A stretch of DNA of 64,000 nt from an uncultured Verrucomicrobiae bacterium (GCA_963772365.1 CAVYXA010000006.1:32001-96000); one strand, 5' to 3'; counted from the first letter of the stretch, positions 1 to 64,000 are shown. Notes: generated from the letters alone by a model not told the origin. Numbers and translations are program-made.

Positions 1-73
1 AAGCGGAGTCGAAGAATCCCGTGGCAATGCCTAGGGTCGTGCAACGGGAGGTCTCGACTTCGCTCGACATGAC
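1..73. repeat. Palindromic intergenic repeat (GTCAT..CGAGCGAAGTCGAG family), truncated by window edge
   Basis: The reverse complement of 52-73 (gtcatgtcgagcgaagtcgaga) matches gtcattccgagcgaagtcg at 63906-63924. aagaatcccgt near the window start matches aggaatcccgt at 63957. Confidence 0.7.
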
Positions 74-78
74 AGTAG

Positions 79-573
79 TTAGTTCAATTCCGCCAGCTTC
101 GCTTTGATTTTGTCGAAATTCGGCAACTGCGTCGGATCATCGCTGCTCTCGGCGTATTGGATCACGCCTTTTTTATCGACGATGAACGCGGAGCGTTTGG
201 CCACGCCACTCATGCCGAGATTTTTTTGCGGAAGAAATGCATCGTAGGCGACGCCGTAATCACGAGCGACTTTGTGTTCGTAATCGCTCAGCAGCGGCAC
301 GGTGATATTTTCTTTTTTTGCCCAGGCTTCTTGCGCAAACGGGTTATCGCCGCTGATCCCATACACCGCGGCGTTGAGACCGATGTAAGCGTCGAAGTTC
401 TGGCTGACGTCGCACATTTCGGTCGTGCAGACGCCGGTGAACGCCATCGGGAAAAAAAGCAGCACGGTATTTTTGCTGACGAAATTCTCGCTCAGCTTGA
501 TCTGCTTTGGGCCCTCCGGGGTTTTGGTAGGCAATGAGAAATCTGGCGCTTTGGTTCCAACTGCAAGTGGCAT
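79..573 (-). CDS. Peroxiredoxin (AhpC/TSA family, 1-Cys type)
   Basis: GxxAPDF start, FFPMAFTGVCTTE peroxidatic motif, R-SAFIVD. Confidence 0.9.
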   Translation of the reverse strand: MPLAVGTKAPDFSLPTKTPEGPKQIKLSENFVSKNTVLLFFPMAFTGVCTTEMCDVSQNFDAYIGLNAAVYGISGDNPFAQEAWAKKENITVPLLSDYEHKVARDYGVAYDAFLPQKNLGMSGVAKRSAFIVDKKGVIQYAESSDDPTQLPNFDKIKAKLAELN

Positions 574-656
574 GATTGATCCTCCGGGTTGAGTTTAACG
601 GGGGGAATTCACTATAGGATCGACAGCTTCTCGGTCAAAAGGTTTGCGTCGAATTT

Positions 657-730
657 AGCCCAGGTTAACACGGATTTTCACAGACAATTTTGAAGGAACA
701 TCTGTGTTTCATCTGTGTTCATCCGTGGCT
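657..730. repeat. Imperfect inverted repeat built from ~9-10 nt periodic units (acacggat/cacagac ... atctgtgttc/atccgtgg)
   Basis: Left-arm units are reverse complements of the three tandem atctgtgtt-type units; same architecture as 54106-54178. Confidence 0.65.
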
Positions 731-745
731 TACGATGCCTTTTCA

Positions 746-1234
746 ATGGAACTCTTCTGGTGGCTCGTCACGATCGTGTTTTTCGCCGTGGGCCTGATCG
801 GCACCGTGCTGCCATTTTTGCCCGGCACGACCATTATTCTAGCTGCCGCAATCGTGCATCGCATCATGATAGGTCCTACAAAGAGCGTAAGCTGGGCAGT
901 GATCGCTGTCCTGGTCCTGCTCACACTAGCGAGTTATGTGATCGATTTTCTCGCCGGCTATTTCGGAGCAAAATATTTTGGAGCCAGCGGTTGGGGAAAA
1001 TTTGGCGCCATCGCCGGCGCAATCATCGGAATCTTTTTCGGTTTGATTGGGTTGTTTGTCGGCCCGGTGATCGGCGCCATTGCCGGTGAATTCATTGCCG
1101 GTAAGAAAATGATCGACGCGGGACGCGCCGGCTGGGGCAGTTTACTGGGGAATCTCGCCGGCATGGTGAGCAAACTGCTCATCGGTCTTGCAATGATCGT
1201 AATTTTTTTCCTGACGGTACCGGCGCCCTTTTAG
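746..1234 (+). CDS. DUF456-type membrane protein
   Basis: GxxGxxLPFLPG start, GAKYFGASxWG and GPVIGAIAGE motifs, multiple TM segments; ATG at 746 chosen. Confidence 0.8.
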   Translation: MELFWWLVTIVFFAVGLIGTVLPFLPGTTIILAAAIVHRIMIGPTKSVSWAVIAVLVLLTLASYVIDFLAGYFGAKYFGASGWGKFGAIAGAIIGIFFGLIGLFVGPVIGAIAGEFIAGKKMIDAGRAGWGSLLGNLAGMVSKLLIGLAMIVIFFLTVPAPF

Positions 1235-1241
1235 TTCAGGT

Positions 1242-1889
1242 GTGACAGAGCAATCAAACAAAGAACACGAGTTGGAGCCTATTCGAGGCTTGATCGAGAG
1301 ACGGCAGATGTATCAAGCCGTGCTCGCGCGTGTGGCGTTGATTGGCGGGACATTGTCGATCCTAACCGCTGCCCTGATTTATCTAAACAACGAGGTCAAG
1401 CGATTCCTGGATCGCCCAATCCAGGCGCGTAATTTTGCTTTTGCCTGGATCGATGTGCTGCTGCTCACGGCGATTGCCGCAGTGTTCTTCCTGGTGCGCG
1501 GATCGCGCACCAATGGCGACGGAATGGCTGCGGCCCGGCAGCGGCTTACTTTGCGAACAATTGCACCGTTCTGCCTGATTCCGGCTACGTTCACAGCATG
1601 GTTTTTCGCTACCGGGTACCTCGGCGCAGCCGAGCTTGATCTGGTCACGATTTGGATTTGTTCGTACGGATTAATGCTGCTCTCGACGTCATTTTTTGCG
1701 CCGCGTTCAGTCGAACTTCTCGGCTGGGCATCACTTCTGAGCGGTCTGGCCATTCCGTTAATGGCAGACAAGATCGACAACTGGGCTGGCAGCGTTCCAA
1801 CAATCCTTATGGGAACTGTCTTCGGCATTTACCACCTCGTGTTTGCCGCGTTGAACTGGGCGCGGAAATCGGTGTCCGCGCAGCAGTAA
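1242..1889 (+). CDS. Hypothetical multi-pass membrane protein
   Basis: 215 aa ORF with about six hydrophobic segments and a C-terminal FGxxHLxF motif; closely follows the upstream gene. Confidence 0.7.
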   Translation: MTEQSNKEHELEPIRGLIERRQMYQAVLARVALIGGTLSILTAALIYLNNEVKRFLDRPIQARNFAFAWIDVLLLTAIAAVFFLVRGSRTNGDGMAAARQRLTLRTIAPFCLIPATFTAWFFATGYLGAAELDLVTIWICSYGLMLLSTSFFAPRSVELLGWASLLSGLAIPLMADKIDNWAGSVPTILMGTVFGIYHLVFAALNWARKSVSAQQ

Positions 1890-1903
1890 CGGCGAAATCG
1901 CTG

Positions 1904-2182
1904 ATGGATTGGTTTGCGAACTGCTCCAAAAAAGGAGTGCGCACATTCATTATTGTTCTGATCATTGCCGGGCTCGGTTATTTGTTTCTGGTTCAGAAAC
2001 AGCATCAAGCGTCACCGGAGGCCAAACCACCGGGGATCGAGTCGAACACGACGCCGGAACTGCTGACGCCGGCGCCCAGAGGTCAGGCGTCGAAATACAA
2101 CTTCATGAAACGCGCTCTTGACCGCGCTGCGGACGTTAGAGATCAGGCGCGCGCCCGGACCCAGGATGCACAGAATCCTTGA
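1904..2182 (+). CDS. Small hypothetical membrane-anchored protein
   Basis: Single N-terminal TM segment followed by a polar region; start uncertain (ATG 1904 or GTG 1937). Confidence 0.55.
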   Translation: MDWFANCSKKGVRTFIIVLIIAGLGYLFLVQKQHQASPEAKPPGIESNTTPELLTPAPRGQASKYNFMKRALDRAADVRDQARARTQDAQNP

Positions 2183-2228
2183 AGCCAGTCGGACTTTCGG
2201 ATTGTCGATCCTGTGATAGATTATTCGC

Positions 2229-2685
2229 CGATGGCAGATGATCGCCGGTGAATCGCAAGGTTCGCTGGAGGAAAGTCCGAACACCATACGGCAGCATGCC
2301 GCGTAGAATACGCGGGCGCCGCGGTTGAAAAATCGCGGCGACGGAAAGTGTCACAGAAAACAGACCGCCGGTTCTTTGAAACAGGAGACTGTAGGGGAAG
2401 CTGACAGCTTCCCTTCAAAAGCAGGCAAGGGTGAAAAGGCGAGGTAAGAGCTCACCGCTCGCGGAGTAATTCGCGAGGCACGAAAAACCCCCTGCGGTGC
2501 AAGACAAAACAGAGGAAGGACAGCCGGTCCGAGAAAGATCCTCGGGTATCGTCGCATCACGATGACTGTAGCGGCGGTCTATGACCGTCGACGGTGGTTA
2601 TCGGGCGGCTCGCAAAAGCGAGTTGAGATAAATGATCATCCTCCCGAAGAAATTCGGGACGACAGAATTCGGCTTATCGCCATCG
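2229..2685 (+). ncRNA. rnpB: RNase P RNA (bacterial type A)
   Basis: Conserved GAGGAAAGTCCG (about 2267-2279), ACAGAAA..AGACCGCC, GGGTGAAAAGG..GGTAAGAGC, AGATAAATGATC and ACAGAATTCGGCTTAT; P1 pairing cgatggc/gccatcg. Confidence 0.97.
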
Positions 2686-2693
2686 ATAATATG

Positions 2694-2732
2694 AAGGGCG
2701 CTTTCGGAAACGAAGGCGCCCTTCGCTTTTTT
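2694..2732 (+). terminator. Intrinsic terminator after rnpB
   Basis: gaagggcgc ... gcgcccttc stem followed by a T run. Confidence 0.8.
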
Positions 2733-2746
2733 GGTGTGGGAATGTC

Positions 2747-3052
2747 ATGAGTATTGCTCTGATAGCTGCTCTGCGGTATTTTACGCGTGTCATGCCTGCG
2801 ACATTGGATGCTCCGAAGATTGCGGATCGATTGGAAAAGGCGCTTCGCGTGCAATCGGAGATCGATAAGCTACGCCGTAAGCTAGCGACACCGTTTGCAG
2901 GTGTGCCCAAAAATCTGCTCACTCGCAATCGCTATGGCCTGAACGCAGCCGAAATGGGCCAGATCGCGCGAAATCTACATGCCAGAGCGAAAGAAAAGAT
3001 CGCGTCCCGACGGAGTAAAGAGTTCCGCGGGTCGATCGAAGAAATCTTATAG
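2747..3052 (+). CDS. Putative antitoxin (start uncertain, possibly MPATL)
   Basis: Small helical ORF whose stop overlaps the start region of a RelE-like frame; inferred from context. Confidence 0.5.
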   Translation: MSIALIAALRYFTRVMPATLDAPKIADRLEKALRVQSEIDKLRRKLATPFAGVPKNLLTRNRYGLNAAEMGQIARNLHARAKEKIASRRSKEFRGSIEEIL

Positions 3053-3343
3053 CGTTCGGCTCGACGAGGATCTTTTGGCGGAACTCCGTCAGTGGCCAAA
3101 AACGGACCGTAAGCGCGTTGGAGAGATCATTCGGCGTGTGGAAGAAAATTCGGTCGACCTCATCTGCACTCGGGAGTGGGTATTCGCGACCTTTCACCCG
3201 GCCGCAAGCAGCTTCACGTCTACGAATGTCGCGTTAGCCGGCCATTGCGGCTGATATTCACACTGGAGCCGCAGTCACTTCTTTATTTTCATATGATCGG
3301 GACGCACGACGAAGTGCAGAAATTCCTAAGATCATTTCGCTAG
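3036..3343 (+). pseudogene. RelE/ParE-superfamily toxin-like gene, frameshifted and without a clear start codon
   Basis: Adding one T at 3149-3150 joins KKSYSVRLDEDLLAELRQWPKTDRKRVGEIIRRVEEN to FGRPHLHSGVGIRDL...YECRVSRPLRLIF...IGTHDEVQKFLRSFR*, a RelE-like pattern. Confidence 0.65.
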
Positions 3344-3550
3344 CCGACTTAACACATTCTCAAACGGAATCGTTTTTTCGTGGCGGCGACCGGCGATCAC
3401 GCCCAAATCGTGCAGGTCTTCCAGCAGCTCTTCGTATTCTTCGATTGGAAGAATAACCGCTTTTTTTTTGCCATTTTTCACGACGTATTCCGCCGCCGAT
3501 TCGCGCTCTCTCATCTCAAGCACGTTAGCGCCGGGCTTTCGCCGCGCCAA
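3332..3550 (-). CDS. Small antitoxin-like protein (Phd/RelB-like), start uncertain
   Basis: YVVKNGKKKAVILPIEEYEELLEDLHDL pattern typical of RelE-partner antitoxins. Confidence 0.65.
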   Translation of the reverse strand: MARRKPGANVLEMRERESAAEYVVKNGKKKAVILPIEEYEELLEDLHDLGVIAGRRHEKTIPFENVLSRLAK

Positions 3551-3563
3551 CTCTCCACTCGTT

Positions 3564-3635
3564 CACGGAATTCGGGTTATCGCCATCTAAATATGAAGGT
3601 ATCAAGGACGCTTTCGGAAAGGCGCCCTTCGCTTT
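3564..3635 (+). repeat. Degenerate direct repeat of the rnpB 3' end plus terminator
   Basis: gaattcgggttatcgccatctaaatatgaagg...cgctttcggaaaggcgcccttcgcttt versus gaattcggcttatcgccatcgataatatgaagggcgctttcggaaacgaaggcgcccttcgcttt (2665-2729). Confidence 0.85.
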
Positions 3636-4137
3636 ATCTTAAGACTTCGTGATCAATGACCTCGAATTTGTAATTAGACGTTTGTTTGTTCGGAAAGATT
3701 ACAAGATTTAGACCATTGCATCTAGCCGACGGGACCAGCATGCCGTCATGACCAAGCCACTCGACCGCGCCCCCAATTCGTTGGCAACTGGCATGGTCCA
3801 TTGAAACGAATGTGTTTTTGTCGATAGAAAATTGCTGAAGGACGCTCCACGCAGACAGATCAAGAACACAGCTCAAAGAAACTGCAATCCTGTAGATTTT
3901 TCGTTCGGACGAGGGCCGCAATGGTTGCAAACTTATCTGATAGTCCGCTTCTGCAATCGCAACGATGCGTTCAAGGCTTGTGTAGATCGCAGAAACGCCT
4001 TCGGGGTTCCACCGCGCTCCATTGACGTTTTCCTTTTCAGGCGATGTTCGGCCAAAGCGATGACGATAGACCGTGCCTTCCCAATTTATCGGGTCGAAGG
4101 ACTCTAACAGCCTGACGGTTTCTCGATCGACAACCAC
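3634..4137 (-). CDS. RES-domain toxin (MbcT/ParT-like)
   Basis: VYR, GARWNP, AIYTS, AIAE and GMLVPSAR...NLVIF motifs. Confidence 0.9.
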   Translation of the reverse strand: MVVDRETVRLLESFDPINWEGTVYRHRFGRTSPEKENVNGARWNPEGVSAIYTSLERIVAIAEADYQISLQPLRPSSERKIYRIAVSLSCVLDLSAWSVLQQFSIDKNTFVSMDHASCQRIGGAVEWLGHDGMLVPSARCNGLNLVIFPNKQTSNYKFEVIDHEVLR

Positions 4138-4139
4138 AC

Positions 4140-4475
4140 TTACACGTAGGCCCCATCTTTCAATTGAGCGATAATTCGGAGAACAGCACTAATGTCGCCG
4201 CGCTGAATAGCGTCTACTGGTCTCGCGCCATTAAGCATTTTGTGCGGCGAGAAAAGCCAGAGGTGCGCCTCCTGTGGTTTATACAATTCTGCCAATTCAC
4301 CGATGAGCCACCCAAGACTTAGAAGGCTGTCGCGAAGTCTCGGCTGAGGTTCGGCTTTGCCGACACGCCAACGCGAAATTGTTTCGGGAGTCGTGTTAAG
4401 CAACTGCGCCACTTCACGCGCACTCATGCCAGAAGAGGTTTCAATGTGTTCTATTTTCTTAGCGAGAGCGTTCAT
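4140..4475 (-). CDS. Xre/MbcA-type antitoxin (HTH plus DUF2384-like C-terminus)
   Basis: HTH (REVAQLLNTTPETISRW); C-terminal WLFSPHKMLNGARPVD; 2 nt upstream of the RES gene. Confidence 0.9.
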   Translation of the reverse strand: MNALAKKIEHIETSSGMSAREVAQLLNTTPETISRWRVGKAEPQPRLRDSLLSLGWLIGELAELYKPQEAHLWLFSPHKMLNGARPVDAIQRGDISAVLRIIAQLKDGAYV

Positions 4476-4484
4476 ACATTCATC

Positions 4485-5323
4485 CTATGCGGTTGCGCGA
4501 ACCCTGACGATTCGCCTCTCTAAGGGCTGGGAAACGCTTGGTTGTTCATTACGACTCATCTCGCCAAGAGTTGCGCGCCAGCCATCAAGTCTGCGTCTAT
4601 TTCTTTCCAACTTTGTTTTGATTATTTCGGACAAACCGGAATGGACAGTCGCACGTCCCATATTGTCCGTAGCGGGTCGAAGAATTTGGTCAAGATAGCC
4701 AGATGAATTCGTAACCACAAGCCTTGAATTGGAAGTCCAGCTAAAGATGCCTTCAAACTGTTCTTTGGGGGATCTCTCGGAAAATCTGTGTCGAAGTAGC
4801 TAAAGGGTAAAAAATCACAGTTTCGGCACCGCCATTTGAGTCAAGATGACGACGCAAACTCAGCGTCAATCGTCGATCGATCTCAAGCCAGGGATCTTTG
4901 AAGCCGGTTTCTAAGAAATGGGTCGGAGCTAAAACCGCATTGACTCGATTCTCGGCGACGAAAGTCGCAATTTTTTCGGTGATCGCTTCAATATTCTTAG
5001 AAGTGAAATCTTGGACAACGTTGGGTCGCGCACCCGCCCAAACCAGATTTGAACGCTTGAATGTCGACCATCGTGGAGTTGCCAGTTCCAGCATCATTGG
5101 ATCTAAAACGGATGTACAAATTACGATTCCAGAGTTCGGACCGAAGGCCTTCTTGAAAGCCGAAGTGCGTCGGCTCAAAAACTGCGCCGACCGCGCCGGA
5201 ATGACCTTCCGACAACAATTGGTCTAAAACCTTGTGATCGCTCCGACCAGGTCGGAAAAACAAACCGAACTGCTCACCGGCGTCCTCAAGTAATTGCAAA
5301 GGAGGGTAGATTGATGGTGGCAT
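4485..5323 (-). pseudogene. Fragmented hypothetical gene upstream of the Xre-RES pair
   Basis: Protein-like segments in successive frames (4997-5323, 4753-5178, a short LPIQGLWLRIH frame, 4485-4718) suggest one gene with frameshifts and probably an internal deletion. Confidence 0.55.
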
Positions 5324-5358
5324 AGAAGTTATCGTTGATGTTTATGCCGACATTATCA

Positions 5359-5377
5359 TTGACAAATACATTGTCAA
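5359..5377. promoter_or_regulatory. Palindrome TTGACAA-N5-TTGTCAA, candidate operator/promoter of the Xre-RES operon
   Basis: Perfect 7-bp inverted repeat containing TTGACA on both strands, about 35 nt upstream of the first ORF. Confidence 0.5.
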
Positions 5378-5394
5378 ATCTTTTCCCACTGGGA

Positions 5395-6465
5395 TTAAAT
5401 AGAGTCATCGAGCCAGGCGAGCAAATGCGCAACCGTTTCTTCGGTTTCGTCGCCCATATTGGAGAGGCGGAAGGTTTTGCCGCGGATGGGGCCGTAGCCG
5501 GGATCGATGACGAGATGATGTTTTTCGCGGAGGCGCTGGACCATCGACAAGATGTCGATGCCACGATTGTTTTTGACGCAGGTGAGCGTTTTTGAGCGAA
5601 AACCTTCCTCGGCAAAAAAATCGAAGCCGCTACGCTTCACCCAATCATGGACGAGCCTGTTTGTCCCGGCGTGTCGCGCGTAGCGCGCGTCCAGTCCTTC
5701 CTCGAAGATTTCCTCGAGTTTCGATTGCAAGGCGAATATATGACCAATGCTCGGCGTGGTTGGCGTCATCCATCCGGCCTGTTGTTTTTTGAATTCAAGA
5801 AAATCGAAGTAATAACCGCGATCTTTTTGTTTGCCGGCGCGCGCGAATGCTTTCTCGGAAACACTAAACAGCGAAAAACCGGGCGGCAGCGCGAGCGCTT
5901 TTTGCGAGCCGGTGAGCATCACGTCGATGCCAAGCGCGTCCATCTCGATCTTCATTGCCGAAAAGGACGAGACGGTGTCGAGGATCAATGCGACGTCGGG
6001 ATATTTGGCGAGCGTGCAGCAAATTTCGGGTAACGGATTCATAACTCCGGTCGAAGTCTCGCTGTGGATCAATGTGACGGCGTCGAACTTTCCAGTGGCC
6101 AATTTTGCATCGACATCTTTGTGATCGATGTGTTTGCCCCATTCGACTTGAAGCGGCTCGGTGTTCTTGCCGCAACGTTTCGCGACATCGAACCATTTAT
6201 CGGAGAATGCGCCGCACATGCAGCAGAGCACGCCACGATCGACCAGATTGCGGATCGACGCTTCCATCACGCCCCAGGCCGATGAAGTGGAAAGAAAGAC
6301 CGGCTGTTTCGTTCCGAAGAGCATTTGCAGTTTCGGATGGATGTCGCGATAGAGATTTTTGAATGGCTCGCCGCGATGACCAATCATCGGGCGCGAGAAT
6401 GCCGCCATTGTCTTTTGTGAAACTTCGACCGGACCTGGAATGAAGAGCTTGTCGTGCGGGAGCAT
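5395..6465 (-). CDS. Class V PLP aminotransferase (alanine-glyoxylate/serine-pyruvate type)
   Basis: LFIPGPV, IGHR, HSETSTG, DTVSS and GSQKALALPPG (PLP lysine). Confidence 0.92.
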   Translation of the reverse strand: MLPHDKLFIPGPVEVSQKTMAAFSRPMIGHRGEPFKNLYRDIHPKLQMLFGTKQPVFLSTSSAWGVMEASIRNLVDRGVLCCMCGAFSDKWFDVAKRCGKNTEPLQVEWGKHIDHKDVDAKLATGKFDAVTLIHSETSTGVMNPLPEICCTLAKYPDVALILDTVSSFSAMKIEMDALGIDVMLTGSQKALALPPGFSLFSVSEKAFARAGKQKDRGYYFDFLEFKKQQAGWMTPTTPSIGHIFALQSKLEEIFEEGLDARYARHAGTNRLVHDWVKRSGFDFFAEEGFRSKTLTCVKNNRGIDILSMVQRLREKHHLVIDPGYGPIRGKTFRLSNMGDETEETVAHLLAWLDDSI

Positions 6466-6474
6466 GAACAAAAT

Positions 6475-6509
6475 CATCGAGCATCGAACATCGAACGTCC
6501 AACGCCGAA
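6475..6509. repeat. Degenerate 7-mer tandem repeat
   Basis: catcgag-catcgaa-catcgaa-cgtccaa-cgccgaa. Confidence 0.7.
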
Positions 6510-6553
6510 CCGGACAAGTTGCCTTGGCTGATTGCGCGATGTAGGCGTTATCC

Positions 6554-7573
6554 GTGAAATCGTTCTTACTTTTTTGCGCGATCGTTTGCGTCGGGCAAGT
6601 CGTCGCGGAAGAGAAGGGCCCTAATTATTTGGTGTTCGTCAGCAATGAACACTCCGGCGATTTAAGCGTGATTGATGGATCAACAGATGCCGTCATTGCA
6701 GCATTTCCAGTCGGCAAACGGCCGCGCGGGATTCACGCGACACCCGACGGAAAACGCGTGTTTGTTACGTTGAGCGGATCGCCTCGAATGGCGCCCGGCG
6801 TGGATACCGAACGCGCACCGGCCGACAAAACCGCGGACGGACTGGGCGTGATCGATCCGGTCGCGCGCAAGTTAATCGATCGCTGGCACGTCGGATCCGA
6901 TCCGGAGCAATTCGCGATCAGCAGAGATGGAAAGTTTGCATTCATCGCAAACGAAGACGACGCGACCGCGTCGATTGTCGATCTTAGCTCGGGTCAGTCG
7001 CGCGGGAGGGTGAAAGTCTCGGAGGAACCGGAAGGCGTCGGTGTGAATCCGCAGAATGGCGAGGTCTACGTCACGTGCGAGGCGAAAGGCGAAGTCTTCG
7101 CGATTGTCCCGGACGAACAGCGAGTGATTGCAAAGATCGACACCGGGGGGCGGCCGAGATCAGTCGCGTTTTTACCGGATGGTTCGCGAGCCTACGCGGC
7201 GTGCGAGAATGGAGGCTACGTCGCGGTCATTGATGCGGGGACCCACAAGGTGATTTCGAAAATCCAATTGCCACAAGGTTCGCTCCCGATGGGCACGGCG
7301 ATCTCTTCCGATGGAAAGCACCTTTGTGTCTCAACAGGTCGCGGCAACACGGTCGCGATCATCGACACAGCAACGAATTCCGTTTCCTCGATAATTCCAG
7401 TCGGCAAACGGGTTTGGGGCATCGCGCTGAGCCCTGATGGTTCGAAACTCTACACCGCCAATGGCGCATCGGACGATGTTTCCGTTGTCGATCTAAAACT
7501 GCGCAAGGAGTTGCAACGTATCAAAGTCGGCGGAGGGCCGTGGGGCATCGCGGTTGTGACCCCTCAACAGTGA
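6554..7573 (+). CDS. Secreted YVTN-type beta-propeller protein
   Basis: Signal peptide; repeated VGxxPxGIAxSPDGxxxYVxN units. Confidence 0.9.
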   Translation: MKSFLLFCAIVCVGQVVAEEKGPNYLVFVSNEHSGDLSVIDGSTDAVIAAFPVGKRPRGIHATPDGKRVFVTLSGSPRMAPGVDTERAPADKTADGLGVIDPVARKLIDRWHVGSDPEQFAISRDGKFAFIANEDDATASIVDLSSGQSRGRVKVSEEPEGVGVNPQNGEVYVTCEAKGEVFAIVPDEQRVIAKIDTGGRPRSVAFLPDGSRAYAACENGGYVAVIDAGTHKVISKIQLPQGSLPMGTAISSDGKHLCVSTGRGNTVAIIDTATNSVSSIIPVGKRVWGIALSPDGSKLYTANGASDDVSVVDLKLRKELQRIKVGGGPWGIAVVTPQQ

Positions 7574-7598
7574 TCCGGCTTGAGATTGCAATGCCGGT

Positions 7599-8111
7599 TC
7601 ACGCATCAGCTTTGATGAAGCTGATATCGCCACTGCGTTCAACGCGGGCCACTGCAATCTTGGAGAGGTCCTCAGTTTTGGCGCTCAAGCGCATGTCTTC
7701 TTCCAGATCGTGTTTGGAGATGTGATGCCGTCTCATGGCATTCCAATTGATCTCGCCGTTTCTGACGAGTACGTGCGGCTCGCCTTTGATTAGAATTCCA
7801 AAGGCGTGAGACCGGCAGGCCACGGAAGCAAAAAGCCGATGAAGAAATACCAATACAAATCCGCCACCGATCGTTGGAAAGAAAGGTGCGCTGCCATTGA
7901 TGGCTCGGGCCAGAACCGAAGAAAGGACGACAATCAGAACGGCGTCGAAAATCGTCTTCTGCGCGAGTGACCGTTTGCTTCCCAACCGAATCATGAGCAG
8001 AGCTGCATTCAAAACGATGATGCCGCGCAGCGAAATTTGAAGGAAGGTCAGCTTGTGCGGCTCCACTCCGATGCCGATTAGCGTTTCAGTAAAAGTCCAG
8101 AATGAGTTCAT
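7599..8111 (-). CDS. DUF421/YetF-family membrane protein
   Basis: RLGSKRSLAQ.TIFD, KGEPxVLVRNG and ERSGDISFI motifs. Confidence 0.88.
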   Translation of the reverse strand: MNSFWTFTETLIGIGVEPHKLTFLQISLRGIIVLNAALLMIRLGSKRSLAQKTIFDAVLIVVLSSVLARAINGSAPFFPTIGGGFVLVFLHRLFASVACRSHAFGILIKGEPHVLVRNGEINWNAMRRHHISKHDLEEDMRLSAKTEDLSKIAVARVERSGDISFIKADA

Positions 8112-8238
8112 GGTTGCAATTCTATTGAGCGGATAACGTATGGCGAGGTGATTGAATTGGCGCTCCCCGCAACCAGCAATTGGTAAATCCAATCCACCGG
8201 CGGCATGCGTTTCAGTTACTGAGAGGATTGGAGATTTT

Positions 8239-8475
8239 ATGGCCCGCGGAAGTAAGAAGAAATACAGTTCCAAACAAAAACGGCGAGCTCACAAGATCGA
8301 GAAGGGTTACAAAAAACGCGGCGTCAGCAGCAAGGAAGCGGAGCGTCGCGCTTGGGCCACCGTAAACAAATCGAGCGGCGGTGGGAAGAAGAGCGGTAGC
8401 GGCCGCGGCAAGAAACGGAGCAAAAAGAGTTCACGCAAAGATGGCCGCAAAGGTGGGAAAAAGAAGAAACGTTAG
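8239..8475 (+). CDS. Small Lys/Arg-rich protein (AERRAWATVNK family)
   Basis: GGAG RBS; KYSSKQKRRAHKIE.GY...EAERRAWATVNK..GG motif. Confidence 0.8.
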   Translation: MARGSKKKYSSKQKRRAHKIEKGYKKRGVSSKEAERRAWATVNKSSGGGKKSGSGRGKKRSKKSSRKDGRKGGKKKKR

Positions 8476-8699
8476 GCGAACGTTGTCGATCCAGAATAAC
8501 GGCAGGTTCAACTAAGTTTGGGAAAGGGGCCGCAAAGGGGAGCGCGCCCCGCTTTTTTTTGCGAGAAATTGCGTGTCCGCTACCAGATTGGGGTCGGCGT
8601 TGCAACTCGGGTCGAAACTTGCGCGCAAAAGCTCCTCGTGGCATAAGAGCAAACTCGCCCGACGAAGATTGATCGGGCTCAACACCGACAAACCGAATC

Positions 8700-9428
8700 A
8701 TGCCGACAGCTTCACCTCCTTCCACCGATGTCGCGCTCGAGACGAGCGTCTTTTGGTTCCGCTACCGAAGGGAGATCATCGCCCTCGTTATTCTTGGCTT
8801 GCTCGCCCTGCTCGGATATACCGGTTATCGCCTCTACATCGCACATCGTGACTCAGAAGCCGCAGCACTCCTTGCTGGCGCTAAAAGAATTCCGGACTAT
8901 CAGCAAGTCATTGATCGCTATCCTGGGACTCCGGCAAGCGCCGACGCGTATCTTTTGCTGGCTGACACGCAGCGCGCAGACAAAAAGTTCGCCGATGCGA
9001 ATGCCACGCTCCAGGCGTTTATTAGCAAAAATCCAAACCACGAGCTCGTCACATCGGCGCGAATGGCGATGGCGGCCAATCTGGAAGCGATGGGCAAAAC
9101 GGATGAAGCGCTGGCCATGTATCAGCAAATTGCCTCGAGCTACCCGAAAAGTTTCAATGCGCCTTTGGCGCTCATGTCGCGAGTCCACCTGTTCAAGGCA
9201 ACGGGGAAAAATGACGAGGCGCGTCAGACTTGCGAACAGATCATGACCCAGTATCGCGACAGTTTTTGGGCGAGAGAAGCGGCCCAGCAACTTCGCTCGC
9301 TGCAGCTAAAGATGCCCGTGGCGTCAGAGCAAAAATCCGCGACCGGTCCGGCGAATCAACCACCATCATTGCTGGCGCGTCCGCCCCTAGCGCAACCTCA
9401 ATCAGCGCCGACAGCGAAGCCGAAGTGA
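8700..9428 (+). CDS. Membrane-anchored TPR protein (YfgM-like)
   Basis: N-terminal FW..YR plus TM segment, TPR-like helical repeats, Pro-rich tail. Confidence 0.8.
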   Translation: MPTASPPSTDVALETSVFWFRYRREIIALVILGLLALLGYTGYRLYIAHRDSEAAALLAGAKRIPDYQQVIDRYPGTPASADAYLLLADTQRADKKFADANATLQAFISKNPNHELVTSARMAMAANLEAMGKTDEALAMYQQIASSYPKSFNAPLALMSRVHLFKATGKNDEARQTCEQIMTQYRDSFWAREAAQQLRSLQLKMPVASEQKSATGPANQPPSLLARPPLAQPQSAPTAKPK

Positions 9429-9498
9429 TTTAGAGACCATCGCGGGCTTCCGGCTTGGTTCTTCCGACGCGATGAACCTGCGCTTTAACGCAGAGAAA

Positions 9499-9894
9499 TT
9501 ATCGTTTCGAGAATTGGAAACGTTTCCGCGCGCCGGGTTGCCCGGATTTCTTCCGTTCTTTCATTCGCGGATCGCGACGAAGCAGGCCTTCGGATTTTAA
9601 CGTGCCGCGCAGGTTAGGATCGATCTGAAGCAGGGCGCGGGCAATCGCGAGTCTCGCCGCACCGGCCTGACCGCCGGCGCCGCCGCCGCTGGCGTTGATC
9701 GAGAGATCGTAAGAGTTCACGACTTTTGCGCTCTGGAGTGGCTGCAACACGGTGTTTTGCAGTGGCGCCGTCGGGAAATAATCTTCAAAGGCGCGGCCGT
9801 TGATGTCGATCTTACCGCTCCCGGACGTCATGCGGATCCTTGCGATGGAAGTTTTGCGACGACCGGTGGCGATAAATTCTTCGGATCGAGCCAT
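9499..9894 (-). CDS. rpsI: 30S ribosomal protein S9
   Basis: TGRRKTSIAR ... RDPRMKERKK.G..GARKRFQFSKR. Confidence 0.99.
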   Translation of the reverse strand: MARSEEFIATGRRKTSIARIRMTSGSGKIDINGRAFEDYFPTAPLQNTVLQPLQSAKVVNSYDLSINASGGGAGGQAGAARLAIARALLQIDPNLRGTLKSEGLLRRDPRMKERKKSGQPGARKRFQFSKR

Positions 9895-9907
9895 AAAGTA
9901 GAAGGTG

Positions 9908-10339
9908 TTAAGAAACTGAGGCTGAAGCTGGTTTCTGTGCGCTGTGCGGGTGGGATTCGCCCCGGTAAACCTTTAGTTTACGATATACCGCGCGACCGAG
10001 CCGATTGTGCGGAATCATTCCGCGCACGGCCCGTTCGACCAGCAGTTCAGGATGTCTAGCACGCCGGGCCCGGACGTTTTCAGATTTATGTCCGCCCACG
10101 TATCCGGAAAAACTCATGTAGGTCTTTTGCTCTTCCTTCTTGCCCGTAACGCGCACCTTATCAGCGTTAATTACAATGACGAAATCGCCAGTATCGACGT
10201 GCGGGGTGAAGATTGGTTTGTTTTTCCCGCGCAATAAATTCGCCGCCTTGGCCGCAACTCGGCCCAGCACCTGGTCCTTCGCGTCAATGAGCCACCACTG
10301 ACGCTCGACGTCTTTAGCTTTGGCGGAGTAGGTCTTCAT
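9908..10339 (-). CDS. rplM: 50S ribosomal protein L13
   Basis: [36 protein letters not shown]. Confidence 0.99.
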
Positions 10340-10461
10340 TTCGGTCTGAAAAAGGGGACGGAAACTACCGGGCAGAGGCGGCGCTGTCAACTCACTGAGG
10401 CATAAACGTGCCCGGTTGTTATCGGATAAAGATGGCACCCGAGGTGCTTCTAGAAATTATA

Positions 10462-11124
10462 ATGCGCCGCCGCTTGGTCCTTTCTCTGGTTCCGTTCGTC
10501 TGTCTCCATTTCGCCGCAGCAGATGACGATTTGTCTGCTCCGGAATCGCTCGTCTCCGGCAGCGCTATCGTTCACGAAATAAATCTGGCGCGTCAGAATC
10601 CCGCAGTTTACGCCAGCTACCTCGAAGAATTGCGCTCTCGTTGCGATGGCAAATTCCTCCGCCAGCCAGGACACGTGAGAATTTGCACGAAAGAAGGCGT
10701 CCACGGCTTAAATGAAGCGATTCGGTTCCTTCGTTCGATAAAGCCATTACCGCCGTTGATCGTGTCGCCCGGCATGTGCAAGAGCGCGGCTGATCATTGC
10801 GCCGATCAAACGGGAGGCCGACTTGGCCATGCCGGGAGCGACGGGAGTAACCCCGGACGGCGAATGAGTCGTTATGGTTTCTGGGACTCGGCCTGGGCCG
10901 AAAACATTTGGTACGGAAAAACCACGCCACGCGACATTGTCATCCAGTTGATTGTCGATGATGGCCTGTCGGGCCGTAAACATCGTAAGAACATTTTTAA
11001 TTCGACCTTTAACTATGCCGGTGCCGCCTACGGCCCGCACGCGATCTACGGTAGCGTGTGTAACATCGACTTCGCTGCGAATTACATTGAGCGCGATTCA
11101 GCCGTGATTGCGCGCGGCTATTAA
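10462..11124 (+). CDS. Secreted CAP/SCP-domain protein
   Basis: EINLARQNP, AADH, GHAGSDGS, AENI and HRKNIFN motifs. Confidence 0.88.
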   Translation: MRRRLVLSLVPFVCLHFAAADDDLSAPESLVSGSAIVHEINLARQNPAVYASYLEELRSRCDGKFLRQPGHVRICTKEGVHGLNEAIRFLRSIKPLPPLIVSPGMCKSAADHCADQTGGRLGHAGSDGSNPGRRMSRYGFWDSAWAENIWYGKTTPRDIVIQLIVDDGLSGRKHRKNIFNSTFNYAGAAYGPHAIYGSVCNIDFAANYIERDSAVIARGY

Positions 11125-11218
11125 CTGCAAGCCAGTTACACCTTCAGAATTGTTAAGATCGCAACGGGCTGTCGATCTTGCGCTGTCGCCAAATCGGGAG
11201 CAAACATAGTCCTTCCCC

Positions 11219-12061
11219 ATGATCGAAGGACAAACTGCGCAGAGAGGCAAAGAAAAATTTCCCGATCCCGCCATTGACGGACGCATGTGCGAGTTGTGCG
11301 GCGGCCGGACCTTTTCGATGTTGCACAGCTGGGAAGCGGATAATCGCTGGAATCCAGCGGGTACGCCGATTGCCGTTTGGAAATGCGCATGCGGCTTTAC
11401 TTTTCTGCATCCTGTACCGTCGATCGACCAACTGCCGGATGAAGGGGATTGGTGGTCGGGAAAACGAAAGAGATTTAGCCGAAAGCGGCGCCTGAAGGCC
11501 GCCTGGAATCAGCTTCGCAGGAAACTGTTTGGCGGCCCGAAGGAACGTTTCCTTTGGTACATGCGCAAGGTTGTGCCATCCGGCCGGTTTCTCGATGCTG
11601 GTTTTGGCAAAGGAGAAATGCTGCTATTGGCCAGCCGCTTCTATGATTCTGTCGGGATCGATCCTTCGCCGAGCGCCGTCGCATGGGGAAAAGGCAAAGG
11701 TCTGAATGTGGTCCAAGGAACACTTGAGAACTACCAGTGTGAGCCCAATTCGTTCGACTCAATCTTGCTCGATTCCGTAATCGAACATGTTGAACATCCC
11801 GGCGCACTTCTCCAAAGAGCGCACCAGCTGCTGCGCGATGGCGGCGTCGTGATCATCGTCACGCCGAAGTTAAACGGCCCTGCGCATCGGTTGCATGGAG
11901 CGGATTGGAACGGGTTCCGGCATGGCTATCATACATTTCTGTTTACGGGGAAAACTTTGGGCGAGCTTATGCGCAAATCCGGCTTTCAGGTTTTGCGCTG
12001 GCCCAGGAGAAACCGGATTCTTGATGACATCCTTGTTTTGTGGGGCCGAAAGACAACTTAG
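11219..12061 (+). CDS. Class I SAM methyltransferase with N-terminal Cys (Zn-binding-like) motifs
   Basis: CELCG...CACG; FLDAGFGKG; VIEHV. Confidence 0.85.
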   Translation: MIEGQTAQRGKEKFPDPAIDGRMCELCGGRTFSMLHSWEADNRWNPAGTPIAVWKCACGFTFLHPVPSIDQLPDEGDWWSGKRKRFSRKRRLKAAWNQLRRKLFGGPKERFLWYMRKVVPSGRFLDAGFGKGEMLLLASRFYDSVGIDPSPSAVAWGKGKGLNVVQGTLENYQCEPNSFDSILLDSVIEHVEHPGALLQRAHQLLRDGGVVIIVTPKLNGPAHRLHGADWNGFRHGYHTFLFTGKTLGELMRKSGFQVLRWPRRNRILDDILVLWGRKTT

Positions 12062-12186
12062 AAAGCGAAACAGTCAGAGAACAGGAGTTCACAACCCCAC
12101 AAGGTCACGGCTTTTTCTAATTTGGTCGTTTGCCCTGATTGGTTGCTACTAAGGACAACGCGCTGACAATCTGCTATCTCTTGGCC

Positions 12187-12786
12187 ATGCCGAATGGACA
12201 AAACCTGATGAGCAGCTTCGAGTTTATCGCGGCGCTCATGTCGATCATCATCGGCCTCGGCGTAACGAATCTCCTGGCCGGCGCTGGCCGAACATTCTAT
12301 CGCCGCAGACAAAATCCGATCGATGAAGTCCACATTGTCTTTACGGCAGCGACGCTGCTTCTCCTCGTCTTGCAATGGTGGGTCACATTCAAATGGAATA
12401 CGCAGGTCAATTGGAGCTTCGACGAGTTTTTGGTCCTGATTGTTTGGACAATTTCACTGTACATGTTGACGGTTTTTCTCTATCCGCCCGATCTTTCGCA
12501 GGAAGAGGAAGGGTCAGATCGGTTTCATCGGAACCGCACCGGATACTACTCGAGCTTCATCGTGATGTGTTTGCTCGACATCACCCAAACAGCCATCCGC
12601 GGCGAACTTTTCCAGCCGATCTGGTATTTGCCTTATGTTTCTCAATATGCGCTGCTGGCTGGAGTAGGATTAATTGCCCGACGGCGCGGGTATAATCGTT
12701 TTTTTGCCTGGTATTTGCTCATCACACTGTTGATCTGGTCGCTCGTAGTGCGGCGATATCTGGTGAGCGATTCGATCAGCGGCTAG
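12187..12786 (+). CDS. Hypothetical multi-pass membrane protein
   Basis: FEF..LMSIIIGLG start and about six TM segments; start uncertain (12187 or 12208). Confidence 0.75.
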   Translation: MPNGQNLMSSFEFIAALMSIIIGLGVTNLLAGAGRTFYRRRQNPIDEVHIVFTAATLLLLVLQWWVTFKWNTQVNWSFDEFLVLIVWTISLYMLTVFLYPPDLSQEEEGSDRFHRNRTGYYSSFIVMCLLDITQTAIRGELFQPIWYLPYVSQYALLAGVGLIARRRGYNRFFAWYLLITLLIWSLVVRRYLVSDSISG

Positions 12787-13669
12787 GTTGCGCGCCGACG
12801 AGAATAGCGATCACGTTTTCCATTCCGCTAACGACAAGCGCGAATCGGCTGTAATCGAGTTTGTCCGGTGTATCTGTTGCGCTGTGATAGTGTGGGTAAC
12901 GAAATGGCGCTGTATCGGTAATCATTATTCCCGGATAACCATGTTCCCAAAACGACCACTGGTCGGACCACGCCACACCGGGAATAAATGCCGGCAAAGC
13001 CACGCCTTGCGATGGGATCTTTGCCTGCGCCCGAAAGATCGACATGGCACGTCGCAGCAGCGCGCGTGAATGCATATTGGCAACAAAGCCAATGAAATTG
13101 CCGACCTTGGGATAAAGCAACCCGAGGCCGGGAGCTGGATAAGTTTGGGAATGCGGTACATCGGAAAAATAGCCGATCGTTTCCAGACTGATCATTGCGC
13201 CGATGCGCTCGCCACGCGCTTTGCATCGGCTCGCGTATACGAAGCTGCCCATTTGCGGTGTTTGAAAGAACGGCGGCTCTTCATTCACAAAGGCGACGAA
13301 ACGCAGCGTGGCCGATGTCGATGTTCTGGCGAAGCGTCGGGCTAAAGCGAGAAGTGCGGCCACACCGCTCCCGTTGTCATTCGCGCCAGGCGATCCCAAG
13401 ACCGAATCGTAGTGTGCACCGACGATTACGATTTCTGGTCCGGCGCCGGGAATCTCGCTGTCGATGTTGTGACAAGTGCGCCCATGCAAATCGTAACTGA
13501 TCCGCTGCGGCTTCAATCCAGCCCGCGAAAAGGAACTCTCGATAAAATCGGCTGCCGCGCTGAGTTGCGCGTAATGCCAGACGTTTCGCTCGCCGACCTT
13601 CCCGGCGATTGTTTGAACATCCGCTTCCAATTCCGCGCGGAGATTCAGATCATCCACCTTATCAGCCAA
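12776..13669 (-). CDS. M28-family metallopeptidase
   Basis: GAHYDS, PGANDNGSG, FVNEEPP, SDQ and YHS..D motifs. Confidence 0.92.
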   Translation of the reverse strand: MADKVDDLNLRAELEADVQTIAGKVGERNVWHYAQLSAAADFIESSFSRAGLKPQRISYDLHGRTCHNIDSEIPGAGPEIVIVGAHYDSVLGSPGANDNGSGVAALLALARRFARTSTSATLRFVAFVNEEPPFFQTPQMGSFVYASRCKARGERIGAMISLETIGYFSDVPHSQTYPAPGLGLLYPKVGNFIGFVANMHSRALLRRAMSIFRAQAKIPSQGVALPAFIPGVAWSDQWSFWEHGYPGIMITDTAPFRYPHYHSATDTPDKLDYSRFALVVSGMENVIAILVGAQPSR

Positions 13670-14786
13670 TCTTCTTGCGGAACAAAAGTGCGCAGAAAGA
13701 AAAGAGAACGATCGACATCGCGATCAGAACGACGAGGTGCGGCCAGTATTCGAAAAAATGCGCGCCGCGCAGAATGATGGCTCGGGCCAGGGAAATAAAA
13801 TACGTGGCCGGAAGAATCGCGCCCAAGGCATAAAAAATCCAGGGCATCGTTTCGCGTGGAAAAACAAAGCCAGAAAAGAAAACACTGGGCAACATGTAAG
13901 TCATGGACATCTGGAGCGCTTGCATCTGGTTTTTGGCTTTGATTGCCACGAGCAGGCCGAGGCTGAGCAAAGCGAAGACATAAACGAATGTAGCAACCAG
14001 CATTGCCAAAACGCTCCCATTGATCGGCACCGCAAACATGAACCTCATGATGAGGAAGAGAATCACCGCCATGGTCATGCCAATGCAAAGATACGGCACG
14101 ATTTTGCCGAGCATCAGGCCCCAACGGCTGAGAGGACTAACGAGCAGAGTTTCGAGGGTGCCTTTTTCACGCTCTCGCACAACAGCCATGGCCGTTGCAA
14201 AAGTGGTGCCGATTTGCAATACGATCCCGATCACGCCCGGGATGTAGAAGTTTGGGCTGCGCATCGTGGGGTTGTAAAGCATCTGCGGACGGATATCGAT
14301 CGGGACATCGCGACGGCCAGTCTCGCGCAAAAGTGTTTCGACGGATTGGCGAAGACCCACGGCGAGCGCGGTGTTGAGCGCTTGCAAAGCCGTCGTGGAA
14401 TTGGAGCCATCGATCAATAGTTGCACTTGGGCCGGTTGTCCGGCGCGCAAGTGCTCGGTGAATTTGGGCGGGATATCCAACCCCGCATAAGCGCGCCCGC
14501 TGCGAATTACGCTCGCCATTTCGTCGATGCTTTGCACGGCCCCGACCACCCGGAAGGTTTCCGTGTTCACGAATCGGTCGATGAATTGCCGGCTTGCTAC
14601 GCTGCGGTCCTCATTCAAAATTACCATCGACATATTTTTGACGTCGGTGTCGAGTGCGTAGCCGAACGCGATCATTTCGACCAGCGGCGGAAAAAACATG
14701 AAGAACAGGGTCATCGGGTCGCGCCAGACGACGATGAATTCCTTGAACAGAATGGCACTGAGACCGCGAAAAGGTTTATGTTTCAT
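13662..14786 (-). CDS. ABC-2 exporter permease (YbhR/YbhS-like)
   Basis: KEF..VWRD, large periplasmic loop, REREKGTLETLLVSP, FSGFVFPRETMP. Confidence 0.92.
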   Translation of the reverse strand: MKHKPFRGLSAILFKEFIVVWRDPMTLFFMFFPPLVEMIAFGYALDTDVKNMSMVILNEDRSVASRQFIDRFVNTETFRVVGAVQSIDEMASVIRSGRAYAGLDIPPKFTEHLRAGQPAQVQLLIDGSNSTTALQALNTALAVGLRQSVETLLRETGRRDVPIDIRPQMLYNPTMRSPNFYIPGVIGIVLQIGTTFATAMAVVREREKGTLETLLVSPLSRWGLMLGKIVPYLCIGMTMAVILFLIMRFMFAVPINGSVLAMLVATFVYVFALLSLGLLVAIKAKNQMQALQMSMTYMLPSVFFSGFVFPRETMPWIFYALGAILPATYFISLARAIILRGAHFFEYWPHLVVLIAMSIVLFSFCALLFRKKIG

Positions 14787-14934
14787 TTTTTTTCCGCTGC
14801 GGCCCATCTCTAGCTGATACTTGAAACTTCGTAGGTTGCATTTTGCGCGCAACCTTAACCTGGCATGAAATGGAGGATAAGATTTCGATGAAAAGTATTT
14901 GGCTTTTTAGCCAGAAGCGGGCATTTCTACTACG

Positions 14935-17091
14935 ATGCAAAGTGGGCGAGTCCTGGTTCAACAGCCCGACGAGCGATTAGCTGGTGCGATTGTTAGTGCG
15001 CTGCATGAGGCTGCGCCGGAGGCGGGCGTCACCATCGGTGGCAGCCTGGAAGAGGCCCAGCAGCTCGTCGCCGATAACCATCCAGATCTTTTTGTTCTCG
15101 ATCTCGATGCCGCGCCCGGTCTCGGCCAGGATTTTCTTTACGATTTGCGAACCAGTCATCCGAATGCCCGTGCCATCATTCTCACCGGGGCACATCTCCC
15201 GACTCAGCAAGACCAGGTTGCAGGGCTGGGCGCCATTCATTTTTTAGAAAAGCCTTTTCCGCGCGAGGATTTTGTGGAGCTGGTTGAAGCGCTGCTTCGG
15301 CCCGCTGCCGGAGAAACTGGCGAAAAATTCCGCGGCACATTAAGCGATCTTCACATCGCAGACATCATCCAGTTGAAATGCATGAGCGGAGCAAACACCG
15401 CGCTGGAATTCACCAGTCCGGCCGGAGAGAAAGCGCGTGTTTTTTTTGAAAATGGCCAGGTCCGTCATGCAACGGCGCCGGGCAAAGAAGGATTGGCCGC
15501 TTTTAACGACATCGTGACGTGGAAAGGCGGAACGATTTCAGAAGTCGCAGATCGCGGATCCGTGCCGCATACAATTCGTCAGAACTGGCAATTCTTACTA
15601 ATGGAAGCCGTGCGAGAGTCTGACGAAAAGGCTGCTTCCGAAGCAAAGACGTTTCGGCCGAAAGCGACTTCCACGCGCAGAGTGCTTGTAATCGACGACA
15701 GCCTGATGTTGTTGCGTTTTGTGGAAGAGATCCTCACGGAGGCCCATTATAAGGTCGTGACCGCACCGACGGGCACGGAGGGATTGCAAGCCAGCAAAGA
15801 CGATCCTCCGGATTTGGTTCTGCTCGATTACGTTCTTCCCGATATGAAAGGGGATGAGGTCAGTCGCAAATTGCTCGAAGATCCGGCGACCGCCGATATC
15901 CCGGTAATCTACATGTCCGGTTTCGGTGCCGATCTGCGGCCGGATCGCATCGCTAATGCAAACGTCATTGCCTTCTTGAATAAACCGTTCACTTCGGATT
16001 TGCTTATTAAAACTCTCGAGAGTCATATGCCGAAATCAACTGGCGAACCCGAGCCATCGAAACCTGAAAACACACCAGAGCCGGAGCAGGTTGTCGATCA
16101 GACTGAAGAGGCGCCTGAAACTGAAGAAGCGCCTATTTTCCAGGAACCAGCCGAGCCCGAAGTGCAGCAAACCGCCGCACCGGCGGAGGAATGGTGGAGC
16201 CCACCATCTGGCGCGCCAGACTGGTCACAGCCGGAGACGCAACCGACGCCCGCATCACCCGCAGCCGAGAAGATCGATCTGCCCGATGAATCCGCAACGG
16301 GACAGGCCTTTTTTTGCGGCGACACGCATTTCTTTTCGTTGCATTGGGCGCTGCAAACAATTGCCAAAGAAAATCTCACCGGTTCTCTCCGCATGTTTTG
16401 GGAGAACGCTCCGGTTGAACTTTTTGCCCAGAATGGACACATCCTTTTCGTTACCACTCGCGATCCGGAGCTTTACTGTCCGGAAGCGCCTGTGACGCTG
16501 GTGAATGTGGACACTGAAAGAGTGGCTGCGGCGCGCAACCAACAAATGCAAACCGGTTGTCCACTTTTCCTGACACTGGCGCGTGAGGAATTGATCCTGC
16601 GCGATCCGGCGATTCAACTGGTTCAACATTACGGCCAGAAGCTGTTTGCGCGGCTTTGGACCGCGGAACGAGTGCGTCTCATGTTTGAGCAAAGTGCCGA
16701 GCTTCCGGAATTCACCCGTGAGGTTTCGCCCGAGCCGGATATCGATCATTGGGCGCTTGGTTGTTTGCGATTTATTCAATTTCAGGATCTCGGATCGATC
16801 CTCAATTATGATCCGGCGTCGATTCCCGCGTACACAAGGGACGGATTCGAACGGGTCCAAAACCTGAAACTTACCGTGGCGGAGGCGCAATTTGCTTCGC
16901 AGTTCAACGGCGTCCGCTCTATTGCCCAGATTGCCAAAAATCTGCGGCTCGATTTGAAATTCGCCAGGCTGACGCTCTTCCGTTTTCTGGCCCTCGAAAT
17001 TGTGGAATGCTGGCCGCCGAGCACCGGACCCAAGCCGGAGAGCAAGAGTATCTTTCAGCGGTTCACGCACACGATCGGCATCGGCGAGTAG
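14935..17091 (+). CDS. Multidomain response regulator (REC-DUF4388-REC-acidic linker-DUF4388-like)
   Basis: Two receiver domains (FVLDLD..EKPF; VIDDS..LLDYVLPD..NKPF), GTLSDLHIADIIQL DUF4388 motif, Pro/Glu-rich linker. Confidence 0.85.
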   Translation: MQSGRVLVQQPDERLAGAIVSALHEAAPEAGVTIGGSLEEAQQLVADNHPDLFVLDLDAAPGLGQDFLYDLRTSHPNARAIILTGAHLPTQQDQVAGLGAIHFLEKPFPREDFVELVEALLRPAAGETGEKFRGTLSDLHIADIIQLKCMSGANTALEFTSPAGEKARVFFENGQVRHATAPGKEGLAAFNDIVTWKGGTISEVADRGSVPHTIRQNWQFLLMEAVRESDEKAASEAKTFRPKATSTRRVLVIDDSLMLLRFVEEILTEAHYKVVTAPTGTEGLQASKDDPPDLVLLDYVLPDMKGDEVSRKLLEDPATADIPVIYMSGFGADLRPDRIANANVIAFLNKPFTSDLLIKTLESHMPKSTGEPEPSKPENTPEPEQVVDQTEEAPETEEAPIFQEPAEPEVQQTAAPAEEWWSPPSGAPDWSQPETQPTPASPAAEKIDLPDESATGQAFFCGDTHFFSLHWALQTIAKENLTGSLRMFWENAPVELFAQNGHILFVTTRDPELYCPEAPVTLVNVDTERVAAARNQQMQTGCPLFLTLAREELILRDPAIQLVQHYGQKLFARLWTAERVRLMFEQSAELPEFTREVSPEPDIDHWALGCLRFIQFQDLGSILNYDPASIPAYTRDGFERVQNLKLTVAEAQFASQFNGVRSIAQIAKNLRLDLKFARLTLFRFLALEIVECWPPSTGPKPESKSIFQRFTHTIGIGE

Positions 17092-17118
17092 CAAATTCTG
17101 CCAAAGCCGCGGTCGCCC

Positions 17119-17808
17119 ATGAGCCGGAAAGTTCTCGTCGTCGATATCGGCGGGACGAATGTGAAGCTGCACATATCACCTCGCGACCAGCGAAAATTTC
17201 CCTCCGGTCCAGAAATGACGCCCAAGGAGATGCTCAGAAATTTCAAAAAAGCCGTCGAGGACTGGCGGTTTGAAGCGATATCGATCGGTTTTCCCGCGCC
17301 GATTCGCCAGGGCCGGATTCTCAGAGACCCAAAACACTTGGGCAAAGGTTGGAGCAGGTTCGACATTCGCAATGCATTCGGGAAGCCGACGCAGGTAATC
17401 AATGATGCGGCCATGCAGGCGCTCGGCAGTTATCGCGGGAAACGCATGCTTTTTCTCGGGCTGGGCACTGGTCTCGGCTCAGCTCTGGTTTGGGAAAAAA
17501 CATTGTTCCCGCTTGAGCTCGGCGATTTACCCTACCGGCACGGCGACATCATTGAGGAATGGCTCGGCCAGCCGGGTCTCGATAGGATGGGGCGAAAGAA
17601 ATGGATGCGCGAAGTCGAGCACGCGATCCTGCAGTTAAAAAAGGCGTTCATCGCCGATCATGTTGTGGTCGGTGGCGGCAATGCCCGTTTTTTCAAGCGG
17701 TTGCCCGCAGGGTTCGAGCGCGGTGATAATCGGAATGCCTATCGTGGCGGCCTGCGACTGTGGGAGATCGACAAGGAAACCGGACGCAAGAAATGGAACG
17801 TGATTTGA
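17119..17808 (+). CDS. ROK-family sugar kinase (polyphosphate glucokinase-like)
   Basis: VDIGGTNVK, INDAAMQALG, LGLGTGLGSA, ELG, GGGN. Confidence 0.88.
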   Translation: MSRKVLVVDIGGTNVKLHISPRDQRKFPSGPEMTPKEMLRNFKKAVEDWRFEAISIGFPAPIRQGRILRDPKHLGKGWSRFDIRNAFGKPTQVINDAAMQALGSYRGKRMLFLGLGTGLGSALVWEKTLFPLELGDLPYRHGDIIEEWLGQPGLDRMGRKKWMREVEHAILQLKKAFIADHVVVGGGNARFFKRLPAGFERGDNRNAYRGGLRLWEIDKETGRKKWNVI

Positions 17809-17825
17809 TTTCTGGCGCGCGGAAA

Positions 17826-17907
17826 TGCCAGGGAGGGGACTCGAACCCCTAAGGATTGCTCCACCAGATCCTAAGTCTGGCGCGTCTGCCAATTTCGCCA
17901 CCCTGGC
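17826..17907 (-). tRNA. tRNA-Leu (anticodon TAG), CCA not encoded
   Basis: GCCAGGG/CCCTGGC acceptor stem, CCAGA-CTTAGGA-TCTGG anticodon arm, long variable arm, GGTTCGAGTCC T-loop. Confidence 0.97.
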
Positions 17908-18033
17908 GGCAACGGCGCTACTTTAACACAAGTCTCGTTGCTTGCGTCGCGAACGCGATCAATTCTACGGCGAATGCCGAAAGCTGTGGGCAGAGGCTTT
18001 GACCTCGGCAGTTCGAGAATCGACAATGATGAG

Positions 18034-18789
18034 ATGAATTCGATCCGGCTCATGGCGATCACCTTCGCGGCTAATATCGCTGCCTCGTTCGCGGTGCAGC
18101 CGGGGTCAGCGCCAGCGGCTACAACTTTTGAAAGCGGTGACACGCAAGCAACTTTAATCGAGCTTTTCACGTCGGAAGGTTGCAGCAGTTGCCCGCCGGC
18201 AGATGCGCGGTTGAGTAAATTCAAAAGCGATCCGGAGCTTTGGAAACGGATCGTCCCGGTCGCGTTTCATGTCGATTACTGGAACCGCTTGGGATGGACT
18301 GATCCCTTTTCGCGTCCGGCGTTTACGGACCGCCAGCGACGCTATGCCGCAGTCTGGCGAATCGATTCCGTGTACACGCCGAACTTTGTCGTGAACGGTC
18401 GGCAATGGAAAAACTGGTACAACGGTAATGCTCCACCAGCGACGAGCGAGAAAGTCGGGAAGCTTCGAATTGTGCTGAATGGCAATCAGGCAATCACGGG
18501 CAGTTTCGAGAGTGATCAACCGGGCCCGCTCCAATTGGAAGTCGCTCGTCTTGGCGCAAATCTCGAATCGGACGTGAAACGCGGTGAAAATAGCGGACGC
18601 AAACTGCGTCACGACTTCGTTGTGCTCGATCTGGTGAAGATCGACATGGTGAAAAGCGGCGATCATTGGACGGCGACCGGGTCGCTGCTGGGCACATCGG
18701 CACAACCAAGCGCCATCGCCGCCTGGGTAAAATCGGCCGATGGCGCTCCGCCCATCCAGGCGACCGGCGGTTGGCTATCGCAAGATTGA
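18034..18789 (+). CDS. DUF1223 thioredoxin-like secreted protein
   Basis: ELFTSEGCSSCPPAD, FHVDYW, YTP, GEN.GRKL.H. Confidence 0.92.
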   Translation: MNSIRLMAITFAANIAASFAVQPGSAPAATTFESGDTQATLIELFTSEGCSSCPPADARLSKFKSDPELWKRIVPVAFHVDYWNRLGWTDPFSRPAFTDRQRRYAAVWRIDSVYTPNFVVNGRQWKNWYNGNAPPATSEKVGKLRIVLNGNQAITGSFESDQPGPLQLEVARLGANLESDVKRGENSGRKLRHDFVVLDLVKIDMVKSGDHWTATGSLLGTSAQPSAIAAWVKSADGAPPIQATGGWLSQD

Positions 18790-18817
18790 CGTTTACTCTG
18801 CCCGATTAACCGGACGC

Positions 18818-21800
18818 TCAGCTACTCTTTGCCGGATTACGGTTTGGAAAAGGCGGGATCGGCGGCAGCTCGTACTTTTTAGTCTTTAGCTCTTCCTGGA
18901 GCTCTTGGATCGCTCGATCGAGCTGTTGATCTTCTCCGTGAAATTCTTTGGCCGGGTCGTTGTCTACATAGATGTCGGGATCGACGCCGTGACTCTCGAT
19001 GATCCAGCCTTTGCCATCCTTTGAATAAGGCGCGAACTCCGGCTTGAAAAGTTGTCCTCCATCGATCAACGGAAGCGGATCACGAATGCCGATCACGCCG
19101 CCCCAGGTGCGCTTGCCAATCAGCTTGCCCAATCCCAGCGTCTTGAAGCGGTATGGAAAGATATCGCCATCCGACGCCGAGAACTCGTTCATCAATGTAA
19201 CCATTGGCCCGAGGAAAGTCTGCGGCGGATTGGTTTGCGGCACGCCGTTGCGAAACATCTCGACCATGACGAGCGCGCGGCGGAGGCGCTCGATTACAAG
19301 AGGCGAGACAAAGCCGCCCCCATTGCCACGAACATCGACAATGAGCGCCTTCTTTCGAATCTGCGGGAAGTAGCGTTTCGTGAATTCATTCAGCCCGGGC
19401 TGACCCATATCAGGAATATGGACATATCCAGCTTCGCCGTTCGTTTTCTTGCTGACGTACTCGATGTTGTGCTGGACCCAGGCGAGATAATAAAGCGGCG
19501 ACTCATCCGCCGTCGGCACAACCGTGATGTCGCGTGCGCCTTGATCGTTAGGTTTGGAATTGGTCCGGAGGATGACTTGTTTGTCGGCTGTGCCAATGAG
19601 CGCGTCGTAGATATTGGGCAAAGTCGATACAGGTGTGCCATTAACAGCGAGAATATAATCGCCTGGCTTGACGTTTAGACCGATGGCAGTCAGCGGCGAG
19701 CGCGTTTCTTTATCCCAATTCTCACCCGGCAAAATGCGATCGACGCGATAGGCGCGACTGGCCGGATCGCGCGAGAGTTCCGCACCGAGGAGTCCAAGTT
19801 TGACCCGAGGTGTCTCCGGGCGCTCGCCGCCGGAAACGTAAGCGTGGCCATTATTCAATTCGCCAATCAGCTCACCGATGATGTAAGTGAGATCGTTGCG
19901 GTGATTCACATACGGTAGAAGAGCCGCGTATTTGTCGCGCATGGCCTTCCAATCGATGCCGTTCATGGTTGGCGAATAGAAAAAGTCGCGCATCTGGCGC
20001 CAGGCTTCGTAGTAGATTTGTTTCCACTCGGCGCGGCGATCGGCGATTTCGTCGAGATCTTTCAGTTCCAGTTTGTGATCTTTTGTCTCGAGTTTTTCTT
20101 TCGGCAGATCGATGATCGCATAGTCCTTGTCGATCTTCACCAGCATCTTCTTGCCGTCGAAGCTGATTTGGTAGGCATTCACATCGCCAAGCACCGTCTC
20201 CTTGCGATCTTCGAGGCTGTAAAAACAAAGACGCCATTTCTGTTTATCCGGGTCCTGATTCTCCTCGTCTTCGCCGGCAGTATCGCCAACTGTTCTCCGC
20301 AGATAGAAAACGCGATCATCGACCAGGCGCAGGTCTTTGTAGTTCGCCGGTGTGATGTCGAGGCCAACGATCCGGTTTTGAATGCCGTCCAAGTCCACCT
20401 TTACTGTGATCGGTTTCTTCTCCTTCTCGCCCTTCTTCTCCTCTTCTTTGTCGCTCTTCTCTTTTTCTTTCTTTTCCGCTTTGCCGACTTCGTCGCTGCG
20501 CGGGCCGAGCGGCGATTCGGTTTCCTTCGAGAGCGTCACGAGGTAAACGCGCTGCATGTCGAGGTAAATATTCTCAAATTCCTCTTCGCCGAAGGTCGGC
20601 TTGAAATCGCGACTCGATGAGAGCATCAAATATTTGCCGTCATTGCTGAAGGAAACACGGCCTGAGGCATACCATTCGTCCGTCACCGGCACTGCTTTTT
20701 TGCTGGCTACCGAATAGAGATAAACCTTGGGCTGTTCATTTTCCTCCGGTTGTCCCCAGGCGATCCAGTGACTGTCAGGCGACCAATCGTACGACTCGAT
20801 TTCGCCATTCTTGTCCTGGGCCACTTCGGTAACGGCTTTGCTTGTCACATCGGCATATCGCAAGCGCTGCCTGCGATCGCTCCAGAGCAGCTTCTTGCTA
20901 TCGGGCGACCAGACCGGTTGGTAATAATAGGTGTCAGCTGCCTTCGTTATCTGTTGCGGCTCGCCTTTCCCGTCCTGGGATCGAACATACAATTCGTTTT
21001 CGCCGCTCTCGTCGGAATTGTAGGCAATCCATTTGCCGTCAGGCGACCAAACGGCGTCACGCTCGTGCGCATTGGAAGTTTTCGTTAAAGCACGAGCGTT
21101 GCCGTGCTTGGCCGGTACTGAGAAGAGATCGCCCCGCGCCACGACAATGACGCGCTCGCCATCGGGCGAGAGATTCACCGATTCGACGTGCTTCGAAGCA
21201 TCGAGATACTGCGCGCGGCCGGAAGCGAAATCTTCCCTGATGTCGATCGGCAACGGCGTGGCTTGTCCAGTCGCCAGATCGTACCGCCAGATGTAACCGG
21301 CTTGTTCAAACATGATGGCGTCCTTGCCAATCGTAGGAAACTTGATATCGAAGTCCTTAAACTGCGTCAGCTGTTTGGTTTCCTTGGTGTTGCGATCGAT
21401 CGAGAAAAGATTCATGCGGACGTCTCGATCGGAGAGGAAATAGACTTTGTTGTCCGGTCCCCACATTGGACAAATATCTTGCGCGTCGGGATTGTTCGTA
21501 AGGTTTTCGGTTTGCTCCGTCTTGAAATCGTAGATCCAGACGTCGTCTACCATTCCGCCGCGGTAATGTTTCCAGGTGCGAAACTCGCGAAACACGCGAT
21601 TGAAAGCCATCTGGGAGTCATCGGGCGAAAAGGAAACAAAACCGCCGCGCGGGACCGGCAATTGTTTAGGCAAATCCGCATCCATCGCGACGGTCTCGAG
21701 ATCGCCGATGAAGGAGTTGAACGAGGTGCGGCGGGAACGAAAGACGACCAGAGGCTTGGTATTCTCCCAGCCCATGACGATATTGTTAGGGCCCATTCGA

Positions 21801-22168
21801 TCCGAAATATCATCGCGGCTCAGAGTCGCCGTTGTGGTTAGCCGCTTCGGCTGACCGCCTTCAGCCGGCATGACGTAAACTTCAGTATTACCATCGTATT
21901 GCGAAGTAAAGGCGATCTGTTTTCCGTCCGGGGAAAAATGGGGAAACGAACTGAACCCGGGACCGCTCGTCAGCCGCCGAGCTGTTCCTCCGTTCTTATC
22001 AACCGTATAAACTTGTCCGGAGTAGCAGAAGACGATCTGATCACCGTTTGTCGTTGGGAAACGCAACAGCCGCGTGGTGTCGGGTAACTTTTGTGCCGAA
22101 GAAATTCGGACCGAGCTAAGGTCCAGGGCGACCGTACAGACGAGAAAAAAGAGATGAACAATTTTCAT
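18818..22168 (-). CDS. Tricorn-type S41 protease (beta-propellers, PDZ, catalytic domain)
   Basis: PD40-like repeats, PDZ region, DVRGNGGG, SASDGD, GKRTWGG, GVDPDI. Confidence 0.95.
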   Translation of the reverse strand: MKIVHLFFLVCTVALDLSSVRISSAQKLPDTTRLLRFPTTNGDQIVFCYSGQVYTVDKNGGTARRLTSGPGFSSFPHFSPDGKQIAFTSQYDGNTEVYVMPAEGGQPKRLTTTATLSRDDISDRMGPNNIVMGWENTKPLVVFRSRRTSFNSFIGDLETVAMDADLPKQLPVPRGGFVSFSPDDSQMAFNRVFREFRTWKHYRGGMVDDVWIYDFKTEQTENLTNNPDAQDICPMWGPDNKVYFLSDRDVRMNLFSIDRNTKETKQLTQFKDFDIKFPTIGKDAIMFEQAGYIWRYDLATGQATPLPIDIREDFASGRAQYLDASKHVESVNLSPDGERVIVVARGDLFSVPAKHGNARALTKTSNAHERDAVWSPDGKWIAYNSDESGENELYVRSQDGKGEPQQITKAADTYYYQPVWSPDSKKLLWSDRRQRLRYADVTSKAVTEVAQDKNGEIESYDWSPDSHWIAWGQPEENEQPKVYLYSVASKKAVPVTDEWYASGRVSFSNDGKYLMLSSSRDFKPTFGEEEFENIYLDMQRVYLVTLSKETESPLGPRSDEVGKAEKKEKEKSDKEEEKKGEKEKKPITVKVDLDGIQNRIVGLDITPANYKDLRLVDDRVFYLRRTVGDTAGEDEENQDPDKQKWRLCFYSLEDRKETVLGDVNAYQISFDGKKMLVKIDKDYAIIDLPKEKLETKDHKLELKDLDEIADRRAEWKQIYYEAWRQMRDFFYSPTMNGIDWKAMRDKYAALLPYVNHRNDLTYIIGELIGELNNGHAYVSGGERPETPRVKLGLLGAELSRDPASRAYRVDRILPGENWDKETRSPLTAIGLNVKPGDYILAVNGTPVSTLPNIYDALIGTADKQVILRTNSKPNDQGARDITVVPTADESPLYYLAWVQHNIEYVSKKTNGEAGYVHIPDMGQPGLNEFTKRYFPQIRKKALIVDVRGNGGGFVSPLVIERLRRALVMVEMFRNGVPQTNPPQTFLGPMVTLMNEFSASDGDIFPYRFKTLGLGKLIGKRTWGGVIGIRDPLPLIDGGQLFKPEFAPYSKDGKGWIIESHGVDPDIYVDNDPAKEFHGEDQQLDRAIQELQEELKTKKYELPPIPPFPNRNPAKSS

Positions 22169-22254
22169 GGACAAAGGTTGAGCTCAGGAAGCTGGCGTTG
22201 AAAAAGTGGGATGCAACTCCCATTTCGAAGGACGCCGCCGACCAACGGTTTTGT

Positions 22255-22668
22255 CTATAGCGGAGTTTTTCGCGCACGATGCCACGGCGCCTTCAGTTTC
22301 CAGACGAGCAGCATGTTTTTCTTGCGCAATCTGCAGTCATCCTGAATCAGAGTGAGCTGGAGCGTATCGTGTACTCGAGCGAATCGGTAGATGCCTTTGC
22401 CATCACAGCCTTTCGGCCTTAGGCCGCTGGTAATTTTTAAGATCAGCTTGTCTCCGATAAGATCGTATTTTCCCCCGACATCCCGCCTTCCGTTCTGCGT
22501 AAGATCGACATCAAATGTGCCATTCGGTTTGATCGTCCAGACGGCTCCGAGCGAATTTCTCCATGTCCCAACAAGGACATTCTCCCGGTTTTCGGGAAAA
22601 AACAGGCCACAGCTGGAAAAAAGTAACATGGCAATGGCCATGACGGCACCGCGAAAGAACCACCGCAT
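22255..22668 (-). CDS. Hypothetical lipoprotein
   Basis: Lipobox-like LFSSC; LVGTW beta-rich domain. Confidence 0.6.
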   Translation of the reverse strand: MRWFFRGAVMAIAMLLFSSCGLFFPENRENVLVGTWRNSLGAVWTIKPNGTFDVDLTQNGRRDVGGKYDLIGDKLILKITSGLRPKGCDGKGIYRFARVHDTLQLTLIQDDCRLRKKNMLLVWKLKAPWHRARKTPL

Positions 22669-22879
22669 TTTCACCTGCCTAAACTGAAAAGTTTCCAAGG
22701 GCCGGTCAAGAGCGGAGCACACTGGAAAGCTAATCAAACATCAACCGGTGCTCGCGCTAGCCGGGCCCGGCCCATTCGCGTCGGACACAGATCTGCATCT
22801 TGTCTGTGGTGCGGCGGTGCTCAATGCGGCAACTCCATTGGCATCAGTCATCGACGACATTGATGCGAGCCGGGTTAGC

Positions 22880-24067
22880 TCAACGATTTATATCGCCGGC
22901 TTCCAGCATTCGGACGCGCTTGTCGATGTATGGCAATCGGATTGTGAGAATAAGGCCTTTGCCTTGGTTGCTTTCGATGGCGAGTTCGCCGCCGTGTTCG
23001 CGCACGATCCGCCGCACAATCAATAGACCTAAGCCGGTGCCCGAAGCTTTCGTTGTGAAATAAGGCTCAAAGACCCGGCTGAGATTTTCGGGCGACATCC
23101 CGCCGCCAGTATCTGTGAAAGTGACGAGGACGTGGGTTTCATCCCGATCGGTCCGAATCCGCAAGACACCGTGGCGTTTCATCGCTTCGAAACTGTTCTT
23201 GATTACATTAAAAAACGCCTGCTTCATCTGGTCGCGATCGATTTGAAGCCACGGCAAATCCGAGCGCAGTTCCTGTTCGACCACGATTTCGCGGTCTTTG
23301 ATCTCAGGAGCAAAAAAACGAACTGCTTCTTCGACAATTGTATTCACATTTTCCGCCTGGAATTGCGGTTTGGACGGACGAATCGCGCGCAGGAATTGCG
23401 TCACGATCGAATCCAGCCGGCTGACTTCGGATCGCGCGATAGCAATTGATTCCTGAAGCTCCGGCTGCGTTGCACTGTCGAGTTTACGGGCCTGTCGTTC
23501 CATTAATTGCAAATGAATGTCCAGCGAGTTGAGGGGATTCCCAATTTCGTGGGCCACGCCTGCAGCGAGCAGGGTCAATGCATTCAATCGTTCGGATTCG
23601 AGCGTCTGTTGCGCCGATCGTCGGCCTTCTGTGATGTCGCGCAAGATCATCGCGTGACCGACCTGATCGCCTGCGATGTCGATACTGTCGGCCGTTTCAC
23701 GCCGCTCAATGACCAGCGGCACGACGTAGAAGTTGATAAAGCGATTGGCAGGATAAAAAATCTCCGTGTCGCGACTCATGGCTGCGCCGCTCTTGGTGAG
23801 AGACGACCAATCCAGACCGCGCACCCGTTCATCCAGCCGTTTCCCGATCGCGTCCTCGGCATTTAGACCGAAAATCTCACAGGCGGCATGGTTGAGATAA
23901 TTGATCCGACCCTTTGAATCCGTCACAATGATTCCCTCCTGAATGGCATTGAAGATTGTCTCCAGGAATCCTTTCTCCTGGGCCAGACGGATCAGGTAAT
24001 TCTGGACTTCCTCGGGGCCGACACGGCCGAGGCGTTCGATTAATTTCTCGAGAAAACCAGCCTTCAT
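22880..24067 (-). CDS. PAS-domain cytoplasmic sensor histidine kinase (NtrB-like)
   Basis: PAS region, H-box AHEIGNPL, N box, DTGGG, FEPYFTTK, GTGLGL. Confidence 0.93.
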   Translation of the reverse strand: MKAGFLEKLIERLGRVGPEEVQNYLIRLAQEKGFLETIFNAIQEGIIVTDSKGRINYLNHAACEIFGLNAEDAIGKRLDERVRGLDWSSLTKSGAAMSRDTEIFYPANRFINFYVVPLVIERRETADSIDIAGDQVGHAMILRDITEGRRSAQQTLESERLNALTLLAAGVAHEIGNPLNSLDIHLQLMERQARKLDSATQPELQESIAIARSEVSRLDSIVTQFLRAIRPSKPQFQAENVNTIVEEAVRFFAPEIKDREIVVEQELRSDLPWLQIDRDQMKQAFFNVIKNSFEAMKRHGVLRIRTDRDETHVLVTFTDTGGGMSPENLSRVFEPYFTTKASGTGLGLLIVRRIVREHGGELAIESNQGKGLILTIRLPYIDKRVRMLEAGDINR

Positions 24068-24184
24068 TGCTTGTGTTCCCTTTAACTTCGCTTGCGGCGA
24101 AGCTTGTCAACCAGTCTATCGAGTTCCGACGAATTCGTTGGTTGTCGCGAAATTCCTGCTAGAATCTCCATCGGAGGATCGAAT

Positions 24185-24718
24185 ATGAACAAAATATTCT
24201 TATCAGCGATTGTCAGTGTGATTACATTGCCATTGATGCAGGCCGCCGAGATGCAAAAACAACCGGAAGCGGGACAACCGGCGCCCGATTTTCAATTGAC
24301 GGCCGGCGATGGGTCTCACGTGAGTTTGAAAGATTATCGGGGGAAATGGGTGGTGCTCTATTTTTATCCAAAGGATTTCACCAGCGGTTGCACGCTTGAG
24401 GCCAGGAATTTTCAGCGCGACCTGTCGAAGTACGAACAAACCGGCGCGGCCATTCTCGGCGTAAGCGTGGATACGGCAGAATCGCACAAGGATTTCTGCG
24501 CAAAGGAAGGATTGAATTTCAAACTGCTGGCCGATCCCGATGCTCAGGTTTCAACCGAGTATGGATCGGTGATGGATTACAAGGGCAGCAAGCTGGCCGC
24601 GCGGAATACATTCCTGATCAATCCGGATGGAAAGATCGCGAAAGTTTATACCGGCGTGAAACCAGCCGAACATAGCGAGCAGGTTTTGAAAGATCTGGCT
24701 GCTCTCAAGAAAAGCTGA
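24185..24718 (+). CDS. Peroxiredoxin BCP/PrxQ with signal peptide
   Basis: YFYPKDFTSGCTLEA; GGAGG RBS; hydrophobic N-terminus. Confidence 0.9.
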   Translation: MNKIFLSAIVSVITLPLMQAAEMQKQPEAGQPAPDFQLTAGDGSHVSLKDYRGKWVVLYFYPKDFTSGCTLEARNFQRDLSKYEQTGAAILGVSVDTAESHKDFCAKEGLNFKLLADPDAQVSTEYGSVMDYKGSKLAARNTFLINPDGKIAKVYTGVKPAEHSEQVLKDLAALKKS

Positions 24719-24734
24719 GCGATCGTCTAAGATT

Positions 24735-25820
24735 TCACGCCAAAGCGAGATTCGGATCGATTTCGTCAGTCACCTTGGATCTGAATCCGGCCCTTAAACG
24801 CAACAGCGCTGCAAACGCAATCATCGCGGCATTGTCAGTGCACAGCCACGAGGCGGCAGCTTTGAATTCAAGCCCGAGCCGGGCGCATTCTTCCTCCAAT
24901 CTATTCCGTAGATTCTGATTGCAGCTGACTCCACCGCTGACAGTCACAAGGTCGACATGGTATTTCCGCGCGGCTGCAATTGTTTTGCGCACGAGCACAT
25001 CTACCACAGCCGCTTGGAACGATGCGCAAACATCATTCAAAACATTGTTTCGAGCGAAGTCGATTTTCGGTAACAAATAACGGACCGCCGTCTTTAAACC
25101 GCTGAAGCTGAAATTCTCCGAGTCAGGCATGCTTCGCGGTAAATCAAAACGCGCGGGGTCACCGTTGCGGGCATGCCGTTCGATCTCCGGACCACCGGGA
25201 TAGCCGAGCCCGAGCAGTTTCGCGACTTTGTCGAATGCCTCGCCGGCGGCATCATCCACAGTTCGGCCGATCAAACGATAATTGCTCAGCCCACGCACGA
25301 GGATCGACATGGTATGTCCACCACTTACGATCAGAGAAACGTGCAGTGGAATGTGCTCCAGAGTTTTTGGGACATCACAATCACCGGCGTTTCGCGTCCG
25401 CCTCTCCCTCACGGGGGGAGGTGCACTCGCCGAGGCGAGGCGGTGAGGCCTATCTTCCACAAAAAAAGGTGAAAGCAAATGACCTTCGAGATGGTTGATC
25501 GCGAGAAACGGTTTCCCAAAGCCGACCGCGAGACCTTTCGCGATCGAGGCGCCGATCATCAATGAGCTGGCCAGCCCGGGTCCGCTTGTGGCGGCGAAAG
25601 CATCGATATTCGCGATGTCGATCTTAGCCGCCTGCGTTGCGCGTTCCAGTAACCGAGGCGCATGAACAAGATGATTCCGCGAAGCAATTTCCGGCACGAT
25701 GCCACCGTATTTTTCGTGGGTGTGAATTTGTGAAGCCACTTCGCTAGCCAGCAACTCGCGTTCACGTAGGATTGCTACGGCTGTTTCGTCGCACGATGTT
25801 TCTATAGCCAGTATCGTCAC
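24735..25820 (-). CDS. tsaD: tRNA t6A threonylcarbamoyltransferase TsaD
   Basis: ILAIETSCDET, HLEGH, VSGGHT, DDAAGEAFDK, FSFSGLKT, CTDNAAMIA. Confidence 0.97.
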   Translation of the reverse strand: MTILAIETSCDETAVAILRERELLASEVASQIHTHEKYGGIVPEIASRNHLVHAPRLLERATQAAKIDIANIDAFAATSGPGLASSLMIGASIAKGLAVGFGKPFLAINHLEGHLLSPFFVEDRPHRLASASAPPPVRERRTRNAGDCDVPKTLEHIPLHVSLIVSGGHTMSILVRGLSNYRLIGRTVDDAAGEAFDKVAKLLGLGYPGGPEIERHARNGDPARFDLPRSMPDSENFSFSGLKTAVRYLLPKIDFARNNVLNDVCASFQAAVVDVLVRKTIAAARKYHVDLVTVSGGVSCNQNLRNRLEEECARLGLEFKAAASWLCTDNAAMIAFAALLRLRAGFRSKVTDEIDPNLALA

Positions 25821-25899
25821 AATGAAATTGTAGGGCAGACGCGTCGTCTGCCAATCGAAGCCTTCCGAAACGGTTGCGGTAGCACGCAACCTTCGCGGA

Positions 25900-27195
25900 T
25901 TACTTCTTTACTGGCTCAGTGATTGGATTGGTTTGCTGGGCGTAAATCATAACGCCCTTGAGAGCATCGATAGCGCGCATCATCTGCGGATCCTTTGATC
26001 GAATGAAATTCTTGTCCTGCTCTGGATTCGCATTTCCGACGGCTCGGAAAGTCGCAAGCGCCCGGGCCTGTTCTGCCGTCATCGGCACTCGAATGTTCGG
26101 CGTCACTCCCTTGCCATGAATGACCTGTTTGCTCGGCGTATAGTATTTCGCCGTTGTGATCCGCAATGCGGATCCATCCGGCAGCTGAAGAACATTCTGG
26201 ACCGATCCTTTGCCGAAAGTCGTCTCTCCCACAAGTACCGCCCGGTTCAAATCCTTTAGGGCACCGGCCACAATCTCCGCCCCACTGGCGCTGCCTTCAT
26301 TAATCAAAACAGCCAATGGAAATCGCGGTCGCCGCCGTGTAGTGCTCGACGTGGCGTACTCACGTTGCTGGGACGCAACACGTCCCTGGGTGGAAACGAC
26401 GTTTGTGTTTGGAGGCAGAAATTCTCCGCATACATCCACGGCGCTGTTCAATAACCCGCCGGGATTATTTCGAAGATCGAGAATCAACGCCTGCATTCCT
26501 TGTTTCTGCAAATTGTCCAGAGCCTTCGACAGTTCGTCCGCGGTCGGCTCGTTGAATTGGATCAGGCGGACGTACCCGATCTTAAATGGACCGGTTAAAT
26601 CGGAATCCAGCACTTGTGCCGCTTTGACGCTTTGCACCTTAATCTCCGTCCGTTCGAGAGTGTATTCTTTGATCTCTTTGGTGGATGGTCGAAGCAGCGT
26701 AAGACTTACCTTCCGTCCGGGCGGTCCCCGTAGAACAGTGACCACGTCTTGCAGCTCCATTTTTTCGGTGGAGTTGCCGGCTATTTTGAGGATCTGATCG
26801 CCCGAGACGATGCCAGCCTTCGCGGCGGGCGTATCCTCCATTGCACTAACCACGGTGGGCAGTCCGTTCTTCATCGTCACCTCGATGCCCAGACCGTTGA
26901 ACCGGCTGCGGGTATCATCCTGCATGTCCCGGAAATCGTTCGGATCCATGAACTGGCTATGGGGATCGAGCGAGGAAAGCATTCCTTTCATCGCAGCTGC
27001 AATGAGATCGTGATAGTCGGTCTTGCTGCCATCGACGTAATCCTGCCGGATTACTTGAAGCGCCTTTGCGAAAATCGAGATTTGCGAGTAACCGTTGTCT
27101 TCTTCCTCGCCTGCCGCCATGGCGTTTGTCAAACCGCCAGGCATGACAAGGAAAGAAGAGAGGCCAATTAACGCGATCAGAAGGTTCCGTCTCAT
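25900..27195 (-). CDS. Carboxyl-terminal processing protease (S41A, CtpA/Prc-type)
   Basis: LDPHS, GLGI PDZ motif, DLRNNPGG, SASGAEI, TFGKGSVQ. Confidence 0.95.
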   Translation of the reverse strand: MRRNLLIALIGLSSFLVMPGGLTNAMAAGEEEDNGYSQISIFAKALQVIRQDYVDGSKTDYHDLIAAAMKGMLSSLDPHSQFMDPNDFRDMQDDTRSRFNGLGIEVTMKNGLPTVVSAMEDTPAAKAGIVSGDQILKIAGNSTEKMELQDVVTVLRGPPGRKVSLTLLRPSTKEIKEYTLERTEIKVQSVKAAQVLDSDLTGPFKIGYVRLIQFNEPTADELSKALDNLQKQGMQALILDLRNNPGGLLNSAVDVCGEFLPPNTNVVSTQGRVASQQREYATSSTTRRRPRFPLAVLINEGSASGAEIVAGALKDLNRAVLVGETTFGKGSVQNVLQLPDGSALRITTAKYYTPSKQVIHGKGVTPNIRVPMTAEQARALATFRAVGNANPEQDKNFIRSKDPQMMRAIDALKGVMIYAQQTNPITEPVKK

Positions 27196-27301
27196 GTTAT
27201 GAAGAAATCGCCCTTATCATCGCGCATGCGGAAATCTTTCGCAACGCGGCTGGCCGATCTCGCTCATTCGCGCAACCGAGATAGAGTCCCCGACCTGTGA
27301 C

Positions 27302-29068
27302 ATGAAATTTTCTTTGCGCCTCATTTTCCTGCTTCCGGTTTTTCTGTCGGCCACGGCCGGGATGGCGGTGCAAACGGCTGACGACGACTATGAAAATGTC
27401 GCTGAGGAGTACATCAAAGGTTATTTTGCCGCGCGACCGCTCGAAGGCACCGCTCTCGGTCTGCACGAATACGACGGAAAAATCACCGATTATGACCGGC
27501 TCGCTCTCGATGCGGAACTGTCGCGGCTCCATCGGTTCGACGATCGCTTGAGCAGGTTCGATCTCGACAAGTTGAGCGCTCGGCACGCCATCGACCTGCG
27601 CATTCTTCAAGCGGCCATCCGAGGGGAACTCTTCCGAAGGGAGGCGATGTCGATCTACGAGCGGAACCCGATGGTCTATGCCCGGGCGGCCAATTTGAAT
27701 GTTTTTATCAAAAGGAGCTTTGCGCCGCTCGAAGATCGGGTCCGCAGCATCATCGCAATTGAGCTGCAGGTTCCCAACATCATCATTGCCGCCAAGACGA
27801 ATTTGGACGAGGTCCTTCCGAAGCCCTACGTCGAACTGGCCATTCAAATCGCAAAAGGCAATGCGGATTTTCTAAGGAAAGATCTGGTTGCGGCAGTGGT
27901 GGACGTGAAAGACGAACGCATCAGAAGCGATTTTCAGGAATCGAACCGCAAAGCTGCCGCCGCGCTGGGGGATTATGCCGACTGGTTGCAGCGGGAGCGG
28001 TTGCCCAAAGCCACTCCCGAATTCGCCATCGGCGAAGAGAAATACGCGCGGATGCTAAAAGAAGCCGAACTGGTCGATCTTCCGCCTGACAAAATTCTGG
28101 ACCTTGGCTTGGAGGCGCTGAAGGCGGAGCAGAAACGGTTTGCGGATTCGGCCAAAATTGTCGATCCAACCAAGGCTGCTCCCGAGGTATTCAAGGAGAT
28201 TCAAAAGGAGCATCCAACGGCCGATAACCTGATCCCGAGCATCGCAAAGAATCTCGATCAAATCCGCAAATTTGTAGTCAGCCAAAAGCTGGTCACGATC
28301 CCATCGGATGTGCGGCCCAAGGTGAAGGAGACTCCGAAATTCGCCCGGGCTACGTCATTCGCTTCCATGGATTCGCCGGGACCGTTCGAACGACGCGCCA
28401 CCGAGGCGTATTACTACATAACGCCAGTGGAGAATGATTGGTCCGACAAGCAGAAAGAGCAGTGGCTCACTGCATTTAATGATTACACTTCGGACGTCGT
28501 CTCGATCCACGAAGTGTACCCTGGCCATTACGTGCAATTCTTGCATCTGAATGTTTCGGCGACCACAAAGGTGGAGAAGATCTTTGGCAGTTACGCATTC
28601 ATCGAGGGCTGGGCGCATTACTGCGAGCAAATGATACTCGATGAAGGATTTCCGAGAGCGTCGGGAGCGACGCCTAGCGCTGAGGAGGCAAAGCGCGCTG
28701 CCAAGTATCGCATGGCCCAATCGTCTGAAGCGTTACTGCGTCTTTGCCGCTTATGCGCGTCGATTCAAATGCACGCGAAGAACATGTCGATCGACGAAGC
28801 GACAAAATTCTTTCGGAAAAACTGCTACTACGAGGAGAAACCGGCCCGAGCCGAAGCCATGCGAGGAACATTTGACCCTGGCTACCTCAATTACTCGTTG
28901 GGTAAACTGGAAATCCTCAAATTACGAGAGGATTACAAAGCGCAGCAGGGAAACGAATTCTCGTTGCAGAAGTTTCATAACGAACTGCTCAATCACGGCA
29001 TGCCACCCATTCGCTTGCTCCGAGAGATAATGCTCAAGGACAAAACGAAATGGGACGAGGTGCTGTGA
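27302..29068 (+). CDS. DUF885-family secreted protein
   Basis: HEVYPGHYVQ, EGWAHYCE and Y..GKLEI..LR motifs. Confidence 0.9.
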   Translation: MKFSLRLIFLLPVFLSATAGMAVQTADDDYENVAEEYIKGYFAARPLEGTALGLHEYDGKITDYDRLALDAELSRLHRFDDRLSRFDLDKLSARHAIDLRILQAAIRGELFRREAMSIYERNPMVYARAANLNVFIKRSFAPLEDRVRSIIAIELQVPNIIIAAKTNLDEVLPKPYVELAIQIAKGNADFLRKDLVAAVVDVKDERIRSDFQESNRKAAAALGDYADWLQRERLPKATPEFAIGEEKYARMLKEAELVDLPPDKILDLGLEALKAEQKRFADSAKIVDPTKAAPEVFKEIQKEHPTADNLIPSIAKNLDQIRKFVVSQKLVTIPSDVRPKVKETPKFARATSFASMDSPGPFERRATEAYYYITPVENDWSDKQKEQWLTAFNDYTSDVVSIHEVYPGHYVQFLHLNVSATTKVEKIFGSYAFIEGWAHYCEQMILDEGFPRASGATPSAEEAKRAAKYRMAQSSEALLRLCRLCASIQMHAKNMSIDEATKFFRKNCYYEEKPARAEAMRGTFDPGYLNYSLGKLEILKLREDYKAQQGNEFSLQKFHNELLNHGMPPIRLLREIMLKDKTKWDEVL

Positions 29069-29095
29069 GCCGCGCTTATTTCCGATCAGTCCAAA

Positions 29096-29710
29096 TCAGG
29101 ACGACTTGTATTTGACTGAGCAGCCGTAGGGTCGTGTGGTCGGCTTGCTGATAGGTTTGCCGGCCAACGATTCATCGAGAGCGGCCTTAACGTAATTAGT
29201 CGACGTGGGTATGTCGGCCGGGTTTGGCGTGGCCTTGCTATCAATCGCGCCTTCGTAAACGATTTTTCCTTCCGGATTGATGATGACCATGTCAGGCGTG
29301 TTTTTAGCCCCATAAGCGCGGCCGACTTTGCCTTCGGGATCGAGCAGAAACGCCGTCTGATGCGCATTCCAGCCAGTCACGATTTTTTCGGCTTGCTCCG
29401 CAGTCAGGTTACCCTGGGTTCCGGGGGCGTTGGAATCGACGGTGAGCCAGACAACTCCTTTGGTGGTAAATTCCTTTTGCAGGTTTTGCATGTTGCCGCT
29501 GCCGTAATGTTTCTTCACAAACGGGCATTCCGGATTGAACCATTCCAGCACGACGTATTTGCCCTTGTAATCAGCAAGCGAATGCTTCTGACCTTTGGCG
29601 TCAGACAATGTGAAAGCGGGCGCCGTGCTTCCGACTGGAGGAGCATCGGCAGCTAGGAGAGTTGTGGCGATGAGTGAACTTGCAGTGATGAGGATCGATT
29701 TGGTTTTCAT
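29096..29710 (-). CDS. Secreted thioredoxin-like redoxin
   Basis: EWFNPECPFV, YGAKNTP, YEGAID, PYGCSVKY. Confidence 0.9.
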   Translation of the reverse strand: MKTKSILITASSLIATTLLAADAPPVGSTAPAFTLSDAKGQKHSLADYKGKYVVLEWFNPECPFVKKHYGSGNMQNLQKEFTTKGVVWLTVDSNAPGTQGNLTAEQAEKIVTGWNAHQTAFLLDPEGKVGRAYGAKNTPDMVIINPEGKIVYEGAIDSKATPNPADIPTSTNYVKAALDESLAGKPISKPTTRPYGCSVKYKSS

Positions 29711-31863
29711 GGTTTGTTTACTATTGAACGAATGGCAACGCTCGGGGAAATGGTTTCGAGTTTCTCTAAAATCATATGTTTAGTCAGCAACTCTGGAAAA
29801 ACAATTGGTTCAGCCGACGAAGCCGGATAAAGCACATAAAGTGGGACACCTGGGCGGCCGAATCGTTGCAATAATTTTGTGATCGCAGGGTCGCCGTTAG
29901 TCCAGTCGGCGACCAGCTTCGTCACTCCGTGGCGGGAAAACGCTTCGCGGACTTCGGCGCTATTGAGCACCGTTTTCTCATTGAACTTGCAAGTGATGCA
30001 CCAGGCGGCAGTAAAATCGACAAACACCGGGTGACCTTGCGCCAGCTCGGCCGCGACGCGGGATTCGATGTTGCCGGCGGCGGATCCTGATCTTGCAACT
30101 GATACCGATCGGAATTTTTCTCCGATAAAATAGGCGCCGCTACCGAGTACGAGCACGAGCATGAGCACAAAGACAAAGATCCGGTTTCCAATGGATGCTG
30201 TCGGCACGAGAAACACACCTTTCATCCAGCATGCGATGCCGAGCACGAGCAGAAAACTGGCGGCCCAGATCAATGCTTCATAGCCGCGTTGTGCGCCGAT
30301 CACATAAAGGAGAAAGAGAAGCGTCGCGAGCAAAAGAAAGCCCATGAGTTGTTTCACACGTTCCATCCACGCGCCGGGTTTGGGTAGAAATCGTAGCCAG
30401 GCCGGATGCGCACTTAGTGCGAGATAGGGGAGACTCATTCCTGCAGCGATCGCGACAAACATCGCAAAGATGATCAGAGGCGATTGGGTGAAGGCGAAAC
30501 CGAGAGCCGTGCCGAGAAAGGGGGCAGTGCAAGGCGTCGCTAAAACTGTCGCGAACACGCCGTGAAAAAACGAGCCAGCATCACCTTCCCGCGCCACTGA
30601 TCCGACCAAACGCGTCGCGGTTTCTGGCGGATTAATTTCAAACACGCCCAATAGGTTGAGCGCAAAGACCGTGACCAGCGCGCTTAGAGCCAACACAAAG
30701 TACGGATTGGTGAATTGCAACGCCCACGTGATCTGATGTCCGGCGGCTTTCAGCGCAATCAACAGCACTGCGAGCCCGATAAACCAGGCAAAAATTCCTG
30801 CAACAAACAGGGCCCCATTCCGGAAAATGTGACGTCGATGTTGGCCGGCTTGCTTGACGAACCCAAAAATCTTGAGCGAAATCACGGGCAAGACGCATGG
30901 CATCAAATTCAAAATGATCCCGCCCAGGAACCCGAAGAAAAGGTAAGTGGCAAGGCCGCGGGACGCTGTCGAAATGCCTGTCCCAGCGGCGCGAAAATTT
31001 TCCTCGGCAGCCGGTTGTTTGGTTGAGACAACCGCCGCTGCGCCTCCTTGGAAGTACCAGCCTGTGCGATTTGGATCGGTCGCGCTCGCGCCAGCCACAA
31101 TCAAACCGTGCAACTCAGTCGGCGGTTTGTTCTCGAACGGAATCTTAAACGTGACTTGATCATCTGTGCGCGATTCGATGCTTGCGTGGCCCACCACCGT
31201 GTTTTCCAGCGGCAACGGATAAAGATCGACGAACGAATAGCCGGCGAGCCCACTGTGCTGGAAACCAAATGAGATCGCGGAAGCGGCGCGGTCCCAATTC
31301 TCGATCTTACCCGTGGTCTGCGGCAGCAATTTGCGATATCGCGAAAATAGCTCGGTGTTCGCCGGCTGAGTCGACGCGGCAGTCGGTAATTTCAACTCGA
31401 GTTTTGCGCTGCCAGGAACACAGATTTTTTCGCAGACGAGCCAGTCAGCGTCGGCCGCAAGTCTGACGGTGGAATCGGAAATCGCAGCTGGCGGCGTGAT
31501 TTCTTGGATGAGTAGAACTTCATCGCTGTAGCCGTAGGTGACGATGTCGCCCGGATCTTTGAGCTTGAGCGGAATAGGCCATTGAATGTCGCCGATTTTC
31601 CAGCCTGGCGGTAATTTCCATTTGATCTCGGTCGGCAATCCTGCGTCGCCGGAAAACTTCCAATAGGTGTGCCAGCCCGGCGCCATGCGCAGCAGAAGAC
31701 CGACGCTGAATGGTTTCCCAGGAACGACGCCGTTTGTATCCGACAGCAACGTCGCGTTAACCAGTTTCTTGCCCTCATAGGTTTGACCGCTCGTCAACAG
31801 GGTCGCTCCGAGGACCGACAACAGAAATATGCCGATAAAAAGAACGAATCGGCTAGTTTTCAT
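29707..31863 (-). CDS. dsbD: DsbD/ScsB-like thiol:disulfide interchange protein
   Basis: WHTYW..GDAG, VCEKIC, LNLMPCVLP, TPCTAP, FTAAWCITCK. Confidence 0.9.
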   Translation of the reverse strand: MKTSRFVLFIGIFLLSVLGATLLTSGQTYEGKKLVNATLLSDTNGVVPGKPFSVGLLLRMAPGWHTYWKFSGDAGLPTEIKWKLPPGWKIGDIQWPIPLKLKDPGDIVTYGYSDEVLLIQEITPPAAISDSTVRLAADADWLVCEKICVPGSAKLELKLPTAASTQPANTELFSRYRKLLPQTTGKIENWDRAASAISFGFQHSGLAGYSFVDLYPLPLENTVVGHASIESRTDDQVTFKIPFENKPPTELHGLIVAGASATDPNRTGWYFQGGAAAVVSTKQPAAEENFRAAGTGISTASRGLATYLFFGFLGGIILNLMPCVLPVISLKIFGFVKQAGQHRRHIFRNGALFVAGIFAWFIGLAVLLIALKAAGHQITWALQFTNPYFVLALSALVTVFALNLLGVFEINPPETATRLVGSVAREGDAGSFFHGVFATVLATPCTAPFLGTALGFAFTQSPLIIFAMFVAIAAGMSLPYLALSAHPAWLRFLPKPGAWMERVKQLMGFLLLATLLFLLYVIGAQRGYEALIWAASFLLVLGIACWMKGVFLVPTASIGNRIFVFVLMLVLVLGSGAYFIGEKFRSVSVARSGSAAGNIESRVAAELAQGHPVFVDFTAAWCITCKFNEKTVLNSAEVREAFSRHGVTKLVADWTNGDPAITKLLQRFGRPGVPLYVLYPASSAEPIVFPELLTKHMILEKLETISPSVAIRSIVNKP

Positions 31864-31980
31864 TCCAGTAATTAACATCAAGCCAGAGTTGCAGCAATTG
31901 CGCCCGGCACGCCGCATTGACTAAAGAAGAGCGAGACTATGCAAAATCCCGCGTGAAGAGTGGCTAAAGCTTGGGACTGC

Positions 31981-32550
31981 CTACGGCGTGTTCTTTCGAA
32001 GCGTTTCTAACTTCGCTCGAATTGCCGATTTAAAATCCGCGAGGGACATCCCAGTTCCTGAAGTGGTGGGTTGTTCAGCCCGTCCGATCTGTGCCAGATC
32101 GACAACCGGCTTCCCGTCGTTTGTTCGGATGACTTCCTGCCCCGCCTGATCATGTTGCACACGAAAACGGCCATGCATGATGCCGACCAGCGGAATGAAT
32201 TGGCTACCGTTATTTTGCACGAAAACAACGTCTTGACCGCCAACGGCGAACTTGGGAGCATCGGCCACTTCCATCGTTTTGCCATCGACAGTTCCACCCA
32301 GCATCCGGATGGCGTACGATTGGCCCGGTATCCCCTTAACTGCGTCTTCCACCCTGAAAGTTACATACGTCACGATAGTTCGTTGGGCGCCTTCACCGAT
32401 CCATTGCGATTTGACGTTGGTAACTCGGCCTTGAAAGATGACGTCCGCCTCGTTAACGAGCTCGTCAAAACTCGGCGGAATCACGGTTGTCGCGCGATTG
32501 GCAATCAATGCCGGAAACAACAAAGCGATGCACAGGAGAGTTCTTTTCAT
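31981..32550 (-). CDS. Hypothetical secreted protein (TIMP/OB-like, ATTVIPPSFDELV type)
   Basis: Signal peptide, beta-rich ADVIFQGRV...FRVEDAVKG...GG pattern; directly downstream of the matrixin gene. Confidence 0.75.
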   Translation of the reverse strand: MKRTLLCIALLFPALIANRATTVIPPSFDELVNEADVIFQGRVTNVKSQWIGEGAQRTIVTYVTFRVEDAVKGIPGQSYAIRMLGGTVDGKTMEVADAPKFAVGGQDVVFVQNNGSQFIPLVGIMHGRFRVQHDQAGQEVIRTNDGKPVVDLAQIGRAEQPTTSGTGMSLADFKSAIRAKLETLRKNTP

Positions 32551-34244
32551 GAGGACTGGTAAATTGTCGATGGTACTAAATAATCGCGATCAGTAGTTTC
32601 CTGGTTTTCCGTTCCATGGTGCAATCTGCCGACCTGACATCTTGCAGCCGTTTCTCTCGCAACGGAAAATCGCTCAGCTTGCGCAACGAAACAGTCACCA
32701 CCCCGAAAAGGAAGCGTTACTGCGGAAGGAAAACGCCAAACCGGAAAGATCTCTGTCAAAAACAAACCTGTTAGTCGAGCTGCGGCGGGATCGACAACGC
32801 CATGGCGTGCCAAGGTCCAGCCGGATACCACCGTTGGACCCCACGCGCTACCGATAAAGACACGGTTGTTCAGATACCAGATCGCTGTCCCTCGGGTGCT
32901 TGGATTGTAGAGCAGGTAATCAGGTTTATCGTCGCCATTAAAATCGGCCACTCCTTTCAGCAGGTAACCGCTGGCGATCGTACAACCATATGCGCTGCGA
33001 AGATAGGTTACCCCCGACAAATACCAGATCGCGGTCTGTCTGGTGCTGCTGTTAACCAGCAGGTAATCTGGATTACCGTCTTGATCGAAGTCGGCCACGT
33101 TCACAAGGCTCCACCCGGCTACGGCGGTTGGGCCCCACGCGCTACCGATAAAGACATTGTTGTTCAAGTACCAGATCGCTGTCCATCGGGTGCTGGAGTT
33201 GTACAGGATATAATCTGGATGATTGTCGTGATTGATATCGCTCACGGCCGCCAATACGTAGCCGCTGGGCAGAGTTGGCCCGTAGGCAGTGCTGATGACC
33301 GCACTGTTTTCCAAGTACCAGATCGCCGTACGACGGGTGGCGGGATTAAAGAGCAGATAATCTGGCCAGCCGTCGCCATTGAAATCGGCCACATTGATGA
33401 TGTTCCAGCCGTAGGGAACATCGGTTCCATACGCACTTCCCGCATACGCACTGTTGTTCAGATACCAGATCGCGCTCTGACGCGTGCTGCCGTTGTAAAG
33501 GAGCAAATCCGGATGACCGTCCCGATTAAAATCTGCAAGCGCTAGAGAGGTTGAAATCGGCATTGGCAGCGGCGTCGGCCCCGGCGTAGCTGTCGGAGTC
33601 GGCAATGGCGCCCCGTACAAAAAATTGCGCACCCGAAATGTCGTCGCTGGCCAGTGTCTCGCGATTACTAGTTTCGGAATTCATGATTGCATCGACGTGC
33701 TGTCCGTGGTCGTCGGGATGATCGAGACCGATCGCGTGCCCAAGTTCATGCAGCAAAATTCGCCGGATGTCGCCGATTGCATATCCGCCATTGCCGTAAC
33801 GCAGCGGCCCACGATAGGAATCAAACTGTTGATGCTCATTAAAAAGAACATCGGCCTCGGTCATCGTCGATCCCGAGTACAGATCTCGGTCACGGCCAGA
33901 GTATGGGGCCCGAAACTTTGACCAAAAACTGTGCTGGCGAAAACAACCGAGTTGATTCCGTCTCCCGATGATACGCCAGTAGTCGGGCTCCTTGAAGTCA
34001 ACTGGGCCCGCTGAATCACTCGGTTCCACATGCCCAAAGCGGGCGCAGCAGCCGTGTCCCAGGATGTGTTGCCATCAATGAGCACCCTTCCAGCACTACC
34101 GAGACCGAGCTCGAAAATGACGGTCGAGCTATTCGGCCAGTGGGGCCCTTCCAAGGCGTAGGAGAGAAGAGAGAGCGGAATGAGCGAGAGCGCTCCGGCA
34201 ATCATCGTGCTGGCCAGCATTATGAGAGCTCTTTTGTGAGTCAT
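32547..34244 (-). CDS. Secreted matrixin-like zinc metalloprotease with PT linker and FG-GAP repeats (two frameshifts, probably sequencing errors)
   Basis: HELGHAIGLDH plus AIM Met-turn; about five DFNxDGxPD repeats; frames join with one base added at ~33880 and one A removed at 33619-33624; the true stop may lie nearer 32800. Confidence 0.8.
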
Positions 34245-34441
34245 GATCGCAAAAATGGGGTTGCTTGCATGCCGGGGAAGGAGTGCGTGAAAAACATAAA
34301 GCACGAACCGTACTGGGCTGTTTCTTTGCCACGCTTTTCCCAAAAAAACTACCGCCGCAATTCAAGCACGGGTCGCCCTGCTCCGCAAACATCTTTCAAG
34401 GCGTTTTCGTACGATATCTCTCAAACCGTTTGGATTTGAAG

Positions 34442-35008
34442 CTACGGAACGATGAAAATTTTGTCAGTCCATGGATCTTTCACTCTGCTGCCCGGTGTAT
34501 AGCCGCTGACATCGACATATCGCTTCTTGGGATCGAACGGACTGATGACGTAGCCGGGTTTGTCCGGGACTCGCGTCGCCGTGGGAAATTGTCCCTGGGG
34601 ATGCGATTTCGCTGCTTGATCGTCGGACGTTTTTGGCTGGCTCTTCGTTCCGGTTGCTTCGACATACGAACGTGTCGGCACTGGTGTTGTCGGCGCTCGG
34701 GACACACTTGTTGCCGCGAGCCGGCGCTGTTTGGGATGAGATGATATTTTTGCTGGGCTCGGCAAAGGAGTTGCCGCCGCTAACGGTGTGGTGATGCGCG
34801 TCGTTCGCGTCACAGTGGTCGTGGTGTGCGTCACGACTCGTGTTCCCGGTGCAGGGCGATCGGTATGTTGCCGAATCATCCTCACCGGGGCGGTTACTGC
34901 GTGATAAGAAGTGGAAGCGACTCCGCGCATGATTCCGCACCCTTCCATCGTCGTAATGATGAAAATGGACGCAATTCCAAGTATGAAATGACCGAAGCTC
35001 CGTTTCAT
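34442..35008 (-). CDS. Hypothetical lipoprotein with Thr/Pro-rich linker and small C-terminal domain
   Basis: MEGC lipobox-like motif; C-terminal PDKPGYVISPF..YVDVSG...VKDPWT.KIFIVP. Confidence 0.75.
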   Translation of the reverse strand: MKRSFGHFILGIASIFIITTMEGCGIMRGVASTSYHAVTAPVRMIRQHTDRPAPGTRVVTHTTTTVTRTTRITTPLAAATPLPSPAKISSHPKQRRLAATSVSRAPTTPVPTRSYVEATGTKSQPKTSDDQAAKSHPQGQFPTATRVPDKPGYVISPFDPKKRYVDVSGYTPGSRVKDPWTDKIFIVP

Positions 35009-35081
35009 TCGGCTGCTCCTTATACAACGTCCTCCCGCACAAGCAACTCACATAATACCCTGTTTTTCCGTCATTATGAGC

Positions 35082-36125
35082 TTAGCCAATGAGCGCTGTG
35101 AGGTCTGTCACAAACTCGGAAATTTCCTCGTCAGTCGTCGCCCAGGAGCACATCAGCCGATAGATGTTTGGCTCCCCGAATTTATAAAAATGCCAGCCGC
35201 GCGTTTGAAGATTCTGCGCAAGTTTCTCTGGCAGCCGCAGGAAAACGGAATTCGCATCAACTGGGAACACGCTGCCGATCTTCGCTTGAGATCGCAACTC
35301 CCCAGCCAATCTACGAGCAGCCTCGTTCGCACGACGCGCGTTCCGCAGCCAAAGATTATCATTGAGCAGAGCGACCCATGGCGCAGCCAGGAAACGCATT
35401 TTCGATCCCAGTTGGCCACCTTGTTTCAGCCTGTAATCAAACTCGCGGGAAAGCTCGTTATAAAAAAAAATGACAAGCTCGCCGGAAGCCAATCCATTTT
35501 TCGTGCCGCCAAAACAGAGAACATCTACACCACTCTGCCAGCTGATCTCTTTTGGCGTACAGCCCAGCGAAGCGACCGCATTGGAAAAACGTGCCCCGTC
35601 CATGTGAAGCAGAAGCGATCGGCTGGATGCGAACTCGTGCAGCGTGCGAATTTCTTCGGGAGTGTAGACGGTGCCCAGCTCGGTCGCCTGGGTGATACTG
35701 AGGACACGCGGCTTCGGTGCGTGCAGTTCGGGTTGGCTCGTGATTGCCGCCTCAGCTGCGCCGATGTCGATCTTGCCATTCGCACCGCCTGTCAATAAGA
35801 GCTTCGATCCGGAAAAAAATTCCGGTGCACCGCACTCGTCTGTTTGGATATGTGCGCGTTCGTGGCACACAATGCTCTGAAATGGCTGGCAAAGATGGGC
35901 CAGGCTGAGCGCGTTGGCGGCTGTTCCATTGAAAGCGAGAAAGACCTGGCACTCCGTTTCGAAAATATCACGAACACGCCGCCTCAACTGTTTTGTCCAT
36001 TCGTCCTCGCCGTACGAAGGCGCTTCTCCGATGTTCGCTTCCTGAAGAGCAGCCAATGCTTCCGGACAGAACGGGGCTGTATTATCGCTGGCAAATTGAT
36101 GGTGCGGCGCAGCTAAGCTCATCAC
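35082..36125 (-). CDS. ltaE: Low-specificity L-threonine aldolase
   Basis: FASDN, NGTAAN, HIQTDECGAPE, HMDGARF, GGTKNG. Confidence 0.9.
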   Translation of the reverse strand: MMSLAAPHHQFASDNTAPFCPEALAALQEANIGEAPSYGEDEWTKQLRRRVRDIFETECQVFLAFNGTAANALSLAHLCQPFQSIVCHERAHIQTDECGAPEFFSGSKLLLTGGANGKIDIGAAEAAITSQPELHAPKPRVLSITQATELGTVYTPEEIRTLHEFASSRSLLLHMDGARFSNAVASLGCTPKEISWQSGVDVLCFGGTKNGLASGELVIFFYNELSREFDYRLKQGGQLGSKMRFLAAPWVALLNDNLWLRNARRANEAARRLAGELRSQAKIGSVFPVDANSVFLRLPEKLAQNLQTRGWHFYKFGEPNIYRLMCSWATTDEEISEFVTDLTALIG

Positions 36126-36169
36126 CCTGTTTGCTACGCGCTGTTCCGTCCCGGTGCAATCCGAAACAA

Positions 36170-36219
36170 ATTTGCCTAACGGACCCGAGCCCTGGGCCTG
36201 CGAGGTCCGCCAGGCAAAT
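36170..36219 (-). terminator. Long hairpin followed by a U-rich tract, downstream of the halogenase pair
   Basis: Minus strand atttgcctggcggacc...ggtccgttaggcaaat (stem with G-U pairs) followed by ttgttt. Confidence 0.55.
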
Positions 36220-36387
36220 AACCTCAGTTACTTATCCACTCTTCTCGCCCGAATCACGCGAAGGAGAATTGTGTCACGCTCTTTCCGTGTGTTCCTAAGG
36301 TTCATTCTGGATTCGAATCCCAACCAGCGGTTGAGCCTATGTCGGAACAAAAAAATGCGAGACTGCGAACAGGCGCATCATGGCGGG

Positions 36388-38184
36388 TCAAACCATATGG
36401 GCGCCGTCGGGTTCGTCGATCCTCGAGCGCACGATGCCACTGCGCCCAGAGCGCCGCAGGGCCTCGTTATCCTCGCGACTCGACCGAATGTGGCTAACTT
36501 CGGCAATGCGCAGAGTCGGATATTGACTATCGATCTTTCGTTCGATCCACCCTTCGTGGGCCATCACTTCCAGGGTTTGGAGAAGTCCTGCCCGGAGAAA
36601 ATCGGCGTTCTCCTGATCGTTTGGAGAGACGCGCGCGATTTTCTTCTCGATCGCCGCGACCATATCCGCAAGCGCCGAAGCCTGACGCAGCACCTCAATT
36701 ACGATCGCGAAGTTACCTGCAACCGGCAGGCGGCGACCGTCACGAACATAGCACGGAACTGCATGAATCCGTCCGTGACTTAGAAGTCCGACGCGCTCGG
36801 TTCTTGCGCCGCGCAGATCGAGTTTAAACACGTTGTAGCCGTCCACGAGCCAGGATGCTTTGCGTTTTTTGGGATCGAATAGCTCGATCACTTTTTTGGT
36901 TGAAGCGGGATCGAACGTGCCGGCCATCGCGATCGTGTCCGATTCAGTAGCGAATCCGCCCAAGCCCAGCCATGTCCAGGCGTTTTCCGGATCGAGATTG
37001 AGACCAGCGTCACGGGCGATTCGGGCACAATGATCTTTTAGATCCGTAAAGCAGCTGTTAGCTGCGTACCAGTATTGGGCGAATTGAATATGCTGACGGA
37101 TAGTGCCGCGCTGGCGCTGATCGTAACGTTGGCGTAACCAAGTAGGGTTGTGTTCGCCGCGGCGAAGTTCAAGAATTGTATAAGCGGCGTCGCGAGCGGA
37201 TTCATGCGCCAGCGTCATCCCGGCCGAGAGAATTGGATCCGCGAAACCGGCCGCTTCACCGCACAGGAACCAGTTTTCACCCACCGCGCGGTCAGCCAGG
37301 TGCGACCAGTCACGGCAAGTAGTGAGGCGGCCTTCGGCTCGAGCATGGCGCAGCAGGTTCCAAATCTGGGGCTGACGCTGAAGAGACTGATGATACAGCT
37401 CTTCGCTCGTTAGGCCAGTCTCCTTGTAATATTCGGCTGGCCAGACGACGCCGATACTCGTTCGGTCAGCTCCAATCGGGATAAACCAAATCCAGCCATA
37501 GGGAAGACTGCGCACCTGAATACGCGTGGCGCCGCCTTCCACTTCCACTGCCCAGTCGGCGCCCCGCCAGTAATCCCAGATCGCGATATTGCGCAATTCC
37601 AGATTTGGATCGATCCCGATTCCCAGCGCGCGGCGGAACAGGGCCATTGTTCCCGAGCCATCGATGTAATACTGCGCGGTTACGATTTCCCCGCTGCTAA
37701 GCTTCAGCCCTTCGATCCGGTCGCCGTTTACCAGCACTTCATCAACTCGGACGCCTTGCCGCACTTCGGCTCCACGCGATTGCGCATGGTCCAGGAGGAT
37801 CTTGTCATATCGCGAGCGGTCGACTTGGAACGCTGTCGATCTTCGCTGGCCCTCGAATTTTGCCGGCCGCGGTTCGGGCTGCCATTTTTCGATAGGATAA
37901 AAATTCAAATCCCAGCGATCACAGTCGCGACCCCAGGTATAAGAAGCTCCGATCTTGATCGGAAAATTAGCGGCTTCGACCGCATCCCAAACTTCCATTT
38001 CCTCGAGAATCAAACAGATCGGCAGAAGCATGCTTTCGCCGATGTGATCTCGCGGGAAAACTTCCTTTTCCAAAAGGAGAACGCGCAGGTCAGGCGAATA
38101 CTTTTTCAGCAGTATCGCGGCGGTGCTGCCGGCCGGGCCACCGCCGACGATTGCAACATCATATCCACCATCACTCGAATGCAT
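36388..38184 (-). CDS. Flavin-dependent halogenase-family protein, paralog 2
   Basis: GGGPAG, FPRDHIGES, FPIKIG (catalytic Lys position), WIWFIP, GEAAGFADPILSAG. Confidence 0.9.
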   Translation of the reverse strand: MHSSDGGYDVAIVGGGPAGSTAAILLKKYSPDLRVLLLEKEVFPRDHIGESMLLPICLILEEMEVWDAVEAANFPIKIGASYTWGRDCDRWDLNFYPIEKWQPEPRPAKFEGQRRSTAFQVDRSRYDKILLDHAQSRGAEVRQGVRVDEVLVNGDRIEGLKLSSGEIVTAQYYIDGSGTMALFRRALGIGIDPNLELRNIAIWDYWRGADWAVEVEGGATRIQVRSLPYGWIWFIPIGADRTSIGVVWPAEYYKETGLTSEELYHQSLQRQPQIWNLLRHARAEGRLTTCRDWSHLADRAVGENWFLCGEAAGFADPILSAGMTLAHESARDAAYTILELRRGEHNPTWLRQRYDQRQRGTIRQHIQFAQYWYAANSCFTDLKDHCARIARDAGLNLDPENAWTWLGLGGFATESDTIAMAGTFDPASTKKVIELFDPKKRKASWLVDGYNVFKLDLRGARTERVGLLSHGRIHAVPCYVRDGRRLPVAGNFAIVIEVLRQASALADMVAAIEKKIARVSPNDQENADFLRAGLLQTLEVMAHEGWIERKIDSQYPTLRIAEVSHIRSSREDNEALRRSGRSGIVRSRIDEPDGAHMV

Positions 38185-38220
38185 AACAAATCCGCTAAAG
38201 CGTGACCATGTTTCCGGCCG

Positions 38221-40015
38221 TCACGCTTGCGCGCTTTCCTCGTCGATCCTCGACCGCATGATGCTGCTACGGCCTACCCGCCGCAGGGCCTCGTTAGCGT
38301 CGCGGCTCAGGCGGATCTGCTGGACCTCGTTACCGACCCGCAAAGCTGGACGGCTGCCGTTACATTTTCGCTCGACCCAACCGTCCTGGGCCATCACTTC
38401 CAAGACCTGAAGATGTTGCGATCGCAGGAATTCACGGTTCTTCGGATCGGTGGCAGGAATATCGCCCAGAGTTTTGTCGATCAGACTCATCATTGTAGCA
38501 AAATCGGAGGTCTGCCGAAGCACTTCGATCATGCGCGCATAGAATCCGGCTACTGGCAGACGTCTACCATTGCGGACGTAGCAGGGAACCGCGTGGATAC
38601 GTCCGTGGCTGAGGATGCCAACGCGCTCTGTTTCGGCCCCACGTAAATCGAGTTTGAACACATTCTGCCTGTCGATCAGCCAAGTTGCCTTGCGTTGTTG
38701 GGTATCGAACAGTTCCAACAGTTTTTTGGCCGAAGCCGGATCGAGAGTGGCGGCCGATGCGATCATTTCCGATTCGCTGGTAAATCCACCCTGGCTCAGC
38801 CAGACCCAGGCTTGTTGCGGCTCGAGATTCAGACCAGCGTCGCGGGCGATATTCGCACAATGCTCCTTGAGTTCCGTGAAACAACTATTGGCCGCGTACC
38901 AGTACCTGGGCGAACTGAATGTGCTGCCGGATCGCGGAGCGCTGTTTTTGGCCGAAGCGTTGGCGAAGCCAGTCCACTTCATGCTCGCCGCGTCGGTATT
39001 CCAAGATCGTATAAGCGGCGTCTCGGGCTGACTGGTGAGCCAGGGTCATTCCGGCTGAAAGAATCGGATCTGCAAACCCAGCTGCCTCTCCGCAGAGAAA
39101 CCAGTTCTCGCCAATCACACGATCCGCCAGGTGCGACCAATCGCGGCAGGTAGTAACCTGGCTCTCCGGTTTCGCATGGCGTAACAATTTCCAAATATCA
39201 GGCTGTCGCTGGAGCGACTTATGGTACAACTCCTCGGCGCTGAGGCCCGCATCTTTGTAATATTCAGCCGGGCAGACGAGCCCGACGCTGGTTCGGTTCG
39301 AACCGAGAGGAATGAACCAAATCCAGCCGTAAGGCAAACTGCGAATCTGGATGCGCGTTACGCCGCTGCCGATCTCCACAGCCCACTCGGCATCGGACCA
39401 GTAGTCCCAGACTGCGATGTTGCGTAACTCCAGCTTTGCATCGATCCCGATATTCAAAGCGCGTCGGAACAGCGCCACCGTGCCGGACGCGTCGATGTAA
39501 TACTGTGCGACGACAGTCTCGCCGCTATTTAACTTCAGTCCCTCGATGCTGTCTCCACTAACGAGTACCTCGTCAACGCGCACGCCTTGTTTCACCTCGG
39601 CTCCGCTGGCCCGGGCGTGCTCAAGAAGGATTTTGTCGTACTTTGAACGATCCACCTGAAAGGCGGTTTGGCGGCGTTGCCCTTCAAACTTTGCCGGGCG
39701 CGGTTCGTCGCGCCATTTTTCAACCGGGTAAAAATCGAAGTCCCAACGATCATTGTTGCGACCCCACGTGTAAGAGGCGCCGATTTTGATGGGAAAGTCC
39801 GCTTCCTCGACCGCATCCCATACTTCCATTTCATCCAGGATCGGGCAGATCGGCGGCAGCATGCTCTCGCCGATGTGGTCGCGCGGAAAGGTTTCCTTTT
39901 CCAACACCAAGACGCGCAATTCTGGTGCGTATTTTTTCAAGAGCGTAGCAGCGGTGCTGCCGGCCGGTCCGCCACCGACGATCGCGACATCGTAGTTCCC
40001 GTTATCCGATGCCAT
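38221..40015 (-). CDS. Flavin-dependent halogenase-family protein, paralog 1 (one-base frameshift at 38905-38906)
   Basis: Same motifs as paralog 2; removing one C restores HIQFAQYWYAANSCF as in the paralog. Confidence 0.88.
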
Positions 40016-40071
40016 GGTGGGTTCCGAGCATACGCCAAATCGGTAAGACGTTAAATTGCTAAGTTGTCCGG

Positions 40072-42093
40072 CTAATCCGCGACTGGCTGTGGAGTTTTCA
40101 TTTCCATAAGGCGCGAAGCCTCCGCGCGATGTCGATCCGCCAGGTCGGAGCGGCCGATTCGGCCATACACCCGCGAAAGATATCGATGTGCCAGAATGAA
40201 ACCCGGGCGCATCCGAAGGGACATCTCAAAGGCTTGGACGGCGCGTTCGAACCAACCCATTCGGGAAAGCAAGGCGCCGAGTTGAAAATGCGCTTCGGGA
40301 AATTCATGGCGCAAACCCACAGCCAGCAAAGCGTGATCAATTCCCTGCTCGACAAAGTTTTGCCGTGGCAGCGCGACGCTCAACCCGTAGTGCGCATCGG
40401 GCAGATCAGGATCGACATCCAGTGCCCGCTTAAAGGCACGCCCGGCTTCGGGCCATTTGCGCTGACGCAGATAAAGCCTGCCGAGATAGGTCTGTGTGAT
40501 TGGGTCGTTAGGGGCGAGTCGTTCTGCTTCATGAAAAGCTTCGGCGCACGTTTTCATGTCTCCGCGTATCCAAGCCAGCACTCCGCGCATGGCGATGATT
40601 TGCGGCGCATCCGGCTGGATCCGTTCCAACGCGTCGAGCGCTCGGGCTACGTCCTTTGGCTTTTGAGCAGTCAGCGAAGCCTGGCCAAAAGCCATCCAAT
40701 AACGCGGCTGCGGCTCGTCGGGCTTTCGTGAGATCAGTTTCGCCAGCATCTCCCTACCTTCGTTTACGCGTCCTGTCTCACACAGACTGACCGCAACATT
40801 GAAATCACTTTCCGCTTCGGCCAGCTCAATTAGGCGGAGTGTGTCGTTGCTCGGCGCGTTAATGTAACCAAGCGCGATGAACTGTTGCAGCAAGGCTTGT
40901 GCAGCTGCTGGATCTTCGTGCTCACTGGAAATTGGAAGACGTCCATCGTTGCCGATTAGCTTTTCCCACGACGGAGTTCGCTGAATTGCCAGCGGCTGCT
41001 CAAAGGCGCTCACCAATGGTTTGCCTTCCATGTCTTCGCCAATGGGCAACCCCAGCAACGTGAGCACAGTGGGCGCAACATCGAGCAACGTTGCACCCTC
41101 AACTCTTTCGTCAGCGCGAATCCCGGGACCGCGCACCACTAAGATCCCCTGCGCCCGATGCCAGCTCGCTGGCTCCACTGGTCCGCGCGGCCGTCGCGGA
41201 CCGCTTTCAAAGCCGTGATCGGAGACCAGCATGACGTGTGTCTCCGGTCCGGCAAGTTCGACCAATCGGCCTAACATAAGATCGTGAAACCGATAAATCC
41301 CAGTCATCACCTCATGATAGAATTCAAAATCGCGCTCTGAAATCTCCGGCAAACGCGGAGGATGGAACGGCATGAATTCGTGCCCGACCTGATCGATGCA
41401 TTCATAATAGACCGCACCGAAATCCCATTTTTGTTTCTCCAGCAATTCCGTGGCGATAGCGTGAACGCTGATCACTTCGGCAAGATGCTGAGAAAGAAAA
41501 AGGAGCCGGCGTCGGACGATTGGATCGCTTTGATCCAATTCTGGGGCGCGTGGGATCAACTGTTGAATCGGCGCGGCTTCGATCTCCATCGGATGGACGC
41601 GAAGGTCTCCAAGACTTTCAGCAAGAGCGCCCGGTTCAGCACTGCCTTCAGGAATCGGCCATTTGTCTGGAGTAGAGTTAGGGGGCGGGAGGCAAAACAG
41701 ATTCGACACCATTGCACCGCGGATCGGCTCGGCCGGATGAGTGGCTTGCCAGGCGCAGACCACACTAGGGCGCTCCGATTGCGAAACAATGTTCCAGAGC
41801 GCCTTACACCGGCGAGTGCGAGTGCCAACCGGTCGCACGCCGGAGCGATCTGGTGACGGCTCAACGAACCACTTCACGCCATGGTCATAAATGCGTTTGC
41901 CTGTCGCAATGGTGGTCCACAGCACGGGCGAAAGCATCGGCGACAGCGATGCGAGATTGCCCATCACGCCGCCTTCGATCAATCCTCGAAGATTCGGCAT
42001 CAGCCCACTATCCAGTAGCGGATGGATGATTTGCCAGTCGGCCGCGTCCCAGCCAATGAGAAGGACGCGTGGTAATTTGGACGGCGAATTCAT
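40072..42093 (-). CDS. Alkaline-phosphatase-superfamily (phosphodiesterase/NPP-like) protein with C-terminal TPRs
   Basis: IGWDAADW, LSPVLWTTIATG, DQVGH, SDHGF, DVAPTVL, LGYI, then TPR repeats; no signal peptide evident. Confidence 0.88.
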   Translation of the reverse strand: MNSPSKLPRVLLIGWDAADWQIIHPLLDSGLMPNLRGLIEGGVMGNLASLSPMLSPVLWTTIATGKRIYDHGVKWFVEPSPDRSGVRPVGTRTRRCKALWNIVSQSERPSVVCAWQATHPAEPIRGAMVSNLFCLPPPNSTPDKWPIPEGSAEPGALAESLGDLRVHPMEIEAAPIQQLIPRAPELDQSDPIVRRRLLFLSQHLAEVISVHAIATELLEKQKWDFGAVYYECIDQVGHEFMPFHPPRLPEISERDFEFYHEVMTGIYRFHDLMLGRLVELAGPETHVMLVSDHGFESGPRRPRGPVEPASWHRAQGILVVRGPGIRADERVEGATLLDVAPTVLTLLGLPIGEDMEGKPLVSAFEQPLAIQRTPSWEKLIGNDGRLPISSEHEDPAAAQALLQQFIALGYINAPSNDTLRLIELAEAESDFNVAVSLCETGRVNEGREMLAKLISRKPDEPQPRYWMAFGQASLTAQKPKDVARALDALERIQPDAPQIIAMRGVLAWIRGDMKTCAEAFHEAERLAPNDPITQTYLGRLYLRQRKWPEAGRAFKRALDVDPDLPDAHYGLSVALPRQNFVEQGIDHALLAVGLRHEFPEAHFQLGALLSRMGWFERAVQAFEMSLRMRPGFILAHRYLSRVYGRIGRSDLADRHRAEASRLMEMKTPQPVAD

Positions 42094-42282
42094 CGTGAAA
42101 AACTGTCGATCTTAGCGGCGGTCCAAGATCGTCGCAAATTTCATAACTAAACCATCGGTGCGGATTGCCTAATTACTGTTGTAGTCGGCGCGCAACTCCC
42201 AGGAAACGGCAGATCGAGTCGAGCACAATCCATTCCGACTTACTCGCGATTACTTTTTTCCATTCCACCTGGCACCGTGATC

Positions 42283-44097
42283 CTATGGCTTCTTATTCTG
42301 AATTTCTGAGAGCGCCTGTCGGGCTGGCTCATAGTCGGGTGCGATTTTCTGAACCTGACGCAATTCGTTGACCGCGGCATCGATATCGCCGCGACCGGCG
42401 AGCGCAAGCGCGAGGTTGGTCCGGGCAACAATGCGCTTTGGGTCATTTCGCGTGATCGGCGCCAATTGATCAATAGCTTCGTTCCAACGGCGAAGGTTCA
42501 CCAATGCTGTACCGTAGTTGATATGCGCAGCCGTGTTCCCGGGTTCCAGCGTAACGGCGCGCTCGAAATATTCCGCGGCGTCTTGGTAATCGTGAGCCAT
42601 CAACTCGATCGATCCCATACTGTTGTAGGCTTCCGACGAAGCCGGGTTTACTCGCACGGCTCGTTTCAATTCCGCCATTGCTTCTGCATAGCGCCCTTTT
42701 TGGATGAGAACATTCGCGATGTTTTCATGAACTTTAATTTTCGCATAGGCCGGTCGCTCCGCCGCCGCTTGTCGATAAAGCTCAAGCGAGCCATTCAAAT
42801 CTCCTTCCTTTTCTAAAACGTTTCCGAGATCCTGCTCCGCCAGGAAATTGCCGGTCGTGACCTGGACAGCATGAGCAAATAACGCATGACTGTTCCGCCA
42901 ATAAGAGGCCTGAACGGCTGTCATCGCGGTGAGCAGAACGATCACAATGCCGGCGAGAACTGCAATCCCTCGCGGGAAACGCTCGAGGCCACTCCGCGGA
43001 ATACTCCAGACCAATGCAATGAATATTCCAATCGAGGAAAAATACATGTATCGATCAGCAATCGATTGCCATCCGACATGGACCAATCCAATTACCGGGA
43101 CCAAACTGCCCACAAACCATAACCAGCCAATCAGCAGCCACGGACGCGATCGTCGATACATCATTGCTACTGCCGTGACGGCTCCGAGAAAAATTCCGCT
43201 TAGGACTACTTGAAGTATTGGCCAGTGAATTGGGTGAGGATAAAAAAATGCAAGATTTACGGGCGCGAATAATTTGCCGATGTAACGGGTGTAGGCGACG
43301 ACGGCATTCTCGATCCGCGCTGGAAACGGGAAAGTTGTGTATCCGCTAGTGCTCCAGATTGTGCGTTGTGAGAGTGCGCCGAAAATGGCGAAGGCAACGG
43401 ATAGAAACAACCAGGGGAGTTTTTCGAGAACAAGTCCTCCAAGAATGGCTCTATGAGCTCTGGTTGCTGATCGCTGATCTCCTAGTCTCCCCAGTGGCCA
43501 TACGTCCATCAGTATAAAAATAAACGGCAAGACGATGACGGTTGATTTTGTCATTAGGCCGAGAATGAACAGGGCCGTCACCAGCAAATAGCGCGAGAAC
43601 GAGCGCTGGCGCGAATAGCCGACATAAGTCCAGAGCGCCAGCAGTGCGAAAAATGTGCTGAGGAGATCCGTGCGGTCGGAGATCCAGGCTACCGATTCCG
43701 CGTGGAGCGGATGGATGGCAAAAAGCGCAGCCACAAGCGCGCTTCGCCAGATGGTCCCGGTGGCGCGCAGGAGGATTGCAGACAACAGCGCAGTGTTGGC
43801 CACATGGAAGAGCACATTGGTAAAGTGATGACCGCCGGCGTGCATTGCCCAAATTTGGATATCGAGCATGTGCGACAGCCAAGTCAGGGGGTGCCAGTAT
43901 CCGCATTGGAATGTGGTAAATGCCCAGATAACTCCGGACCAACTTAGCCCAGCCTGTAAATGCGCATTCTGAACCACGTTGCTGGGGTCGTCCCAATTCA
44001 CGAATTCGAATCGGAGCGTTTGCAAGTAGGGTAGTACGGCAAGAAGCGCCAGCAATCCCGCTGCGAGAATCGTCCGTTGGCTTCTTGCCCCAGTCAT
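42283..44097 (-). CDS. TMTC-like GT-C membrane glycosyltransferase with C-terminal TPRs
   Basis: FVNWDD loop, WHPLTWLS, HPLHAESVAWISDR, ADRYMY, W.NS..LF and TPR tail. Confidence 0.85.
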   Translation of the reverse strand: MTGARSQRTILAAGLLALLAVLPYLQTLRFEFVNWDDPSNVVQNAHLQAGLSWSGVIWAFTTFQCGYWHPLTWLSHMLDIQIWAMHAGGHHFTNVLFHVANTALLSAILLRATGTIWRSALVAALFAIHPLHAESVAWISDRTDLLSTFFALLALWTYVGYSRQRSFSRYLLVTALFILGLMTKSTVIVLPFIFILMDVWPLGRLGDQRSATRAHRAILGGLVLEKLPWLFLSVAFAIFGALSQRTIWSTSGYTTFPFPARIENAVVAYTRYIGKLFAPVNLAFFYPHPIHWPILQVVLSGIFLGAVTAVAMMYRRSRPWLLIGWLWFVGSLVPVIGLVHVGWQSIADRYMYFSSIGIFIALVWSIPRSGLERFPRGIAVLAGIVIVLLTAMTAVQASYWRNSHALFAHAVQVTTGNFLAEQDLGNVLEKEGDLNGSLELYRQAAAERPAYAKIKVHENIANVLIQKGRYAEAMAELKRAVRVNPASSEAYNSMGSIELMAHDYQDAAEYFERAVTLEPGNTAAHINYGTALVNLRRWNEAIDQLAPITRNDPKRIVARTNLALALAGRGDIDAAVNELRQVQKIAPDYEPARQALSEIQNKKP

Positions 44098-44241
44098 CGC
44101 TCGCCGTGGACTGTCGATCCTACGACAGGCGGCGGCAACCCCCATCGATGGAACTCGAGCTACGTATGAGCCCTCCTGATTCATGACTGTTTCGCGTCAA
44201 AGGCCAACATCAGTTGTCATTGAATACCCGTGTACAGCAGA

Positions 44242-44271
44242 AGCCCGCGCGAACTTACATTCGCGCGGGCT
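44242..44271. terminator. 12-bp GC-rich hairpin after the PEP-CTERM gene, weak U tract
   Basis: agcccgcgcgaa-cttaca-ttcgcgcgggct. Confidence 0.7.
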
Positions 44272-44296
44272 CTTAGAGAAACAAACAACCCCGTTA

Positions 44297-44974
44297 TTAC
44301 GCGGATTTGCGCTTGCGCCAGGCGCGCACGCCCATTGCGCCAAGGCCCATCACACTGAGAAGCGCCAGGGTTGACGGCTCTGGAATGATGCAAGCCTGAA
44401 CGGGATTACCCATATCATCATAGGCGTAATCCACGATCATCCGCGGCTGCCCAGCATAGGTTGAGGAGAGTGAGACTCGTGCCCACCCGTAGTCGTATGC
44501 CTGAGTGGATTCGTTGAAGAACCGGAAGCCGAAACAGTTGTTACTGCTGTTGAGAACAAAAGCAGTGGGCCCACTGGTTTCTACAGAACTATCAGTTCGG
44601 CCATAGTTCCAGGAACCATCGATTATCGTTCCGACCGGAAGGTTATCGACTAAACCAGCCGCGCCTCCGGTAAAGTTGTCGAGCACCCCATCGCTAGGGC
44701 TGGCAGAATTATTTCCCCAGATTTCGAAGCCCGAACTGCTCCAAGGATTGAGATCCCAACCGGGCACACTGGACGGACTGGTCGCGAATACGCCAGTAAC
44801 TACGTTCAGGTAGACACCGGAAGTCGTGCTTGGGATGTTGATGTTGACGATGCCGCTATAAACGAGGCTGGCGTTAGCGACAGCGGGAGCGGCAAGGGTT
44901 GCGCCGGCAAGCGCCGCATATGCAGCGAGGCGGCCATCAATATGTGAGGTTAATTTTTGATTTCGTGGGCTCAT
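44297..44974 (-). CDS. PEP-CTERM sorting-domain surface protein
   Basis: AGGAG RBS, signal peptide ending ANA, C-terminal IPEPSTLALL-TM-RKRK. Confidence 0.93.
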   Translation of the reverse strand: MSPRNQKLTSHIDGRLAAYAALAGATLAAPAVANASLVYSGIVNINIPSTTSGVYLNVVTGVFATSPSSVPGWDLNPWSSSGFEIWGNNSASPSDGVLDNFTGGAAGLVDNLPVGTIIDGSWNYGRTDSSVETSGPTAFVLNSSNNCFGFRFFNESTQAYDYGWARVSLSSTYAGQPRMIVDYAYDDMGNPVQACIIPEPSTLALLSVMGLGAMGVRAWRKRKSA

Positions 44975-45000
44975 ATTGTTTCTCCTATTATGGTTGGGCA

Positions 45001-45033
45001 TCCGTTTTGATAAGTTTTGGGGAAAAGGTCAAG
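45001..45033 (-). promoter_or_regulatory. Putative promoter of PEP-CTERM gene 2
   Basis: Minus strand CTTGACCTTTT-N8-CTTATCAAAACGGA; 25 of 33 positions identical to 45740-45772. Confidence 0.65.
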
Positions 45034-45083
45034 ATTATTTTTGTTTTTTTACTGGACCAACGCGTTCAAAAGCGCGCTTGGAT

Positions 45084-45713
45084 TTAGCGAGCGCGTCGAC
45101 GAGCAACACTGATTAGGCCCAAAACGCCCAATCCAAGCAACGCGATCGTAGATGGTTCCGGAACCACATCATAATAGACAGTCCCATTCCATACACGCGG
45201 CGAGAAAACCGGGAGCGTAAACGGCACGTTGGTGGCAGATCCCAGCGAAAGCGACAGGTCCGCATTAGAATAGTTTTGATTCGATCCAGTGCCATTGGTG
45301 TAGTAGTGGCTAAATGAGGGATCGGCTACCAGCGCGATTCCATTAATGCCTGGGTTTAGAATGAACGAGTTTGATAAGGTCACATGGGTTGGCAGGTCGA
45401 GGCCCGCTCCCGTTCCACTACCGGTGGCCACCATACTCCAAAGCGCACTTGTTTCGTTTCCTTGCGAGGTCATTCCGGTAAGGACCCACACTTGAACGTT
45501 GCTAAATGCAGATGTGGATGAGGTGTTGAGATCAAATGACGTTATGGAAAGCGGATTCGCCCCAATGGTAGCATCGAAATAAACAGCGCCACCCGGGCTA
45601 CCATTGTTATTTGAACCGTACAACGTTGTTAAGGAGTTGGCTTTTGCAGACGCCATCGCCAGCAGCGAGATGGTTCCAAGAGTGAGAATCAGGGTTAATT
45701 TTTTCAGGTTCAT
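45084..45713 (-). CDS. PEP-CTERM sorting-domain surface protein, Ser/Thr/Asn-rich
   Basis: AGGAG RBS, signal peptide ending AKA, C-terminal VPEPSTIALL-TM-RRRAR. Confidence 0.93.
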   Translation of the reverse strand: MNLKKLTLILTLGTISLLAMASAKANSLTTLYGSNNNGSPGGAVYFDATIGANPLSITSFDLNTSSTSAFSNVQVWVLTGMTSQGNETSALWSMVATGSGTGAGLDLPTHVTLSNSFILNPGINGIALVADPSFSHYYTNGTGSNQNYSNADLSLSLGSATNVPFTLPVFSPRVWNGTVYYDVVPEPSTIALLGLGVLGLISVARRRAR

Positions 45714-45739
45714 ATCTTCTCCTTTTCCGAGGTTTCGCG

Positions 45740-45772
45740 TCCGTTTTGATAAATTCCATCCAAAATGTCAAG
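45740..45772 (-). promoter_or_regulatory. Putative promoter of PEP-CTERM gene 1
   Basis: Minus strand CTTGACATTTT-N8-TTTATCAAAACGGA with a perfect TTGACA. Confidence 0.65.
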
Positions 45773-45855
45773 CCTTACTTTTGCTCCTCTTTTTCGTTCC
45801 GTTAACCGAGCTAATCCGCTTTGCTTGGCGCGCTGCATCGCATTAATCTTCGCTC

Positions 45856-48800
45856 GTGGATTCGCTTCAAGCCGACATCGAGCGCCGCGGCCGACGCATT
45901 TTCGAGTTGGTGGATCGACATCCCGAATCGCTTTTTAGCAAGGCGGGTTTCTATCAGCGGCTCATGGCGTTTTCGATGCGCGATGAAAAATTCAAGGTGC
46001 AGTTGTTTCGCTTTGTCGACGTGCTCGCTTCGCTCCGGCGCTCGAGCGATATCATTGAGCATCTCGACGAGTACTTCGCTCCAGCCCGGTTGGGACGTAA
46101 CGGTCTCGGACCGCTGATTCAAACCGGTACCCGCGCGGCCAAAATCCTTCCCTGGGTAAGCGCAAAAGTCCTGAGCTGGAATGTCTCCGGTATGGCGCGG
46201 CAATTCATCGCCGGGAAAAATCCCGAGGATGTCATCAAAACGCTGCGCAAAACGGCGCGATCAAAAAATCGGATTCACTGTCGATCTTCTGGGCGAAGCG
46301 GTATTGAGCGAAAAAGAAGCCAATGAATATGCGGCACGTTGTGTCGATCTTCTTGAAGTTCTCGCCCGTGAAACCCGCGGTTGGAACGATCCACTGGGTC
46401 AAAACAGCGAACTCTTCCCGGTGGTAAATCTTTCCGTAAAAATATCCGCGCTCTATTCGCAAATGAATCCGGCCGATCCGGCCGATGCAATCGCGCATCT
46501 CGCATTGAAATTGCGCCCGATCCTGAGTCGAGCCCGCGAGCTCGGCGCGTTTGTTAACTTCGACATGGAGAGCTTTTCTCACAAACAGGTCACGCTCGAC
46601 TTTTTCAAAACGCTGCTCACTGAGAAGGAATTCAAAGATTGGCCAAACGCGGGAATCGTGATCCAGGCTTACTTGCGTGACTCCGAACGCGATCTTGTCG
46701 ATCTAATTCGTTGGGGCCGCGACCGCGGAACTCGCTTCGCCGTTCGGCTCGTCAAAGGCGCGTATTGGGACTACGAAAAGATTAAATCGGAACAGGACGG
46801 CTGGGAACCGCCCGTGTTTCTCCAAAAACCGGAGAGCGACGCCAATTTTGAACGGCTCTCCTGGATTATGCTCGAGAACGAATCGATTGTGACGTCGGCG
46901 TTCGGTTCGCACAACGTCCGTAGCATTGCCCACGCGATGGCCGCAGCGGATGAGCTCGGAATTGATCGCAGCCGGTTCGAGTTTCAATTGCTCTATGGCA
47001 TGGGCGGCCCGATCAAACGCGCCCTGGTCGAGCTAGGCTATCGCGTTCGTGAATATTGTCCCGTTGGCGAGTTGCTTCCAGGCATGTCCTATTTCGTTCG
47101 ACGCCTGCTTGAGAACACTTCCAACGAAGGATTCCTTCGGGCAAAGTTCGCAGAAAACATTTCCGAACAACAACTCCTCCGCGACCCGAATGCGATTTTG
47201 CGCAACAACGGAGATGGATCGCGTCCCTTTTCGAATTCCACTACCTCTATGAAAACAGCCACACAAGATCGACATCGAACGGACAATATCTCCCGGGGAA
47301 CTCCGCCGGGCGATACATACGAAAACGCGCCCCTGACCAATTTCGCGCTGCCCGAGAACCAGGAGAAAATGCGGGCAGCATTGCACGATATGCGCGAAAA
47401 ACTCGGGCGAAAGGTTTCCCTCACGATCAATGGCGAGAAGGTCTGGTCCGACCATACGATCAAATCAGTTAATCCGAGCGACCCCGATCAGATCGTCGGA
47501 CACGCAGCTGAAGCCGGAATCCCGGAAGCGGAGCGCGCCGTTGCGGCTGCGCGTGCGGCGTTCAAAAAATGGAGTCGCACACCATTTGAAGAGCGCGCCC
47601 AATTGCTCGAACGCGTGGGCGAAATTCTCGAGCGGCGCCGGTTCGAGCTTTCCGCGCTCGAAGTCTTTGAAGTGGGCAAGCCATGGATCGAAGCCGACGG
47701 CGATATTCGCGAGGCGATCGATTTCTGTCTCTTCTATGCGCAACAGATGCGATTGATCGGCCGCCCGCGTCTGACTCAACGCGTGCCCGGCGAAGTGAGT
47801 TACCAGCATTACTGGCCGCGTGGCGTCGCGCTCGTGATCGCGCCGTGGAATTTTCCGATGGCGATTCTTTGCGGGATGGTGAGCGCGGCGATCGTCACGG
47901 GAAACACCGTGATAATGAAACCATCCGAACAATCGGTTATCATCGGCGCGATGCTGATGGAAATTTACGAAGAAGCCGGAGTGCCGCCTGGCGTTTTAAA
48001 TTTCATTAACGGCAAAGGCTCAGTCGTCGGTGCACACATGGTCGATCATAAAGATGTCGATCTTATTGCCTTTACCGGCTCGCGCGAAGTTGGTCTGCGA
48101 ATTTGGGAGAGCGCCGGCAAAACCCGGGAAGGCCAGCGGGAGCTCAAGCATGTCATTTGTGAGATGGGCGGCAAAAACGCGATGATTGTCGATGCCGATG
48201 CAGATCTTGACGAAGCCATTACGGATTCGATCTATTCGGCATTCGGTTTTCAGGGACAAAAATGTTCCGCTTTGTCGCGATTGATCGTTCTGGAAGAAAA
48301 CTACGATCGCTTCATCGAGCGATTACTAGGCGCAGCCGGAAGTTTGCGCCTCGGCAATCCGGAGGAACCGGGCATCCTCGTCGGTCCGGTTATCGATGAA
48401 GCCGCCTACCGGCGCATCCTGGAGTACATCGAGATCGGCAAAAGCGAAGCGACTCTAGCCTATCAAATGAAGAATACGCCGCCAAAAGGCTACTTCATTC
48501 CGCCGACGATCTTCACCGACGTCAAGCCGAGCATGCGGATCGCTCGGGAAGAGATCTTCGGCCCCGTTCTGAGCGTGATCAAAGTGCGCGATCTTGACGA
48601 AGCCATCGAGGTCGCGAACGGCACCGATTACGCGTTAACCGGCGGCTTTTTCTCGCGCAGCCCGGCGAATATCGAGCGGATCAAAGCGCAGCTCGAGGCC
48701 GGCAATATCTATATTAATAGAAGCTGCACCGGCGCCGTTGTTGGACGGCATCCCTTTGGTGGATTCAAAATGAGCGGCGGCGGCACCAAAGCTGGCGGCC

Positions 48801-48919
48801 CTGATTACTTGTTGCAGTTTGTCGTCCCGCGCGTGGTCTGCGAAAACATCGTGCGCCACGGCTTCGCTCCTGAAGAAACGCCGCAATTCCGCGACGAGTT
48901 TTTCTGGCCGATTCGCTGA
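45856..48919 (+). CDS. putA: Bifunctional proline dehydrogenase/P5C dehydrogenase (one-base frameshift at 46249-46252)
   Basis: FRFVDVL, VDLLGE, RLVKGAYW, RRLLEN; ALDH motifs PWNFP, FTGS, EMGGKN, GQKCSA, EEIFGP; removing one A gives LRKRRDQKIG. Confidence 0.93.
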
Positions 48920-48925
48920 TGTTTC

Positions 48926-49774
48926 CTACGAGGCCTTGGTTGCGCTGACGATGATCGCTTTGGCGGGGAAGTTCATTCTACCGCCGGGAAAGAATTGGTT
49001 TGCTGCCGCGAGAACATCTCGCTTAACCGCGGCGTGCTTGCTCTTGTCGATCTTCGCCAGTTTTTCGCGAACGCTGTCGGACATTTCCGACCGGATGGTC
49101 CAGAATTCATCGAGCGAGATGGGCGCGGCGATATGGAATTCTAAAATGCGTTCACGAACGTTTGCCGCGCCTGCTTGATCCAAAATCCGGGCGAGCAGAC
49201 CGGGCTCGGCGAAACGGAACGCCCCTGGCGCGTCAGGGTCGTCGGGCGGCGACTCGACGTAGTCTGACAACACATCCGTAACGATTTGGAAAAACGGATT
49301 CGATTCGCTGTTGTGCCAGACGGCCAACGTGATCTTCCCGCCGGATTTGGTTACGCGTAGCATCTCGCGCAAACCGGCCACCGGGTCTGGAAAAAACATG
49401 ACGCCGAAACGGCAGATCGCCGCATCGAAAGAATCGACTTCAAACGGCAAAGCGTCGGCCGGGCATTGATGGAATTTCATGTTTGTGAATCCTCGGCGCG
49501 CGGCAGCCCGCTGACAGGCCGCGACCATTTCCGGCACGATGTCGGTGCATGTGACTGAACCGTGCTGGCCAACAATTTCCGCCAGAGTCAACCCCGGTTC
49601 ACCCGAGCCGCAGGCGATGTCGAGCACGTTCATGTCTCGACTGACCGCGGCGTCTGCGATCAGCGTGTGCGTCACTGGATCGAACATCAGACGAATCGTT
49701 TGCCGATGCTTTTCCCAAAACGGCGCGGATTCGCGCCAAGCTTCTACGATTTCGTTCTGCTGTTCGCGATCCAT
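48926..49774 (-). CDS. Class I SAM methyltransferase (UbiE-like)
   Basis: VLDIACGSGEP, TDI..EM, FDAAICRFGVMFFPD. Confidence 0.9.
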   Translation of the reverse strand: MDREQQNEIVEAWRESAPFWEKHRQTIRLMFDPVTHTLIADAAVSRDMNVLDIACGSGEPGLTLAEIVGQHGSVTCTDIVPEMVAACQRAAARRGFTNMKFHQCPADALPFEVDSFDAAICRFGVMFFPDPVAGLREMLRVTKSGGKITLAVWHNSESNPFFQIVTDVLSDYVESPPDDPDAPGAFRFAEPGLLARILDQAGAANVRERILEFHIAAPISLDEFWTIRSEMSDSVREKLAKIDKSKHAAVKRDVLAAANQFFPGGRMNFPAKAIIVSATKAS

Positions 49775-49820
49775 TGTTTCCGCTGCCAGATCGGCTGAAC
49801 GAGAACCGATGCGCGCCGTT

Positions 49821-51479
49821 CTACTGCTGAGTCGATTTCGCCGGCGTCGGTTTGGGCGAAAACTTTGGCATGTTGCGGCGGACGCCGAATAGGTCCTGCA
49901 CATCGAAGAACGCGATGTAAACCATGAACCCGATGATGATAACGGCGCAGGCGGTTTGTATGGCCTCGAGCACTCGCATGTTCACGGGACGCCGCCGCAC
50001 GGCTTCGATAAGGGCAAGCAGGATGTGGCCGCCGTCGAGTACCGGAATTGGAAGCAGATTCAGCAGCGCCAGATTGACATTGAGCACGACGCTGAACCAA
50101 AGCGCCATGCGCCACCCTTCCTTGCTGGAAAGCATTTTGTAGTAAACCTGCATCATCATGACCGGCCCGCTCATGTGCTGAAGGCGCACGTCCGATTTCG
50201 GAGAAGCGATCGCGCCGACGGTGTTAAAGATCGACAACATCGAGGCGCGGATCTGCTCGATTGGCCCCGGATGTTTCACCATCATGTTGCCGTATTGATC
50301 GAGCGTAACGCCGAAGTCTTCACCCCAGATGATTCCGATCCGCGCTGCAGTGTCGCCTTGCGGAACCTCAGGTGTGACTTTCACCTCGCGTTTCGCGCCG
50401 TCGCGCAGGATCGACATCGTCATCGCCTGGTTACCGTGTTGTTTGATGTAATTGGAAATGGCCAGCGTGCTGCGGGCGTTTCTTCCGTCCACGGCTAAAA
50501 CGACGTCACCCGGTTTCAAACCGGCGGCAGCGGCAGGACTATCTTGAAAAACCGTGTCGATCTTCGGATTCCCCGGCTCGAACGGCAGCTGAATCCTCTT
50601 TCCATTCCGATCGATCGTAAGAGAGAGACGCTCATTGGGATGGGCCCGAATGTAGTCCGCGATCCCGAGCATTTCATAAACAGGGTGGCCGTTGATCGCC
50701 AGTATCTTATCGTTAGACCGCAAGTCCGCGTTCGCCGCCGGACTGCCTCGGTCGACTTTCGCAATGACCGGCGTTTCCGCCGGCACGATGCCAATTTCGC
50801 GAAAGCCTTTGCGCATCCATGGTTTCGTCTCGGGAACAATGGGACGCGCTTCCACGGTTTTGGTTTCAGCGTGACCATTCACCATTCGCTCGAATGTGAT
50901 CGGAATCGTCGCGCCTTCGCTTCGGACGATTCGCCATTGAATACTTTCCTCGCTCATCCCGCCAAAGCGGGTCACACGGTGATTATCGACAGATAAGATT
51001 CGGTCACCAGCCATCAATCCAGCTTTCTCAGCGGGAGAATCAGGCAGAACGTACCCAATTGTCGTGGTAGCTTCCGATTCCCCAACGGGACGGCCTACCG
51101 TCCAAATAATCACTGCAAAAACTACCGCCAACAAAAAGCTGAACAGCGGCCCGGCAAACGCGACGATGATCTTGTCTAGCGCGGAGATCTTCGGCAATCG
51201 CGCTCGATCGACATCGGCTTTGCCCTCGATGATGTCCATCGGCGCCAGCTGTGGCAGAGCCACAAACCCGCCAAACGGCAGCGAGCCGAGCGAGTATTGC
51301 ACGCCATTGATCGTCTTTTTCCAAATCGGTTTGCCGAACCAGACCCCGAATTTCTCTATGTAAAGTCCGCGCCAGCGCGCGGCGAGGAAATGGCCCAGCT
51401 CATGAACAACGATGAGCACGTTAAACAGAACCAGGACTTCAAGGACAATGAAGGCAACACGCGCGATGTGAAGAAGCAT
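49821..51479 (-). CDS. rseP: RIP metalloprotease RseP with three PDZ domains
   Basis: HELGH, AGP, NLLPIPVLDGG; position next to dxr. Confidence 0.95.
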   Translation of the reverse strand: MLLHIARVAFIVLEVLVLFNVLIVVHELGHFLAARWRGLYIEKFGVWFGKPIWKKTINGVQYSLGSLPFGGFVALPQLAPMDIIEGKADVDRARLPKISALDKIIVAFAGPLFSFLLAVVFAVIIWTVGRPVGESEATTTIGYVLPDSPAEKAGLMAGDRILSVDNHRVTRFGGMSEESIQWRIVRSEGATIPITFERMVNGHAETKTVEARPIVPETKPWMRKGFREIGIVPAETPVIAKVDRGSPAANADLRSNDKILAINGHPVYEMLGIADYIRAHPNERLSLTIDRNGKRIQLPFEPGNPKIDTVFQDSPAAAAGLKPGDVVLAVDGRNARSTLAISNYIKQHGNQAMTMSILRDGAKREVKVTPEVPQGDTAARIGIIWGEDFGVTLDQYGNMMVKHPGPIEQIRASMLSIFNTVGAIASPKSDVRLQHMSGPVMMMQVYYKMLSSKEGWRMALWFSVVLNVNLALLNLLPIPVLDGGHILLALIEAVRRRPVNMRVLEAIQTACAVIIIGFMVYIAFFDVQDLFGVRRNMPKFSPKPTPAKSTQQ

Positions 51480-51521
51480 GGGAATCGTAATTAGTGATCC
51501 GTCCGTGAAGCCAGCGCCGAT

Positions 51522-52685
51522 TTAACGATTTAAGGATTTAACGAATCTCGTTGCCTCAGCGCGCGCCCATTGATCGGCCCGCAATATGCCATCGAGATCG
51601 GGATGCGCAACGGCCGTATGTCGATCCATGACCTGCTGGACGGTCTGCCAGATTTGCGGGAACCGCACTTGTCGATCCAAAAACGCCGCCACCGCAATTT
51701 CGTTGGCTGCGTTCATCACCGCGGGCATTGTCCCGCCTGTCTCTCCGGCGCGCCGGGCCAGATCCAGCGCGGGGAAATCATTGTAACGCGGCGTGAAAAA
51801 TTCGAGCTTCGACAGTTTGGAGAAATCGAGCGGTGGCAATGTATTGGGAACTCGATCGGGCCAGGTGACCGCATACTGAATCGGGAAACACATGTCCGAA
51901 TAACTCAGTTGGGCGAGAGTCGACCCATCCGCGAACTCGACCATCGAATGGACAATGCTCTGCGGATGAATGACCACTTCGACGCGCTTCATTTCTACCC
52001 CGAACAGCCAGTGAGCCTCGATCATCTCCAGGCCTTTATTAAATAGAGTGGCCGAATCGATCGTGATCTTCGGCCCCATATTCCAAGTAGGGTGCTTCAG
52101 CGCTTGTTCGACCGTAACATCGACAAGTTCCTGCGATGGTGTGTTGCGAAAGGGCCCGCCGGAAGCGGTGAGGATAATCCGGCGAACGTCGTCTTGAACC
52201 CTTCCTTCCAGGCATTGAAAAATCGCGTTGTGCTCCGAATCGACCGGCAAAACGTGGACTCTCTTGTCACGTGCTTCTCGCATCACAATTTCGCCGGCCA
52301 TGACTAAAATTTCCTTGCTTGCGACGGCGAGATCTTTTCCGGCTTCAATCGCTGCCAGCGCGGGCCGCAATCCGCCGGTGCCAACGATTGCGATCAGGAC
52401 CATGTCCGCGTTCGTTAAGCTGGCGATCTCTCGCAAGCCGTTTTCACCGGTGAAGATTTTCGGCTTGTACTCAAGATCGCTTCGCAGGATGTCGATCTTT
52501 GTTTCATCCACCAGACAAACTGCCTCGGCACGGGTCTGATTTGCGGCGGCAGCCAGCTTCTTCGCATTAGAGTTCGCCGCCAGACCTGCGATTTGCATTC
52601 GGTCCGGAATATCGCGCGCGACTTTCAGTGCACTCTCGCCGATCGATCCCGTCGCACCCAAGACGATCACCCGTTTACGTTTCAT
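51522..52685 (-). CDS. dxr: 1-deoxy-D-xylulose-5-phosphate reductoisomerase
   Basis: LGATGSIG, LPVDSEH, TASGGPF, HPTWNMG.KITIDSAT, NAANE. Confidence 0.98.
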   Translation of the reverse strand: MKRKRVIVLGATGSIGESALKVARDIPDRMQIAGLAANSNAKKLAAAANQTRAEAVCLVDETKIDILRSDLEYKPKIFTGENGLREIASLTNADMVLIAIVGTGGLRPALAAIEAGKDLAVASKEILVMAGEIVMREARDKRVHVLPVDSEHNAIFQCLEGRVQDDVRRIILTASGGPFRNTPSQELVDVTVEQALKHPTWNMGPKITIDSATLFNKGLEMIEAHWLFGVEMKRVEVVIHPQSIVHSMVEFADGSTLAQLSYSDMCFPIQYAVTWPDRVPNTLPPLDFSKLSKLEFFTPRYNDFPALDLARRAGETGGTMPAVMNAANEIAVAAFLDRQVRFPQIWQTVQQVMDRHTAVAHPDLDGILRADQWARAEATRFVKSLNR

Positions 52686-53150
52686 TTTCTGACAGAATGA
52701 ACAGAATAAACAAAATAGTCTAAAGAGACACCTGTTCTTGTTTTGGAATGCGGAACTTTTTCTTAAATCCAAGGCGTTCAGCTCCGAAATTCAAGAGCAA
52801 CCTCTGATCGATCCGAGTGGCGATGAGGTAGTTTACAAGTTGAACTTCGTGTGCTTTCGCGAGCGATTGGATGGCTTTAAGTTCGACAATCAGCGAGTCG
52901 TTCACCAACAAATCAGCTGCAAAGGCGCCGACAAGCTGGCAGTCATAATGCACACTGATTGGTCTTTCCACTTCGGCCTTGAATCCGCCTTTTCGTAACT
53001 CCCAAATCAAAGCGTTCTGGTAAACCGACTCGAGAAACCCTGCTCCGAGAGCCGAATGCACCTTCATCGCTGCCCCGATGACTTGTCCGCACAGATCGTA
53101 GTTCTTTCTGATCTCCTCCATTCTGACCATTCTGTTAATTCTGTCAGAAA
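52686..53150. mobile_element. GxxExxY gene cassette bounded by 22-bp inverted repeats
   Basis: tttctgacagaatgaacagaat (52686-52707) versus attctgttaattctgtcagaaa (53129-53150): 21 of 22 complementary. Confidence 0.7.
52720..53121 (-). CDS. GxxExxY protein (PD-(D/E)XK nuclease-like)
   Basis: VHSALGAGFLESVYQ, ADLLV, IVELKA, QLVNYL, LLLNFG. Confidence 0.92.
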   Translation of the reverse strand: MEEIRKNYDLCGQVIGAAMKVHSALGAGFLESVYQNALIWELRKGGFKAEVERPISVHYDCQLVGAFAADLLVNDSLIVELKAIQSLAKAHEVQLVNYLIATRIDQRLLLNFGAERLGFKKKFRIPKQEQVSL

Positions 53151-53154
53151 GTCT

Positions 53155-54072
53155 TCACGGCACATGCAAGATCAGCCGCATGTAGAAAAACAAAACCGGC
53201 GCGGTGAAGAGCAGACTGTCGATCAAATCGAGGGCACCGCCGATTCCGGGTAGCATGTTTCCCGAATCTTTTACGCCGGTGCTGCGCTTGATCAACGATT
53301 CGGCCAGATCACCGACAACCGCTGCAAAACCGAGCAGCAACCCGAGAATCGTTGCGTGCGTCCAAGTCAGCATCGACAAGTGATCAGGCATTAGTTTGAA
53401 CAATCCCAAACTGCACAAGAGCGCGAAAGCCAGACCGCCGAAAAATCCTTCCCAGGTTTTCTTGGCGCTGATCTGTGGCGTCATCTGATGACGCCCAATG
53501 ACGCTTCCGGTCAGATACGCGCCCATATCACTGAATTTCGTGACCGCGATGAGATACAGACAATAAAATTGTCCCGTCACAATACCCACCTCGGAGCGCG
53601 GCGTGAGGTAAACAATCTTGGTCGTAAAATTGAAAAGCCAAAGCACATACAGCAGACCGAACAATGTGTAAGCCATCGTCTTGAGTGGTTCATCGTGACG
53701 GAGACGGGCGAACATTTGCCGGGCAAACATGGTGAGCAGAAAAAAGAGCAGCACCGCGATTTCAAAATCGTAGGAATGCTCCGGACCGCCCGGCTGGGAG
53801 AAGTAATAAAAACTCCCCGCCAACATCACCGCACCGCAGATCATAGCGGTGATCTTGAAATTCGGCAGATGATCGTGATCGAGCATCCGGTAGAATTCCC
53901 AAAGCGCGATCAGCCCGAACGCGCTAATCAACAGCCAGAATAAGACCTCATAGCCTGAAAACGCGATAAAGAGCGCGATCGCCCAAAGAGAGACCGTCGA
54001 TAAAAACCGCAACACGAAAACCGCTCGGCGCGGCTTCGTTATCGGCTCGGATTGCTCAAGGGTCACAGACAT
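53155..54072 (-). CDS. cdsA: Phosphatidate cytidylyltransferase
   Basis: SDMGAY..G, ISAKKTWEG, GDLAES.IKR..GVKDSG..LPG.GGALD..DS. Confidence 0.95.
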   Translation of the reverse strand: MSVTLEQSEPITKPRRAVFVLRFLSTVSLWAIALFIAFSGYEVLFWLLISAFGLIALWEFYRMLDHDHLPNFKITAMICGAVMLAGSFYYFSQPGGPEHSYDFEIAVLLFFLLTMFARQMFARLRHDEPLKTMAYTLFGLLYVLWLFNFTTKIVYLTPRSEVGIVTGQFYCLYLIAVTKFSDMGAYLTGSVIGRHQMTPQISAKKTWEGFFGGLAFALLCSLGLFKLMPDHLSMLTWTHATILGLLLGFAAVVGDLAESLIKRSTGVKDSGNMLPGIGGALDLIDSLLFTAPVLFFYMRLILHVP

Positions 54073-54105
54073 GGTCGTCCATCATCCTGACCGGAGACAA
54101 TTTTG

Positions 54106-54178
54106 TCCACAGATTACGCAGATTTTCCTGCTTGGAATTCCAAATCACGAATCTGCGTGAATCTCGGAAATCTGCGGA
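54106..54178. repeat. Imperfect inverted repeat with periodic units (ccacagattacgcagatt ... aatctgcgtgaatctcggaaatctgcgga)
   Basis: Arms are reverse complements; same architecture as 657-730. Confidence 0.7.
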
Positions 54179-54190
54179 TATTCTGCGCTC

Positions 54191-55234
54191 ATGCAGAAAA
54201 CGATGAAAGCCATCGTGAAATCAAAGGCCGAGCCTGGACTTTGGCTCGACGATGTGCCGGTGCCGGAAGTGAAAGGCGACGATGTCCTGATTCGGGTTCG
54301 CAAAACATCCATCTGCGGAACCGACGTACACATTTACAACTGGGATGAGTGGGCCCAGAAAACGATTCCGGTACCGATGACGATTGGCCATGAGTTTGTT
54401 GGCGTTGTCGATCTTGTTGGCGATCATGTCAAAGGTTTTGCCAAGGGCGATCTGGTCGTGGGCGAAGGCCACATCACCTGCGGTCATTGTCGGAATTGCC
54501 TTGCTGGCCGGCGCCATCTTTGTCCAAACACACAGGGCGTGGGAGTGAACCGGCCCGGTGCATTTGCCGAATTTGTCGCCATCCCGCAGGACAACTGCTG
54601 GCATGCCGATCCGTCAATCTCGCTCGATGTTCTTTCCTGTTTCGATCCGTTAGGCAATGCAGTGCATACGGCGCTTACTTTCGATCTCGTTGGTGAAGAT
54701 GTGCTCATCACCGGCGCCGGGCCGATCGGCTGTATGGCCATCCCGATCTGCAAACACGCCGGGGCGCGTCACGTCATGATCACCGATGTGAATTCGTATC
54801 GGCTCGACCTCGCCCGGAAAATGGGCGCGACGGTCGCCCTGGACGTGCGCGCCGAGAAAGTCGCCGATGCCATGCACAAGCTCGGAATGAAAGAAGGTTT
54901 CGATGTCGCGCTGGAGATGTCGGGCAATCCCAAAGCGTTTGCCGATATTTTGCCGAACATGTTTCACGGAGGGAAAATCGCACTGCTGGGGATCATGCCC
55001 GGAAGCGCTGCTATCGATTGGAACACTGTCGTGTTCAATCAACTGACCTTGCAGGGAATTTACGGTCGCGAGATGTATGAAACCTGGTACAAAATGACCG
55101 CGCTGATCCAGAGCGGAGTTGATATTTCGCCAGTGATCACTCATCGCTTCCCCTCCACCCAATTCAAAGAAGCGATTGAGCTGATGAAATCCGGTAACTC
55201 CGGCAAGATCGTGCTGGATTGGAGCGAACGTTAG
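54191..55234 (+). CDS. tdh: L-threonine 3-dehydrogenase
   Basis: [32 protein letters not shown]...[16 protein letters not shown]. Confidence 0.97.
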
Positions 55235-55244
55235 TCACGACGCA

Positions 55245-55814
55245 ATGAACGCGAAGGATGTAACAGCGATTATTCGCGAAAAGGCTTCCGAAGCCGCACG
55301 AGCGGGCGCCACGCAAGTTCCACTTTCAAACCTTCGGCTACTAATCGACCAGATTGATCGAAATACGTCAGCCGACCCCGCGAAAACACCTTTCGGCCTA
55401 CTTTTCAATGCAAATCATGAAACTGCGCTCGCCAAGTATCGGGTTCGCACGGACTTCGCCTTGGAGCACTTCAAGTCCGTAATAGCGGTCGGTCAAACAG
55501 CGCTAAAATCGATGTTTCTAATAAATGGTGGTGCTGCAGTCGCGGTTCTTGCGTTCGCAGGCCACTTAGCAACGTCGTGTGAAACCGCAGTCGTCCAAAC
55601 ATTGGCTTTTCCGCTCGCTTGTTTTGTTACTGGTTTGCTGTTCGTCACGGTTGCCTCCGGGTTGACGTATCTTGCACAACGCGCCTATGCGAGAAGGCTA
55701 CGCGGACGAGGTAATCGGCTAAACGCGGCAATCATTACTGCGGGCGCGCTCTCTGTCGTTGCCTTCGCAGTTGGATCTTGCCTTGCGTACCTAGCGCTTG
55801 CGAAGTTTTCGTAG
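55245..55814 (+). CDS. Hypothetical membrane protein (about three C-terminal TM segments)
   Basis: 189 aa ORF; LINGGAAVAVLAF motif. Confidence 0.7.
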   Translation: MNAKDVTAIIREKASEAARAGATQVPLSNLRLLIDQIDRNTSADPAKTPFGLLFNANHETALAKYRVRTDFALEHFKSVIAVGQTALKSMFLINGGAAVAVLAFAGHLATSCETAVVQTLAFPLACFVTGLLFVTVASGLTYLAQRAYARRLRGRGNRLNAAIITAGALSVVAFAVGSCLAYLALAKFS

Positions 55815-55878
55815 ATCGGGACTAAGGTTGATCTAAAAAATTACGAGCACGCGGTTTGCTTTCGTCGCGGCCTCCCAC

Positions 55879-56112
55879 CTATTGCTTTACGAGTTTCGCA
55901 ACAGGCAAGCCAGTGGCAATTGTCCCGTTTTGGTCACCGATCGCCCGTAGTTGCCTCTGCACCTCTTGAATAGCGTTCACTAGATCGCGTGTGAAGAGTA
56001 CTACGTCGACCTCTACTTCTCGCCCGCCTATGTTCAGTTTCACGCGGGCAGTTGCATGTTCGGATTGCTCCATTGCTGGCACGGGAAGATTTTCAGCAGT
56101 AATCGTGCTCAT
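55879..56112 (-). CDS. Small hypothetical protein
   Basis: 77 aa; 4-nt ATGA overlap with the upstream gene. Confidence 0.55.
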   Translation of the reverse strand: MSTITAENLPVPAMEQSEHATARVKLNIGGREVEVDVVLFTRDLVNAIQEVQRQLRAIGDQNGTIATGLPVAKLVKQ

Positions 56113-56984
56113 GATCGTTGAGTTAAGCTAGCGCTGTTTTTGGCAATTTCCTCAATCGGGCGATGAATTCCATCGGCGATTCCCAAAAGTAGATCGACGT
56201 CGAAGAATCGCTTAAAAACGTTAAGACGATTGCTGTCGATACAAAGAAATCCGACAACCCGATCTTTTGCCGTTTCGCGAAGCGAACAAATCGGAGCCAC
56301 TATTGTACTGCGGTAGGGAAGGGGCCATCGGATGTATCGAATTATCGAACGTTCTTCACTGAAAGAATCGTGACCATATCGTTTGAAACTCGTATTCCGA
56401 TATCCATAGTGGAACGGAAGACGGTTCCCGAGAAAGTATCGCTGTCCGCCGTGATGAAATCGTTCCAAGATCATTACAAAGTCGGAGTTTTCTTCCACCC
56501 AATGAATGATTTTCGGATCTCCGATCGGCCTTGAGTGAAGGCTCTCTGTATCCCGGAATGCAGTGTCTGCAGCCAGCCGCTTTGTTCCGTGCCCATCTGT
56601 GCGCCAACTAAGCACTTTAATGCAACATGCGCACTTTGCTCCAGTGATCGTCGTGTAGGCTTTGGCGATATGATCACAAAATATATTCAAATCCGCTGAG
56701 ACCTGTGAAAGGTTCAGATTTCGCGAATCTAAACCATGAACGAAACTAAAGGCCAGGTTGATTGAGGACAAGGCCGACCCATACTTCGCTGCCCTGCTTA
56801 GCGTCGCTTTGTTATAGAGCGATTCCACAAAGAACCACGCGGCAAAACAAGAAATTACAACCAAACCGATCTTGGCTTCGGCATTTGCGAATTTCCACAA
56901 GTTTGCAATCAGCGTGAAAATCGCAATTAAGCCTGCGACAAGCCCAATTGCCGAAATAATGTAGTCACGAAGTATCCTGTACAC
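56109..56984 (-). CDS. Hypothetical protein with two N-terminal TM segments and a GAF-like C-terminal domain
   Basis: YRSTIVAPI...VVGFLCIDS...F...DVDLL pattern. Confidence 0.7.
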   Translation of the reverse strand: MYRILRDYIISAIGLVAGLIAIFTLIANLWKFANAEAKIGLVVISCFAAWFFVESLYNKATLSRAAKYGSALSSINLAFSFVHGLDSRNLNLSQVSADLNIFCDHIAKAYTTITGAKCACCIKVLSWRTDGHGTKRLAADTAFRDTESLHSRPIGDPKIIHWVEENSDFVMILERFHHGGQRYFLGNRLPFHYGYRNTSFKRYGHDSFSEERSIIRYIRWPLPYRSTIVAPICSLRETAKDRVVGFLCIDSNRLNVFKRFFDVDLLLGIADGIHRPIEEIAKNSASLTQRS

Positions 56985-57100
56985 TCTGAGGGAAACCCGA
57001 GATTATTGATTCGAATGAATTTTAGGTTGCCCTAAAGTGTTCAACTCATCGCCAGAAAAGGTCAAGACAAATGGCATGCACTAAAAAAACGCCAATGTTT

Positions 57101-57123
57101 GCGGGTGAGACACCTGCCTCTAC
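57101..57123 (-). repeat. GTAG-type REP half
   Basis: Minus strand GTAGAG-GCAGGTG-TCT-CACCCGC hairpin. Confidence 0.6.
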
Positions 57124-57132
57124 ACTTCCGGC

Positions 57133-57723
57133 GTGAATGACAAAGGGGGCTGGCAAACAATTTCGAGCGAGGAGCATTTTGCCAATCCTCATCTCAGAGT
57201 TGTGACCAATCAGGTAAAAACACCGAGGCGTTCCAAGGCGCGAACCTGGACTGTTGTGCATCGTAAAGCGGCTGTAATCGTCGCGCCCATGACCAGGGAC
57301 GGAAAAATTTTGCTGATCCAACAAGAGCGCGTTCCGATTCGCGATTGCATTTGGGAAATGCCCGCCGGTCAGCTCGACAATGACGAGACGAACGACGACG
57401 AGATCAAAAAGGTGGCCCTTCGCGAATTGCGGGAGGAGACCGGTTATGAATTGGCTGAAGGCGGCGAGATTGTCGATCTCGGCCGTTATTTCTCTTCGCC
57501 GGGGTTCACGGATGAATTTGGCTATCTTTTTCTGGCGCGTCCGGTGGAACGCTCCAGCTGGGGCGGCGCCCAGGAGGAGACGGAATCGATTCTCGACTGC
57601 CGCGCCTTCACCATTCCGGAAATTCGGCGGATGATCTCGGATAACGAGATTCGCGATGCCAATACTCTCGGAATGTGCGCCCGGCTGGCGGCGCGCGGTT
57701 ACATCTCGCTTGCGCCGCGCTGA
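57133..57723 (+). CDS. NUDIX hydrolase (ADP-ribose pyrophosphatase-like)
   Basis: WEMPAG...ALRELREETG, SSPGFTDE. Confidence 0.92.
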   Translation: MNDKGGWQTISSEEHFANPHLRVVTNQVKTPRRSKARTWTVVHRKAAVIVAPMTRDGKILLIQQERVPIRDCIWEMPAGQLDNDETNDDEIKKVALRELREETGYELAEGGEIVDLGRYFSSPGFTDEFGYLFLARPVERSSWGGAQEETESILDCRAFTIPEIRRMISDNEIRDANTLGMCARLAARGYISLAPR

Positions 57724-57728
57724 TTGCA

Positions 57729-58532
57729 ATGGTTCTTCGCGACATCTTTAAATTCCGCGAGTTGCCCGAGAGCGAAACGTCCAAGCCGTTCCTGGAACAT
57801 CTGGAAGACTTGCGTTGGACCATCGTGAAGATGGCCATCACGATGGTGGTCGCGATGGTTATTTGCTTCGCCTTTCGCGCTTTTCTTGTCCGGATCATGC
57901 AAGCACCTCTGCAGGAAGTGGGATCGCAAGTTGGCACGCTCAAGGCCCTCGGCATCACAGATTCGATCGTGATCTCGTTTCATCTCGCGTTTTATGCCGG
58001 GATCGTTCTCTCGTTCCCACTTCTTCTCTATTTCGTGGCGGAATTTATTTTGCCGGCGCTCACGATTGTGGAGAAACGTTTTTTGCTTCCCGCGATTTTC
58101 GTAAGCTTCGCGCTTTTTCTGACGGGCGTTGTAATCTGTTATTTCTGGCTCTTGCCCAAAACGATTCTCTTTTTCTTTCGTGACACGCAATCGCTCGGGT
58201 GGGCGCCGACCTGGACGGTGCAGCAATATTATTCGTTTGTGACGCGATTTACTCTGGGATTTGGTCTGGCCTTCGAGCTGCCGGTGATCGTTTTGGCTTT
58301 AGTGAAATTCAGGTTGCTCACCTATAGATTCATGGCCCGCACTCGGCCGTATGCGATTGTTCTCATCTTTATTGCGGCAACCATCATTACGCCTACTCCA
58401 GATATCCTGACCCTGATTGCAATGAGTCTGCCAATGTGTCTTCTCTATGAGAGTTGCATCTGGATTGCCTGGTTTATGGAGCGACGAAGATCGACATCAG
58501 CCCATTTGGACTCTTCCGGCCCCGTTTCATGA
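57729..58532 (+). CDS. tatC: Twin-arginine translocase subunit TatC
   Basis: FLEHLEDLR, FILPAL...EK, FELPV, ITPTPD, LYE. Confidence 0.95.
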   Translation: MVLRDIFKFRELPESETSKPFLEHLEDLRWTIVKMAITMVVAMVICFAFRAFLVRIMQAPLQEVGSQVGTLKALGITDSIVISFHLAFYAGIVLSFPLLLYFVAEFILPALTIVEKRFLLPAIFVSFALFLTGVVICYFWLLPKTILFFFRDTQSLGWAPTWTVQQYYSFVTRFTLGFGLAFELPVIVLALVKFRLLTYRFMARTRPYAIVLIFIAATIITPTPDILTLIAMSLPMCLLYESCIWIAWFMERRRSTSAHLDSSGPVS

Positions 58533-59623
58533 GCGATCAAAGCTACCGGATTATTTTTGACCTGTTCGCGTTTGTGCTCGGCGCGGCCATCGGTTCGTTC
58601 CTGAACGTCTGCATCTATCGATTACCGCTCGAACTCTCGATCAATAAACCGCGCCGATCGTTTTGCCCCAACTGCAAGCAACCGATCCCATGGCATCAGA
58701 ATTTACCTTTGATCAGTTGGCCACTACTCCGCGGTCGCTGCACTTATTGCGGCGTTCGGATCGCCTTTCGTTATTTTGCCGTCGAGCTTCTCACGGCCCT
58801 GCTGTTTCTGGCCATCTGGAAAGCTTTTCCCTGGCAAATCGCGATCGCCTATTGGGTCTTTGTTTCGCTGATTGTGATCGGCACGTTCGTCGATGTTGAG
58901 CATTTCATCATTCCTGATCAGATCACGATCGGCGGAACTGTGGCAGGAATCTGCGCCAGCCTGGCAGTGCCAGCTTTGATGAATACCGATTCGCGTGTGG
59001 CTGCGTTGGTCCGATCGGTTCTCGCCGCCGCGCTCGGTTATGTGATTCTCCTGCTCGTTCTGGAAGCCGGCAAAATCGCTTTTGGGAAGAAACGGGTCCA
59101 GCTCGATGCGCCGACCCCGTTTACCTGGAAGCGTCAGGGCGATGATGCCGAATTCGTCGTCGGCAGTGAACAAAGTCTGTGGAGCGATTATTTCGCGCGG
59201 GAAACAGATCGATTACTGCTCTATTGCGACGAAGCGAGGATCGACAATCAAACTTTTGGCAGCACGACGCTGGAATTCCACTACGACCGCGTCGCAGCGG
59301 AAGGAGAGAAATTGGTTCTCGACAATGTGAAGGAAATCACCGGCGTCGTCCGGGAGCTTCAGATCCCGCGCGAAGCGATGGGGCGCGGGGATTTGAAATT
59401 TCTCGCTGCAATAGGCGCATTCCTCGGATGGCGTGCCGTCTTGTTCAGCGTCTTTGCCGGGTCGTTGCTGGGCTCGTTAGTCGGCCTTTTTACTCTCCTG
59501 GTGGGAAAGCGAGTCTGGTCGGCCAAGTTGCCGTTCGGCCCATATCTTTCATTCGGCGCTCTTGTCTGGATGTTTTTTGGAAATGATTTTGTCCGGTGGT
59601 ATCTCCGATTATTGAATCCCTGA
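58529..59623 (+). CDS. pilD: Prepilin peptidase/N-methyltransferase (A24) with an internal soluble insertion
   Basis: GSFLNVCIYRLP, CPNC..CTYC, MGRGDLK, PFGPYL. Confidence 0.92.
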   Translation: MSDQSYRIIFDLFAFVLGAAIGSFLNVCIYRLPLELSINKPRRSFCPNCKQPIPWHQNLPLISWPLLRGRCTYCGVRIAFRYFAVELLTALLFLAIWKAFPWQIAIAYWVFVSLIVIGTFVDVEHFIIPDQITIGGTVAGICASLAVPALMNTDSRVAALVRSVLAAALGYVILLLVLEAGKIAFGKKRVQLDAPTPFTWKRQGDDAEFVVGSEQSLWSDYFARETDRLLLYCDEARIDNQTFGSTTLEFHYDRVAAEGEKLVLDNVKEITGVVRELQIPREAMGRGDLKFLAAIGAFLGWRAVLFSVFAGSLLGSLVGLFTLLVGKRVWSAKLPFGPYLSFGALVWMFFGNDFVRWYLRLLNP

Positions 59624-59629
59624 GGGTCA

Positions 59630-61189
59630 TTATTTTGCGAGAACAGCCGGAAGTCCGTCACGCGATGGGTGAGTTTCCGCGGCAGAATGCATTGAGATCT
59701 GCCGGCGCGGTTTTAGCATCAGCCAAAGATTGATCAGCTCACATTTCCACCAGCGCCGGAGACCTTTGGCGAATTGCTTGCAGACGCGCAGCTCGGGGAC
59801 GAATCCCGGAAAATATTCCGACCAACCCGAGTTCCGGCGTCCGAAATATCCGGCAAGCCACCGCCGATTCGCCAGCGCGGCGAGGCGACGGTTATAAAAA
59901 CTCATGATTTTCGACGCAATCCAGCCTCCCCAACCTGTGAACGGCAGATGGAGAAATGCGCAGTTTGGGTCGCGATAGGCCGATGTCACCAGGCCCAAAT
60001 AATATGCGCTCACATCGAGCAGCAGCGCTGCCGACATCAAATCCGCGTCGCCCATATAATAATACTTGTCCTTGTAGAGACTCTCGAACCAGCGGCGATA
60101 CGTCACCGGGAATTGCTCGTTGTAATGGCGAAGCCGGTCTGCAATATCTTCGCCATTCAAATCTTTCACCAGAAAATCGGCGACGTAAAAGGAAGTGTAG
60201 GAACATAAATCCAGTCCCGGACTGTAAAGAGGATCGATAAATCCGGTCGCGTCCCCGACCGCCGCCCAACCCTTGCCGCAAACCGTTTCGCTGTGATATG
60301 GCAACATCGAAAGCGCGCGGATATCGCCTTCGATCGGGCGTGCTTCCCCAAAAAATTCCCGACCGACCGGGTGACCGATGATATGCGCCTGCAACCGCTC
60401 GCTCAGTTTTGCGCCTTCCGGCAGTTTGAACAAGCGGCTATCATAAACGATTCCCGCGCTCACATCGCCGCCTTGCAGCGGAATGATCCAGACCCACCAA
60501 CCGCGACCGAACAAATGATTGGTAGCCCACTCCCGACTCGCGATGCAGCGCTTCGCATATCGGGGAAAACGTTCGCTCGTTTCGTAGCCATCCCATTGTT
60601 TCACGCCAGTGAAGCGGGCCCAGACTGCATTGATCGGATGCTCGGTGTTGGGACGGAAATAACCTAGCTTGCGCGAGATTATCGCAGCCCGGCCGGTGGC
60701 ATCGACGATCCAGCGTGAAGTTACAGTGCGTTCGGCATCATCGACAACGGCAGTCACGTTTTGGCCTTTCGCGCCATTCAATTCAAACGCGGTTACTTTC
60801 GCAGCTCGCCACACTTCGCATCCGGCTTGGGCAGCTAGGTCCAGCAAATGGGAATCGAGCTTGGCCCGATCAATCTGGAAGCCCGGCATGCGGCTGTGAT
60901 AAAACGCGCCGATCTCCGTGCAATCCTCGAAAGATTGTTCCGGCCCGTTGGAAAACCAGAGGCGCAATCCCTGTTTCACCAATTGGTGGTGACCGAGATA
61001 ATGCGTTAGACCGAGAATTCGCGTAAGATAACCACTGCTCACTTCCGTGGTGGATTCGCCCACTTTTCGGTCGAACTGCGTCGTCTTTTCAATGATCAGC
61101 ACGCGCGCCTCCGGGCTTTTACGCTTCAGATTGAGAGCCGTCGCCGCGCCGGAAAACGCCCCACCGATGATCACAACATCATAGTTCAT
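59630..61189 (-). CDS. FAD-dependent oxidoreductase of the halogenase family
   Basis: GGAFSG, KVGES, LVKQG, WVWIIP, GDATGFIDPLYSPG. Confidence 0.85.
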   Translation of the reverse strand: MNYDVVIIGGAFSGAATALNLKRKSPEARVLIIEKTTQFDRKVGESTTEVSSGYLTRILGLTHYLGHHQLVKQGLRLWFSNGPEQSFEDCTEIGAFYHSRMPGFQIDRAKLDSHLLDLAAQAGCEVWRAAKVTAFELNGAKGQNVTAVVDDAERTVTSRWIVDATGRAAIISRKLGYFRPNTEHPINAVWARFTGVKQWDGYETSERFPRYAKRCIASREWATNHLFGRGWWVWIIPLQGGDVSAGIVYDSRLFKLPEGAKLSERLQAHIIGHPVGREFFGEARPIEGDIRALSMLPYHSETVCGKGWAAVGDATGFIDPLYSPGLDLCSYTSFYVADFLVKDLNGEDIADRLRHYNEQFPVTYRRWFESLYKDKYYYMGDADLMSAALLLDVSAYYLGLVTSAYRDPNCAFLHLPFTGWGGWIASKIMSFYNRRLAALANRRWLAGYFGRRNSGWSEYFPGFVPELRVCKQFAKGLRRWWKCELINLWLMLKPRRQISMHSAAETHPSRDGLPAVLAK

Positions 61190-61231
61190 CGCCGCAGCTA
61201 ACAGGATGGACTCGGGAGGCGCTAAAGGCAA

Positions 61232-62413
61232 TCAGTTCCCAGCTCCCGCCGGCGCGATCAGTTTCAAATAAACATCCTCGAGCCGCCGGACTTGCACGAG
61301 GAGATCGAATTTTTCGCGGACAGATTCCGCTCCGTTTCGAGCCAATTGCGCGAGAAATTGTCGATCTTGCGCTGCGGTTAGCAGCGCGCGAGAAAGGGCA
61401 TCGACATCACGCTCCGGCACCAGAACGCCGCTTTCGCCATCTGCGATTGCTTCGGGAATTCCTCCATGCATCGTAGCAAACACCGGGAGACCAGTTGCCA
61501 TCACTTCCAGCATCGAGTTCGGCACTCCTTCCTGATTGCCATCTGCGCCGGTCTGGCTCGGCTGCAGAAAAATGTGCGACTGATAATAGATCTCGCGCAG
61601 TCGCTCTTGAGAAACAAAACCGGTGAAGGTAACGCGATTGTCGATCTTCAGGTCGCGCGCGAGTTTTTGCAGCTCACCGAGCATCGGACCTTCTCCCGCG
61701 ATGGTGAGCGTCGAGCCGGGATACTGCTGAGAAAAGTTCGCGAAGGCGCGCAAGGTCACCGGCAAACCTTTCTTCTCAATCAAACGGCAGGCCTGGAGCA
61801 ATCGCCATTCGGTCGCCACGGCGACGAAACTTCGTTCGCGAAATGGAAATTGATCGAGCGGGATACCTGCCCGCTGAATTGCGATCTTCGTTTCATCACA
61901 ACCAAGATCGACAACCGCCCTGCGCAAAGACTCCGAACGGACTAGAATCATCTTTGCCAATTCGAGCATTTGCCTGGTGGCTTCTCGATAGGCGGGCCTG
62001 TGCATATCGACCAAACCATCCGCGCCGTGAAAGGAGACGATCGTCGGTTTCGTCCAGGCGCGAATCAGCGGAAGCAAATGAACAGCGATGTGGCCAAAAT
62101 AAATGTGAAGCGCTTGCGCCTCGGTTTTGGTCAGGATTCGCAACAACGCATTCAGTTCCATTTGCGAAATTTGCCAGGGCATGTCGCGCAGTTTCCGGAA
62201 CCAGAAACGCCGGAATTCGTGCGTGGGCGGTTTCGGCACGATATAAACTGGCTGAAAAGGAAAAAGTTCTGCGTTTTCGCGTTTTTGCGCGATAACCACA
62301 GGCTGGACACGCTCCAGACCGGTGATCTGCCGATAGATGTGCAACATCTCCGGCTTCAAGAACGTCACGCAATAGGAGGCGACAACCGGGCGGAAATCCG
62401 ACGCAAAGTTCAA
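61232..62413 (-). CDS. GT4-family glycosyltransferase (WcaL-like)
   Basis: SFHGAD, RLIEKKG, EGVPNSMLE, HGGIPE. Confidence 0.92.
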   Translation of the reverse strand: MNFASDFRPVVASYCVTFLKPEMLHIYRQITGLERVQPVVIAQKRENAELFPFQPVYIVPKPPTHEFRRFWFRKLRDMPWQISQMELNALLRILTKTEAQALHIYFGHIAVHLLPLIRAWTKPTIVSFHGADGLVDMHRPAYREATRQMLELAKMILVRSESLRRAVVDLGCDETKIAIQRAGIPLDQFPFRERSFVAVATEWRLLQACRLIEKKGLPVTLRAFANFSQQYPGSTLTIAGEGPMLGELQKLARDLKIDNRVTFTGFVSQERLREIYYQSHIFLQPSQTGADGNQEGVPNSMLEVMATGLPVFATMHGGIPEAIADGESGVLVPERDVDALSRALLTAAQDRQFLAQLARNGAESVREKFDLLVQVRRLEDVYLKLIAPAGAGN

Positions 62414-62420
62414 GCTTTTC

Positions 62421-62492
62421 CTGTAGCGGCGGTCTGTGACCGTCGCAACCTACCCTCTGAATAATAGCGACGCTCATAGAGCGCCGCTCCAG
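62421..62492. repeat. REP doublet (REPIN-like)
   Basis: ctGTAGcggcggtctgtgaccgtcg ... cgacgctcatagagcgccgctccag in inverted orientation. Confidence 0.8.
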
Positions 62493-62497
62493 AAACC

Positions 62498-62806
62498 TCA
62501 AAACACAAACTCGAACAGCTTGATCAGCCTCCATCTTCCCGTGAGCGGGTCGTATGCGATGCTGTCCTGGGAGCTGCCGTATCGGGCCGGCGCTTTCGGA
62601 TTGAGCATCTGCAATGGATTGCCTCCACGCTGGAAGGCGCGAGGCAGCACTCCGCGGGCTTCACCTTTTCGCAACGGAGGTGGTTTCAAAGCCCCCGTCT
62701 GCGGCCCGCGCGCCGGTTTCATCGGTGCGGTGAATTGTTTAGATGATTGGGCGCTCACGGCGGCCATCGTCGCGATCAAAAACGCCAGAGTCAGATATTT
62801 TTTCAT
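62498..62806 (-). CDS. Small secreted hypothetical protein
   Basis: MKKYL signal peptide with GGAGG upstream; NPLQMLNP.AP..YG; C-terminal Phe. Confidence 0.7.
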   Translation of the reverse strand: MKKYLTLAFLIATMAAVSAQSSKQFTAPMKPARGPQTGALKPPPLRKGEARGVLPRAFQRGGNPLQMLNPKAPARYGSSQDSIAYDPLTGRWRLIKLFEFVF

Positions 62807-62875
62807 GATTTTCCCTCCTCTAAAGGCGTGCAATTTCTTGCCGGTTAAAACGCCCCGGCACAGTATTATACCTGC

Positions 62876-63847
62876 ATGGACTACCTTGAGAAGGCCAAAC
62901 GTGTGCTGGAGATAGAAATCTTCGAGCTCCAGCGATTGCGCGATCGGCTTGGCGAAGACCTCTCGCGTGCGGTGGAATTGATAAAGGAAACTGTCGATGC
63001 GCGAGGCAAGGTCATCGTGGTTGGCGTAGGGAAGTCGGGACATATTGGAAGCAAAATTGCGTCCACACTCACCAGCACTGGGTCGCCGGCGGTAGTGCTT
63101 GATTCTTCCGACGCTTTGCATGGAGACCTCGGAATGGTTTCGGATGGCGACGTCGTTCTGGCCCTGAGCGCGAGCGGGGAGACTGAGGAATTGCTGCGGG
63201 TCCTGCCGGCGATCGCGCGGTTTCAGGTGAAAATTATTGCGTTATGCGGCAATCCGAAATCGACGCTCGCCCAAAGCGCGCACATTTGTCTCGATGTAAA
63301 CATCGAGCAGGAAGCCTGTCCGCTGAATCTCGCTCCGACATCGAGCACCACAGCAATGCTCGCTCTGGGCGATGCGCTTGCCATGGTTTTGCTCGAAGCA
63401 CGCGGATTCAAAAAAGAAGACTTTGCCAAATTTCATCCCGGCGGAGTGATTGGCCGCAGTCTTCTTACCCGTGTGCGTGATGTGATGCGTCCTCGCGAAG
63501 CAATGGCCGTGGTCTCACCCAATTCGACCATTCGCGAAGTGCTTAGCGCCATGACCACTGTGCGTGCCGGCGCGGCAGTCGTTGCTGGAGAAGATCGACA
63601 ATTGCTCGGCATCTTTACGCATGGCGATTTCGTTCGCCATTTTCAATCTGACTCAAAAATCGGCGAACGTTTGGTGGCCGATCTCATGACATTCAACCCC
63701 GTTACCGTGCATCAGGATAAATTGGCGGTCGAAGTTCTGAATCTGCTCGAACGCCATCGCATCGACGACCTAGTAGTGGTAGATGATAACAACGTGCCGG
63801 TTGGCATCGTCGATTCACAGGATCTCACGCGCTTGAAAGTATTGTAG
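62876..63847 (+). CDS. kdsD: Arabinose-5-phosphate isomerase (KpsF/GutQ family, SIS plus CBS domains)
   Basis: GVGKSGHI, HGDLG, EACPLNLAPTSSTT, FHPGG, CBS pair. Confidence 0.93.
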   Translation: MDYLEKAKRVLEIEIFELQRLRDRLGEDLSRAVELIKETVDARGKVIVVGVGKSGHIGSKIASTLTSTGSPAVVLDSSDALHGDLGMVSDGDVVLALSASGETEELLRVLPAIARFQVKIIALCGNPKSTLAQSAHICLDVNIEQEACPLNLAPTSSTTAMLALGDALAMVLLEARGFKKEDFAKFHPGGVIGRSLLTRVRDVMRPREAMAVVSPNSTIREVLSAMTTVRAGAAVVAGEDRQLLGIFTHGDFVRHFQSDSKIGERLVADLMTFNPVTVHQDKLAVEVLNLLERHRIDDLVVVDDNNVPVGIVDSQDLTRLKVL

Positions 63848-63896
63848 GGCGACCGCTCCGGTTGCCGAGAAGGCAGGCGATGCGCCCGCCCTACAA
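63842..63896. repeat. GTAG-type REP doublet overlapping the kdsD stop codon
   Basis: ttGTAGggc ... gccCTACaa inverted ends. Confidence 0.75.
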
Positions 63897-63905
63897 TTTG
63901 GCTCC

Positions 63906-64000
63906 GTCATTCCGAGCGAAGTCGCCTGCCAGGCCGTAGCTTTATGCGAAGGCTGGAGGAATCCCGTTGCGCCACCCAGGGTAATATCTCGAGATCCTTC
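63906..64000. repeat. GTCATTCCGAGCGAAGTCG-family palindromic repeat with a 32-nt nested insert, truncated by window edge
   Basis: Similar to the repeat at 1-73; insert at 63925-63956. Confidence 0.65.

What the first reader, a model, noticed from the sequence alone, without database searches (positions are those of the whole stretch)
36388..45772. Candidate surface-protein modification system: two PEP-CTERM proteins, TMTC-like GT-C/TPR, phosphodiesterase-like/TPR and twin flavin halogenases
Seen in sequence: six co-oriented minus-strand genes sit between housekeeping ltaE and putA. They encode two small Ser/Thr-rich PEP-CTERM proteins containing Trp and Tyr, then four enzymes, each with a possible protein-binding module (TPRs or a winged-helix-like tail). 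No NRPS, PKS, carrier-protein or obvious small-molecule pathway gene lies nearby. Established knowledge: PEP-CTERM marks exosortase-sorted surface proteins; eukaryotic TMTC1-4 O-mannosylate Ser/Thr of cadherin domains; FxxKxG and WxWxIP mark flavin-dependent halogenases, some of which (e.g. MibH) act on peptides. Inference: the cluster may glycosylate, halogenate and otherwise decorate its own exported proteins. I do not know of a described system like this.
Basis: partly seen in the sequence, partly recalled or inferred. Interest (0 to 1): 0.82.

Follow-up and report, generated by a model that had tools for sequence, protein, structure and literature searches.

The report
Halogenase cassette for bacterial surface proteins
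These genes encode two surface-anchored proteins beside an unnamed family of halogen-adding enzymes whose relatives in several bacterial phyla sit next to exported proteins or short peptides sharing one tryptophan motif, so the enzymes likely chlorinate or brominate the cell's own surface proteins, a modification I did not find described in bacteria.

Summary
The six genes are real, but the upstream halogenase is split by a frameshift in this assembly. They are not one conserved unit. The core in this soil lineage is PEP-CTERM protein 2 + phosphodiesterase-TPR (a pair this scan noted before on other DNA), with halogenases as an optional add-on (9 of 150 family genomes, 8 within 5 kb of that gene). 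The TMTC-like gene is rarely beside PEP-CTERM genes elsewhere (2 of 29). New here: the halogenases form an unnamed family with all halogenase motifs and a C-terminal winged helix resembling RiPP recognition elements. In Planctomycetota, cyanobacteria and Pseudomonadota, relatives flank one family of exported P-domain proteins with an invariant Trp (HTWxGD); in Microcoleus/Calothrix/Anabaena that motif recurs as a tandem-repeat peptide between the halogenase and an AetD homologue. This points to sequence-specific Trp halogenation of ribosomal products. The window's own PEP-CTERM proteins lack that motif, so their being the substrate is inferred from linkage alone (about 50%). No activity was tested.

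The parts
45744..45772 (-). promoter-like motif (TTGAC-N15-TATCAAAA) before PEP1
   Evidence: 2 in window, 0 in 100 shuffles; all 3 matches in the genome precede PEP-CTERM genes
45084..45713 (-). PEP1: 209-aa PEP-CTERM protein with an ordinary signal peptide; accessory, seen in one relative's cassette
   Evidence: PF07589 30 bits; TIGR02595 25.8 bits; 72% identical copy in L002/L232, the same genome
45005..45033 (-). second copy of the promoter-like motif, before PEP2
44297..45001 (-). PEP2: PEP-CTERM protein (probable start 44974, 225 aa) of an unnamed family with a conserved RLxxYxxxAGA-type leader; candidate substrate
   Evidence: TIGR02595 21.6 bits; 362 relatives; leader pattern in 93 of 120
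44241..44271 (-). 13-pair hairpin after PEP2 (terminator- or stabiliser-like)
   Evidence: z -2.7; 2 of 200 shuffles fold as well
42283..44184 (-). TMTC-like GT-C membrane protein with C-terminal TPRs; variable member of the cassette
   Evidence: searches (look-alikes: PMT_2 clusters 0.98, eukaryotic DUF1736 cluster 0.92; DD, YWHP, KST, DVW, DRYMY motifs) against PMC7801869 passages; no Pfam hit for the membrane domain
40072..42093 (-). cytoplasmic alkaline-phosphatase-superfamily (PF01663) enzyme with C-terminal TPRs; constant partner of PEP2-family genes and direct neighbour of the halogenases in this lineage
   Evidence: D16, S55, D234, H238, D292, H293, H312 in 29 of 29 relatives; no hydrophobic segment
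38221..40015 (-). halA: flavin-dependent halogenase-family gene, frameshifted near 38905 in this assembly (ORFs 38885-40015 and 38221-38982)
   Evidence: intact orthologues 85-88% identical over the N-terminal 370 aa
36388..38184 (-). halB: intact 598-aa flavin-dependent halogenase-family protein (GxGxxG, Lys77 in FPIKIG, WxWxIP at 231-236)
36490..36867 (-). C-terminal winged-helix domain of halB (residues 440-565), strands followed by three helices, resembling RiPP recognition elements and the C-terminal domains of CmlS and QhpG

Best explanation
The locus is a variable cassette of exported PEP-CTERM proteins and enzymes, and its two flavin enzymes likely halogenate tryptophan in the PEP2 surface protein while it is still an unfolded precursor in the cytoplasm. 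Shown: the genes, their families, intact catalytic motifs, a modelled C-terminal winged helix, the linkage counts, and in other phyla a Trp motif shared by the halogenase's neighbouring surface proteins and a tandem-repeat peptide. Inferred: (1) the family acts on ribosomally made sequences rather than free small molecules (about 0.75); (2) in this lineage, which has no P-domain partner, the substrate is the PEP2 family, possibly held by its special leader on the phosphodiesterase-TPR protein that always lies next to the halogenases, as QhpD and QhpG act together on QhpC (about 0.65 given step 1); (3) the chemistry is Cl or Br addition through the conserved Lys, halA and halB serving different sites or positions; (4) after Sec export the TMTC-like protein may glycosylate Ser/Thr, and an exosortase anchors the protein. 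Step 4 is the weakest.
For: Enzyme: Lys77, W231, W233, I235, P236 invariant in 80 of 80 aligned relatives; Lys77 aligns with the FPKKFG lysine of PltA and FPIKRG of CndH; model pLDDT 92.6; only CmlS and QhpG among the top halogenase-like structures also cover the C-terminal domain (model 8-564, Z 37.5; model 4-548, Z 32.6), and QhpG modifies Trp in a protein in the cytoplasm (PMC7876137 passages). C-terminal domain alone: 10 of the 11 best rows are RiPP/PQQ peptide-recognition proteins (best 6jx3_B, Z 6.9, rmsd 3.0, 83 aligned). Family context, 156 loci: within 1 kb, PEP-CTERM 22 vs 5.6 expected, prepilin-type 28 vs 3.8, HTW-repeat peptide 15 vs none in the far flanks. 17 of 23 PEP-type proteins within 1 kb belong to one P-domain-like family with a Trp motif, against 1 of 15 at 3 kb or more. 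A profile built only from the cyanobacterial repeat units ranks such neighbours in 9 of the top 13 of 4,644 ORFs, and their halogenases form one clade with the peptide-linked ones (21 sequences, FastTree support 1.0). In a Phycisphaerales sample, 22 of 27 halogenase genomes hold that family against 33 of 94 others, and 8 of 27 have it within 1.4 kb. This lineage: 9 of 150 family genomes have the halogenase; 8 lie within 5 kb of a PEP2-family gene in different gene orders and chromosomal sites, the ninth is cut by a contig end; all linked PEP2 copies keep Trp78, where distant relatives have Tyr or Phe; halA and halB are separate orthologue groups; no carrier protein on this contig.
Against: PEP2 and PEP1 lack the motif: ranks 1720 and 785 of 4,644 with the repeat profile, 1440 and 2837 of 4,823 with the variant profile; PEP2 and the P-domain family match only in the sorting tail. 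10 of 19 family genomes with PEP2 have no halogenase, the same-genus G305 among them, and they keep Trp78 too. 60 of 115 fully flanked halogenase loci have no PEP-CTERM, prepilin or HTW gene within 1 kb. The motif Trp is also common without the enzyme (13 of 19 against 20 of 22, p 0.12). The winged-helix matches are all under Z 8 and Foldseek gives no E under 0.001; CmlS and the carbamoyltransferases GdmN/NovN, which work in small-molecule pathways, carry a similar domain. The closest solved enzymes (FasV, PltA, Mpy16, CmlS, ChlB4, CndH) belong to small-molecule pathways (roles recalled). No PF01613 flavin reductase was found in this 90% complete genome; two PF03358 reductases lie elsewhere. 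halA is frameshifted in the assembly. Kin are not independent, so the enrichment figures overstate significance.
Confidence: 0.5

Rival explanations
1. The halogenases act on a free or carrier-bound small molecule and ride as passengers in a hypervariable surface-gene cassette; the neighbouring proteins are not modified.
For: Closest solved relatives are small-molecule-pathway halogenases. 60 of 115 fully flanked loci lack a candidate protein neighbour. The cyanobacterial loci hold an AetD homologue (E 1e-50), and AetD acts on free halogenated tryptophan (recalled). The ltaE-putA site varies freely in gene content. PEP2 lacks the family motif.
Against: It does not explain why the neighbours in three or more phyla are one protein family with an invariant Trp, nor why a peptide made of tandem copies of that motif lies beside the enzyme in 9 of 9 non-Dapis cyanobacterial genomes found. 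No carrier protein or pathway gene is on the contig.
Confidence: 0.23
2. The family does halogenate proteins, but the window's copies act in trans on another exported protein, or broadly on many precursors, and PEP2 belongs only to the phosphodiesterase-TPR enzyme.
For: The halogenases adjoin the phosphodiesterase-TPR gene, not PEP2, in most loci; PEP2 is unrelated to the P-domain family; many Phycisphaerales halogenases stand alone in genomes that hold P-domain genes elsewhere; ChlH shows that such enzymes can be promiscuous (10.1101/2025.01.12.632611, abstract and introduction).
Against: No P-domain/HTW gene was found in five halogenase-bearing genomes of this family and no PEP-CTERM protein of this genome scores with the motif profile; in G302 the halogenase faces PEP2 directly, 0.4 kb away.
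Confidence: 0.15
3. The enzymes modify protein Trp but hydroxylate or oxidise it, as QhpG, LodB and GoxB do, instead of adding halogen.
For: QhpG shares the two-domain build and the WxW channel; QhpG and LodB models are among the best NCBIfam matches; no PF01613 reductase found.
Against: Scores are far under the QhpG cut-off (135 of 240 bits); the halogenase lysine motif is invariant in 80 of 80 and sequence matches to halogenases are much stronger than to QhpG (E 1e-53 against 3e-08).
Confidence: 0.12

Closest known systems
QhpG, peptidyl-tryptophan dihydroxylase (PMC7876137, passages read; PDB 7CTQ)
   Same: Flavoprotein of the halogenase fold with a C-terminal winged helix, modifies a Trp of a protein in the cytoplasm together with a second enzyme before export; aligns over model residues 4-548.
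   Different: Hydroxylates to build a cofactor; about 20% identity; the window's enzymes keep the halogenase lysine motif, score under the QhpG cut-off, and neighbour surface proteins, not a dehydrogenase subunit.
RiPP halogenases MibH, SrpI, ChlH (10.1101/2025.01.12.632611 abstract and introduction; PMC12537861 passages)
   Same: Flavin-dependent halogenation of Trp inside ribosomally made peptides, guided by sequence motifs.
   Different: Their natural substrates are precursors of small natural products. MibH matches halB only weakly (E 1e-4). Here the candidate substrates are full-size exosortase-sorted or pilin-like proteins, and the enzyme is of the PltA/CndH/CmlS branch.
CmlS, CndH, PltA, FasV (PDB 3I3L, 3E1T, 5DBJ, 8ZOP)
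   Same: Closest fold and sequence (E 1e-53 to 1e-35); CmlS also has the C-terminal winged helix.
   Different: 23-32% identity; 181 of 900 bits on the CmlS model; they serve small-molecule pathways (recalled), whereas no such genes lie here.
Eukaryotic TMTC1-4 O-mannosyltransferases (PMC7801869, passages read)
   Same: GT-C-type membrane domain followed by TPRs, DD motif and counterparts of the other listed motifs; that paper notes uncharacterised prokaryotic homologues.
   Different: No DUF1736 Pfam hit; sugar and acceptor unknown; widespread in the order (38 of 121 genomes) and mostly not beside PEP-CTERM genes.
Aetokthonotoxin enzymes (AetD, PDB 8JI2/8TWN), for the cyanobacterial branch only
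   Same: An AetD homologue lies beside the halogenase.
   Different: Here a Trp-repeat peptide lies between the two genes; function of AetD recalled, not read.

Membership tests
flavin-dependent halogenases | FAD-binding GxGxxG, catalytic Lys in FxxKxG, WxWxIP | tested here: met
   89 of 89 full-length sequences by pattern; invariant columns in 80 of 80; Lys aligned with PltA and CndH; the role of the motifs is recalled
flavin-dependent halogenases | halogenase fold | tested here: met
   CndH Z 42.7, FasV 40.1, CmlS 37.5; Foldseek best CmlS E 1e-33
flavin-dependent halogenases | partner flavin reductase | tested here: inconclusive
   none in the cassette; PF01613 not found, two PF03358 elsewhere in a 90% complete genome
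flavin-dependent halogenases | halide-dependent halogenation activity | not testable with these tools
   needs an assay
QhpG (NF049967) and CmlS (NF033113) equivalogs | score above the curated cut-off | tested here: not met
   135.5 of 240 and 181.5 of 900 bits
RiPP recognition element (PqqD-like) | strands followed by a three-helix winged-helix bundle, structurally like PqqD/B1 | tested here: inconclusive
   topology as expected, pLDDT 93; 10 of 11 best rows are such proteins but Z 5.2-6.9; Foldseek E 0.07 for TbiB1; no PqqD Pfam hit at E 2
RiPP recognition element (PqqD-like) | binds the leader of a precursor | not testable with these tools
   needs a binding assay
classical RiPP cluster | short precursor with leader and core, released as a small product | tested here: not met
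   the window's candidates are 209 and 225-aa proteins with signal peptide and sorting tail; only the cyanobacterial branch has a short peptide
PEP-CTERM / exosortase system | C-terminal PEP motif, hydrophobic helix, basic tail | tested here: met
   TIGR02595 above cut-off for both proteins
PEP-CTERM / exosortase system | exosortase in the genome | tested here: met
   4 PF09721 matches above cut-off
TMTC / GT-C protein O-mannosyltransferases | multi-pass domain with DD and partner motifs, then TPRs | tested here: met
   motifs at 64, 96, 211, 226, 376 against PMC7801869; at least 7 hydrophobic segments by a crude scan; TPRs
TMTC / GT-C protein O-mannosyltransferases | DUF1736 (PF08409) domain | tested here: not met
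   no hit at E 5; only a look-alike by features, 0.92
TMTC / GT-C protein O-mannosyltransferases | transfer of mannose to protein Ser/Thr | not testable with these tools
   needs an assay; one relative has a GT2-type gene in the cassette (G305, family by inspection)
NPP-type alkaline-phosphatase superfamily (PF01663) | Pfam match, two-metal ligands and Ser/Thr nucleophile | tested here: met
   82.9 bits against 23; seven site residues in 29 of 29 relatives; their roles assigned from recalled family motifs

The most novel reading that the evidence does not exclude
Bacteria of at least five phyla use a dedicated, motif-reading halogenase to chlorinate or brominate tryptophan on their own surface proteins before export, in this lineage as one station of a leader-guided tailoring line (halogenase, phosphodiesterase-TPR, glycosyltransferase) on exosortase-anchored proteins; cyanobacteria turned the target motif into a tandem-repeat peptide that serves as a ribosomal scaffold for making halogenated indoles with an AetD-like enzyme.
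Probability: 0.45. Interest if true: 0.92.

Novelty: new variant of a known kind. Interest (0 to 1): 0.76.

Why it matters
Known peptide halogenases decorate precursors of small natural products. A family that halogenates structural surface proteins would add a new kind of bacterial protein modification, give a first function for part of the large unexplained pool of PEP-CTERM and prepilin-like proteins, name a biological source of organohalogen in soils and waters, and offer a sequence-guided enzyme for site-specific protein halogenation. The cyanobacterial enzyme with its 60-110-residue repeat peptide makes the question testable in one co-expression experiment.

Tried and rejected
Co-folding of the L073 halogenase with residues 15-60 of its repeat peptide and FAD gave no answer (score 0.01); this is no evidence either way, and the window's own pairs were not co-folded. 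No sequencing run was listed for the locus, so the frameshift and expression stay unchecked. Sequence searches did not identify the C-terminal domain: no Pfam or NCBIfam family, no PDB hit under E 1 with its profile, atlas hits under 0.8. PEP2 is not a P-domain protein and its profile has no credible PDB match. Trp78 of PEP2 as a halogenase signature was rejected, since it is also in unlinked close relatives. Prepilin-type proteins near and far from the halogenase do not differ in Trp content (2.7% in 35 against 3.0% in 16), so that branch rests on adjacency alone. A general TMTC-PEP-CTERM link was rejected (2 of 29; the downstream flank was short). The sigma-70 and terminator scan gave nothing above shuffles. 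Ten paper searches found no description of this family or linkage: PEP-CTERM + halogenase, 1 unrelated listing; 0; 0; only listings were seen for these, the library lacks most subscription papers, and no supplements were read.
Full report
Observation. The window is G000:C6:32001-96000 of a 3.35-Mb, six-contig genome; its closest halogenase relatives are labelled Chthoniobacterales and Verrucomicrobiae. Between ltaE and putA lie six minus-strand genes: PEP1 (45084-45713), PEP2 (44297-45001), a membrane protein with TPRs (42283-44184), a PF01663 phosphodiesterase with TPRs (40072-42093), and two halogenase-family genes (38221-40015, 36388-38184). The first halogenase, halA, is in two ORFs because of one extra base near 38905 relative to intact orthologues. 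In that call, among 40 binned conserved loci, halA, putA and one query at a third locus showed two frames; halA is whole in L001, L002, L003, L162 and L163. An assembly error is therefore likely, but no reads were listed. Each PEP-CTERM gene has its own promoter-like motif and PEP2 is followed by a 13-pair hairpin, an arrangement that would give much structural protein and less enzyme (inference).

How conserved is the cluster? It is a variable cassette. In 150 genomes of the same family, 9 carry the halogenase and 19 a PEP2 relative. All 9 also have PEP2; in 8 the genes are 0.4-4.5 kb apart, and in the ninth (G366) the contig ends. The phosphodiesterase-TPR gene adjoins the halogenase in the loci read. 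Gene order and chromosomal site vary: PEP2-AP-halA-halB at the ltaE-putA site (G054, G357), beside ftsK (G257, G273, G302), three halogenases in G350, and in G302 the halogenase faces PEP2. Ten genomes have PEP2 without halogenase; same-genus G305 has TMTC-PEP2-GT2-type gene-AP-ltaE. In 300 genomes drawn from the order the halogenase was found in 4, all in this family. On the tree the lineage is one clade (support 1.0) nested among Phycisphaerales sequences with moderate support (0.75-0.82), and halA and halB form separate orthologue groups (FastTree, midpoint root, 179 sequences).

Phosphodiesterase-TPR and TMTC-like genes. All five phosphodiesterase-TPR paralogues of this genome lie beside a PEP-type gene, four directly and the window's copy with the TMTC-like gene between. 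Across the order, 18 of 29 best-hit loci hold a PEP2-family gene by profile; two more show variants by eye, two are cut by contig ends, and five distant copies sit beside another gene type. Seven catalytic-site residues are kept in 29 of 29, there is no hydrophobic segment, and a related standalone domain next to one copy is a sulfotransferase. Four earlier notes of this scan describe this pair; my counts agree, I did not test their docking or sulfation claims. The TMTC-like protein has the GT-C motifs listed in PMC7801869 and PMT_2/DUF1736 look-alikes but no Pfam hit. It recurs among PEP2 genes in this cassette (G305, G328, G334, G346, G357, G257), yet in the order only 2 of 29 loci have a PEP-CTERM tail nearby.

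The halogenase family. The motifs GxGxxG, FxxKxG and WxWxIP are in 89 of 89 full-length sequences and invariant in the 80 aligned. Sources name these proteins only as NAD(P)/FAD-dependent oxidoreductase, flavin-dependent dehydrogenase or tryptophan 7-halogenase. The model (pLDDT 92.6) matches CndH, FasV, Bmp2, RadH and CmlS best; CmlS and QhpG also cover the C-terminal domain. That domain, folded alone (pLDDT 93.2), has as its 11 best rows a lasso-peptide B1 protein, PKMT2, TbtB, MibB, TbiB1, MccB, ThcOx, PqqD twice, MadB and TigE, at Z 6.9 to 5.2. These scores are under 8, Foldseek finds nothing under E 0.001, and small-molecule enzymes (CmlS, GdmN, NovN) have a similar domain, so this is a resemblance, not membership.

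What lies beside the family elsewhere. I fetched the best 80 of 208 relatives in species genomes (73 loci), the best 80 of 598 in about half of the metagenome collection (79 loci) and four family regions. In these 156 loci, within 1 kb of the halogenase, there are 22 PEP-CTERM genes (5.6 expected from flanks 3 kb or more away), 28 prepilin-type genes (3.8 expected; the named ones are Armatimonadota) and 15 short repeat peptides (none in the far flanks). Six borderline tails were added by hand, and kin inflate the statistics. Of 115 loci with 1 kb on both sides, 60 have none of the three; a few of those have exosortase genes (L018, L027), a P-domain autotransporter (L041), dockerin-bearing secreted proteins (L010, L083) or prepilin genes my pattern missed (L070, L071), and many are plain housekeeping contexts.

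The decisive detail is which PEP-type proteins are adjacent. Of 23 within 1 kb, 17 belong to one family with a proprotein-convertase-P-like domain (PF01483 in L036 and L041) and a Trp motif (HTWxGD, SWASD or near variants); of 15 at 3 kb or more, 1 does. In an alignment of 18 members that I picked (16 adjacent, 2 further away; mean column identity 30%) only one Gly, that Trp and the PEP proline are invariant. Five genomes chosen for having such a neighbour hold only 6 PF01483 matches in all; 5 adjoin the halogenase and the sixth has Tyr in place of Trp. In 121 Phycisphaerales-order genomes, 27 have the halogenase and 55 the P-domain family; the overlap is 22 of 27 against 33 of 94, and 8 of 27 have them within 1.4 kb, often as arrays around the halogenase (two of the 8 contributed to the profile). 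The Trp is not exclusive to halogenase genomes (20 of 22 against 13 of 19, p 0.12). In cyanobacteria (10 of 301 genomes), the nine other than G412 all have AetD homologue, then a 60-113-residue peptide of repeats of LDI(A/S)HTWTEN, then the halogenase (some are the genomes of earlier loci). The repeats vary mostly at synonymous positions (58 units), so the peptide is under selection as protein. A profile made only from the repeat units puts halogenase-adjacent P-domain proteins in 9 of the top 13 places among 4,644 ORFs, and the peptide-linked and P-domain-linked cyanobacterial halogenases form one clade (support 1.0). The simplest reading is that the enzyme reads this sequence and modifies its Trp (inference).

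Back to the window. Its PEP-CTERM proteins do not carry the motif, PEP2 is a different family, and no P-domain gene was found in five halogenase-bearing genomes of this family. If the family acts on proteins, the substrate here has changed, and PEP2 is the best candidate by linkage (8 of 8 assessable loci) and by its conserved Trp73, Trp78 and Trp86, though unlinked close relatives keep them too. Both halogenases and the phosphodiesterase lack export signals, so they would meet PEP2 before Sec export; QhpG is a precedent for a winged-helix flavoprotein acting on protein Trp in the cytoplasm in a complex with a second enzyme (PMC7876137, passages). I put the family-level claim at about 0.75 and the window-level claim at about 0.5.

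Comparison and verdict. It works like RiPP halogenases (MibH, SrpI, ChlH) and is built like QhpG and CmlS, but it is a member of none of their equivalog families and is not a classical RiPP cluster. Ten paper searches gave no description of the family or its links (listings only, most subscription papers absent), and five look-ups in this scan's notes showed none for this halogenase family. Papers seen: 10.1101/2025.01.12.632611 (abstract, introduction), PMC12537861 (abstract, passages), PMC7876137 (passages), PMC7801869 (passages). Roles of PltA, CndH, FasV, CmlS, AetD and of the recognition domains in the fold hits are recalled. Verdict: observation confirmed, interpretation partly supported, new variant of a known kind, interest 0.76.

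Noticed in passing
L073:8646-11695 and 14 similar loci (L048, L053, L054, L056-L059, L061, L068, L069, L098, L104, L105, L126), also L257-L264: Cyanobacterial three-gene cluster: AetD homologue, tandem-repeat peptide (LDI[AS]HTWTEN)n with its own ribosome-binding site, and a halogenase of this family. Looks like an undescribed RiPP-type or peptide-scaffolded halo-indole pathway and deserves its own study.
   Followed up: partly
L269, L270, L271, L277 (G749, G754, G739, G764): Arrays of two to five P-domain PEP-CTERM genes flanking the halogenase in Phycisphaerales-order genomes.
   Followed up: partly
L035, L039, L045, L051, L060, L064 and other Armatimonadota-type loci: One clade of the halogenase family sits beside prepilin-type (N-methyl, H-X9-DG-like) genes and LacI/GntR regulators; no shared motif was found.
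   Followed up: partly
L018:3475-4643, L027:8600-9800, L022: Exosortase-family genes directly upstream of the halogenase in three Phycisphaerae loci.
   Followed up: partly
L006, L010, L060, L083, L152: TPR-sulfotransferase genes next to halogenases of this family, another possible protein-modifying enzyme.
   Followed up: no
window 59633-61231 (-): A third, distant halogenase-like flavoprotein (25% identity to halB, PF04820 E 7e-19) beside a GT4 glycosyltransferase and a prepilin peptidase.
   Followed up: no
window 45856-48919 (+) and 32547-34343 (-): putA is split into two ORFs, and a matrixin/FG-GAP secreted protein is in three pieces; likely assembly indels.
   Followed up: partly
L172:1170-1415, L173:189-398, L188:3902-4096: Very short ORFs consisting mostly of a PEP-CTERM-like tail next to phosphodiesterase-TPR genes, as earlier scan notes describe.
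   Followed up: no
L226:8631-9320 (G305): In the same-genus genome a small GT2-type glycosyltransferase lies in the cassette where halogenases are absent; a possible lipid-sugar donor for the TMTC-like enzyme.
   Followed up: no
window 3637-4137 (-): RES-domain protein, typical of toxin-antitoxin pairs.
   Followed up: no
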